64,000 bases of DNA, taken from NCBI GenBank assembly GCA_951406725.2, contig OX597843.1:21018001-21082000 (forward strand). Reading direction: 5' to 3'. Under the pieces are notes generated by a model. That model was not told the origin of the DNA and searched no databases. It worked only from the letters and a program-made list of their open reading frames with translations. Origin of the DNA: Octopus vulgaris. Its lineage: Eukaryota. Shown in pieces: positions 1 through 64,000 of this stretch (the stretch's first letter is position 1; each line of letters begins with the position of its first letter). The position numbers and the translations under genes are program-made.

Positions 1-1258
1 TTAAGCCCACCTCTGACCTTGTATTGAAATCTTCTACATTCTCTCTACCAACTGTTACCAATTAAGATGTTATATCTGATTCGGCAGGGATTTTACCCGC
101 TTAACGCTTTTGACATACTCCTACATACTGGACCGTCTGAAATAGCAGTGAAACGTTTGGGTGTACTTCGACACATTGAGAGTGATGTCTGTTTATTTCT
201 CCCCCTGAATGTCATTCTTGGTACAAAATTAAGCAGTGTGTCCAATCTGAGTAAAATCTAAAGAAAAGTGGTAAGGTTATGTCATAAAATAGAATCCATG
301 TGACCATTTACATGAAAATATTCCATTGACATTTTAATCTCAATACGTTATATAAATAACCGACGTTTTATATATTATAATTTTACACACTGGACAATTT
401 TCTTCAAAATCAGTTCGTTATTTCATTGTGAATGATGTTGACGATTTCTGCCTTTCATCATTTTAATTTTAATGCTACTACATGACTCAGGCCTTAAACT
501 TTACCTAAAAGTCGAAGTTCATCAAAATCGGATGAATTGTGTAAAAGTTACAGCCTAAAATACTAATCCTATGTGTGATTGCATACAATAAGCCGATTGA
601 TTTTTTAAAACGCAGTTATCGATTTTTTGTCAACTCTTAATCTGGTATCAACTAATGGAAATGAACTGTAATCACGTGTAAAATTTCTACAAAATCGTTA
701 ATAATGTCTGTATGCACATTTATCTACACTTCATATTTCATTAAAATCGGATGAAAAATATGAAATTTACGGCCAAAAATAAATCCCCTATGGGTATTTG
801 CACGCAAAACGTCTATTGATTTTATAAAACCACTGCTCCGGCCCAATTACCTTTTTTTTTCTCAACGTCATATACTGAAATCAACTCACTGCCATGAGCC
901 TTGCTCACTCATCGACTTTCATTAAAATTGGACAAAAAATGCAAAAGCTGCTGGGAAAATAACATCGTTTTGGGAATATGCGAGGTTAATGAACAAAATT
1001 TTAAAATGTCGCCATTGTTTTCAAATTAGGTTTCACATTTTGTTTGAAAAAATGTGTGGATTACAATGGTGATCACCGATTTCCAAAATTTTCATTTAAA
1101 ACTTTTGTTAATGCCTCGTTCAAAAGCATTGGCCAAAATCGGTACCGATTGGGATTGGGGATTTGAAAAAAATGAAAACACATTCAAACAATTTTTAAAG
1201 ACCTTCCTGCCATCATTTCAAACGTTGAGGTGAAAAAAAAAATGAAAATCATCACCAG
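1..1258. mobile_element. Non-autonomous Helitron-like AT-rich repeat
   Basis: Recurrent ttcat(c/t)aaaatcgga motifs; homologous to 15565-16795, 44358-45735 and 59312-59935; no coding capacity. The repeat is directly seen; the Helitron assignment is inferred from motif style. Confidence 0.55.
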
Positions 1259-1934
1259 GAGTGCAGGAGTGGCTCTGTGGTAAGTAGCTCGCTTACCTAA
1301 TTGAGCATGTGCGAATCAGAGTTGTGTTTGATACTGAAACTATAAAGACGTGTTTTTGAAGCCGTCTTAAATTGAAGATATTTGAAACTCAGCTGTAAAG
1401 TAAGAATTTTTGTGGGTCTAGTGGGGACCTGTTGTCTACCGCAATTATTATTTGCAAACAAGAAGTCCTCACTGGATTCTAGTCTACCTGTAGCTGAGCG
1501 AATATTTTTTCACTTAACTGTGAAAATTATTGTTTTTGTGGGCGTATCCTGCCGCAAAATTTTGTTTGAGAATCGTGTTTGTCCAGGAATAACTCTGGGA
1601 ATTTTTAGAAAAGATTTCAACAATATTGTTCCTGTTAAGGATTACCTATGAGAAGAAAATTGGAATGATTTGCGTTAAAATTTTGGCCTGGAGTACCGAG
1701 TGGCCTTTGCTGTGTTTTGAACTGCTGCTCTGTCTTCACCCCTCTTTTATTTAAAAAAGACTCTTTATTGAACTGTTAATTTTTTCTCCTTCCATTTTGT
1801 TTAGACTATTTTCACTTCCTTCTTTTTCCTTAATTATTTTGTATTTTATGAGGTGTTTTTTTTTAACTTTTATTAAAAGAAACATGGGAAAGAACAATGG
1901 AATGTTGGTGGAGTGGGAATTTATACCACCCAAA

Positions 1935-3129
1935 AGATGATTAAAAGAACTTGAAAGTAAGACGGTGGTTTTGAGGACCTACTCTAGGATCCTCGACGCC
2001 ATTGCCGTTTTCAAAAAATATTAACGAAAGAGAGATGGCAGAATTTAAGCCAGCTATTAAGTTTATCACTCGGAGGGTCAAATATGCAACCGTGTGGTAC
2101 TATTTTACATCCCAGAAGTGGTTTGTGATTTTGCGTGCCAGCTCCTGGAAGGCAATGAAATTTTGTTTCTTCCCACTTATTGTGGGAAGAATTTGACGAG
2201 GGCTTGGGTTTGCAGCTTTCCACCCGGTGCTGAGCCCGAGTGGATAGGAGATACTATCCGCCGGGGTCTGGGTGGCAGTAGCACCAAGCTCTTCAATGTA
2301 AATATTCTGCCTGCGGCTTACTGGGAGGGATCAAAAGCTGTTTTGACCCTCTGGACAAGTCAGCCGAAAGTCTGGTATTTCCAGACTTTTTGAGAATCGG
2401 CTGGTCCAAGTATCCGGTGATGCTTGAGGGAGCCCCCCTCCAAGTGTTATCGGTGCCTGGAGCCTGGCCATATAAAAAATAACTGTCCTCAACTGCAAAG
2501 CTATGTCCTGGAGCTGTTGACGGAGACCTCTGTAGAAGAAGGAATGCAGGCGGCTTATGAGACAGAGGATGCCTCAAAGAAGAGCCGCAAAAGGAAGAAG
2601 GTGAGTAATAATGGGTGCTCACCGAAGGATTCTGGGAATGCGGGAGGGGAGGCACATGTTCCGATCACGGACGAGATGCACCCTCCCCCAGTCAAGAAGC
2701 AAAAAGAGGATAAAGGAGAAACGGGATATTGCCGATAGTCGGAGACATGGAGCCTCATCGGTGGGGGTCGTGCCACTGGCGGGGCGGCGTGGGTAGACAC
2801 ACTTGGTAAGAATTTTTCCGCCAATGGTAGGATTGACTACCTCGGACCCGCAGGAGGAAGAACTGCTGTTCTTCTGTTATAGAGGGGGAGTGGTGGAAAA
2901 GGTGGTGGTAGAACACTACAACGGAGTACCTTTGGCCTTCGCACGGTAACCCGAATGGCCTCCGCAGATGGCTGTGGAGTTCATAACGTTGTGCATATTT
3001 CATAGGCTGTGGGGACTAAAAGAGGAATATCGCTCGTGACCGGGTGACGCCAACTCGGAGCATACCTTGATTTTAAATGTAGCATGGGCGATGCTGGAGT
3101 ACACGTACTCAAGCGATGAAGAGGATTGA
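1935..3129 (+). pseudogene. Degenerate ORF1/gag-like protein with CCHC zinc knuckle (retroelement-derived)
   Basis: Frameshifted reading frame containing KCYRCLEPGHIKNNCPQ (CX2CX4HX4C), a basic KKSRKRKK stretch, and ending SSDEED*; no RT follows. Confidence 0.65.
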
Positions 3130-3359
3130 CAAGAGGTTGAAAAGCCTCAGTGTTATAATGTGTAAGAATTTAAGAGATAAAAAGGGAGGCTAAGAGAAAT
3201 GGTGGTAGTGGTTGTGGGTGTGGTGGTAGTTAGTATTTCAAATCCCCTATCACTTAACGCATGATCAGAAATGCAATTCCATGAAATATTCACACTTATA
3301 TACAGTGCCATAGGTACGGCGTATATATATTTTACAAGTATATATATATATGTGTGTGT

Positions 3360-3645
3360 GGAGGTGCAATGGCCTAGTGGTTAGGGCAGCGGACTTGCGG
3401 TCGTAGGGTCACTGTTTCGATTCCTTGTGAGTGTATATTGAGCGAAAACACCTAAAAGCACCACGAGGCTCCGGCAGGGGGTGGTGATCCCTGCTGTACT
3501 CTTTCACCACTCTTTCTCCCACTCTTTCGTCTGTTGACCTGCTCGCTTAGCCAGCGGGGTGGCGTCATTTGAAGGCTAAAACAATGCGAACACATTGTGA
3601 CCAGCGATGTGTAGCAACATCTGATGGTCTGGTCGGTCACATGAT
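3360..3645 (+). mobile_element. tRNA-derived SINE
   Basis: A-box tggcctagtgg and B-box-like gtttcgattcc, then a unique body and a (gat)n/(ta)n tail. Confidence 0.8.
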
Positions 3646-3664
3646 AATGATGATGGTGATGATG

Positions 3665-3696
<32 letters not shown>

Positions 3697-3719
3697 GAAA
3701 GTACCAGGAGTGTAAATGT

Positions 3720-6305
3720 ACAATTGCAAAAGTGTGAACTACACTTCAGAAGAAGGGATTATATAAGGGGTTACAATTTTTCCACAAGCAATGAAATAGC
3801 TGCACCGTGAAAATAGAGACATTCTTGTCTATCCATGGAATACACATGCAGAGCGAATCTCGCAGACATAGTGCCATCTAGTCCCAATGAGTTATCCACT
3901 TCTATTACCTCATGGAAAGTTCGGATGGCACTGTGGGATTCTATATGTGGCGAAACGCAGAACATCCGCTGGCAGACGACTCACGATGTAATTTAGGGTT
4001 GCTGATTGCAGTACCTAGGGGACCATCAGGCCCAGTTGCTCGTAGAGCAGTACAGTGGACTTATGGACTACATGCAGAGAGGAGCTTTGAAGAAGTGAAC
4101 ACTGTAGGAGGTGAAATCTATGCAAGATTTAAAGATGCGTACATATGAGTTGGTCTCCTCCAAAATTATGTGATGTTGGAACATGCCATACTAAAGGTGC
4201 TGCATATCGGATGGCATTTCGGCCGCGTATCACGTTTGTTGTCCTTTGCACCTATTCAAATCATTCTAATGTCCTTCGCCTGAGGAACACTCACAAGAAT
4301 ACCATGATGGTAGATTATGCTCAGCGAGGTTTGAATGCATACTCTACACTCTATAAATTCTATGCAAATTGAAAATGGCATTAGCTGCCTTAATGTTGGC
4401 TTGTCTGAACCAGTTCGAGTGTAACGGGTAGGGCATAAACATGACATGAACCACCCCGGCATTGCAACCGTTACCGATGAGCAGAGAGTGATCGCTGATG
4501 CATTCATTGAAGACAGTTGATAAGAAAAGGTGAGGTGAGGTGCTGGAATGTTCCTGCTTCTATGCAGAGGTTCCTGGAGGTTGGGACAAGAATTACATAT
4601 TTAATACGCTGATCTCACATCTACGAAGGAGAAACTATCAAGTGGTGCGTGCAGAGGCATAGCTACAACATTGATGTCTGGTGGAGGGACGGTGCACAGT
4701 TTGCGCAAATTGCCCGTTCCTCTGTTGGAAAGTAGCTTTTGCAGTGTACCACCCATCTCTGACCAGAATTTATTTGAGAAATTTGTATTTCATCATTATA
4801 GATGAAGCTTCCATGATCCCTCTTTATGCTTTTCATGCTAATGACAAAGCTCTGAAAGAAATCACTGGCAACAATGGTTTCGGTTGAAAAGTTGTGCTCA
4901 TTGGTAGAGACTTCAGGCAAGTTCTGCCAATATTGCCAAGAGGAACTCGTGAGGCAGTAATTCAGATCTCCATTAAGAACTCTATTCTCTGGCTACACTT
5001 CAGACATTTATATGTTGAGCCAAAATAGAGCAATAACAGATCGAAGAGAATTTGCAACATGGCCACTACACTTTGACAATGGCACCACAGCTCTTTTGCA
5101 AGATCCAAGTGAGTCAGTGATGATGTAAACGTGCTACGTGATTCATGCTTTAATGGGTCGCTGATAAATGATGCTTTTTGGCAATGCCCCTCAAGAAAAA
5201 AGAACAAGTAGAGCGATCCACTCACCAAAAAGTTCAGACTGCTTAAAGATAAACGAAGGGGTTATGGATAATCTCCAAGGTGACCAGTGTTTTTAATACA
5301 GCATGGATAACGTCTTCACAGATGACTTGCTGAAGCTGAGTGATATCCACTGGAATTTCTGATTTCATGGATACCATCTGGAATGCCACCTCCTAGATTG
5401 CATTTGAAACCTGACTCCATAATCATGCCCCTGAGGAATATTTCAATTGAAAATGGTCTCTATAACGGAACATGACTGGAAGTGGAGGCCCTCAATCAAA
5501 ACTCGATTGAAGCCTCAATAATAAGTGGCACATTGATCGGGGGACGTATTCTCATTCACAGAATAAGGCTGGCACTGAGATACCAAACCCCGTTCGCTTG
5601 ACAATTGCAATGACTATCAATAAATCACATGGGCAGACATTTGATAAACTGGATCTATTCTCTCCTGAACTGCGTATTAATGTTCAGCTATATGTCGTTT
5701 CCCAAGGGCTCACAAACATTATCTGATATTAAAGTTAAAGTTATCAACACTGACAAAGAAGGGAAAAGAAGAGGGAGAGGTTACGCGAACAACACAATCT
5801 GTAACGAAGTATTGGATTGAAAGGTGTACGCAAATTGAAATATATATAATCTCTGATGCACCGCCTTTCTTATGAACTACCAACGATGTGGCTTTCAGAC
5901 GATGCCATGTTGCATTAAATTTTCAACCCTATATTTTACCTATAAAATCATTTTTTTACTATAATATTTTTGTTTTCTTGATATGAATTTGTGACCATGT
6001 AAAATTTAAAATGTAATTTTTTTCTCTCTATGGGTTAAATGGAAAAAATATTAAATTTTTATTTTATGATTGCTGTGTATTAAGTCTATAACATCGTACA
6101 TGATGTATATAAAGTACATATATACAGTGCATTAAGTAATCATCGTATTTCAGTTTCCTTCAATTTTCATTGAATAGCAGATGAGAAACATTCTTTTCAT
6201 ACACACACAACACAGTCTACGCTTTCAGATTTTTTGGATAAATTTTTCAGGAGTCACCGAAAAGTTTTATTATTAATTCCGTGGAATATTCATGGAACCC
6301 GCTAC
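3720..6305 (+). mobile_element. Decayed Helitron (RepHel N-terminal remnant plus PIF1 helicase; Rep core missing)
   Basis: Fragments SNEIAA, SFEEVNTVGGEIY, IIIDEASM, DFRQVLPILPRG, MPPPRLHLK..NGT and AMTINKSHGQ; possible degenerate 3' hairpin ccgtggaatattcatgg near 6280. Confidence 0.85.
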
Positions 6306-6611
6306 CGAAATAAGAAATGCTGAGTATTAAGAATCAGATGAAGTGAGAAAAGAGGACAATGAGAGAGAAGGGTGAGACAATTATGACAATCAATATTATG
6401 ATCGTGATGATGATGACGAAGATGATGATGATGATGATGACAGTGATAATGTTGATCATAAATACGGTGTTGAAGGTTGTTATGATGATGAGGATGAATA
6501 TGACGAGACAGCGGATGAGAATGTTGATATTGATATTATCACTGAATATTCTAACAATTCAGATGAAAAAGAAGAGGAGGAGAACAATAGGATGAAGATG
6601 AAATGAAGAAT

Positions 6612-7130
6612 TCCTGCAGATTACTCTATAGTTCAACGAAGGTATTTTCTGTTTCGTTGATCTTTAGCTTCATGTTAACATCCACTGGGCAGCTGATTTC
6701 CACAAGCGTACACAGTTTCTCTCTTCAATCCCAAATCACCATGTCAGGTCTATTATGTTTACATTACATTGGGATTTACCCTGGGACATTCCGGCAGCAC
6801 TCCATTTTATTGGTAGCGGTTTTAGCTTGCACCATATTGTGGGATTATATTTCTTTATCTTTGGAATTAACCTTCAGACGAATTTCATTATACAGTGTCC
6901 TAGCTACATCATGTCACATCGGTAGATAATATCATGATGACATTTTCGGACAACTGCTTGTAATATGGGTGATATCTTCAGTGTTACCCCCACGTAATCT
7001 GCATCGGCTGTCACGCTTTACTGTTTTGCCTGTACCTTTGTCCCTTTTGTGCATTAGGTATTTAGTTGATATTTCCTGTTCCTGGATTGCAAACGGATAC
7101 CCTTCAAATTAGGAGATAGTAATCCGGTTT
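6612..7130 (-). pseudogene. C-terminal fragment of an RLE-type (R2-group) non-LTR retrotransposon
   Basis: Minus strand reads EDITHITSSCPKMS-YYLPM-HDVART (zinc knuckle/RHD region) and CKHNRPDMVIWD-REKLCTLVEISCPVD (PD-(D/E)xK nuclease). Confidence 0.75.
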
Positions 7131-8771
7131 TGGACCATGTATATATGTATGTACGGATGAACCTACCTTTTATCTCTTCCCTGTGCTAGCCAGTATACGG
7201 CGACCATACTGGAGTATCACATTAAAGAGTATTACTCGAACAAATCGAACTCATTACTTATTTTTATAAAGTTTACTACTTATTCTATCAGTCCCTTTTG
7301 CTGAAGCGTTAATTTGCAGAGACGCAAACAGACCACCACCTTTGAGCTTGTGTTTGTCCCCTACCATCTCTTGACAATATATATGTATATATATCTAATA
7401 CATCAAATCCGTCCTGTCTGTTTGTGCGCTTATAACTCGAGTATTTTTTATCCGATCGCACTGTAATTTTAAACATGGGCACATGAGAGAGCAGGGCGTT
7501 CTGTAATCTAAAAAGATTTTGAAAATTGCTGGTTTCAAAATAAGAATCGCTATTTTTGTAATCTTTTCGTCCTGTTTTTCCGCCATTAAAAGCAACGAAC
7601 TTGTTCAGAGAGCCAGCACATACCATTTAGCTAGCAACAAGTGGCGTACATGATGACAGTCAGCCAAAACCATCGCTATGCTGTCTCTCGTCATTCCTCT
7701 CTCTGTCTCTCTTATGATGTCCGATTCCACTTGAAGTTGTATATATATTGTGTTAAGATTCGTTTTCAATCATTTATCCTTATGGAGAAGAAACAGACAA
7801 AAGTAACCACCACATACAATAAAGAAACATCACCACTACTTTACACCGTCCAAGTTAACCCTCTTCACTTTTGCACATGGCATGAAAAACTACGCAAAAA
7901 AGAGAAAAGATCAATTGCTATTAAAACAGCTAACATATTGGGGTTAATAACCTTAACCTTTAGTTACAGTTTCTCATTCAAACTACATAATGGGTAGGGT
8001 TTTTGAGGGAGATTTGGCTGCTATTTCCCCTAGGTAAATTGTAGAGGTCTGCTTCATTGGCTCAAACATAAATATATACATACATATATACATAAAATCG
8101 AAATAAAATACTTAAAGCAACAGATGTCAAATAGAAAAGCCAAGGTCCATGCAGTGTCATGGGCCAAAAAAATTTCCAACTTCTTGCCTAATGCGAGCCC
8201 AGAGCAATCTTTTATCTCTTACACTATTTCAGTATTACGTCTGTATTGTAATGCGAGATAATACTTTCAGTTTGAAAGAAGCCTATCCTATATATATTCC
8301 ATATGCATTCCAAAACCGAATTACAGATTTTGACGTATGGGGTTTCACATGTCACAGATAAATTCCTCTATTTACATAATACTGAGGTCCCATTCATTCT
8401 TTTGTTGGTATACCGCTACTATTAATATATATATGTAAGAGAAGGGATATAATATCAAAGCAGATAGCGAATGGCAAGGCTGGATCCTTCAGATGGTAGG
8501 TTTACGCTGAATATCCTTTAGGTCCCAACCGATGTAACAGTTTATTTTTTGGCAACCTAGATATACAGTCTAATAATGATAATAATGGGATTGAGTTTGT
8601 ATATTCAAATTGTTAATTCTCTCTGTCTCTCTCTCACTCTTTCTTTCTTTTATTCTATCTTTCTTTCTTTCTCTCTTTCGCTTTCTCTCTCACTCTCTCT
8701 CTCTCTACATATATACTTATTAATTGAAGATATACTCATTAAAATGTTATTTGTTATAAACATTTATATAT

Positions 8772-11420
8772 GGACCTGGTATCGAATTCCAGATTGGGGA
8801 CATCAGGACCTGGTATCGAATTCCAGATTGGGGACATCAGGGAGAGAGAGGTGAATGACTTCGTAAGAAAAGCTAGAGCAAAGTGTGCCGCAGGAGGTGA
8901 TGGCGTCTCATATAAAGCCTACAAGTACTGCAATCGTCTGCGAAAGAAACTCTTCGTTCTACTCCGAAAACTGTGGCGCAAGGAGACTATAGTAGAGGAT
9001 TGGTGTAAGGCAGAGGATTGGTGTAATATACCTGCCGAAAGAGGCCAATGCAAAGACCATAAAACAGTTTAGGCCGATATCCTTATTGAATGTGGAAGGC
9101 AAGATTTTTATGGGAATTCCGTCGAGGAGAACAGTGACATATTTACAGAGTAAATCTGTGAATCTGAGTAAATCTGTGAATCTGTTCAAAAGGCCGGAAA
9201 CCCCGGGATCCCTGGATGCGTTGAACACTGTTTTTCGATTTGGAAAGCGATCCAGGACGCCAAACAGAACAAGAAAAGTCTGAACGTGGTAAGGCTCGAC
9301 CTAGCTAACGCGTATGGTTCAGTGCCACACGAATTACTAATAACAGCCATGGACCACTTTCATATTCTTGACAAAGTGATCAAAATAATGAGGATGTACT
9401 ATGACAGTTTCGAAATGAGGTTTACACCTGGAAATTGTACAACAAATTGGCACCGATGAGAGGTTGGCATTGCTGCTGGCAGTACAATATCTGTCACATG
9501 GTTTTTCTTGGTCATGGAGTTGATTTTAAAAGGTGTAGATTTTCCGGAACAAATCGCCCATGTACAATCGCCTAAGAAAGCCTTCATGGATGACGTGTCA
9601 CTTCTAGCTACAGATAAACAAATCATGCAGAATGACCTCTTGAGATTAGACGAACTTGTAAGGTGGTCAAGGATGCGATTTAGAGCAAAAAAGTCGTGTA
9701 GTCTGACATTTGTTAAGGGAGTCAGAAAGAATTTAAGTTCCGGATATCTGAAGAAAGCATTCCAACAGTCAAGGAAGAGCCCGTCAAGAGCTTGGGACGA
9801 GTATACGCTGGAACATTGTCAGACAGAAGTCATGGGATTGAAATTATGAAACAGGCCGAGGCTGGGTTATCAGCGATTGATAATTCGAAGTTACCAGGTA
9901 AATATAAAATTTGGTGCTTGCAGTTCAGCTTGTACCCGCGACTTGCGTGGCCACTTTTAATATACGAAGTTGCATTGTCACGAGTTGAAAGCATTGAAAA
10001 AAAATGTAATGTGTTCATTAGAAAGTGGCTAGGCCTACCTCGTATGTTGAACAACTCAGCTCTTTATCATAAAAGAGGTTCGTTGCAGCTACCAATAGCA
10101 TCAATATTCGAACTATATAAGCTGGGGAAGATACGGACGGTCATGATGCTGAGAGAATCGAAGGATATGGAAATCAGGCGTAACCCACCAGAGATGAACA
10201 CAGCCAGGAAGTGGAAAGTAGAAGCAGAAACTGACGACATTTTGTCTTCTCTTATACACAGAGATATGGTGGGAACAACGCAGAATCATCGGAAAGGACT
10301 TGGTTTTGGCGCAGATCAATTCAGACCGTTTGCAAGCATGATGAGGAGTGAACGCAGATCTGTTGTTAGCAACAGCGTCAAAACAAGAGAAGCAGAGAGA
10401 AGAGATCTTCATTTGATCCGATGTGTTCATCAAGGTCAGATGACGAGGTGGGAAGAACATGTTGTTGAGAGGAAGATAAGTTGGGATGAGATGTGAAAGT
10501 GGACGACATCTCGGCTGAGTTTCCTGATTCGTTCATCTTATGATGTTTTGCCATCACCTACGAATCTAGTAAGATGGAACGTCTTAGAGAATGTGGAAAG
10601 GTCGGTACACTAAAACATATTCTTTCCAACTGTTCATTAGCATTGAACAGGTATACCTGGAGGCACAACTTGGTCCTTAAGGTTATCTTCAATGCTATAA
10701 AGTACCAAATTCATCTCAACAACACTGAGGAAAAACCGTTGAAAGTACCATCAAGAGATTTCATTAGGTCAGCGGATCCGTTTCAAGAAGTATGGTCAAG
10801 AAACCTCCTGAGAAAAATGAAAAGTGGAACGGTTATTGGGAGGTAACTGCAGATTTACCTGGGTGCCAGGTTTTCTTTTCCATCCCAGTTTTGAAAAAAA
10901 CATATATTTTGATGTGGTGTGAAAGAAAGAAAGTTGTAAATATAGTCGAGCTAACGGTTCCTCATGAAGATAATATGAACGCCGCTCGGGCTCGAAAATT
11001 GAACCGTTATGAAAACCTCCTCGAGGAATGTGAAGACGCAGGGTGGAAAGCGGAACATTTTCCTAGCGAAGTCGGATGTAGAGGGTTTGTTGGATACAGC
11101 GTGAGACGACTGTTGTTATCGCTAGGCCTAACTCATCGTAAAGTCAATACCACTATGACTGATATCCAATCTACAGTGGAGAAGGCTAGCCACTGGATTT
11201 GGTTAACAAGAGACGATGAGCGATGGCTAGAAGTATATTGAGTTTAACTTCATAACCAGCTGATCTAGCAAGCGGGGCCTCATATCAGTGAGGGGGGCCG
11301 GTGCGAATTGATGCCGTCGAGAGGTAGGCCCCGAAACGGCGCGCATTCTCTCCTGATGACCCATACACTTGCTAGCTTCCGGTATACGGAGCTTTCAACT
11401 GGTAGCACGAGCATGTGCAA
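8772..11420 (+). mobile_element. 5'-truncated Hero-clade non-LTR retrotransposon (RT, zinc knuckle, RLE), degenerate
   Basis: RPISLLNVEGK, LDLANAYGSVPH, KAFMDDV, LPGKYKIW..YPRLAWPLLIYEV, RYTWRHNLVL, VELTVPHE..EVGCRGF; several stops and frameshifts. Confidence 0.9.
11265..11375 (+). ncRNA. Candidate structured RNA with permuted hammerhead core in Hero 3' UTR
   Basis: gccGTC at 11313-18 pairs with GAAAcggc at 11333-40; gagag pairs with ctctc directly before CTGATGA (11353-59); outer pairing ctagcaag/cttgctag. Confidence 0.4.
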
Positions 11421-14255
11421 GTTATTTGCAAGACATATATATATTCAAATAAATTCTCACTCTCTGATCCACAGATCCAGTTCACAGATCCTTGATGATC
11501 CTACTAATGGAGAGTAAAGACACACGAAACCTAGAAAAAAACCTCTATGAATAAATTATGTAAATGTCCCGCCCTGTGATTTGTATTTGTTCCTCAAGAT
11601 GAAGGAGTTGAAGGGGACTGTAACAGGGGTCCTGGAGACACTCCCTTTCAGATGAGATTTCAGCTTAGGCCTGTAGATTATTTTTCGAAAGCTGCACCGT
11701 GAGAGGTTCCACAGTTTAATGTGCCCCTTGGTTATCCAAACGGTAATCGATGCGAGATGAAGAACTGATTTTAGTATAAGTCATTTACGCAATTCGGAAG
11801 CTTAATAACACCTACGTTTGATAGGTCCGAAGACGTCAGTAGTAATACTGTTTGGAAACATGGCGGTTCTGTCCACTGACATGACAGAGGTTCCTCTGTC
11901 AAGCATCATGTCTATGTTACCGTTGGTGAATGAATGAGGTTCAAACTAAGACTACGCCTGTCATATTGTTTCATATGGCTTCAACTCTATGCGTAAAGTG
12001 AATGAAGTATGGGTGTTATGCCTTGTCAAAGTGCAATCCGTGTTTGGTCCAGTGCAATGTTTTATCCATATTAAGCATACCCAAACCCTAAACCTAAACC
12101 TATATTTAGAGGTTGTTCCCCATTCTATCACTTAAAGTATACTCATATGCAACAACAAGCTATAGAAGAGTACCTCTCTGTTAAATAATTTTGCTGAATT
12201 CAAATGTGGAATCCATTTTTTAGGATTACGTCTAGATTTCAAGATACCCAAACCCTCAATTTTCACTATTTTCCTCATATTTAAGGGGAAATATATTGGG
12301 AAATGTAGTACGAATGTCTATTATGGTTTATCGATTATTTTATTAAAGGTCTGGTGTAAACATCGGGTAATGAAATAATGGCCGCAGCGAGCATTAGTCC
12401 CAGGGTATTTTAATGTGAATGAACAGACTTTAGTTCAGCCGGAGAAAATCATCCAACATCCATGTCTTATCAAGGCAGATTGTAATTAAATACGATGCTG
12501 GGCTATTGAGGTTCAGCACTAATGAAAACCATTCGAACACAAATTCATGAAAAAATAGGCATGAACAATAATGTAAACTGTCTGTAGAAATTTAGAGATA
12601 TTTGCTAGCTTTTCAGTAGAAGTTCAAAACATCCTAGCTTTGAAGACAATGCAATTTCTATGTATATTAGTACGTTCTTCATAAGCTGGTTTATTCGAAA
12701 ACAAAACAAAGACATTCTCTGGATCCAGTATCTTACAATTCTGATGTGATCGTATTAAATTGATGTCCGTTTCGGATTCTGTGTGTCAAAAGACTCCCAG
12801 TTCGTCTCCAGTTATTTCGTTCGCCTGACGATATTCCCAAATTATTGTCTTGAATAAAGTTCAAATTGTTTATACACCAAGAACAGGGATTTATATTTTC
12901 ATACCATTGAATTCTGACAGATTTCATATTTTCTTTCAAATAGGAGTAAAGCAGGCTTGAAACCGATTCACAGGATGACCAAGTCTAGAAGGAAGGGGAA
13001 AAGATGATATTCTTCAACTGAAGAATGTTTAAGACAATATGGACTACACTAAAGGCACTTAAAATTACTAGGTGGTGGTTTTGAACAGAGATGTGTTTTA
13101 AGACTACCATTGAAATAGATAATTAGAGACAGAGGAAGGATACAGCATAGCCGTGGACATGGTGTTGAAACACGGTCATTTGTAATGGGCTGAAGATTAG
13201 ACAAGTGTCCTTCAAAATCTTACTTGTAAACTTACACTTCGCTGAGCATTATTAGCAGTGAAGATCTTTCTTGGCGCAAGTAGATCCTTTGCATAGCTAG
13301 TACGGCATTTTAAAGTCCAATCCTTCTCTTTGCAGCCATAACTTCAAACCATTTACAATGCTCAAGTGAAGCACACAATGAAGAAATCTTTCTACATCTG
13401 GAAGGGTGATACACATCCGGGATTGCATCGAAAGAAGGGTGACGTGGCTAAATTTTACTCTATCCCTAATAGACATACTCTAACAGCTATCTCGCAGGCA
13501 GGATATCTCTTCTCTTTGTTTTGCCACTGTCACTGTCATGCTACAGATTCTTGTAGGAGTTGGCTGAGCTCTTGACCCCAGCAAGCAGGTACTACCGACT
13601 CACTCGTCTATTCCTTTGCTCCTCGATCTTAAACATCAGTTCGTTTTCAGTATGAACCTCTGTGCTAAACACTTCAAACCCTTCATCAATCCTGCAAATG
13701 TTTGCCTGTAGCAGCTTAAACGGAACGTTCATGGTATCTATCTCAGATTTCATTCAATTCGCGCTTAAATTATGAAAGATGAAAATATCTAACTTATTAA
13801 ACAGAACATTGACTTTGCTATTCCACATCTTCAGATTTACGAGGTTTAAAGAATAACATTAAAAAAACATTGCTATTTGATTTACATTAGGATTTCTCAA
13901 ATGGTCAAAACGTTCCAAATTTGTTGACAAATGGGACTGATCGAATGAATCGATCCACTTTAGTATTTGAATATTTGATTAAAACTTGAAGTGATTAGTG
14001 CTGTGTTGCGAAGAGCGAGAGAAAAGATGGAGTAGAGGGAAAAAGCGGGTAAGGTGAAGAGCGAGGGAAAAAGAGGCAGAGAGAAAAAGAGGGAGACAAA
14101 AAGAGGGTAAGAGAAGCGTCTATGACGTGTGGTAGGGGGAACGTAATAGTTATTACGTGGTTAAAAATGTTAGTTGAAGGTAGTGATATAGAGGAGAGTG
14201 AGAAACAGAATTGTAGCAGAGGATCGATGTTCTGATGGTGAGATTAAAGAAAGGC

Positions 14256-14292
<37 letters not shown>

Positions 14293-14667
14293 GATGATGA
14301 ATGTGTTGGTGGTGTTAGTGGTGGTGGTGGTGGAGGTTGCGTTGGTGAGTGTATGCGAAGAGTGTAATGTTTTTAATTGATATATTTTTTTAATACCACC
14401 TATTACTTAAAGCATGCGCATAAGTGCAATCGTCTGCTCGCTTGAAAAATGTTATTTGTTTATAAACCAAAGATGAGAGACGATGTGAGCGAACAACAGA
14501 AAGAATGAAACCAAATGGGCAATGGCGCCAAGAGAAGCAGAGGGTCTTATCCAGAACGACTGAAGGTGTTTTAAAACGACAATTATGTAGAATATACAAT
14601 TTATAAAGGAGCGCTAATTTTCATGTCTCCATATAAACTTACAACCATCTAAAAACTTTCGCATTTG

Positions 14668-14694
14668 CCGCGGAATTTCTACGGGTGCTGCTAG
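14668..14694 (+). mobile_element. Helitron 3' terminus (hairpin plus CTAG)
   Basis: Imperfect hairpin ccgcggaatttctacgg, then CTAG followed by T at 14691-14695. Confidence 0.6.
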
Positions 14695-15077
14695 TGTATT
14701 AAAGAATTACTCTGTTTATGCTGCTCCATCTCTCCAGACGTGAAATCTTTTAAAAACACTTAAAAATTACATAAGTTTTCAGGTGAATCGAGACATATTC
14801 ATCTGCAGAAACTTCACCTGAACTTGCATAATTCTTCAGGACTAATAATTGATATGTGTTTACTGTTTGTGATGGCGTAAATTTCACTTATGACGTTCTA
14901 TTACAAATACAAATTTCATAAGTTGCTCATACAACACTTTTTCGCATTCTTCAGTTACGTATTTTAAGAATTTGACAGTTTGAGCGCATTTCTTTATTAT
15001 CCGCACTTTAAACCGTCTATATAACTTTTAATTGCATAAATGGTATTTTTCTCTCTCTCTCTCTCTTTGTCTCTCTC

Positions 15078-15212
<135 letters not shown>

Positions 15213-15555
15213 AGGCGTAGGAGTGGCTTTGTGGTAAGTATCTTGCTTACGAACCACACGGTTCTGGGTTCAGTCCCACTGTGTGGCACCTTAGGCAAGT
15301 TTCTTCTGCTGTAGCCTCGGGTCGACCAAAGATTTGTGAGTAGATTTGGTTAACGGAAATTGAAAGAAGCCTGTCGTATGTAAGTATATATTTATATGTA
15401 TGTGTGTATGTATATGTTTGTGTGTCTGTGTTTGTCTCCCCAACATTGCCTGACAACCAATGCTGGTGTGTTTACATCCACGTATCTTAGCGGTTCGGTA
15501 AAAGAAACCGATAGAATAAGTACTAGGCTTACAAAGAATAAGTTCTGCGGTCGAT
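15213..15555 (+). mobile_element. SINE with tRNA-like head and composite body
   Basis: Head ggcgtaggagtggctttgtggtaag...ggttcagtccc; related heads at 1262, 45742 and, reversed, at 21945-22035 and 26500-26635. Confidence 0.75.
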
Positions 15556-15564
15556 TTTATCGAT

Positions 15565-16795
15565 GTTTCTTTATCTCTCTCCCCTTAATGCCACTGTCGG
15601 TACAAAATTGATCAGTGTGTCCAATCTCAGCAAAATCCGAAGAAAAATGGTAAGGTAATATCATAAAACAGAATCCATGTGACCATTTACACGAAAATAT
15701 CCCATAGACACTTAAATCTCAGTACATTATATGAATAACAGATGTTTCATACGTAGAAGTGCTTAATTTTGCTCACGGTTCTTCAAAATCAGTCCATTAT
15801 TTTATTGTGAATGATTTGAGGATTTCCGCCTCGCACTAGTTTAATTTTAATTCTTCTACATGTCTTCAAAATTAAACTTTCCCTAAAAGTGAAAGCTCAT
15901 CAAAATCGGATGAATTCTGTAAAAGTTACTGTATAAAATATTAATCCTATGGGTGATTGCATGCAAAAAGCCTATTGATTACTTAAAATCTCCCGCTCAC
16001 GCGCAGATATCGATTCTTTGTCAACTCTTCATGCTGGCATCAACAAATACACATGAACTATAATCACGTATAAAATTTCTACAAAATCGATAAGAATGTG
16101 TCTAAGAAAATTCTTATTTGCATTTATACCTATTTCAAGCCATTTTGAATTAAATAAATACCCTCACCCTCTCCCCCACCAAACATTTACCTCTATCTCA
16201 AATTTCATTAAAATCGGATAAAAAACATGAAATTTACGGCCAAAAAGTGGTATTTGCACTCTAAACACCCATTGATTTTAGAAAACCACTGACCTGGCGC
16301 AATTAGCGATTTTTTCAACGTCATATGCTGGGATCAACTTAATGCCGTCAGCAAAAGCTGCAGGATAAATAACATCGTTATGAGAATATGAAAGGTTACC
16401 GAACAAACTATTTAAAATGTCGCCATTGTTCTTAAATTACGTTTCACTTTTCGTTTGAAAAGAAAGAAAGTGTGGATTATAATGGTGGTCGCTGAATTCC
16501 CAAATTTTTCATTAAAAACTTTTTTAAATGCGTCGTTCAAAAGCATTGGCCAAATTCGGTATCGATTGGGATAGGGGATGTGAATAAAATCAACACACAT
16601 TAAAACAATTTTTAAAGAGCTTCCTGCCATCATCTGCAACGTTGAGGTGGAAAAAATGGAAAATCCTCACCATAACGTAAAAAAGGTATCCTATGTGGGA
16701 ATGCTGTACCCAAAATGTACCAAAATATTATGTTGTGGGATACGCCTTGCAACGAAGAGATATTCATCTAGAGATATATATATATATATATAGAT
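15565..16795. mobile_element. Non-autonomous Helitron-like repeat, second family member
   Basis: Homologous to 190-1258 (gtgtccaatct...agaatccatgtgaccattta; aaaatcgga motifs). The right end reads a|tctatatata on the minus strand, resembling a Helitron 5' TC. Confidence 0.55.
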
Positions 16796-17055
16796 ATATG
16801 CGTATGTGTGTGTAGGGAATGGCGTAGATACAATCCAGGCTACATAATCTTCATAGCTAAGAGAACCACGAAAGTAGCATATTATCCTAACATGGGTATA
16901 CCACAAGCTACTCTTCAGTCAAAGGATATCTTGATTACGTGAAGTTTACATTCTCGTTATAATCCCCGTGTAAACTCGTTCGGAATTTGATCAAAATGCT
17001 AATTTCGGGAGGAAAACAGTTTAGCAGAAGGAAAATGCAAATAAAATACCAGAAA

Positions 17056-20000
17056 TCCTATGTATAAGAATGAGAACGTTTGTTACTGATTAAGGAGTGT
17101 ACGAAGACAAGGTTTGATATGGAAATTGGCTGGCGAGATGCTTTATGCACGTCTTCCGGGGTCATTCACGGGTCCGTTGTAGGATAGATAAGTAAACATA
17201 TTGTAGCATTATATATAGCCATTTAAAACAGAATTATAGGACGAAAATATAGGTGTAGTATTTGAAATGGATAGAGTGGTGTTTGAAGGAGAGGAAGGCG
17301 GAAGATATTGTTTTTACGTTGCAAAATAATCGTAGACCACGGTTTGCTCGTCGAGTTGGTAGAACTAATTTGGCTTTAAAATCTAAGGACGGCGAGTGAA
17401 GTGGGAGATAGTAGTAGTAGTAGCTTTCATCTGAGATTATTATGTGAGTCCGTATTAGTTCACACGCGCGTATATGGTGTGCGTCTGTAGAATCTAGTAG
17501 CTGTGCACGCGTGCCTGGGTCCTTGTATATTATCATATACTGAGGGATGTGTGTAGAGAGAGAAGAGTTGAGAAAATTTATGACGTATAAACGATAAGGA
17601 AAACAGGTTGGGAATTAAAAAATGAAACAATAACATGTTTAGGAAATGTAAAGGTAGATAAACAGTTGTTTACTGCATCGATATATGGAGCAGGATATCA
17701 GTTGGGGTGCAAGGGAGTTAGTTAGGGGATGACACAGGGGTGGGTGGGGTATTGTTGCTATTTGGACTTAGAATATGAATTGCATAATTTGTGTCGAGAA
17801 GTAAATATTATGCTATCCCGTTCATTTCAAATATTTCCTTAATGCGGGCAGTGATGAAACCCGTTTGGATACGATAACTACGACAGAGTTTAGGAGACCT
17901 GGCGTTGTGGTTGGTCGAAAAGTTGGCGTATTTGAGGTTCTCCTTAAGTTTTTGTCATGGGTGGAAGCCGACTGTCCTTTGTTTCGGAAACCTATCGGTC
18001 ATACGACTGCCTGCAGTACCCCCTACTGTTTCCCCTTTGGAGAGGATGGCAACAGCTTTCACCAACGCCATGTTGATCCAATCACGGGTGCTGAATTAAC
18101 CAAGGCTGTTTCCTGCAAGGAATTCTATGCCTTCCGTCTTATGGTCAGAGGAGGTCAGTTCAACCAACTACTACGGTACAAGGAAGTCACAAATCAATTC
18201 TTGGTTGACATGTTTGCCAAGGCTGAAGGTGAAAGGCTTCTTTGTATTCGTTAAAATCAAAACAGATTGCGTGTGGATCGATATCTTACCGTTCATGTCC
18301 AGCTGTATGTTAATGCAAGAAACATAGGCCTTCCGGTGATACTTACTTCCAGCCATACCGGGTCTCGACGGTATAAGCATCAGCGGACACAGGATGCCAT
18401 GGCATATGTCCGTAAGTTTAGCGAACCTGACCTCTTCATCACCTTTACGTGCAACTGAACTTGGAGGGAGATAACGGAAAACTTATTCGAGGGCCAGGCT
18501 GCATGCGACAGACACGACTTAGTTGCTAGAGTTTTCCATGGAAAATTGCAGAAATTTATGTGGCTATTGAAACATGATGCTGTCTACAGAAAACTTAACG
18601 CGTGCATTTACACAGTAGAATGGCAAAAGCGGGGTCTTCCACACGCCCATATACTGATTTGGTGTCAAGAAAGAATCAGACTTGCTGACATAGATAAGAT
18701 TATATGTGTAGAGCTGCCTGACCCTAATGTCAACTTGCAGGTATTCCAAATAGTGTCGGCGCATATGACACACGGGCGCTGTGGTGTCTTGAATACTAAT
18801 TCTCCGTGTAATGAAAAAAATAGATGTTCAAATAACCATCCCAGGGCTTTCAACAGGGCTATATGTACTGGTATTGATGGCTACCCAATTTACTGACGAC
18901 GTGCCCCTGACTTTGGAGGAATTTCGGCGCAAAAAGTATAAAGAGTAAAGACATTGCCTTCAACAACATTATGGTTGTTCCCTACAGCCCTGTCTCCCTT
19001 AAAAACTTCAACGCCCACATCAACGTTGAATCTTGCACCTCGATTAAAGGCATCAAGTACATATGCAAACATGTAAACAAGGACAGCGACATGGCTGCTT
19101 TGGGTGTGCAGGATGAAGAGACAGCCAACGATGAAATCTTTCAATATTTCGTCCAATATGCCGGCATGGCGCATTTTAGGTTTTGATATTCACCAGTCCG
19201 CTGCATCTGTTTTTGGCATAAGTGTACACTTAGAAAATAGGCAACGTGTTTACTTCACTTGGACTGACAAAAAATGTGAAAGGCGGCGGCAGGATGTGCG
19301 AATCGACAATGAGGTCGGCGAGGTAATCTACAATGGAAACATGATCGGTCGTGTCCACACTGTACACCCAAAGGATCAGGAGTGTTTTTTGCGGATGATT
19401 CTGTTTCCTATGAAAGACCCAACATCATTTGCCCACGTCAGATTTATTCGAAGGACAAATGTGTTGCACTTACAGGGACGCTTGCTTGCGACAGTGACTA
19501 CTCGAGGATGAGGGTCTCTGGAACACGGTATTGCAAGAGGCCTCTGAATGCAGGACACCAGAAGCAATGCGCCGAATATTTTGTCTCATCTTGCTATTCA
19601 GTAACGTGTCTAAACCTCTTCATTTCTGGGACACATTTAAAGATAGTTTTTCCGAAGATTATCTCCGACGACTTCAAGCCGAAGATCCAACGGCTGGATT
19701 CGACCTCAATAACGTCATCTACAACACAGCCCTCCTTTATTTGCAATCGCGACTGCAAGCTATGGGAGGAGTTGGCGTCCTCAGATTTCAGTCGGCCGTC
19801 TCCGCGGGATATTTCAAATGCTTTAGCTGCTGAGTACATGTGAGAGATGAGCTACAACACGCAGGAAATGGTGGTGCAGGTTGCTCAGGACGAGCCCAGA
19901 CTTTTGGAAGTACAGAGAATTGAATACAAAAGGTTCTTCACCAGTGGTAATTCCAACGAAGGACAATTTTTTTTCTTGGATGTTCCCGGCAGAACCGGAA

Positions 20001-21826
20001 AAAACATTTCACATGAACCTCCTACTCGCCAAAATTCGTCAGAAAATCCGAATTCTTATAGCGGTTGCATCCAGCGGCATCGCAGCAACTCTACTGCATG
20101 ACGGTCGTACGGCACACTCAGCATTCAAATTACCACTAGACTTGACCAAACAGGGAAATCCAACTTGCAATGTTAATCGCGGCTCAGCCATGGGGTATCT
20201 TCTCACTGAGTGCAGCCTTATCATTTGGGATGAGGAAGCCATGTGTTATAAGGCAGCATTTGAGGCGCTCGAACGGTTTCTTCAAGACCTGAGACGGAAT
20301 ATGAGAGTGGAGAGGGGAGTGATTGTTATACTTGCTGGCAACTGCCGACAAACTCTACCTGTCATTCCACGGGGGACAAGAGCTGACGAGGTAAATGCTT
20401 CCATAAAATCATCCTACTTATGGCACCACAGCGAGAAACTTCACCTGACTACGAACATGAGAGTTCACGTGTTTGGCGACGAAAATGCGGCCACATTCTC
20501 GGCGCAGCTTCTCGATGTTAGTAATGGAACTGTATCTGGCAATACTGATGGTTTCATCCATTTACTATTTGGTAACTTCGAGCCTAACGTAGATGATTTA
20601 ATTTCTTTAGTTTTTTTCCTGACATTGCAAGCCAAAGCCTTCACACAACTTGTTTACAAGAAGAGCAATTTTGGTGCCTCACAATAAAACAGTCGATGCT
20701 ATCAATAATAAACTTTTTGATCTCCTTCCTGGAGAAAAATTCTCCTTCAAGTCCATTGACACGCATGAAAACCCGAATGATATGTCCGTTTTCACAACAG
20801 AATTTCTTAATTCCCAAACGCCCGCAGGACTTCCGCCTCACGAACTCCATCTCAAGGGTGGCGTCCCATCATGCTGCTGCGGAATCTGGATGCTCAAATA
20901 ATGTGTAACGGCACCCGGATGATAATAAAAAATATATACACCCGAGTTCTGCAGGCAACCATCTTGAATGGACCAGCCACTGGTCAAGATGTTCTTATAA
21001 CCCCAATATCCCTCACTCCCTTCGATACGATCTACAAATTTAAGCGGCTTCAATTTCCTATCAACCTCTCCTTTGCAATAACAATAAATAAGGCACAGGG
21101 TCAATCATTGCAAATGGTTTGTTTATATCTCACAGAGCAAGTATTCTCGCACGGTGAACTCTCTGTTTGATGCTCCCATGTTGGCAGCAAACAAAGTCTA
21201 GACATTTGTGCATCAGAAGGGAAATCGAGAAATGTGGCCTACAAAAAGAGCTCCTCTGAAAAGATAGCATTTCTTCACATCTTTCAAATCACCCCAGTCA
21301 TCTGCTGTCACAAAAGCTTCGTAGTCACCATGCCAGCCAACGTATCTCAATAACACACACCTTCACTCATTCACCCTATCTCTCTTTCTCTCTCACATAC
21401 ACATGCGTAAGTACGCACACACACACACACGAGTTCATTTCACATATCTTTCAATTTCTGCTCTCTGAAAAGAAAATTTTTATGGATACGACGGCTTACA
21501 AAAATAGGGATTAATGTATAATTTCTTTCTATCTTCATAATTAAATAAATGTTTTAATGATTAGATAGTGGTCCAATGCAATAGCTCTCAGAAACAGACT
21601 ACGTACAAATTCTTTCTTCACATCTCCTGAAGCTGTTTTCTGACAGCGGGTGGGGTTGTGATGGAAAGAAATTTTCATATAGCTGGAGGCTCCAATCGAA
21701 ACGAGGTACCCGAAATGATAAGGTTGAGAAACGCTGTGAGAAACGCTGCTATAGATTATGCCAAGCCAAAAACGATCACACCCACATCATCCAAACAGAC
21801 CGGGTGAAATCGGGCTTAACTGCTAG
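17056..21826 (+). mobile_element. Helitron with both termini
   Basis: 5' A|TCctatgtataagaatg at 17056; 3' imperfect hairpin ccgggtgaaatcggg followed by CTAG|T at 21823-26; RepHel coding relic in between. Confidence 0.8.
17985..21260 (+). pseudogene. Helitron Rep (HUH/Y2) - PIF1 helicase, frameshifted
   Basis: PDLFITFTCN, VEWQKRGLPHAHIL, HINVE..IKYICKHVNK, FFLDVPGRTGK, VASSGIAATLL..GRTAHSAFKLP, IIWDE, LTTNMRV, FAITINKAQGQSL..VFSHGEL. Confidence 0.95.
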
Positions 21827-21944
21827 TTTACCTATGTTTACACATGTATGTATATGCAAACTTACTGTTAACAAAAGTCGGGATACGTGACGTTCCGTTA
21901 TTCCATAAATGTAAATTGTTTTAAATACTACAAAACATACAAAA

Positions 21945-22035
21945 GAAACTTGCCCAAGGTGCCATGCAGTGGGACTTAACCTGGAACCATGTGGTTCGGT
22001 GGCATACTTCTTAGCGCACATCTACTCCTGCGCCT
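21945..22035 (-). mobile_element. SINE head fragment
   Basis: Reverse-complement similarity to the SINE head at 15213. Confidence 0.7.
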
Positions 22036-22041
22036 ACACAC

Positions 22042-22073
<32 letters not shown>

Positions 22074-22092
22074 CCACACACGCACACGCACA

Positions 22093-22123
<31 letters not shown>

Positions 22124-22129
<6 letters not shown>

Positions 22130-22208
22130 TATATAGAAGGAGCTTCTACAGGACTAGAAATGTTTCATTCAAGAGAAATCTTCAGGAAGCTCCTTCTATA
22201 TAATAAAT
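22124..22208 (-). ncRNA. Type I hammerhead ribozyme motif (Penelope-pLTR-like)
   Basis: Minus strand: 23-bp perfect stem I enclosing CTGAAGA-tttctcttgaat-GAAA-ca..tg-TA (GUA triplet). Confidence 0.7.
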
Positions 22209-22274
22209 TAATTTTACTCTGCTATGTATTGAGTACCTTATTTACTGTGGTTAACCCCGAATCAACCCGGGACC

Positions 22275-22385
<111 letters not shown>

Positions 22386-22681
22386 ACAATCTTCATCTTA
22401 GTTATTTCGCTGTTCGCCACCAGAAAGTAAACATTGCCACTGATGATATCCGGACATATGATGCGGGGTTATTTTACACCTATCAGCGCTGAAACGGTGA
22501 TGATCGAAATCTAGCAGCACGATGGAAACAATTGTAGGATTGCTTTACGTTTATGTCATTTGTTGATTCGCTTCCTTTACATCTTAAATATTGTATGTAT
22601 TACTCTTTTCATCGAGAAAAATAGCCAGGTATCCTCTATATTTCTTCTCTATTTCCTTTTACTAACTATATATACACACAC

Positions 22682-22752
<71 letters not shown>

Positions 22753-22972
22753 TCAATTTAGGGTAGCAAAAAAATTTCAATAGAAATTTATCGCCACCAG
22801 CGGCCTGGTGGAAAAGAGAAAATAGTCATCGACTAAATATATAAATATAACAATTTAGGAGTGACCCCAACAGGTCACTCGACCACCAGAAAGAGCAGCC
22901 ATAACTCACACCGCCAAGTAGTAGTAATTCAGAAATTAGGTGAAAATTTAAAAACATTTACCCTAATTCATC

Positions 22973-23070
22973 TTTTAGACGTTGCAACGTTTCTGTGTCA
23001 TTAATGATTAAATTAGCTTAATTAAATTAAATTAAGCTAATCTACCATAGGTTACAATTCATCAGTAAAA
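22973..23070 (-). ncRNA. Type I hammerhead ribozyme motif, unit 1
   Basis: Minus strand: tttta-CTGATGA-long stem II-GAAACGTTGCAACGTC-taaaa. Confidence 0.72.
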
Positions 23071-23447
23071 AACATGGGAGAGACAAATATACACGAGGCG
23101 TCTGTATCGATGCCTACGGGATATCTGACTTAAAATTTTCAAGACTGACGTATTCGCGCCAAACTTATCAACAGTAAATATAAACTGCCGATTCAATCTC
23201 AGAATTATTCATAAAATTATCAATTAGTCAATTTAGGGTAGCAAAAAAATTTCAATAGAAATTTATCGCCACCAGCGGCCTGGTGGAAAAGAGAAAATAG
23301 TCATCGACTAAATATATAAATATAACAATTTAGGAGTGACCCCAACAGGTCACTCGACCACCAGAAAGAGCAGCCATAACTCACACCGCCAAGTAGTAGT
23401 AATTCAGAAATTAGGTGAAAATTTAAAAACATTTACCCTAATTCATC

Positions 23448-23545
23448 TTTTAGACGTTGTAACGTTTCTGTGTCATTAATGATTAAATTAGCTTAATTAA
23501 ATTAAATTAAGCTAATCTACCATAGGTTACACTTCATCAGTAAAA
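23448..23545 (-). ncRNA. Type I hammerhead ribozyme motif, unit 2
   Basis: Same as unit 1, with loop III variant GAAACGTTACAACGTC. Confidence 0.72.
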
Positions 23546-24146
23546 AACCTGGGAGAGACAAATATACACGAGGCGTCTGTATCGATGCCTACGGGATATC
23601 TGACTTAAAATTTTCAAGACTGACGTATTCGCGCCAAACTTATCAACAGTAAATATAAACTGCCGATTCAATCTCAGAATTATTCATAAAATTATCAATT
23701 AGTCAATTTAGGGTAGCAAAAAAATTTCAATAGAAATTTATCGCCACCAGCGGCCTGGTGGAAAAGAGAAAATAGTCATCGACTAAATATATAAATATAA
23801 CAATTTAGGAGTGACTACTACTACTTGGCGGTGTGAGTTATGGCTGCTCTTTCTGGTGGTCGAGTGACCTGTTGGGGTCACTCCTAAATTGTTATATTTA
23901 TATATTTAGTCGATGACTATTTTCTCTTTTCCACCAGGCCGCTGGTGGCGATAAATTTCTATTGAAATTTTTTTGCTACCCTAAATTGACTAATTGATAA
24001 TTTTATGAATAATTCTGAGATTGAATCGGCAGTTTATATTTACTGTTGATAAGTTTGGCGCGAATACGTCAGTCTTGAAAATTTTAAGTCAGATATACCG
24101 TAGGCATCGATACAGACGCCTCGTGTATATTTGTCTCTCCCAGGTT

Positions 24147-24244
24147 TTTTACTGATGAAGTGTAACCTATGGTAGATTAGCTTAATTTAATTTAATTAAG
24201 CTAATTTAATCATTAATGACACAGAAACGTTGCAACGTCTAAAA
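24147..24244 (+). ncRNA. Type I hammerhead ribozyme motif, inverted copy
   Basis: tttta CTGATGA (24152-58) agtgt...attagcttaatt/aattaagctaat...acaca GAAACGTTGCAACGTC (GTC 24237-39) taaaa. Confidence 0.75.
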
Positions 24245-24483
24245 GATGAATTAGGGTAAATGTTTTTAAATTTTCACCTAATTTCTGAATTACTACTACT
24301 TGGCGGTGTGAGTTATGGCTGCTCTTTCTGGTGGTCGAGTGACCTGTTGGGGTCACTCCTAAATTGTTATATATATATATATATATATATATAATTAGGT
24401 AGATACAAGGGTAAAAAATCGGATTCATTATGAAAGAATTCATCAATATAACAAATTTCAAAATCTGTGAGAGAAACAAAGTA

Positions 24484-24525
<42 letters not shown>

Positions 24526-24866
24526 CCAATGTCTTTCATTTCCTCTACGCAAAATTTTCCACTCTATGAATTTATCGCTTAGTTTGAGTGCGTGTGTGTG
24601 TATGCTTGTGTATAAGGAATTTCATTAAGGAAACACGGTAATGTAAAAACTGTATGCAATATAATAGATTTTAATAGCATACATTTCCGTCACTAAATAT
24701 GATTTTTCTTACACAGACACACACACACACACACAGAAGAAAGCACTACGAACACACTCACACACATGCACACTCACACACATGCACACACACATATATG
24801 TACGTAACTATAGTTATGTGTTTATGTGTAATTTGATGTGTATAATGTATTAATTCATACATGCAC

Positions 24867-24899
<33 letters not shown>

Positions 24900-25479
24900 A
24901 CATATATATAGCCACTGTAAAGTGATCATAGGCAATATTTTTTGCTTCTTATACTGCTTCTTTCATGAACAGAGATTTTCTAACATTTTAGTGTCCTAGT
25001 CACACAATAAATGACACTATTTTCTATATATTGCAAGCGAAGTAAACTCCTGACATGCCTGGCGACGACTACCCACCTCCAAGGAGATCAAATACAGATC
25101 GAAACCTGTGGGCTAGAGTCTTTAAGCTAGTGAAGCAGGTGTTATCTCCCGATTGCACTAAATATCGAGTGTGAGAAGCGAACTGAATAAATCAACTGAT
25201 GTATTCCTGTGGTTAAATGGCAGTATAGTCGTATCGTAGACGACAGATTGATAGATAGAAAAATAGAGAGAGAGAGAGAGAGAGAGAGAGATAATATAGA
25301 TATAGATATATATTTACAAATATATATATATATAAATACACAAATACAAGCAGATATATGTATATGAGATAGATGTATGCATGTATAAATATTTATTTAG
25401 TATCTCTAATGATTTTCTCTGCCTCCCAAACCGTTCGTTTTTTATACAATTCTACAATATAGAATTTCTTCAACTGCCA

Positions 25480-25610
<131 letters not shown>

Positions 25611-25645
25611 CATGTATGTATGAAATACTTACATAACTATAAGTG

Positions 25646-25713
<68 letters not shown>

Positions 25714-25727
25714 CATATATATGCATG

Positions 25728-26500
25728 TACGAGGTCGTTTCGAAATTTCACGGACGAGTTCTATAGCACGCAAACGATTTTATGCGATGTGATAGCTAGC
25801 AGTGACCTTCATGAGGCAGCCTTCTGAGGGACATCGCTGTATATACTTCGCAAGATGTGGAATTTGCATTTCGGTGATAATGTAATCTGCGATTCTTGTC
25901 ATGAAGGGGAAATTGGAAGAAATGAAGAAAGTGTAATTTTACGTTAAAATTGGGAAGTCTGCTACAGAGAGATTGAGCATGCTTTGGAAAACTTATGGCG
26001 GCGAGACAGTGGGTCGTATGTAATGTTTCGACTGTATGGGCGCACGAAAAAATCACAGCTTAATCAAGACCATGTTCATCATTTTTTCCGACATCCTCGG
26101 TATTGTGCATTGGGAGCTTTTTCGGAGAGGACGTTCGGCGAAAATGACCGGTTCTGTGATTCGCGATGTATTGAATTTTTCACGACAACAATGCACCTAT
26201 CACCTCACTCGTAAGTTTCTTGCCAAAAGCAACATGCTATCGCTTCTGCACCTGCCCTATTCGCCAGGTTTACCACCTGCTGACTTGCATGTGTTCCTCA
26301 AGATGAAAAATCAGCTCAGAGGTCGAGATCAAGAGCGAATTTAACACCTTCATCGAGTTCAAGAGGTCCTCGACTCGCCTATGGAAAACTACGTCCAGGT
26401 CGTAGATTCCAAAAGTGTCAGAAAAGCCGGGGCGGTTGTATTATTGCTCAGGTAACATGAGTTACTTTTATCAAACATAGCTCGTTCAGGAACTTTATAT
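25728..26500 (+). mobile_element. Decayed mariner DNA transposon
   Basis: MFIIFSDILGIVHWE and HLPYSPGLPPADLHVF..MKNQLRG (YSPDLAPxD motif); degenerate TIRs tacgaggtcgtttcgaaatttcacggacgag / ctcgttcaggaacttt. Confidence 0.8.
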
Positions 26501-26774
26501 ATACGACGGGTTTCCTTCAGTTACCGTGTACCCAATTAACTAACATACACGGGTTTGTTCGGTTGGAGACCAGAGTACACGCAGAAGGACTAAATACACA
26601 AGCAAATTCTTATCACACAACCATGCCAACGCCTAAGAGTATGCACACACACTCTCACACACACACACAGACACACACTCACTCACACACAAACACACAC
26701 ACACTCACTCACACACACAATACACACACTCACGTTTGACGGAAATGGAAAATGGATTTTACGAGATTCGTTAA

Positions 26775-26878
26775 TCATTACTGCCGTTTCAACCCGTCTG
26801 CAATCGGCCCCTCACGGATGAGATAATGGTCGATTGGCCGCGGTGCATCTTTCTTTGCAGATGTTTCTCATCAGTTGA
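26775..26878 (-). ncRNA. Degenerate type I hammerhead motif with long stem II
   Basis: Minus strand: tcaa-CTGATGA-gaaacatctgca...tgcagacgggtt-GAAAC-ggca-GTA-atga; the first stem I pair is mismatched. Confidence 0.5.
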
Positions 26879-26944
26879 CATTTCAAAAAGTACTCTGCTC
26901 AATAAACTCGGTTTCACTTGGTTCGATTATAATGTATTTCGTTA

Positions 26945-26952
26945 GTTAATAC

Positions 26953-27013
<61 letters not shown>

Positions 27014-27040
27014 TATAAAAATAATAATAATAATAATATA
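26945..27040. repeat. (TAA)n microsatellite, left flank of Dong/R4 element
   Basis: Directly visible. Confidence 0.97.
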
Positions 27041-30000
27041 AAGGAGGAGGAGGAGAACACCGGTGACGTTTAACATGTGAGAACGATAAAACAGGGCTCC
27101 GAAATCTATCCACAAACATCGAAAACAAAGACATCGTATGGAGCCAAAAATTAACTGACCAAGGACTATATCCGAGTAAGTAATACTCATTGAAATTTAC
27201 TACTATTTTCCAAACGAAATTACGTATTTTAACTCGATATCATTTCCACCTCTAACACAAAACATGTAAACATGCTCGATACATTACGATCGATCAACAC
27301 CAGATCATCTCCGGCCCCAAACACCATGTACAAAAAACTACGAAGAAATTAAATAATACCGATATTATTCAACCCAAGAATAACAATCGGGAAGTACGTA
27401 CTTTAACTTACGACATATAATGTACGAAAGACTACACGTGCAAAACAATGTGACGACAGAAATGAACGGACCGGTACCCTACGAAAATGACGACCGTCAA
27501 AATAATGGGCCGGACGTTGTTCCTCATGTCCCGCAAATAAAACCCAAAAGACATAAATGGACATTTGAGGAATACATTTCTATCCTACACGCTCCGTTTA
27601 CAGCAGTGCTCTACCCAGAGAATGAAAACACAACAACACATACATATAAAATATGGAAGAAAAATAACATAAATATAGACTTGGATACAGCAATGAACCC
27701 TAATAAACTAGCTAACGTACAAAGATATATTCTCAACGCAAAATATAATATCAGAAATAGAAATAGAACATTTAAAAGAAAAAATACATCAGTAAAATGT
27801 AGATAGAAGCCACACAACAATGCCCAATAATATAAACACTGAAACAGTAAACCACGAAGACAAACGTAACATTTCCAACAAAAACGATGTAAACAAAAAA
27901 ACAACAAACCCAGACCGTAAGGATGCATAATAATACCCGACAAACAGCAAGCCAAAACACAACAGACAAACATACGAACGTGAAAAAAAGCGACACAAAT
28001 CTAAAACCTGGAAACAACGAAGGGGAGCCTAATGATTATGATAATATAAAAAGTAGAATAATCAAAGAACTGAAAAACACAGATCTCAAGATGGACCACC
28101 GACCATACCTCCCAAAAATCAAAATAGACAAAACAACAACATCAATTATAAACAGCATAAACCTAGCCATCACAGAACTAATAGCCACTGAAACAAGTAG
28201 CGATATCACTGAGCAAAATGACTTAGTATATGCAGCAGCCACTGCAGCCACAAAAGAAGCTGGATACTCCCTCAAACCCATCCAAACAGGAGTACCACCA
28301 CCCAAACAAACCCTGTGGATAAATAACATCCAAAAGAAAATACAAAAAATGAGAAACGATCTGTCGATTGTTAATGAAATCAGCAAACAATCAACGCTAC
28401 TGAGCAACAAAAAGAAAACAAAAATACTGAGCAAATACAACATCATAGAAAAAGATTTACCTGAGATAAAAGAAAAACTAAAGCAAGATATCCTTGCCAA
28501 AGCACAAAGGATCCGCCGGTATGAGAAACGCCAACGTTTCTTTGAACAAAACAAAGAGTTCAACTCCAACCCCAAAAAGTTCTACCAAGAACTTGGCGAA
28601 ATTAAAATAGACATCACTGCAGCACCAACGGCAGAAGAAGTGGAATAATTCTGGAAAGGAATATGGTCGGCGAATGAACAACCAAAAAAAAAAGGAATAT
28701 TAAAACAACAAACATAGCATCTGAGCAACTTTGGACCCCATAACAACTGAAGAGGTCACCCAGGCACTGCAAAGACTAAGCAACTGGAAGGCACCCGGGC
28801 ATGACAAGATCCCCAACTTCTGGTTGAAATATCTACCAGGTATACGAAAAACGCTGGCTGAAAGCTTTAACAACATACTGGCAGAACCAGAGACAATGCC
28901 TGAATGGCTCACGAAGGGGAAAACCATCTTAATTCCCAAATCCAATGAGACAGCAAAACCAGAAACTGCAGACCTATAACCTGTCTCCCTACAATTTACA
29001 AAGCATTTACTGCAATAATATCACAAAGATTAAACAAGCACCTGGACAAAAACCACCAGTTCCAGAAGAGCAGAAAGGATGCCGCAAAGGCTCATATGGC
29101 TGTAAAGATCAACTAATGATCAATAAAGACATAACTGAAGACAGCCACAGAAAGAAGAAAGGCCTCAGTATGGCATGGATCGACTACAGAAAGGCGTTTG
29201 ATAGCATCCCCCACACATGGATCCTCGAAACACTAGCCATTAACAAAGTAGCACCAACAATTATAAAATTCATAGAACACTCTATGAATAAATGGCAAAC
29301 AGTGCTACAGCTCCAAACAAAAGAGGGACTCATGAAAACCAAAGCCATCCCCATTAGGATAGGAATATTCCAGGGAAACACGCTCTCTCCACTCCTTTTC
29401 TGCTTAGCACTGTCACCTCTATCTGATATGCTAAAAAGAACTGGATGCAGATATAAATGTTACAGCAAAACGATCAGCCACCTTTTATATATGGATGAGC
29501 TAAAACTATACGCTGCAAATGACAAACAGCTGGAAACACTATTAAAGACAGTTCATGGATTTACCAAAGAAATAGATCTGAAATTTGAATTAGAAAAATG
29601 CACCAAAGTAACCCTGATAAGAGGAAAACTAGTTAAGAGTAGCAACATCACACTAGATAAAACCAATGAAATGAAAGAATTAGACCAAAGCCAAACTTAC
29701 AAATACTTAGGAATCCATGAACTAGATAAGACACAACACACACAAATGAAAGAGAAAATAAAAAAAGAATATTATAGACGAGTTAGATCAATACTAAAAA
29801 CAGAGCTCAATGCTAAAAACAAGATAATAGGCATTAACACTTTAGCCGTTCCAGTTGTAAGTTACAGCTACAGCATCCTTAACTGGACACTAAATGAACT
29901 GACCAAAATAGATAGGAAAACAAGAAAAATAATGACAGGATCTAGGATGCATCACCCAAAATCTGACATAGAAAGACTATATATACAACGTATAAAAGGT

Positions 30001-31104
30001 GGTAGAGGCCTTATACAACTGGGAAACTACTATAAAATAACCACCATAGGACTTCAAAAATATCTACTTCAGAAGGAAGGAAAACTGATACAAATAGCGG
30101 CAAAACACGAGCAAAACAAAAAACAGTTCTCAGTATCTAAGGAAGCTGACAAATACAAACAAGAACTCATACCACCTAATAAATATGAAGAAGAAGAAGA
30201 AGAAGAAGAAGAAAAAGAAGAAGAAGAAGAAGAAGAAGAAGAAGAAGAAGAAGAAGAAGAAGAAGAAGAAGAAGAAGAAACGATAAAAGCTATAAAACAA
30301 ATGAAATCCAAATTAAAAATAGAACAGCAACGAACCATGATAAAACGATGGCAAGAAAAGCCCCTTCATGGTAAATACTGCACTAAACTAAACGCAAAAG
30401 AAATAGACAAAGAAAAATCCCTGCAATGGTTGAGAAATATTACAAGTAACTGCAGAATATGTGGAGATGGACAAGAAACAATAAATCATATTATCTCTGG
30501 CTGTCCAGTCCTGGCTAAGAAAGAATATATTCACAGACACGACAGTGTTGGTACCTACATACACTGGAAGCTATGCCAACATTATGGAATAACAACAGAA
30601 AAAATGGCATAAGCACACACCAGAAAAGGGCACAGAAAACGAGAAAGCAACCATAATCTGGGATATGCCGATAAACACAGATGGAGAAATTAAGGCCAAC
30701 AGACCAGATATAGTTGTCAGAGATCATGAGGGAAAAATGCTTTCTAATTGATGTATCAATACCAGCAGATGACAACGTGTCTCTAAAAGAAATGGAGAAA
30801 CTTCCAAAATAGAAATAGAGGTAACCAGGATGTGGAATCTAAAAACAGAAACAATTCCTATCATAGTAGGTGCATTAGGCATGATAAAAAATATTCAGAC
30901 AAATACATAACAAAAACACCAGGACTTACAAACGCATATAACATACAGAAAATTGCACTACTAGGCACTGCAAACATCCTACGCAGAACACTTTCCATAC
31001 AATAACCATCAGAGCATCACAACAAATCACAGCACATACCCAAGGCACACAGAGCTGCGCTCGGTAGGGATGTGAAAGCACGATATAAAAATAAAACTAC
31101 TGAA
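27041..31104 (+). mobile_element. Near full-length Dong/R4-clade non-LTR retrotransposon
   Basis: KAPGHDKIPNFWLK, EQKGCRKGSYGCKDQL, WIDYRKAFDSIPH, GIFQG..LSPLLF, HLLYMDELKLY, YKYLG, CRICG..ETINHIISGC..RHD, NRPDIV..LIDVSIP; flanked by TAA repeats. Confidence 0.9.
27420..31005 (+). pseudogene. RT-zinc knuckle-RLE polyprotein, broken into several ORFs (largest 28945-30612)
   Basis: ORF track 27420-27806, 27923-28648, 28731-28979 and 28945-30612, plus RLE motifs downstream; catalytic YMDD reads YMDE. Confidence 0.88.
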
Positions 31105-31105
31105 A

Positions 31106-31157
<52 letters not shown>

Positions 31158-31189
31158 TAATAATAGTAATAATAATAATAACATTAATG

Positions 31190-31273
<84 letters not shown>

Positions 31274-31325
31274 TGAAGAAGAAGACGAAGGAAAACAACA
31301 ACAACAACAACAATAACAACGAAAA
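31105..31325. repeat. (TAA)n microsatellite, right flank
   Basis: Directly visible. Confidence 0.97.
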
Positions 31326-32529
31326 AGTCGCTGATGAATAAAAAGTAATATAAGTAGCAAGAAAACAGTAAAGATGGACAAGCAAAACAATAACAAGAAA
31401 ATTTGGGAATGAGGATAGAAATGATAATAAAAATATATCAACATAAGTAAAATTATCAGACATACACACAGACACAAACGTACGAGGGACACACCAAACG
31501 TTGTTTTATGTTGTGGACGACTAGCTACATTAACATCCTTCCTAAAGAAATTGAAACGGAATATGCAGCCATCACACTGCACAGTTTGGCCAAATTGCCC
31601 CAGCTGTAGCTCGCTGTACAAATAGAAAATGACGACTACCAACTTCAGCACGTCATGTAATTGTAGTGTTTAAAATAACTCATTATTGAATCAGTATCTC
31701 AAAAGAGTGAGGATGAATATATTTCTATACTTACTTTTCTTGAAGTGAGTTTAACTCTGCATAAATATATATTTCATAATATACCCATCTATAGATACAA
31801 ATACAAACATAGATATTCACGTACAATCATACACTCATACACAAAATGTTAGACATTTATGCAGACACATAGAGACACAAACACTCATAGACACCTTCAT
31901 ACACAGTCTTACATGAAAATAGTAGCAGAACATTAGTTAGAGATAGAGAGAGAAAAAGGAAGATGAGAAGACATTAAGTTCTGAGAAAAATTTCGTAAAT
32001 GAAATAATATCAAAAAACTTAAGCAACTTACATTGTCTGTAAACTTTGAAGGTTTTGAAAGTATCCTTGTTGGATGGTTGTGATCTTATTAAATGCGAGA
32101 TATCTGAAACATAAGACACAGTCCAAAAGAAAGAGTATTAAAAAGATTTCTTATAAAATATTAAATGTTGTATCTTTAGAATGATATTAATAAAAAGAAG
32201 ACGATGATGAAGAAAATGGCCGAGATGATGTTGATGATGATGATGAGAAGGAGGATTGCGATGTTGATTGTAAATGTAGTAATAATGACGGTGAGAAGGA
32301 AAAATGGTGATGATTATTATCGAAAACGATGACAAACGCTACCGATTAATTGGTGATGACGACGTTGATTATTATGATGTTCATAACGAAGGTGATGATG
32401 ATTCTGCATGCTAGAAATAGCAGAGTAAATGAGGGAAGGAAATAGTTATGATGACAAGATAAATTATAACGATTAGTGAATACGAAAATATGATTAGCAG
32501 AAGGACTATGAATATGATAGCGCTGAAGA

Positions 32530-32535
32530 TGATAC

Positions 32536-32568
<33 letters not shown>

Positions 32569-32718
32569 CGACGATGATTACGATGATGATGATGATGTTG
32601 ATGATGATGATGATGATGATGATGATGACGATGACGATGACGACGACGACGATGACGACGACGACGATGATGATGATGATGATGATGATGTAATGATCAT
32701 ATTGATGATGATGATGAC

Positions 32719-32753
<35 letters not shown>

Positions 32754-32850
32754 CGATGATGACGATGATGGTGCTGCTGATGATGATGATGACGATGATG
32801 ACGATGATGGTGCTGCTGATGATGATGATGACGATGATGACGATGATGAC
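32530..32850. repeat. (GAT/GAC)n microsatellite
   Basis: Directly visible; further simple repeats at 34090-34260 (CAG/TAG/GAA). Confidence 0.97.
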
Positions 32851-33188
32851 CATAATGTTGCGAAAGATGTGATGAAAAATTAGAAATTGATATGAATAAC
32901 GAAGAAGGTGAAGGAAAATAAATCATAGAACGGATAAATATAGAAAAGTAGAAGAAGAAGAAGCGAAAATGATTCACGAAGAGAGGAGAAAGCAGTTGAT
33001 TAAAAGCAGAAGAACCAGAAAATGATGAACAAGATGAATGTAGAGAAAACGTTGTGATGAAGACGATAAATGCAGGAAAAGAAGATATATTAAGACAAGA
33101 AATATAACGTGGAATATCAGAATGGGGAAACAAGTGGGAATAAAGGAATATAAATACAAATACTATAGTCACACATCAAACAAACACG

Positions 33189-33224
<36 letters not shown>

Positions 33225-33231
<7 letters not shown>

Positions 33232-33785
33232 GCACGTTTATGTATTTGTTTTGCAAGAATTTTGATGTGAAATCGTGTGTTGAAACAGATATTTGTTGTA
33301 ATTAGGAATGGTCATTTTGTCAGTTTAGCCAATAAAAAACACACGCACTATATATTTGGTGTTACTTTGCTTCAGCGTTATTCATTTTTTACATTAATCA
33401 TAGTCTTCTTTCGGCCAGAGTTCTTTCGTCACACTCCAGTGACCTCATCAGTGATCCTTTGCTTTCTTCTTTCTTATTTGTGTCTCTCTCCTTACCAAAG
33501 GTCAGCAATTTTGTATTTTGTATTTTTATTGTATGTGTCTTCATTTGCGCATATGGATATACGTCTATATGTGTCTATGTTTAATTAGTGTGTGTGTGTG
33601 AGGGAAGAGCCTGTAATTTTTGTATCTCCTGTTTATATAGGTTCGAAAGAACTCTGGCCGAAATAAGATTAAATTTAATGTAAAAAATAAATAACGCTGA
33701 AGCAAAGTAACACCAAATATATAGTGCGTGTGTTTTTATTGGCTAAAATGGCAAAATGACCATTCCTAAATACAACAACAATATA
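33225..33785 (-). mobile_element. Penelope-pLTR-like repeat with partial inverted copy
   Basis: 33292-33428 is the inverse of 33644-33778; contains a hammerhead motif; a full inverted copy lies at 35095-35515. Confidence 0.65.
33413..33457 (-). ncRNA. Minimal type I hammerhead ribozyme motif
   Basis: Minus strand: ggatca-CTGATGA-g-gtcac-tggagt-gtgac-GAAA-gaa-CTC-tggcc. Confidence 0.68.
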
Positions 33786-34169
33786 TATATATATGTGTGT
33801 GTATGTGCTTGTACATACACACATCCACCTATATATATCTTATCAAACGCTGATGCATGAACGCACACACTCACTTCCAGCCCTCACATATATTCCCACT
33901 TTCTTACACACAGGCAAACACAAATTGCAAGACAATATGAATTGTAGAAGAATGAGGGTAAATAAAGAAGATAAGAGAGACATTTAGTTTGTGGAAATGA
34001 CATTGGATGACATATCGAGATCTTATTATGAAGAAGATGACTAACATAAGAGAAAGTTGATGATGAAGAATAGGCCGAAGAAGAAAACAACGATGAAGCA
34101 GCAGCAACAACAGTAGTAGTTGTAGTAGTAGTAGTAGTAGTAGTAGTAGAAGAAGAAGAAGAAGAGGAA

Positions 34170-34204
<35 letters not shown>

Positions 34205-35094
34205 AGAAGAAGATGATGATGTTGATTATAATGATAACGATGATGAGCAACAACAACAGTAACAACGTTAAAACAACAATAAGAGAAGTGACAGAAGATG
34301 TTGGAGCTGAAGAAAAGAATGATGTAAAAAATAAGGAGGAAACGAAGGAGTCTGTCATGAAGACAAATTAAATATAATATTTCTGATCTTATAATAATTC
34401 TGTTTGTCGTTATGTTAATTACTCCGTCGGTAACGCTTTCTCGTGATTAGAGAAAAAGAGGGAGAACGAAAAAGAGCAAAAGGGAAATGTCCATGACCTG
34501 AGTTTGAAGGAAGTGACTGTAATGCTTTCACGTCATTAGTTGATTGGAAAGAGAGACAAAGAGAAAGAAAAAGGAATGAGAAAACGAAAGTAAGATGAAA
34601 AGTGGAGCAGAAAGAGAGGGAGAGGGAGAAAAGGGGAGAGAGAAAAAACCGAGGGAGAAAAAGAGGGGGAGGACATTGTGGTAGGGGGAACGTAATATTT
34701 ATTACGTGACGAAAATTTAGTTGAAGGTCGTGATATTGAGGAGGGTTACGAATAAACAAGTGTGTGTGTGGGGGGGATGCCTGTAATATTTGTATCTTCT
34801 GGTTATATACATTCTTGTAATTTGTATTTTGTTTTTGTTGTTGTTGCTTTTGTTGTTGTTGCTTTTGTTCTAATTTTGTTCATGTGTTTACATCCACCCA
34901 TTATTATCATTACATATGCTTGTATGTATGTATAACAACAATATTAGTAATAATAATAATAAATCTAATCTAAAAAAAAAAAAAAAAAAAAAAAAAAGAA
35001 CATACATATACATATATATATATACATACATATACATATACATATATATATATATACACACATATATACACATATACATATACATATACATATA

Positions 35095-35515
35095 CAACAA
35101 AAACAAAATACAAATTACAAGAATGTATATAACCAGAAGATACAAATATTACAGGCATCCCCCCCACACACACACTAAATAAACATAGACGCACATAGAG
35201 ATATAAGCATGCGCAAATGAAGACATACAATAGAAATACAAAATGGCTGACGGTTAGTAAGGAGAGACACAAGTAAGTGAGAAGAAAACAAAGGACCACT
35301 GATGCGGTCACAGGAGTGTGACGAAAGAACTTTGGCCGAAATAAGATTAAGATTAATGTAAAAAATAAATATCACTGAAGCAAAATAACACCAAATATAT
35401 AGTGCGTGTGTTTTTATTGGCTAAACTGGCAATATGACCATTCCGAAATATAACAATATCTGTTTCAACACACGACTTCACATAAAAAATCTTGCACAAC
35501 AAATATTTAAACGTA
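35095..35515 (+). mobile_element. Second copy of the pLTR-like repeat, with a mutated hammerhead at 35293-35337
   Basis: Reverse complement of 33225-33640; the core reads CTGATGC..gtcac/gtgac..GAAAgaactt. Confidence 0.65.
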
Positions 35516-35789
35516 TATATATATATATATATATATATTACAATTAAGAAATATAAACATTATAGTTAAAATATATATATTTCATTTAAAATAAAGGTGG
35601 ACACAGTAAATTCCATCTCTACAAGATCACGATTAATGTTGTTACTGCTTCTCATATATGACGCCGTTGGTTGTGCTTCCGCTATGGAGGAGATAAAAAT
35701 TCGCAGTTTACGGTTATTTGATCCTTTTTCCAAAGCTGTGCTTATGAAATAAGCAAATTACAAAACTTGACTGAAGAATGAAAAGTTAA

Positions 35790-36548
35790 AGAAGATTAGA
35801 AGCTACTCGCGAGAGGGTTAGGCACTACAGGCAGCGAATAAGAGAAGAACAGCGGTAAGAAATCAGAGAAAGGGACAACTGGTACCAACAGATGAGACGA
35901 TCTGCAATGGATGAAGAGCAACGCAAGGCACAATTGTTGTGAGAGAGAATGCGAGACCAAGGTAGAAGACAGGATGAGGAAGAAGAAACACAGTACAAGG
36001 AACAACAAAGATTGATATTTCAGCGGAGAATGGAAAACATGAATGATATGCAGCATCCGCAGTATCAGGACCAACAGAAAAGCGTAATGTAACAGAGAAG
36101 GGAGAATATGGATGATTTGGAAAGGGCTGCTTTCTCCAAGGTCAAACAGAGAGACATCAAGATGGATTTGCAAGTATGAATGCTGAACAGGCGTTGCGTT
36201 TGCGAGATGAACAGGTGCAACGAAAGCGTGAAGGAAGACATGGACTACCACTGAACAGACACAATAATTCTAAACGAACCTGTCGTATTGGTGATATGTT
36301 TTATATTGCGAGTATTGTGGTGCACTGAAGTTTAAATATGAAAACTTCATGTTCTGTCACAATAATAAAGTGAATTTTCCTCCACTACAACTAAACACTC
36401 AGACATTGAAGCGTTTGTCTGAGAAAATAACCAAGAGTCTGCTTCATTTCGAAAAAAACATCAGCAACTACAACTGCATATCTTCCTATACGTCATTTGG
36501 TGTGAAACTCTCTGTGCCGCAAGGAAGAGGTCTACATTGTTTCTGTAT
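35790..36548 (+). pseudogene. Helitron RepHel N-terminal part (left of Gypsy insertion)
   Basis: Charged R/E-rich segment, C..CGALKF..E...CHNNKV.FPPL, NISNYN...YTSFG, GLHCF (half of the GPYCFRIxGQ motif). Confidence 0.75.
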
Positions 36549-36761
36549 TGTTGTGGAAGGGTTCCGACCACCTTCCAATTGACTAAACGGGAACTGACAC
36601 ATTCCTATTAAATAGACAACTGTCGAGTCTTCAGCAATTAATTGGTAATTAGTTCACTGTTAGCCATTGACAGAGAGCGTTGGGTAATCGATTCGCGTCG
36701 TGTAAACACTTTTTTTTCCCCCTGATTCCTTAAATCATACGTTCCAAACCAGGGTATAAAA
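36549..36761 (+). repeat. 5' LTR
   Basis: Starts tgttgtggaag; homologous to 40166-40390; followed by the PBS-like site. Confidence 0.8.
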
Positions 36762-39700
36762 GTGGCGAAGAGTTCTTCGAAGTTTGCGTTGGATGTTTAA
36801 ATTTGTTTGGGATGGGTATGAAACCAAAGAAAAATCGTTTAAGATAGAAGGCTTAATGGCATCTGTGGTGCAGTTGCAACAGCAACAATAGTAACAACAA
36901 GAGCAACTATAAAAGCAACAACAACAAAACCAATAGTTGCTGGAATTAATGTTAAAGTAGTCTAAAAAATACTTCAGGTGTGAACTTGCCAGACAGCGTA
37001 GCAATCTCTATTGAAGTAGTATAATCCAGAGGAAGGGATTACCTTCTCTGAATATTTTCCAAGATACGAAGAAATTCTCAAAGAAGAATTTAAAAATTGA
37101 TCTGAGAGGAAAAATATTACGACTACTTGTAAGAAAGGTATCCCTTGCCGAATACAAAAAATATAGTAATTATATTCTGCCGAAAGAGTCAGGTAAGATT
37201 TGTTACAATAAAAACTATTAACATTTTATCAAATGATTTAGAACTGGACGAAAAGTAACTCTTCAAACAGAAGCAGAAGAAAGTCAGGGAAGACGACGCA
37301 GAAAAAGAAATGAAGAAAAAAAACGATGCACAAAACGAAATTGAAGAAAAAGATTGCTCTCATATTCCAGTGTCTCCACCGTCACGGATGAGAAATAAAA
37401 GAAACAAATGTGAAGATCGAATCCATGTTGTGGGTGCGGTGGTCAACATTTAAAAAGTAATTGTCCGTTTCAAAATATTAAAGGCGTCAAATGGGTAAGA
37501 GAGATCATAAAACAATAAACTATAGAACAAACCTGGAAGACCAAAAGACGAACAGCCTCAAGGGAAATTTGTGGACGTAAAGTTGCAACTAGATAAGGGC
37601 AGTGATATCTCGATAATTAACACAGATAAATAGAAAAGAAACAGAAGACCTAGATTAAAAGACATTTCGAAAATTGCAGGTGGTATTTCAGGAAAATAAT
37701 TACGTTTTAATGGCGTAATGATAAATCACGTTCCATTTCGTGGAAAAACCTTAGAAACCAAAGATTTTGTGTTGAATAATATCCCAAACTTATTCGGAAC
37801 ACTGAATAGAATGGTTTACCTTATGGGAACTCCCCATAAATCTTTTCAGTAAAAATGTGAATGATTTTCTTGCCAATACAAGTGAATCGTCGGACGATTT
37901 GTAAAAATAAATTTAAAAGATTTTTCCTGAAGTTCTCTCTGATAAATTAGATCTCAGCATCAAAACGAAGACGAAGTTCCAAGTAAAAGTAAATGCCAAA
38001 CCTGTATTTAAATATAAACGAACTGTAACTTTTGCATCGTTGGAACATATATGCTTTTGCATCGTTAGAAACAAATAAACAAAATCAGAGGGTATGCTGA
38101 TTTTTTCCACTGGTTTAAATGAGTGACTTAAAACGTTCCACTATCCGCTACCTACCCTGGGGGATATATTTGCAAAATTAGACGGTGGCAAGATATTTTC
38201 TTAATTGGATCTCTCTGAGGCGTACCTACATATTAGAGTAGACGTGAATGCTATAAGTACCTAAACATTAACGCACATATATATATACAACAGGTTACTG
38301 TCTGCCCTTACGTCACGCCGGCGATTTTTCAACATCTTATGGATGCAGTGTTAGCGGATAGTGAATTTGCATTTTCATATCCGGATGATATACTCATTAA
38401 AAGCGAATCACGGGATCAACATGTAGAGCACATAATATATATGTTCGAAACAATTAGGGATTACATTGAAAAAGAAAGCGTGAATTTTCTTCTTAACGAA
38501 AATAAAATTGGACAAACAATTGAAAGAAATGGACGAGGACCAGATCCGTTGAAGGCAGAGGCAATTAAATACATGACACCTCCGACAAGTATAACGAATC
38601 ACATGATTGCTTTGGAGACAGGCAAATTATGACCAAAATTATATTCTAAATATGCATAGGATAAGCGTTACAGTAGATTATGTATTTAAAAAATGGCAAT
38701 TGAAATTGCTCTGAAAATTGTCAAAAGGAATTCGGCGAAATTTTAAGATATTAACATCTGATTTGTTGTTAGCACGCTTCGATCCTGTAGTGGAGAAATT
38801 TGTAACTTCAGATGCCTCTGAATACTGTATCGGCCAGTAGTGCTACATAAATAAAAAATATGGTAACATGAAGGCGGTGGTTCATGATATCAGCAGAAAA
38901 TATTACAGCCAAATCAAAAAAGAGGCTCTTGTAATTATTTTTGCAGTAAAAAATTTCGTAGATTTTACACAGCAGAAGTTTTTGAATACAGACAGATCAT
39001 CGTCCGTTATTATCAGTATACGAGTAAAAGAAATAAATATCTAGCCGTACAGCTAATAGGCTGCAACCCTGGGGTACTGTATTATTAAACTATGAATTTA
39101 AGATAGAGTATATACTATCTAAAACATTAGGACCCGCTAAATGTTTATCAAGACCGATTTCAGAAAATGCTGAAGCATTTGAAGATACCGTGATTGCTAA
39201 TTTGCGAGCGGAAAATGAAATTAAAATCAAACTGTATAACTCCATGCGTGACCTGCTATTTACGTTAAAGGACATAAAATTACAATTGGGAAACGATATA
39301 TTCATTACAAAATGAAACAAATGCAGAAGTATGAAAGGGATGAAAAATGTTCGAGCCTATCACAAGGTGTGACAATGTGCTGATGTATGCACAAAGAGTC
39401 GTAGTGCCAGCCACACTACAAAAGCAATTACTAAAGGAATTTCATATTGAGTCAAAGGGATTTCGATAATGAAATCGTTAATGAGAAGTTAGGTATACTG
39501 GCCAACAACGGACTGTAACGTTGAAGATATAGTGATAGTATGCAATACGCTGTTCTCTAGCTCCAAATACACCCGTCACGAAATGGCACCCGTGGCCAAA
39601 ATCACTTAAGGTTTCATATCACTTCATTGTGGGGGAGTGTTTTTCAACGTGGTCGGAAGTGCATTAATATAGAGAGCCGACATCTCTGGTTACAGTGATA

Positions 39701-40165
39701 TTCGATCTTTGTCAGAAAAATCAGATCCATCTTTGATCAGCCGATACCGAGTGAAAATATAAAAAAAGGAACAATATTTCAAAATTCTTCAAGTTATGTG
39801 ACAATGTTTTTTAAAGACCTATAGATATAGTAAAGAAGGCTGGGAGGATGGTACAATTATTAAGTAAATTACAAGAATGATATTCCTGGTAAAAGGTAAA
39901 ACAAATATCGAACATAAAAGACTTATTAACCAACTCAAAACCTGATTCAAGGAAAAATCAGACAAAAGAAGTGAAATTCTCATGAAAAAATTGCACGACA
40001 CGTTTGAGGTACCAACACAGAAACAATTTGTAATTACACGTTCTTGCACCAGAAAACGAAACGAATGGAAACACAAGAATTGAGCCCTAAGCATAAGAGA
40101 TATTAAAACTCTGAGCGACTTTAATTCTCAAGTGGAGAATTTAGGGGAGACTAATTTAGGGGAGA

Positions 40166-40390
40166 TGCTGTGGAAAGATTCTGACAACCTTCCAAGTGAC
40201 TAAAAGTGGTCTGACACATTTCCATTACATGGAGAACTGTCTAGTCGTAAGCAATTGATTGTGAACAATTGTTAGGTAAGCATTTTCCTATGATCCGTTG
40301 GCAGAGAGCGTCGAGTCTCACGTAATAGTAATCGTATTGCGTCGTGTAAATAGCTTCGTTAAATTATATATCCAATACCAGGATATAGAA
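40166..40390 (+). repeat. 3' LTR
   Basis: Starts tgctgtggaaag directly after the polypurine tract; visibly diverged from the 5' LTR. Confidence 0.8.
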
Positions 40391-42270
40391 CGTATTCAGG
40401 GCCAAACTTAGCACAACACTACGAACTGTCAATGGTCACCTGCAGTACAGTCAGTTGTATATTATTAATACATCACAGAGTGGAAGCAAGTCAGAACTCC
40501 CAAAGCTCTTCTCAAAGAATGGGTGTCATGTGCAACAAGTAAATCCTTATGCTGAGTTATATGGGAACATGCACTTAATTGAACAACAAGAGATTGGAAG
40601 TGCCAGGAGTGAAAATTTACAATTACGAAAGTGTGAAATACATTTCAAAAGAACGGGATATATAAGGCGCTACAATTTTTCCCCTAGCAATGAAATAGCT
40701 GCAAATTGAAAACCCTAATTGCCATGAGAGAGAAAATAATCTGCGGCGAAATAAGACTTTTGAAAACCGATATATCATTGGATTTCTGAAGGATATGGTG
40801 GACAGACATGTATTTGATGTAAGAGTAACTCATGTCCGTGTCATCGAGTTTCAAAAGAGAGGACTTCCACACTCCCATATGCTCGTAGACAAAGTGAAGA
40901 TCAGAGATGATATAGACAGAATGGTACCAGCAGAAATCTCTGATTCAAATGATGACCCCGTCTTATATGATTTAAGTTTTAAAAATTCATGAGACTTGGA
41001 CCTTGTGTTGTTTATAACCCCTCATCGCAATACATGTGGAATGGCTCTTGCCAAACAAAGTTTCCCAAGAACAACAGAAATGAGACACTACTAAATATTA
41101 ATGGATATCCAGAGTACAGGAGGCACAATAAAGGGATCACATCACGAGTTGGATGCCATTCTTTTAACAACTGGTATGTCGTTCCATACTATGCTTACCT
41201 ATTAAAGAAATTCCGAGCTCATATTAACGTTGAAGTTTGCTCATCTGTAAAAATGTCAAGTATATATGCGAGTATGTCTAAAACGGTCGTGATAGCGCTT
41301 CGGTTGAAGTAAGGAATGATGCAGTTGCAGAAGGTGGACAGACTCAGCAACCCCAAGGCTAAATCAGAAATTATTTTGCGTGTTGATATGTTTCACCTTC
41401 TGAAGCCATGTGGAGAATGCCTACGTAGAAGCTGCATGACTCGTCCCACACTGTCTACAATTTAGCAGTTCACTTTGAAGACCAGCGGAGACTGAGCTTT
41501 CACAGAGGTAGCACTTTGCAACCTGCTCAAGAACAGAGAGATCGTGACAATACTCTCACTGCATGGTTCAAACTGAATGAGCACGATTAACGGAAGTACT
41601 TGTACCCTAACATTCCTATGCGTTATGTGTTTAATGAACGTACAAAAACCATGAACACTCAGGAGAAAAATCAATACCATCGGCTGCAGAATGAACACAG
41701 TGAGTCCTAAGGACGTAAAAAAAATTTCATTTACGATTGCTATTTTGGATGTTCCAGGTGCTGAGCGCTTTGAGAAGTGAGCACTGTAGGAGGTGAAATC
41801 TATGCAACATTTAAAGATGCGTACATATGAGTTGGTCTCCTCCAAAATGATGAGGGTTTGGAGCATACTATACTTGAAGCTGCTGCGTATCGGATGCCAT
41901 TTCAGTTGCGTATTACGTTTGCTGTCCTCTGAAACTATGCAAATCCTTGCAATGTTCTTCGCCTCTGGAATACTGACAAGAATTCTATGATGGAAGATTA
42001 TGCTCAGCGAGGGCTGAATGCAGACTCTACACTTCATAAATTCTGTGTTAATTGAAAATGGCATTAGCTGGTTTAATATTAGCTTGCTTGAACCAATTGG
42101 AATGTAACGGGTTGAGCAGAAAAATGACGTGAAGCACCCACTCATTGCAACCCTTACCAACGAGAAGAAAGGGATCGCCGACGCAGTCATTAAAGACAGT
42201 TGGTAAGAAAAGGTTGAGGTGAGATGCTGGAATCTTTCTATTTCTCTGCTGATTTTCCCGGAGGCTGTAA
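40391..42270 (+). pseudogene. Helitron Rep remnant (right of Gypsy insertion)
   Basis: RIQGQ, SNEIAA, VIEFQKRGLPHSHML, GPC..NP....C.TKFPK, VVPY..YLLKKFRAHINVEVCSSVK; DNA homology to 3720-4600. Confidence 0.88.
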
Positions 42271-42509
42271 CTTCATAAATTCCAATCCAATCCGTACACT
42301 TCTGTAAATTTCTTATTTACTTTTGCAACGTTTTGTGTTTTGTGTTTGTTGTTGTTGAAGGAATTACTGATAAATGTAAGTTCATAATTTACTGCCAGGA
42401 GTAACTTCAAACACTTCACTTAAACCCGCGCACATAATTAATTTCCCTAAAAATTTCTTATTTACCACATTTGTTTTCAAGTAACCCTCTGTTTTAAATT
42501 TCCGGTTTC

Positions 42510-44165
42510 ATAGGATTATGCTTCGTCATTCATACGTACCATCCTTGCTACATTCACCCATCTTTCTTAAAACATTCGCTAGACAAAACTTGCCTCTCTG
42601 CTCTCACTTTTTTTTCAAGTGATACTTGAAGAGATGATACAAGAAGATGTTGAGAGATTGACCAGAGAGGAAAGTGTTTGTCTCCAATCCTTTCATACGC
42701 GTCCACCAGATACATTATTTCGCCATATGATGAAAATAGCTCTTCCTTTCTGCTTGAAAGAAAGAGGCGTGACAATATTGACGATAGACTCGGCTGTTTA
42801 ACCGACTCGTCCCACACGTGACAGAAGTTGTTCGATATAAGCCCACAGTTCGGAAATGTTTGGACACTGCACGAGTGCGTGCAGAACTGTTTCGTCATTC
42901 TGACCGCATCTCGGGCAGGTCGGCCCCGTGTTCATCGAGCCGTGTCTGTAGAGCTTGTCCCGAAGGAGTAGCGCTTCTCGGTAGCACTGCGAGGTAAAGG
43001 ATCTCTGGATGCTGTGAATGGGCGCTGGCCCGAAAGTCGTCCTGAACAGGCGGGTCAGATATTCCTCGTCGACGTCCAGGTTCGCCCCGAGCTCGTCGTC
43101 GCACCTCCCCTCCACTAATCCCCTATAGAATACTTTGGTTGTGTTGATGTCACTCATGGTCGACCCGGGACGGCAGAGTTGCTTGACAGCAACGGGACAC
43201 TCGCGGTACCATTTGCCCCTTCTCGGCCTCTTTTTGATCCACGGCTGCAGTTCGGTCATGGAGATGAGTTCACACCTGTTCACCGTCGTCTACGTAGAGC
43301 CTGAGATTTCGCAGTCTCAGCGCGTGTCTGCGCATCATAAAAAAAGGCATGGCCAGTCCTCCCCTTTAACGGGTGTTGACAGCAAATGGATCGCCTGACC
43401 ATCGGGACGCATCCTTTCCTCAAGACGCGAAAGAGAATGCGTTCTAGTTTGGTGCTGGTAGGGTCGGGACAAGGCACGACGGTCAGGTGGTAGTAGATGA
43501 CGTACGCGATGTACGAGTTCGCCACCTCCGCCCGACATTTTAGGGACAGTTTCTCTCGGCCCATTGCCGGGCGAGAGTGGCCACCCTGCTCATTATCTCG
43601 TTCCACTTTTTCTCCATTTGGAGGTCTCGCCCAAACCAGACCCCGAGAAACTCGACCGGACCGTCGGTCCAGCGTCCCACGACGGAGGCGCTGGTGGACT
43701 GCATGGGCTTGCTTCTCCAGGTGCCGAGTCGCAAGCCCACTGATTTATCCCGGTTGACTTTTGCTCCTGTCACCGCTACGTAGTATTTGAGTGTCTCGCC
43801 GACATGCTCGATGTGCTCGTGGCTAGACACTATGACGGTGTCGTCGTCCGCGTATGCCGACACGCTCGTCATGAATCCCAATTCTCGTGGGATGACCCTC
43901 ATAGTTGGCAGCTTCCGTAAAAAATGGCTCGAGAGTCAATGCGTTCAGAAGCGACGAGAGGAGGCATCCCTGACGGACATAACGTGCAATGTCTAAAGGT
44001 TTCTATAGAAGTACTGTACGGATGCCTGTGTACAAAGCGGCTATCCAGCCGCGGAAGACGGGACCGAATCCAGCCGCTCTGAGGACAGCTTCCAAGTATC
44101 GATGGTCTACCCAATCGAAAGCTTTCGATTGATCCAAATTGATCTGCACTCCACCCGTGCCAGAT
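42510..44165 (-). mobile_element. 5'-truncated Tx1/L1-clade LINE (RT and C-terminal zinc finger), degenerate
   Basis: Minus strand: NLDQSKAFDWVDH, SAYADDDTV, VTGAKVNRDKSVGLRLG, CPRCGQNDETVLHALVQCP. Confidence 0.85.
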
Positions 44166-44189
44166 TCCTTAACTACTAGTAGTAGGAGG

Positions 44190-44320
44190 AAAGAGTGAGA
44201 GAATGTGGTGGAGCTGAGGAGTTCCGCTCATAAACTAACATCGCATAATCTGAAATTCGAAACCGCGGTCCCTCCAGCGCGAGTCTGCTGCTCTAACCAC
44301 TAGAACTTCTGCCTCCACAT
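44190..44320 (-). mobile_element. tRNA-derived SINE fragment
   Basis: Reverse complement reads ggaggc..ctagtggttagagcagcagactcgcg..ggtttcgaat, similar to the head at 3360. Confidence 0.65.
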
Positions 44321-46414
44321 ATATATGCTCATGTGCCTCCATATATATATATATATGTACACGATGTTGGACCCGGCTTTACTCGTGTTTTCCGCGTGGA
44401 AGTTAAGCCCACCTCTGACCTTGTATCGAAATCTTCTACATTCCCTCTACCAACTGTTACCAATTAAGATGTTATATCTGATTCGGCAGCCATTTTACCC
44501 GCTTAACGCTTTCGACATACTCCTACATACTGGACAGTCTGGGTGTACTTTTGGGTGTACTTCGACACATTGAGAGTGATGTCTGTTTATTTCTCCCCCC
44601 TGAATGTCATTCTTGGTACAAAATTAAGCAGTGTGTCCAATCTGAGTAAAATCTAAAGAAAAGTGGTAAGGTTGTGTCATAAAATAGAATCCATGTGACC
44701 AGTTACATGAAAATATTCCATTGACATTTTAATCTCAATACGTTATATAAATAACCGACGTTTTATATGTCAAAGTGCTTAATTTTACACACTGTTCAAT
44801 TTTCTTCAAAATCAGTTCATTATTTTATTGTGAATAATTTTGACGATTTCTGCCTTTCATCATTTTAATTTTAATTCTACTACATGACTCAGGCCTTAAA
44901 CTTTACCTAAAAGTCGAAGTTCATCAAAATCGGATGAATTGTGTAAAAGTTACAGCATAAAATACTAATCCTATGGGTGATTGCATACAATAAGCCGATT
45001 GATATTTTTAAACGCAGTTATCGATTTTTTGTCAACTCTTCATCTGGTATCAACTAATGGACATGAGCTGTAATCACGTGTAAAATTTCTACAAAATCGT
45101 TAAGAATGTCTGTAAGGAAATGCTTATGTACATTTATGCCCTTTTCAAGCTCTTTTGAATTAAATAAATACATGTCCCGTATCCCCCACCAAACATTTAC
45201 CTACACTTCGTATTTCATTAAAAGCGGATGAAAAATATGTAATTTACGGCCAAAAATAAAACCCCTATGGGTATTTGCACGCAAAACGTCTATTGATTCT
45301 ATAAAACCACTGCTCCGGCGCAATTACCAATTTTTCTCTCAACGTCATATACTGAAATCAACTCACTGCCATGAGCCTTGCTCACTCATCGACTTTCATT
45401 AAAGTTGGACAAAAAATGCAAAAGCTGCTGGGAAAATAACATCGTTATGGGAATATTCGAGGTTAATGAACAAAATTTTAAAATGTCGCCATTGTTTTCA
45501 AATTAGGTTTCACATTTTGTTTGAAAAAATGTGTGGATTACAATGCTGATCACCGATTTCCAAAATTTTTCTGTTAAAACTTTTGTTAATGCCTCGTTAA
45601 AAAGCATTGGCCAAAATCGGTACCGCTTGGGATTGGGGATTTGAAAAAAATGAAAACACATTCAAACAATTTTAAAAGACCTTCCTGCCATCATTTCAAG
45701 CGTTGCGGTGAAAAAAAATTGAAAATCTTCACCAGAGCGAGTGCAGGAGTGGCTCTGTGGTAAATAGCTCGCTTACCTCATTGAGCATGTGCGAATCAGA
45801 GTTGTGTTTGATACTGAAACTATAAAGACGTGTTTTTGAAGCCGTCTTAAATTGAAGATTTTTGAAACTCAGCTGTACAGTAAGACTTTTTTGGGGGTCT
45901 AGTCGGGGCATGTTGTCTACCGCAATTATTTTTTGCAAACAAGAAGTCCTCACTGGATTCTAGTCTACCTGTAGCTGAGCGGATATTTTTTCAATTAACT
46001 GTGAAAATTATTGTTTTGTGGGCGTATCCTGCAGCAAAATTTTGTTTGAGATTCGTGTTTGTCCAGGAATAACTCTGGGAATTTTTAGAAAAGATTTCAA
46101 CAATATTGTTCCTGTTAAGGATTACCTATGAGAAGAAAATTGGAATGATTTGCGTTAAAATTTTGACCTGGAGTACCAAGTGTCCTTTACTGTGCTTTGA
46201 ACTGCTGCTCTGTCTTCAACCCTCTTTTATTTAAAAAAAAGACTCTTTATTGAACTGTTAATTTTTTCTCCTTCCTTTTTGTTTAGACTTTTTCTCTTCC
46301 TTCTTTATCCTTAATTATTTTGTATTTTATGAAGTGTTTTTTGGACTTTTTTAAAAAGAAACATGGCAAAGAACAATGGAAAGTAGGTGGAGTGGGAATT
46401 TATACCACCCAAAA

Positions 46415-47698
46415 GATGATTAAAAGAACTTGAAAGTAAGACGGTGGTTTTGAGGACCAACTCTAGGATCCTCGACTCCATTGCCGTTTTCAAAAAATAG
46501 AATCCAAAGAGAGATGGCAGAATTTCTGCCATCTCTCTTTGGATTCTATTTTTGAAAACGGCAATGGAGTCGAGGATCCTAGAGTTGGTCCTCAAAACCA
46601 CCGTCTTACTTTCAAGTTCTTTTAATCAGCTTATCACTCGGAGGGTCAAATATGCAACCGTGTGGTACTATTTTACTTCCCAGAAGTGGATTGTGATTTT
46701 GCGTGCCAGCTCCTGGAAGGCAATGAAATTTTGTTTCTTCCCACTTATTGTGGGAAGAAGTTGACGAGGGCTTGGGTTTGCGGCTTTCTACCCGGTGCTG
46801 AGCCCGAGTGGATAGGAGATACTATCCGCCGGGGTCTGGGTGGCAGTAGCACCAAGCTCTTCAATGCAAATATTCTGCCTGCGGCTTACTGGGAGGTGTC
46901 AAAAGCTGTTTTGACCCTCTGGACCAAGTCAGCCGAAAGTCTGGTATTTCCAGACTTTTTGAGAATTGGCTGGTCGAAGTAACCGGTGATGCTTGAGGGA
47001 GCCCCCCTCCAAGTGTAATCGGTGCCTGGAGACTCGCCATATAAAAAAGAACTGTCCTCAACGGCAAAGCAAAATCCTGGAGCGGTTAACGGAGACCTCT
47101 GTAGAAGAAGGAATGCAGGCGGCCGAAGAGACAGAGGATGACTCAAAGAAGAGCCGCAAAAGGAAGAAGGTGAGTAATAATGGGTGCTCACCGAAGGATT
47201 CTGGGAATGCGGGAGGAGAGGCACATGTTCCGGTCACGGACGAGATGCACCCTCCCCCAGTCAAGAAGTAAAAAGAGGATAAAGGAGAAACGGGATATCC
47301 CTGACAGTCGGAGACATGAAGCCTCATCGGTCTGGGTCGTGCCACTGGCGGGGCGGCGTGGGTAGACACACTTGGTAAGAATTGTTCCGCCAATGGTAGG
47401 ATTGACTACCTCGGACCCGCAGGAGGAAGAACTGCTGTACTTCTGTTATAGAGGGGGAGTGGTGGAAAAGGTGGTGGTAGAACACTACAAGGGAGTACCT
47501 TTGGCCTTCGCACGGTAACCCGAATGGCCTCCGCAGATGGCTGTGGAGTTCATAACGTTGCGCATATTTCATAGGCTGGGTGGACTAAAAGAGGAATATC
47601 ACTCGTGGCCGGGTGACGCCAACTCGGAGCATACCTTAATTTTAAAGCTAGCATGGGCGATGCTGGAGTACACGTACACAAGCGATGAAGACGATTGA
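46415..47698 (+). pseudogene. Duplicate of the CCHC ORF1/gag-like relic
   Basis: KCNRCLETRHIKKNCPQ; homologous to 1935-3129. Confidence 0.65.
46417..46628. repeat. Near-perfect ~212-bp palindrome
   Basis: Arms 46417-46522 and 46524-46628, 1-nt centre, one homopolymer-length difference. Confidence 0.95.
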
Positions 47699-47904
47699 CA
47701 AGAGGTTGAAAAGCCTCAGTGTTATAATGTGTAAGAATTTAAGAGATAAAAACGGAAGCTAAGAGAAATGGTGGTAGTGGTTGTGGGTGTGGTGGTAGTA
47801 AGTATTTTAAATCCCCTATCACTTAACGCATGATCAGAAATGCAATTCCATGAATTATTCACACTTATATACAGTGTCATATGTACGGCGTATATATATT
47901 TTAC

Positions 47905-47948
<44 letters not shown>

Positions 47949-47949
<1 letters not shown>

Positions 47950-48235
47950 GAGGTGCAATGGCCTAGTGGTTAGGGCAGCGGAGTTGCGGTCGTAGGGTCG
48001 CGGTTTCGATTGCTTCTGAGTGTATATTGAGCGAAAACACCTAAAAGCACATCGAGGCTCTGGCAGGGGGTGGTGATCCCTGCTGTACTCTTTCACCACT
48101 CTTTCTCCCACTCTTTCTTCTGTTGACCTGCTCGCTTATCCAGCGGGGTGGCGTCATTTGAAGGCTAAAACAATGCGAACACATTGTGACCAGTGATGTG
48201 TAGCAACATCTGATGGTCTGGTCGGTCACATGATA
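47949..48235 (+). mobile_element. tRNA-derived SINE (duplicate of 3360-3645)
   Basis: Same A/B boxes and body. Confidence 0.8.
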
Positions 48236-48299
48236 ATGATGATGGTGATGATGATATATATATATATATATTATAATGAAAGTACCAGGAGTGTAAATG

Positions 48300-50893
48300 T
48301 ACAATTGCAAAAGTGTGAACTACACTTCAGAAGAAGGGATTATATAAGGGGTTACACTTTTTCCACAAGCAATGAAATAGCTGCACCGTGAAAACAGAGA
48401 CATTCTTGTCTATCCATGGAATACACCTGCAGAGCGAATCGCGTAGACATTGTGCCATCTAGTCTCAATGAGTTATCCACTTCTATTCCCTCATGGAATG
48501 TCCGGATGGCACTGTGGGATTCTATATGTGGCGAAACGCAGAACATTCGCTCGCAGACGACACACGATGTAATTTAGGGTTGCTGATTGCAGTAACTTGG
48601 GGACCATCAGGCCCAGTTGCCCGTAGAGCAGTACAGTGGACTTATGGACTACCTGCAGAGAGGAGCTTTGAAGAAGTGAACACTGTAGGAGGTGAAAACT
48701 ATGCAAGATTTAAAGATGCGTACATATGACTTGGTCTTCTCCAAAATTATGTGATGTTGGAACATGCCATACTAAAGGTGCTGCATATCGGATGGCATTT
48801 CGGCCGCGTCTCACGTTTGTTGTCCTTTGCACCTATTCAAATCCTTCAAATGTTCTTCGCCTGAGGAACACTCACAAGAATACCATGATGGTAGATTATG
48901 CTCAGCGAGGTTTGAATGCATACTCTACACTCTATAAATTCTATGCATATTGAAAATTGCATTAGCTGCCTTAATGTTGGCTTGTCTGAACCAGTTCTAG
49001 TGTAACGGGTAGGGCATAAACATGACATGAACCACCCCGGCATTGCAACGGTTACCGATGAACAGAGAGTGATCGCTGATGCAGTCATCGAAGACAGTTG
49101 ATAAGAAAATGTGAGGTGAGGTGCTGGAATGTTCCTGCTTCTATGCAGAGGTTCCTGGAGGTTGAGACAAGACTTACATATTTAATACGCTGATCTCACA
49201 TCTACGAAGGAGAAACTATCAAGTGGTGCGTGCAGAGGCATAGCTTCAACATTGCTGTCTGGTTGAAGGACGGTGCACAGTTTGCGCAAATTGCCCGTTC
49301 CTCTGTTGGAAACTAGCTTTTGCAGTGTACCACCCATCTCTGACCAGATATTATTTGAGAAATTTGTATTTGATTATTATAGATCAGGCTTCCAAGATCC
49401 CTCTGTATGCTTTTCATGCTAGTGACAAAGCTCTGAAAGAAATCACTGGCAACAATGAAGGTTACGGTTGAAAAGTTGTGCTCATTGGTAGAGACTTCAG
49501 GCAAGTTCTGCCAATATTGCCAAGAGGAACTCGTGAGGCAGTAATTCAGATCTCCATTAAGAACTTTCCTCTCTGGTTACACTTCAGACATTTATATGTT
49601 GAGCCAAAATAGAGCAATAACAGATCGAAGACAATTTGCAGCATGGCCACTACACTTTGACTATGGCACCACAACTCTTATGCAAGATCCAAGTGAGTTA
49701 GTGATGATAGAAACGAGCTACGTGATTTATGCTTTAATGGGTCGCTGATAAATGATGCTTTTTGGCAATGCCCCTCAAGAACAAAGAACAAGTAGAGCGA
49801 TCCTCTCACCAAAAAGTTCAGACTGCTTAAAGATAAACGAAGGGGTTATGGATAAACTCCCAGAGGACCAGTGCTTTTAATACAGCATGGATAAGGTCTT
49901 TACAGATGACCTGCTGAAGCTGAGCGATATGCCCGGAGATTTCTGATTTCATGGACACCATCTGGAATGCCACCTCCTAGACTGCATTTGAAGCCTGACT
50001 CCATAATAATGCTCCTGAGGAATATTTCAATTGAAAATTGTCTCTATAACGGAACAAGACTGAAAGGGGAAGCCCTCCATCAAGACTCCATTGAAGCCTC
50101 AATAATAAGTGGCACATTGATCGGGAGACGTATTCTCATTCATAGAATAAGGCTGGCACTGAGACGCCAAATCCCGTTCGCTTGACAATTGCAATGACTA
50201 TCAATAAATCACATGGGCAGACATTTGATAAACTGGAGCGATCCTTGCCTGAACCTGCGTATTAATGGTCAGTTATATGTTGTTTCCCAAGGGCTCACAA
50301 ACATTATCTGATATAAAGTTAAAGTTATCAACACTGACAAACAAGAGAAAAGAAGAGGGAGAAGTTACGCGAACAACACAATCTGTAACGAAGTATTGGA
50401 TTGAAAGGTGTACGCAAATTGAAATATATATAAGCTCTGATGCACCGCCTTTCTTATGAACTACCAACGATGTGGCTTTCAGACGATGCCATGTTGCATT
50501 AAATTTTCAACCCTATGTTTTACCTGTAAAATCATTTTTTAACTATAATATTTTTGTCTTCTTGATATGAATGTGTAGCCATGTAAATTTTAAAATGCAA
50601 TTTTTTTCTCTCCATGGGGTAAATGGAAAAAAATTATTAAATAATTATTTCATGATTGCTGTGTATTAAGTCTATAACATCGTACATGAAGTATATAAAG
50701 TACATATATAAAGTGCATTAAGTAATCATCGTATTTCAGTTTCCTTCAATTTTCTTTGAATAGCAGATGAGAAACATTCTTTTCATACACACACAACACA
50801 GTCTACGCTTTCAGATTTTTTGGATAAATTTTTCAGGAGTCACCGAAAAGTTTTATTATTAATTCCGTGGAATATTCATGGATCCCGCTACCG
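48300..50893 (+). mobile_element. Decayed Helitron (duplicate of 3720-6305)
   Basis: MPPPRLHLKPDSIIMLLRNISIENCLYNGTRL, AMTINKSHGQ and other helicase motifs. Confidence 0.85.
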
Positions 50894-51194
50894 AAATAAT
50901 AAATGCTGAGTATTAAGAATCAGATAAAGTGAGAAAAGCGGACAATGAGAGAGAAGGGTGAGACGATGATGACAATCAATATTATGATCATGATGATGAT
51001 GACGAAGATGATGATGATGATGATGACAGCGATAATGTTGATCATAAATACGATGTTGAAGGTTGTTATGAGGATGAGGATGAATATGACGAGAAAGCGG
51101 ATGAGAATGTTGATATTGATATTATCCCTGAATATTCTAACAATTCAGATGAAAAAGAAGAGGAGGAGAACAATAGGATGAAGATGAAATGAAG

Positions 51195-51722
51195 AATTCC
51201 TGCAGATTACTCATAGTTCAACGAAGGTATTTTCTTTTTCGTTGATCTTTAGCTTCATACAAACATCCACTGGGCAGCTGATTTCCACAAGTGTACACAG
51301 TTTCTCTCTTCAATCCCAAATCACCATGTCAGGTCTATTATGTTTACATTACATTGGGATTTACCCTGGGACATTCCGGCAGCACTCCATGTTATTGGTA
51401 GCAGTTTTAGCTTGCACCATATTGTGGGATTATATTTCTTTATATTTGGAATTATCCTTCCGACGGATTTCATTATACAGTGTCCTAGCTACATCATGTC
51501 ACATCGGTAGATAATAACATGATGACAATTTCGGACCACTGCTTGTAATATGGGTGATATCTTCGGTGTTACCCCCACGTAATCTGCATCGGCTGTCACG
51601 CTTTACTGTTTTGCCTGCATCTTTGTCCCTTTTGTGCATCAGGTATTTGGTTGATATTTCCTGTTCCTGGATTGCAAACGGATACCCTTCAAATTAGGAG
51701 ATAGTAATCCGGTTGTTGGACC
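51195..51722 (-). pseudogene. RLE non-LTR fragment (duplicate of 6612-7130)
   Basis: DNA homology and the same HNRPDMVIWD / VEISCP motifs. Confidence 0.72.
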
Positions 51723-53410
51723 ATGTATATATGTATGTACGGATGAACCTACCTTTTATCTCTTCCCTGTTCTAGCCAGTAGACAGCGGCCATACTGGAG
51801 TATCACATTAAAGAGTATTACTCGAACAAATCGAACTCATTACTTATTTTTATAAAGTTTGCTACTTATTCTATCAGTCCCTTTTGCTGAAGCGTTAATT
51901 TGCAGAGACGCAAAGAGACCACCACCTTTGAGCTTGTGTTTGTCCCCTACCATCCCTTGACAATATATATGTATATATATCTAATACATCAAATCCGTTC
52001 TGTCTGTTTGTGCGCTTATAACTCGAGTATTTTTTATCCGATCGCACTGTAATTTTAAACATGGACACATGAGAGAGCAGGGCGTTCCGTAATCTAAAAA
52101 GATTTTCAAAATTGCTGGTTTCAAAATAAAAATCGCTATTTTTGTAATCTTTTCGTCCTGTTTTTCCGCCATTAAAAGCAACGAGCTTGTTCAGAGAGCC
52201 AGCACATACCATGTAGCTAGCAACACGTGTCGTACATGATGACAGTCAGCCAAAACCATCGCTATGCTGTCTCTCGTCATTCCTCTCTCTGTCTCTCTTA
52301 TGATGTCCGATTCCACTTGAAGTTGTATATATATTGTGTTAAGATTCGTTTTCAATCATTTATCCTTATGGAGAAGAAACAGACAAAAGTAACCACCACA
52401 TACAATAAAGAAACATCACCACTACTTTACACCGTCCAAGTTAACCCTCTTCACTTTTGCACATGGCATGAAAAACTACGCAAAAAAGAGAAAAGATCAA
52501 TTGCTATTAAAACAGGTAAGATTTTGGGGTTAATAACCTTAACCTTTAGTTACAGTTTCTCATTCAAACTACATAATGGGTAGGGTTTTTGAGGGAGATT
52601 TGGCTGCTATTTCACCTAGGTAAATTGTAGAGGTCTGCTTCATTGGCTCAAACATAAATATATACATACATATATACATAAAATCGAAATAAAATATTTA
52701 AAGCAACAGTCGTCAAATAGAAAAGCCAAGGTCCATGCAGTGTCATGGGCCAAAAAAATTTCCAACTTCTTGCCTAATGCGAGCCCAGAGCAATCTTTTA
52801 TCTCTTACACTATTTCAGTATTACGTGTCTATTGTAATATGAGATAATACTTTCAGTTTCAAAGAAGCCTGTCCTATATATATATATATATATATATATT
52901 CCATATGCATTCCAAAACCGAATTACAGATTTTGACGTATGGGGTTTCACATGTTGCAGATAAATTCCTCTATTTACATAATACTGAGGTCCCATTCATT
53001 CTTTTGTTGGTATACCGCTACAATTAATACATATATGTAAGAGAAGGGATATAATATCAAAGCAGATAGCGAATGGATAGGCTGGATCCTTCAGATGGTA
53101 GGTTTTACGCTGAATGTCCTTTAGGTCCCAACCGATGTAACAGTTTATTTTTTGGCAACGTAGATATACAGTCTAATAATGATAATAATGGGATTGAGTT
53201 TGTATATTCAAATTCTTAATTCTCTCTGTCTCTCTCTCACTCTTTCTTTCTTTCATTCTATCTTTCTTTCTTTCTCTCTTTCGCTTTCTCTCTCACTCTC
53301 TCTATACATATATACTTATAAATTGAAGATATTCTCATTAAAATGTTATTTGTTATAAACATTTATATATGTATATGTTAGGGTGTGTGTGTGTAAGTAC
53401 ATGTATATAT

Positions 53411-56080
53411 AAAGAAGAATTGGATGCTCATATCAAGGAAGCCTACAACGATCTGCACCGTAACCAGCCGCTGCCACCTCTACATGGGCTAAATCATCTC
53501 TCAGGACCTGATATCGAATTCCAGATTGGGGACATCAGGGAGAGAGAGGTGAATGACTTCGTAAGAAAAGCTAGAGCAAAGAGTGCCCCAGGATGTGATA
53601 GCGTCTCATATAAAGCCTACAAGTACTGCAATCTTCTGCGAAAGAAGCTCTTCGTCCTACTCCGAAAACTGTGGCGCGAGGGGACTATAGTAGAGGATTG
53701 GTGTAAGGCAGAATGTATATACCTGCCGAAAGAGGCCAATGCAAGACCATAACACAGTTTAGGCCGATATCCTTATTGAATGTGGAAGGCAAGATTTTTT
53801 GGGGAATTCCGTCGAGGAGAACAGTGACATATTTACATAGTAACGGATATGTTGATGAATCTGTTAAAAAGGCCGGAATCCCCGGGATCCCTGGATGCGT
53901 TGAACACTGTTTTTCGATTTGGAAAGCGATCCAGGACGCCAAACAGAACAAGAAAAGTCTGAACGTGGTAAGGCTCGACCTAGCTAACGCGTATGGTTCA
54001 GTGCCACACGAATTACTAATAACAGCCATGGACCACTTCCATATTCCTCACAAAGTGATCAAAATAATGAGGATGTACTATGACAGTTTCGAGGTTGGCA
54101 TTGCTGCTGGCTGTACAATATATGTCACATTGTTTATCTTGGTCATGGAGTTGGTTTTGAAAGGTGTAGATTTTCCGGTACAAATCGCCCATGTACAATC
54201 GCCTAAGAAAGCCTTCATGGATGACGTGTCATTTCTAGCTACAGATAAACAAATCATGCAGAATGCCCTCTTGAGATTAGACGAACTTGTAAGGTGGTCA
54301 AGGATGCGATTTAGAGCAAAAAAGTCGCGTAGTCTGACATTTGTTAAGGGAGTGCAGAAAGAATTTAAGTTCCAGATATCTGAAGAAAGCATTCCAACAG
54401 TCAAGGAAGAGCCCGTCAAGAGCTTGGGACGAGTATACGCTGGAACATTGTCAGACAGAAGTCATGGGATTGAAATTATGAAACAGGCCGAGGCTGGGTT
54501 AACAGCGATTGATAATTCGAAGTTACCAGGTAAATATAACATTTGGTGATTGCAGTTCGGCTTGTACCCGCGACATGCGTGGCCACTTTTAATATACGAA
54601 GTAGCATTGTCACGAGTTGAAAGCATTGAACAAAAATGTAATGTGTTCATTAGAAAGTGGCTAGTCCTACCTCGTATGTTGAACAACTCAGCTCTTTATC
54701 ATAAAAGAGGTTCGTTGCAGCTACCAATAGCATCAATAGTCGAACTATATAAGCTGGGGAAGATACGGACGGTCATGATGCTGAGAGCATCGAAGGATAT
54801 GGAAATCAGGCGTAACCCACCAGAGATGAACACAGCCAGGAAGTGGAAAGCAGAAGCAGAAACCGACGACATTTTGTCTTCTCTTATACACAGAGATATG
54901 GTGGGAGCAACGTAGAATCATCGGAAAGGACTTGGCGCAGATCAATTCAGACCGTTTGCAAGCATGATGCGGAGTGAACGCAGATCTGTTGTTAGCAACA
55001 GCGTCAAAACAAGAGAAGCAGAGAGAAGATATCTTCGTTTGATCCGATGTGTTCATCAAGGTCAGATGACGAGATGGGAAGAACATGCTGTTGAGAGGAA
55101 GATAAGTTGGGATGAGATGTGAAAGTGGACGACATATCGGCTGATTTTCCTGATTCGTTCATCTTATGATGTTTTGCCATCACCTACGAATCTAGTAAGA
55201 TGGAACGTCTTAGAAAATGACATCAGCAAATGTGGAAAGGTCGGTACACTAAAACATATTCTTTCGAACTGTTCATTAGCATTGAACAGGTACACATGGA
55301 GGCACAACTTGGTCCTTAAGGTTATCTTCAATGCTATAAAGTACCAAATTCATCTCAACAACACTGAGGAAAAACCGTTGAAAGTACCATCAAGAGATTT
55401 CATTACCTTCGTGCGACCAGGTCAGCGGATCCGTTTCAAAGAAGAAGATCAAGAAACTTCCTAAGAAAAATGAAAAGTGGAACGGCTATTGGGAGGTAAC
55501 AGCAGATTTACCTGGGTGCCAGGATTTCTTTCCCATCCCAGTTTCGAAAAAAACATATATTTTGATGTGGTGTGAAAGAAAGAAAGTTGTAAATATAGTC
55601 GAGCTAACGGTTCCTCATGAAGATAATATGAACGCCGCTCAGGCTCGAAAATTGAACCGTTATGAAAACCTCCTCGAGGAATGTGGAGACGCAGGCTGGA
55701 AAGCGGAACATTTTCCTATCGAAGTCGGATGTAGAGGGTTTGTTGGATACAGCGTGAGACGACTGTTGTTATCGCTAGGCCTAACTCATCGTAAAGTCAA
55801 TACCACCATGACTGATATCCAATCTACAGTGGAGAAGGCTAGCCACTGGATTAGGTTAACAAGAGACGATGAGCGATGGCTAGAAGTATATTGAGTTTAA
55901 CTTCATAACCAGCTGATCTAGCAAGCGGGGCCTCATATCAGTGAGGGGGGCCGGTGCGCATTGATGCCGTCGAGAGTTAGGCCCCGAAACGGCGCGCATT
56001 CTCTCCTGATGACCCATACACTTGCTAGCTTCCGGTATACGGAGCTTTTAACTGGTAGCACGAGCATGTGCAAGTTGTTT
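53411..56080 (+). mobile_element. Hero-clade non-LTR retrotransposon (duplicate of 8772-11420)
   Basis: QFRPISLLNVEGK, GIPGCVEH, KAFMDDV, RYTWRHN, VELTVPHE, IEVGCRGF. Confidence 0.9.
55918..56028 (+). ncRNA. Second copy of the permuted hammerhead-like Hero 3' UTR motif
   Basis: gtgcgc..gccGTCgagag..ggccccGAAAcggcgcgcattctctcCTGATGA. Confidence 0.4.
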
Positions 56081-58632
56081 GCAAGACATATATATATTCA
56101 AATAAATTCTCTCTCTCTGATCCACAGATCCAGTTCACAGATCCTTGATGATCCTACTAATGGACAGTAAAGACACACGAAACCTAGAAGAAAACCTCTA
56201 TGAATAAATTATGTAAATGTCCCGCCCTGTGATTTTTATTTGTTCCTCAAGATGAAGGAGTTGAAGGGGACTGTAACAGGGGTCCTGGAGACACTCTCTT
56301 TCAGATGAGATTTCAGCTTAGGTCTGTAGATTATTTTTCGAAAGCTGCACCGTGAGAGGTTCCACAGTTTAATGTGCCTCTTGGTTATCCAAACGATAAT
56401 CGATGCGAGATGAAGAACTGATTTTAATATAAGTCATTTACGCAATTCGGTAGCTTAATAACACCTACGTTTGATAGGTCCGAAGACGTCAGTAGTAATA
56501 CTGTTTGGAAACATGGCGGTTCTGTCCACTGACATGACAGAGGTTCCTCTGTCAAGCATCATGTCTATGTTACCGTTGGTGAATGAATGAGGTTCAAACG
56601 AAGACTACGCCTGTCATATTGTTTCCTATGCCTTCAACTCTATGCGTAAATTGAATGAAGTATGGGTGCTATGCCTTGCCAAAGTGCAATCCGTGTTTTG
56701 TCCAGTGCAATGTTTTATCCATATTAAGCATACCCAAACCCAAACCCTAACCCTATATTTAGAGGCTGTTACCCATTCTATCGCGGACAGTATACTCATA
56801 TACAACAACAAGCTATAGAAGAGTACCTCTCTATTAAATAATTTTGCTGAATTCAAATGTGGAATCCATTTTTAGGATTACGTCTAGATTTCAAGATACC
56901 CAAACCCTCAATTTTCACTATTTTCCTCATTTTTCAGGGAAATATATTGGGAAATGTAGTACGAATGTCTATTATGGTTTATCGATTATTTTATTAAAGG
57001 TCTGGTGTAAACGTCGGGTAATGAAATAATGGCCGCAGCGAGCATTAGTCCCAGGGTATTTTAATGTGAATGAACAGACTTTAGTTCAGCCGGAGAAAAT
57101 CATCCAACATCCATGTCTTATCAAGGCAGATTGCAATTAAATACGATGCTAGGCTATTGAGGTTCAGCACTAAAGAAAACCATTCAAACACAAATTCATG
57201 AAAAAATAGGCATGAACAATAATGTAAACTGTCTGTAGAAATTTAGAGATATTTGCTAGCTTTTCAATAGAAGTTAAAAAAATCCTAGCTTTGAAGACAA
57301 TGCAATTTCTATGTATATTAGTACGTTCTTCATAAGCTGGTTTATTCGAAAACAAAACAAAGACATTCTCTGGATCCAGTATATTACAATTCCGATGTGA
57401 TCGTATTAAATTGATGTCCTTTTCGGATTCTGTGTCTCAAAAGACTCCCAGTTCATCTCCAGTTCTTTCCTTCGCCTGACGATATTTCCAAATTATTGTC
57501 TTGAATAAAGTTCAAATTGTTTATACACCAAGAACGGGGATTTATATTTTCATACCGTTGAATTCTGACAGATTTCATATTTTCTTTCGAATAGGAGTAA
57601 AGCAGGCTTGAAACCGATTCACAGGATGACCAAGTCTAGAGGGAAGGAGAAAAGATGGTATTCTTCAACTGAAGAATGTTTAAGACAATATGGACTTCAC
57701 CAAAGGCACTTAAAATTACTAGGTGGTGGTTTTGAACAGAGATGTGTTTTAAGACTACCATTGAAATAGGCCATTAGAGACAGAGAAAGGATACAGCATA
57801 GAAATGGACATGGTGTTGAAACACGGCCATTTGTGATGTGCTGAAAATTAGGCAAGTGTCCCTCACAATGTTACTTGAAATATTAACCTTCGCTGAGCAT
57901 TATTAGCAGCGAAGATCTTTCTTGGCGAAAGTAGATCCTTTGCATAGCTAGTACGGTATTTTAAAGTCCAATCCTTCTCTTTGCAGCCAAAACTTCAGAC
58001 CATTTACAATGCTCAAGTGAAGCACACAATGAAGAAATTTTTCTTCAACCCCTTCATCATTCCTGTAAATGTTGGACTGTAGCAGCTTAAACGGAACGTT
58101 CATGGTATCTATCTCAGATTTCATTCAATTCGCGCTTAAATTATGAAAGATGAAAATACCTAACTTATTAAACGGAACATTGACTTTGCTATTTCACATC
58201 TTCAGATTTACGAGGTTTAAAGAATAACATTAACAAAACATTGCTATTTGCCTTACATTAGGATTTCTCAAATGGTTAAAACGTTCCAAATATGTTGACA
58301 AATGGGACTGATCGAATGAATCGATGCAGTTTAGTATTTGAATATTTGATTATAACTTGAAGTGATTAATGCTGTGATGCGAAGAGCGAGAGAAAAGATG
58401 GAGTAGAGGGAAAAAGCGGGTAAGGTGAAGAGCGAGAGAAAAACAGACAGAGAGAAAAGGAGGGAGAGAAAAATAGGGTAAGAGAAGCGTCTATGACGTG
58501 TGGTAGGGGGAACGTAATAGTTATTACGTGGTTAAAAATGTTAGTTGAAGGTAGTGATATAGAGGAGAGTGAGAAACAGAATTGTAGCAGAGGATCGATG
58601 TTCTGATGGTGAGATTAAAGATAGGCAGAGAA

Positions 58633-58681
<49 letters not shown>

Positions 58682-59042
58682 AAGAGAGAGAGAGATGATG
58701 ATGATGAATGTGTTGGTGGTGTTAGTGGTGGTGGAGGTGGTGGAGGTTGCGTTGGTGAGTGTATGCGAAGAGTGTAATGTTTGTAATTGATATATTTTTT
58801 TAATACCACCTATTACTTAAAGCATGCGCATAAGTGCAGTCGTCTGCTCGCTTGAAAAATGTTATTTGTTTATAAAGCAAAGATGAGAGACGATGTAAGC
58901 GAACAACAGAAAGAATGAAACCAAATGGGAAATGGCACCAAGAGAAGCAGAGGGTCTTATCCAGAAGGACTGAAGGTGTTTTAAAACGACAATTATGTAG
59001 AATATACAGAGAAGAGAAGAGACATATACTCTTTTACACATT

Positions 59043-59051
<9 letters not shown>

Positions 59052-59100
<49 letters not shown>

Positions 59101-59185
59101 TGTGTGTTTGTGTGTGTTTGTGTTTGTGTGTGTGTGTTTGTGTGTGTGTGTGTTTGTGTGTGTGTGTTTGTGTGTCTGTGTGTGT
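59052..59185. repeat. (TG)n microsatellite
   Basis: Directly visible. Confidence 0.97.
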
Positions 59186-59940
59186 CTCCCCAACATCGCC
59201 TGACAACCAATGCTGGTGTGTGTACGTTCATGTAACTTGGCGGTTCGGCAAAAGAAACCGATAGAATAAGTACTAGGCTTACAAAGAATAAGTCCTGGGG
59301 TCGATTTGATAGATGTTTCTTTATATCTCTCCCCTTAATGTCACTCTCTTTAAAAAATTGTTCAGCGTGTCCAATCTCAGCAAAATCAGAAGAAAATTGT
59401 TAAGGTTATATCATAAAACAGAATCCATGTGACCATTTACACGAAAATATCCCATTGACATTTAAATCTCAGTACATTATATGAATAACAGATGTTCAGA
59501 ATAAGTTCATTATTTTATTGTGAATGATTTGAAGATTTCCGCCTATCACTAGTTTAATTTTAAATTCTTCTACATGTCTCCGACATTAAACTTTACCTAA
59601 AAGTGAAAGTTCATCAAAATCGGTTGAATTCTGTAAAAGCTACTGTATAAAATAATAATCCTATGGGTGATTGCATGCAAAAAGTCTATTGATTTCTTAA
59701 AATCTCCCGCCCACGCGCAGATATCGATTCTTTGTCAACTCTTCATGCTGGCATCAACTGATACACATGAACTATAATCACGTATAAAATTTCTACAAAA
59801 TCGATAAGAATGTGTCTAAGAAAATTATTATTTGCATTTATACCTATTTCAAGCCATTCTGAATTAAATAAATACCTTCACCCTCTCCCCACCAAACATT
59901 TACCTACACTTCATATTTCAATAAATTCGGATAATAATAA

Positions 59941-62800
59941 GTTGCTGACCCGCCACAGGCCGCCTGCTTCATTGGGTGCTTGGAGCTAAGAGTTTGACTT
60001 GAAAAACGGCCTGCAACCTCTGCACCAGGCAAACAACTAAAAGACAAGGAACCACCAATCCTGCGGTTAGCAAGCTTGAATGTCAGGACCATGTGCCCTG
60101 GCATATCTGATGATCTACTCAGGGTTGAAGACACAAGAAAGACAGCCATCATTGACCGTGGGATAAAGAGGCTTAACACAGACACTGCTGGGCTGCAAGA
60201 GACAAGACTTCCCTCAAACGGCAAACTCGAAGAACAGGATTTCACCTTCTTTTGGCAGGGAAGCGATCTAGAAGAACCTCGTCCGCATGGCGTTGGCTTT
60301 GCAGTGAGAAACTCATTACTCTCCTCAATAGAGCCCCCATCAGGAGACACTGAGCGTTTCCTCTCACTGCGCCTCTCGACTTCTTCTGGTTCAGTACATC
60401 TACTGAGCATCTATGCTTCCACTCTCTATAGCCCAGAGGAGACCAAGGACCAGTTCTACGAAGATCTCAACTGTGTCATTTAAAATTTACCAACAAATGA
60501 AAACATCTACCTTCTAGGAGATTCGTGGCAAATTTGTGTTGGACACCCTGATATTGGCAAAATGAATGACAATGGTGAGAGACTACTTGAAATTTGCACA
60601 TACCATAACCTGTGCATCACCAACACATTCTTTGCCAACAAGACATCACACAAGGCATCTTGGAGAAATCCAAGATCTCACCACAGGCATCAGATGGATC
60701 TCATCATTACACGAAGATCCTTTATGAATTCTGTTCACCTGACCCGTATTTACCACACAAATCACTCACTAATTGGAAGCATGGTGAGGATCCTGCCTAA
60801 AAAAGTCCATCACTTCAAGAAAATGGGCCGACCACGCATTAACACTGCCAGAAACCCCGACCCTACACTGCGACAATGTTTTGCTATTTCTATCAAAGTT
60901 GCCCTCAGTAGCTGCCCAACCTCCTCTGCTGAAAGTAGGTGGAATTATATTAGGGAATCTTTGAATACCATATCAATAGATACTTTCGGCATGAGAGAAA
61001 GTCAAAACCCAGATTTTGTTCAGTGCTGGGCTCTCAGAGCTGGAACCAGTTATCAAAGCAAAGCGTGCAGCTCTGATGCAATACAAGAGTGATTCTTCTA
61101 CAAAATCACTAGAATAAATCTGAAAGGCAAAAAATATAACCCAACTGACAGCCAGACACTGTGCAAAGAGGTATTTGGCAGGTAATCTGTCAGAGTATCC
61201 AGTCAGCTGCCGACAATGGCGACAACCGTGGGGTGTATGCCGGTTTGAAGAAGGACCCTTGGTCCATCCGCAACCAAGTCAGCCCCTCTGAAATCAACTA
61301 CTGGAGATCTCATCAAAGACCAAAGCAAGAAAATGGATTGATGGGTGGAGTACTACCAGGATCTCTACTCACGGGAGACCACGGTAGCTGAGGCTGCAAT
61401 CGAGAGTGTCAAGATCTTGCCAGTCATGTGAGAACTTCACAGTCCACCATCTATAGCAGAGCTCACCAAGGCTATTGACTCCCTAGCAAGTAACAAGGCT
61501 CCGGGAAAAGACGGCATCCACTCAGAGATAATCAAAGCCGGCAAAAACACCATCCTGCTTCGGCACCATCATGAGCTTCAGTGTCAGTGCTGGGAAGAGG
61601 GTACAGTTCCTCAAGATATGCGGGATGCTAACATCATTACGCTTTACAAAAACAAAGGTGACTGTAGTGATTGTAACAATTATCGTGGAATATCTCTTCC
61701 ACGCACTGTTGGAAAGACCTTTGCTCACGTTTTCCTGCCCAGGGTACAACTGCTTGCTTCTCGAATTCATCCGAAATTGCTGTGTGGCTTTAGAAGGAGC
61801 AGATCAACTATTGACATGATATTCTCCATACGCCAACTTCAGGAGAAGTCCAGAGAGCAGGAAATGCCATTACATATGGCCTTCATTGGTAAGTAGAAAA
61901 GGCCTCTTCATCCTGCTCCAAAAATCGGATGTCCACCAAAGCTGCTGAGGATCATGAAATCTTTCCATGACGATATGCAAGGCACCATACAGCACAATGG
62001 TTCAACAACAGCCGCCTTCCAAATAAAAAACGGAGTAAAGCAAGGTTGTGTCCTTGTTCCTACATTATTTGGCATCTTCTTCTCGCTGCTGCTCTCACAT
62101 GCCTTTCAGACATCAGATGATGGAGTGTTTCTGCAGAGTAGAAGTGAAATGCTATTTGCTGATGATGCCGCTCTGGTATCACACACAGTAGAAGCCCTAC
62201 AAAGGCTCATCAGCTGTTGTGAGCAGGCATGTAACGATTTTGGCTTAGCTATCAGCCTCAAGAAGACCAACATCATGGGTCGGGCTATACCGGACATCCC
62301 AAACATACATATTGGAGACCACAGATTACAGGAGGTGGAGAGGTTTACCTATCTTGGCTCTACCGTCACCTACAACCTATCCCTTGATGTTGAGCTCAAT
62401 ATACGCATTGGCAAAGCATCTGCTGTGATGGCCCAACTCTCGGAACGAGCATGGGACAACATTAAGCTGACCAAGAACACAAAAATGAAGATTTATCAGG
62501 CATGTGTACTGAGCACTCTACTGTATGGAAGTGAGACTTGGACGCCATTCACACGCCAAGAGCGTCGCCTAAATATCTTTCACCTGCGCTGCCTCTGGAA
62601 AAGCCTTCGCATCAAATAGCAGAATCATGTCCCCAACAAAGATGTCCTCAAGCAAGCAGGAATACCAAGCATGTTTGCACTCCTCACACAAAGACGTATG
62701 AGATGGCTTGGGCATGTTAGCCGTATGAAAGATGGCAGAATCCCCAAGGACATACTCTACGGAGAGCTTGCTAGGGGCACTAGGTCTGTGGGAAGACTGC
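59941..62800 (+). mobile_element. RTE-clade LINE (APE endonuclease plus RT), degenerate, 3' end interrupted
   Basis: NVRTM, GLQETRL, HGVGFAV, KDQFYEDL, NDNGERLL, TNTFF; KNKGD.SDCNNYRGISL, GVKQGCVL.PTLF, LFADDAALV, FTYLGS, LLYGSETW, RWLGHV.RM.DGRIPK. Confidence 0.92.
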
Positions 62801-62809
62801 ACTATATGG

Positions 62810-63930
62810 AAAAGCCGTGCTGCAATTACCAATAACTTCAATCGCCGAAGAATATAAAGCAGGAAAGGCAAGGACAGTAATGATGCTAAGGTATTCAAAA
62901 GATCAGAGCATCCGGGAAAATCTTTCAAAGGTACGATCAGGGAGGAAATGGAAGGCGGAAGAGGCAGTAAACAGGGTGATAGAAAAACTAAAGCACGCAG
63001 ATATAGTCGGAGCGACGCAAGAAGCTACAACCGGCCTAGGGTCGCAAAATTTCAGGCCATTTTGCAAGAGCAGTGTAAAAGAGATGAAAGAGGCATTGGT
63101 ATACGAAGTGAGAAAGGAGGAAGAAGAAAGGCGAAATGTACATTTTGTGCGATGCAGTTGAAATGGACAATGCCTGAGATGGCAGGAATATGTGATGAAC
63201 CGCAGAATATCATGGAAGGAACTTTAGGCTTGGGAACAAGCAAGAACATCCTTCCTGATCACCGGCGAACTTAGTCCGGTGGAACATAAACAAAACCGAT
63301 GAGTGCAGATGCGGAGAGAAAGCGACGGTTAGACATGTTCTGTCAAGTTGCAGACTAGCACTTGATTTAGTTCTATGGAACAGAGACCGGAGAATGGGAA
63401 TTTTACTAGAACTGACAGTACCATAGGCAATGAAACTAAAGGAGAAGAGGTACGAAAAGCTAATAGAAGAATGCAGAGAACAGGGATGGAATGTCGAATA
63501 TTATCACCTGGCAGTTGGGGATAGAGGCTTCATTGAAAAGAAAATGACAACGCTTTTCAAAATAAGATTTGTTTTCTCTAGCCCCGAGCTGCGTAAACTA
63601 ATAAGGAGAGTACAGGAGGCGGTCGAGAAAGCCAGCTTCTATATATGGCTGAAGCGGGAAGACCGAAAATGGCATGAAAGTCATAAACACGCCGACGGGA
63701 AATAACATCATTAGGTGAGACAAGCTGACTGACAGGTGACGGTCGTTTAGAAAAAGCGCGGGCTAAAACTACTAGCCTTCACTAGTCAGTTAAGGTGGAC
63801 AGTGTCACGTGACAACTTGCTGGGGCTTACAGCCGGAGCCTGCCGGTAGGCATTTGGGATGTAAGATTTGACAAGTCATTCAGTCACCGACTGACACTCA
63901 CTGACGATACATCGAAGAGGCCAGGGAACA
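62810..63930 (+). mobile_element. 5'-truncated Hero-clade element, different subfamily
   Basis: LQLPITSIAEEYKAGKARTVMMLR, SGRKWKAEEAV, LELTVP, GW..VGDRGF, EKASFYIWLKR; protein-level similarity to 9792-11241. Confidence 0.85.
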
Positions 63931-64000
63931 GAAGAAAGAAGAAGAAAGAAGACACATACCCAGCACCAGAGCTGGAGACACCTCCGAAAGTGGGGGGGGA

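What the first reader, a model, noticed from the sequence alone, without database searches (positions are those of the whole stretch)
11265..11375. Hero retrotransposon 3' UTR holds all hammerhead core motifs in a non-canonical, pseudoknotted order
Seen in both copies (also 55918-56028): 5'-gccGTC-gagag...ggcccc-GAAAcggc...ctctc-CTGATGA-3'. Stem III (gccgt/acggc, extended by gtgcgc/gcgcat in copy B) and stem I (gagag/ctctc) sit in the correct register around the GUC site. However, GAAA precedes CUGAUGA, an order that fits none of the three circular permutations (types I-III). The two stem II strands do not pair with each other. Each can instead pair with an upstream strand (ggggcc with ggcccc; ctagcaag with cttgctag). 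Inference: a pseudoknotted or intermolecular hammerhead that could define the 3' end of Hero RNA. Known ribozymes of R2-group elements are 5' HDV-like, so this would be a different arrangement. The third Hero copy has only CTGACGA at 63901, which is weak support. I cannot confirm it is undescribed.
Basis: partly seen in the sequence, partly recalled or inferred. Interest (0 to 1): 0.8.

Follow-up and report, generated by a model that had tools for sequence, protein, structure and literature searches.

The report
Rearranged hammerhead ribozyme in Hero retrotransposons
The tail of a widespread family of animal jumping genes carries a conserved RNA fold with all the parts of a self-cutting hammerhead ribozyme in an arrangement I could not find described, and it likely cuts and rejoins the element's RNA into a circle that is then copied into the genome.

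Summary
Real and general. The 3' UTR holds a full hammerhead core in the order cleavage site - GAAA - CUGAUGA. That order is the known type SGC (Eckert 2023, metatranscriptomes only), but here stem II's 5' strand lies upstream, with two extra helices (Y, Z) between A9 and G10.1. Among loci chosen by protein alone, 61 of 73 with enough 3' sequence have GAAA..YUGANGA (antisense 10 of 73) and a model finds the fold in 71 of 80. In a sequence-only alignment of 31 families, stems I, III, upstream II and a fourth stem pair at 84-97% with many compensatory changes; the SGC-style stem II is at chance; the cleavage-site base is never G (0 of 28). Rfam misses it. The cut does not make the inserted 3' end, which lies about 118 nt further on. 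Instead, 24 of 25 copies with an intact 5' start are preceded by their own 3' end, and the two repeats share insertion-specific variants, as in Penelope pseudo-LTRs. Best reading: an active ribozyme that trims Hero RNA to unit length and lets it close into a circle read more than once. Cleavage and circles are untested.

The parts
8803..11436 (+). 5'-truncated, frame-broken copy of an RLE-type non-LTR retrotransposon (family 1, Hero-like); ORF stop at 11241, element end about 11436
   Evidence: intact relatives L032 (1146 aa frame) and L270:5605-9132 (1175 aa frame)
11265..11277 (+). Y' strand (11265-11272 and 11274-11277), pairs with Y 3' of CUGAUGA and closes the domain
   Evidence: sequence; pair probability 0.92-1.0 for the outer 7 pairs; helix 1
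11278..11293 (+). Z hairpin (11278-11282 with 11289-11293) between Y' and stem II
   Evidence: sequence; helix 2; hairpin at this place in most parsed relatives
11294..11299 (+). 5' strand of stem II (starts with G10.1), upstream of the cleavage site
   Evidence: (83.5% paired; G-C or G-U at 10.1-11.1 in 25 of 28)
11300..11306 (+). 5' strand of helix Px, inferred equivalent of the stem I-II interaction helix of type SGC
   Evidence: helix 4 (85% paired); PMC10085705 text
11313..11323 (+). S block: stem III 5' strand, U16.1 (11317), C17 (11318, predicted cut 3' of it), stem I 5' strand (11319-11323)
11327..11340 (+). G block: stem II 3' strand (11327-11332, ends in C11.1), GAAA (11333-11336), stem III 3' strand; joined to stem I by a 3-nt linker (11324-11326)
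11341..11359 (+). Px 3' strand (11341-11347), stem I 3' strand (11348-11352), CUGAUGA (11353-11359)
11360..11375 (+). Y strand directly after A9 (11360-11362 and 11368-11375)
55918..56028 (+). second copy of the same motif (segmental duplicate, not independent)
63945..64000 (+). 5' part of the same fold in a second, distant Hero-like family; it continues about 70 nt beyond the window; this copy is degenerate
   Evidence: (L035:2946-3071, E 4.6e-6; better copies L045, L049, L050, L054)

Best explanation
The 3' UTR of this Hero-like retrotransposon holds a conserved, covarying hammerhead core in a split type-SGC arrangement, which is predicted to cut after C11318 and likely lets the element's RNA close into a unit-length circle that reverse transcriptase reads more than once. 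Shown: the order of strands, the six helices, their covariation, the hammerhead-like pattern of fixed and free core positions, and the head-to-tail partial repeats of inserted copies. Inferred: (1) A9 runs into helix Y while G10.1 is reached from hairpin Z, so core, Y, Z and stem II meet in a four-way junction that lets stem II still stack under the G12/A13 pairs; (2) transcription from an upstream partial copy gives an RNA with two ribozymes 3737 nt apart, cut to a monomer; (3) because Y, II, Px and III all bridge the cut site (about 25-30 bp), the two ends of the monomer can re-form the ribozyme and be ligated, or be crossed by the RT; (4) the RT starts inside this continuous template about 118-126 nt past the cut site and runs on for more than one round, leaving a full copy preceded by a variably truncated repeat of its own 3' end.
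For: Conservation unbiased by the motif: 61 of 73 versus 10 of 73 and 8 of 80; model hits in 71 of 80 loci (29 of them were training rows). Covariation on a MAFFT alignment of 31 rows: 78.6% of 1092 cells paired versus 55.5% shuffled, 0 of 500 shuffles as high, slid controls 38-42%; stem I 97.3%, III 92.9%, Px 85.2%, upstream II 83.5%, Z 69.7%, Y 65.4%. Tree-aware co-changes observed versus expected: I 25.5/4.4, upstream II 20.6/5.6, III 18.4/5.8, Y 23.3/11.5, each above all 2000 null draws. Positions not used to pick rows follow hammerhead rules (rules recalled; the SGC descriptors also demand UH and CGAAA): position 17 is C 11, U 10, A 7, G 0; U16.1 28 of 28; G10.1 26 of 28; C11.1 28 of 31; position 7 takes all four bases. 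Tandem structure: 24 of 30 loci with the 5' UTR (24 of 25 that reach its start) have the element's own 3' end directly upstream at one fixed junction; 18 of 24 start upstream of the cut site and none at it. Two motifs 3734-3737 nt apart in 4 of 4 such insertions. Variants found in both repeats of one insertion and in none of the others compared: 2 in L271, 11 in L272 over about 700 nt, 1 amino-acid change in L270. 3' ends run 2-8 nt (10 in L270) into the sequence that precedes the 5' UTR, with no poly(A). The head-to-tail junction is also seen in 10 of 53 metagenome loci.
Against: No cleavage, ligation or circular RNA was observed. Breaking the chain between A9 and G10.1 goes against the assumption in PMC10085705 that block C cannot be interrupted, and might slow or abolish catalysis. 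Nested folding gives the region no unusual stability (z -0.24 and -0.06) and puts only about 0.1 probability on upstream stem II (pseudoknots cannot be modelled). No 5' end piles up at the cut site (0 of 24), so a cleaved linear RNA is not the visible template. In a Penelope element, hammerhead mutants did not reduce insertion in vitro and uncleaved RNA was the main template (PMC11167929, passages). Invariance of GAAA and YUGANGA in the 31 rows is partly by construction. 9 of 80 loci have no model hit (2 end too early, 4 have an ORF that runs on past the endonuclease, 3 unexplained: L096, L128, L134). No tandem junction was seen in 8 independent family-2 3' ends (few expected). Head-to-tail contigs in metagenomes can be assembly artefacts.
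Confidence: 0.6

Rival explanations
1. The ribozyme is active but serves only to release the 5' end of the downstream copy from a read-through transcript (and perhaps to help translation, as 5' HDV-like ribozymes of R2 do). New insertions come from uncleaved tandem transcripts or from RT jumps between sibling RNAs, with no circle.
For: Same structural evidence as above. Inserted copies span the site uncut. Penelope PAc inserts from unprocessed RNA (PMC11167929, passages). R2 RT can copy across non-continuous templates (title in a reference list; otherwise recalled). Sibling RNAs of one source would also share variants.
Against: A purely linear cycle would erode both the upstream repeat and the staggered 3' end each generation (inference), yet repeats of more than 1.4 kb exist and the junction stays at one place in 24 of 24. 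The downstream ribozyme would also cut and separate the RT start site from the ORF unless rejoined.
Confidence: 0.25
2. The fold is a catalytically silent or very slow hammerhead relic kept as the binding platform for the element's protein, like the pseudoknotted R2 3' UTR.
For: Chain break at A9/G10.1; position in the 3' UTR where R2 protein binds its RNA (PMC13580325, passages); no direct sign of cutting.
Against: The not-G rule at position 17, U16.1-A15.1, G10.1-C11.1 and a free position 7 are all kept across families whose endonuclease domains are only about 35-60% identical; this is the pattern expected of selection on catalysis.
Confidence: 0.12
3. The motif works only as a dimer or with a trans RNA that supplies the missing stem II strand.
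For: Penelope hammerheads act as dimers (PMC6765202, passages); tandem copies exist.
Against: Every strand has a covarying partner in cis; the strand after CUGAUGA shows no pairing with the strand before GAAA (42% versus 41% shuffled), which a second identical copy would not mend.
Confidence: 0.03

Closest known systems
Type-SGC hammerhead ribozymes (HRIMA-1 and variants; Eckert et al. 2023, PMC10085705; main text parts 1-6 of 8 read, supplement part 8 of 42 and searches)
   Same: Order S-G-C; short (typically 3-nt) link from stem I to stem II; a fourth helix joining the other sides of stems I and II, sometimes joined to stem III with no spacer; same core bases.
   Different: In SGC stem II's strand follows CUGAUGA directly; here it lies upstream of the cleavage site, with helices Y and Z between A9 and G10.1, so the published SGC descriptors cannot match. 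SGC RNAs were found in metatranscriptomes and not in genomes of known organisms; this one is in animal retrotransposons.
Hammerheads in pseudo-LTRs of Penelope-like elements and animal retrozymes (PMC6765202, PMC8557442, PMC11167929 passages; bioRxiv 10.64898/2026.07.22.740005 part 1 of 5)
   Same: Ribozyme in a 3' terminal repeat; partial-tandem insertions; internal RT start with a short variable tail; circular RNA proposed as an intermediate.
   Different: Those are minimal type I hammerheads that often act as dimers, in elements with a GIY-YIG nuclease and telomerase-like RT. This element has an R2-like RT and a restriction-like endonuclease. Craig 2021 flagged Naiad 'HHR_half_core' cases that fit no descriptor; I could not test whether they are this fold.
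5' HDV-like ribozymes of R2, L1Tc, RTE and related LINEs (PMC6765202, PMC7650587 passages)
   Same: Self-cleaving RNA thought to free a non-LTR element from a longer transcript.
   Different: Different ribozyme class, at the 5' end, cutting once; no terminal repeat needed.
HERO clade of RLE non-LTR retrotransposons (PMC4640811 passage; name otherwise recalled)
   Same: Single ORF with N-terminal C2H2 finger, RT, CCHC knuckle and PD-(D/E)xK-type end; dispersed, not site-specific, some (TA)n flanks; relatives in fishes and lancelet; best solved relatives are R2 proteins.
   Different: I found no report of a ribozyme or terminal repeats in HERO; clade membership was not tested against reference sequences.

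Membership tests
Hammerhead ribozyme (class) | Core C3-U4-G5-A6-N7-G8-A9 and G12-A13-A14 | tested here: met
   61 of 73 protein-selected loci; columns (row choice used these motifs)
Hammerhead ribozyme (class) | A15.1-U16.1 pair and a non-G base at 17, flanked by stems III and I | tested here: met
   U-A 28 of 28; position 17 never G in 28; stems 93% and 97% paired with compensatory changes
Hammerhead ribozyme (class) | Stem II closed by G10.1-C11.1 | tested here: met
   G-C 23, G-U 2 of 28 with the upstream strand
Hammerhead ribozyme (class) | A9 joined directly (0-2 nt) to the stem II strand | tested here: not met
   strand after A9 pairs with the strand before GAAA at chance level; it forms helix Y instead
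Hammerhead ribozyme (class) | Site-specific self-cleavage 3' of position 17 | not testable with these tools
   needs an assay; only contigs were available for read laying
Hammerhead types I-III (Rfam families) | Circular order C-G-S, G-S-C or S-C-G; match to an Rfam model | tested here: not met
   order is S-G-C; no hammerhead family among 29 matches at E up to 1 in the window
Type-SGC hammerhead | Order S-G-C with a short stem I to stem II linker | tested here: met
   3 nt in the window; 0-10 nt in 54 of 80 parsed loci
Type-SGC hammerhead | Intact block C (stem II strand right after CUGAUGA) | tested here: not met
Type-SGC hammerhead | Helix binding the other sides of stems I and II | tested here: met
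   Px, 85% paired; equivalence inferred from the paper's text, figures not seen
HERO clade | Single ORF: zinc finger, RT, CCHC, restriction-like endonuclease | tested here: met
   motifs read; RVT_1 in window copy; R2 proteins best PDB hits
HERO clade | Mostly not target-site specific | tested here: met
   unrelated 3' flanks among L014-L030 on many contigs
HERO clade | RT phylogeny groups with reference HERO elements | not tested
   no labelled HERO sequences were available from the tools
Penelope-like elements | GIY-YIG endonuclease and telomerase-like RT | tested here: not met
   R2/LINE-type RT and RLE motifs

The most novel reading that the evidence does not exclude
A seventh natural hammerhead topology (type SGC opened inside its CUGAUGA block by a four-way junction) is a clade-wide feature of Hero retrotransposons and of at least one unrelated repeat family; it acts as a self-cutting, self-sealing clasp that makes a protein-coding circular RNA of about 3.7 kb, so that an R2-related LINE clade moves by rolling-circle reverse transcription like Penelope elements.
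Probability: 0.5. Interest if true: 0.92.

Novelty: new variant of a known kind. Interest (0 to 1): 0.83.

Why it matters
It would widen the hammerhead fold beyond the six permutations thought possible, show the first non-circularly permuted hammerhead in animal genomes, and explain why Rfam and descriptor searches miss it; thousands of genomic copies exist (2496 first-look candidates for one family in this genome). It would also give a testable mechanism for terminal repeats in an R2-related LINE clade and bear on the open question of what hammerheads do in Penelope-like elements. A ribozyme whose products stay clasped by 25-30 bp is of use for RNA circularisation and for R2-type gene-insertion tools.

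Tried and rejected
Rfam scan of the window at E up to 1: no hammerhead or other ribozyme family. Nested folding: no stability signal. Canonical SGC stem II: rejected. A long plain hairpin hiding CUGAUGA (centroid): specific to family 1, not kept in relatives. CTGACGA at 63901: not part of the motif. Viral contig scans: 2 weak loci without a model hit, then none. Sequencing runs: no RNA holder listed, and all four runs laid were contigs, so no verdict on expression, ends or cleavage. The contig look-up for homologous proteins was closed, so host species of the 80 metagenome loci are unknown. Three of 32 non-redundant anchored loci (L101, L102, L126) were left out of alignment A2 because the motif anchor fell in the wrong place; L102 and L126 later gave model hits. 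About 7 of 31 rows, including the window's family, are misaligned in the 5' half of A2, which lowers the Y, Z and II figures; the structure string was taken from row L106. The pair probabilities for stems I, III and Px used wrong indices and are void. GIY-YIG loci (30 of 148 matches) did not show the motif 3' of the ORF in sense, so a Penelope host for the second repeat class is not shown. The script machine was lost, so a whole-unit comparison of tandem repeats was replaced. Paper searches with no report of a hammerhead in Hero elements: 0 papers; 0 papers; subscription journals and Repbase Reports are not covered. Two papers asked for by id were not held. Earlier findings of this scan: none on this sequence or genome.

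Full report
Observation. They lie 24-134 nt after the stop codon (11241) of a broken non-LTR retrotransposon copy. The two window copies belong to one duplication. Rfam gives no ribozyme match in the window, and nested folding is no more stable than shuffles.

The element. G000 is a 2.8 Gb genome with 2496 first-look candidates for this 3' end. Intact frames exist (L032, 1146 aa; L270, 1175 aa) with an N-terminal C2H2 finger, RT, CCHC knuckle and restriction-like endonuclease motifs; the best solved relatives are R2 proteins and named homologues come from fishes and lancelet. Insertions are dispersed.

Generality. I fetched 80 metagenome loci by the endonuclease domain alone (best 80 of 216). 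GAAA followed by YUGANGA lies after the ORF in 61 of 73 loci with enough sequence, against 10 of 73 on the other strand and 8 of 80 inside the ORF. A descriptor parsed 54 of 80, and a covariance model built from the nested helices hit 71 of 80, including degenerate copies. The misses are two loci cut off by contig ends, four whose ORF runs on past the endonuclease, and L096, L128, L134. The second Hero-like family in the window has the same fold, straddling the window end, with its stem II written the other way round in the better copies.

Anatomy. 5' to 3': Y' - hairpin Z - stem II 5' strand - Px 5' strand - stem III - UH (cut) - stem I - short linker - stem II 3' strand - GAAA - stem III - Px 3' strand - stem I - CUGANGA - Y. 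On a sequence-only alignment of 31 non-redundant rows (3 of 32 anchored loci left out, 2 own-genome families added), 78.6% of cells pair versus 55.5% in shuffles and 38-42% when slid; stems I, III, Px and upstream II pair at 97, 93, 85 and 83.5% with compensatory changes in 4 of 4, 5 of 6, 5 of 6 and 4 of 5 pairs. On a protein tree the partners change on the same branches far more often than expected. The stem II required by type SGC is at chance. Positions not used in choosing rows behave as in hammerheads: base 17 never G (0 of 28), U16.1 28 of 28, G10.1 26 of 28, C11.1 28 of 31, position 7 free.

Comparison. The order S-G-C is type SGC of Eckert et al. 2023 (PMC10085705), shown to cleave in vitro at 0.007-0.13 per minute and found only in metatranscriptomes. 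The Hero RNA keeps its connectivity, including the short stem I-stem II link and a fourth helix, but stem II's strand is moved to the 5' side and two helices sit between A9 and G10.1. It can be read as a circular permutation of SGC opened inside block C, which that paper assumed could not be interrupted; its search descriptors demand the intact block. In most families Y, Z and stem II abut with no spare bases, which suggests a four-way junction that lets stem II stack on the core (inference). I file it as working like a hammerhead but not as a member of types I-III or SGC.

What it may do. Inserted copies end about 118-126 nt past the cut, with staggered ends and no poly(A), so the cut is not the insertion end. 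Of 30 loci with the 5' UTR, 24 have the element's own 3' end directly upstream at one fixed junction; 5 are truncated inside the UTR and 1 keeps only the junction. These upstream repeats are 22 nt to more than 1490 nt long; 18 of 24 begin upstream of the cut site and none at it. Four such insertions each show two motifs 3734-3737 nt apart, and the two repeats of an insertion share variants absent from the other insertions compared. The 3' ends run into the bases that precede the 5' UTR. Ten of 53 metagenome loci show the same head-to-tail layout. This is the layout of Penelope pseudo-LTRs (PMC8557442, PMC11167929; passages). The simplest template is one continuous across both the cut site and the junction and read about 1.0-1.5 times: a unit-length circle made by cutting at two ribozymes and rejoining, helped by the 25-30 bp that bridge the cut in this topology. 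The rival, uncleaved tandem RNA or RT jumps between sibling RNAs, also explains shared variants and has in vitro precedent in a Penelope element, but explains less well why the junction stays fixed while both ends stay renewable.

Limits. Nothing here shows cleavage, ligation or circular RNA; the runs available were contigs only. Host species of the metagenome loci are unknown. Ten paper searches found no hammerhead in Hero elements; a November 2026 paper (PMC13725137, passages) mentions variants with additional helices and cites Eckert 2023, Forgia 2023 and one more reference that I did not read, so a similar fold may be described there. Subscription journals and Repbase Reports were not searchable. 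Estimated odds: self-cleavage about 0.8; circular template about 0.6.

Verdict. Real, conserved, structurally well supported; a new variant of the hammerhead class in a new genomic setting, with a directly testable mechanism. Interest 0.83.

Noticed in passing
L038:1950-2100, L039, L040, L043, L186-L205, L222, L255-L269 (G000): A second, unrelated class of short T-rich repeats (2584 first-look candidates) has the same S-G-C order with an upstream stem II strand, Px-like and Y-like pairings, but a 4-nt strand in place of hairpin Z. It helps explain the genome-wide excess of the pattern (3609 and 3569 versus 801 and 793). Host element not identified; in L222 it lies inverted next to a truncated GIY-YIG ORF.
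   Followed up: partly
L034:3800-3930 (minus strand); L058, L060, L098, L106, L131 downstream of the motif: The Hero 5' UTR carries a row of 4-5 short hairpins with a GAAAGA-type loop, conserved across families (5 of 66 loci with two or more, 0 of 71 ORF controls); possible protein-binding or translation element.
   Followed up: partly
L101, L103, L110 (and L071) after the endonuclease match: The ORF continues in frame past the endonuclease; in L101, L103 and L110 the downstream sequence encodes what looks like a ubiquitin-protease cysteine box (recalled motif, read by eye). These loci lack the RNA motif within reach.
   Followed up: no
alignment A3, hairpin Z: The Z loop often reads UGAUCA or close to it, resembling the CUGAUGA core; it may be a tertiary contact or a relic of duplication.
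   Followed up: no
window 11376-11391: A small hairpin follows helix Y in family 1 and in relatives L056 and L057, between the ribozyme and the element end; candidate RT recognition site.
   Followed up: no
window 46413-46632 and 1934-2017: Long perfect inverted repeat (84-nt arms) that scores as a plant miRNA hairpin in Rfam below threshold; probably a MITE.
   Followed up: no
window 19313-20687: PIF1-like helicase fragment, probably a Helitron remnant.
   Followed up: no
window 59998-62830: An APE-type LINE remnant directly upstream of the second Hero-like fragment.
   Followed up: no
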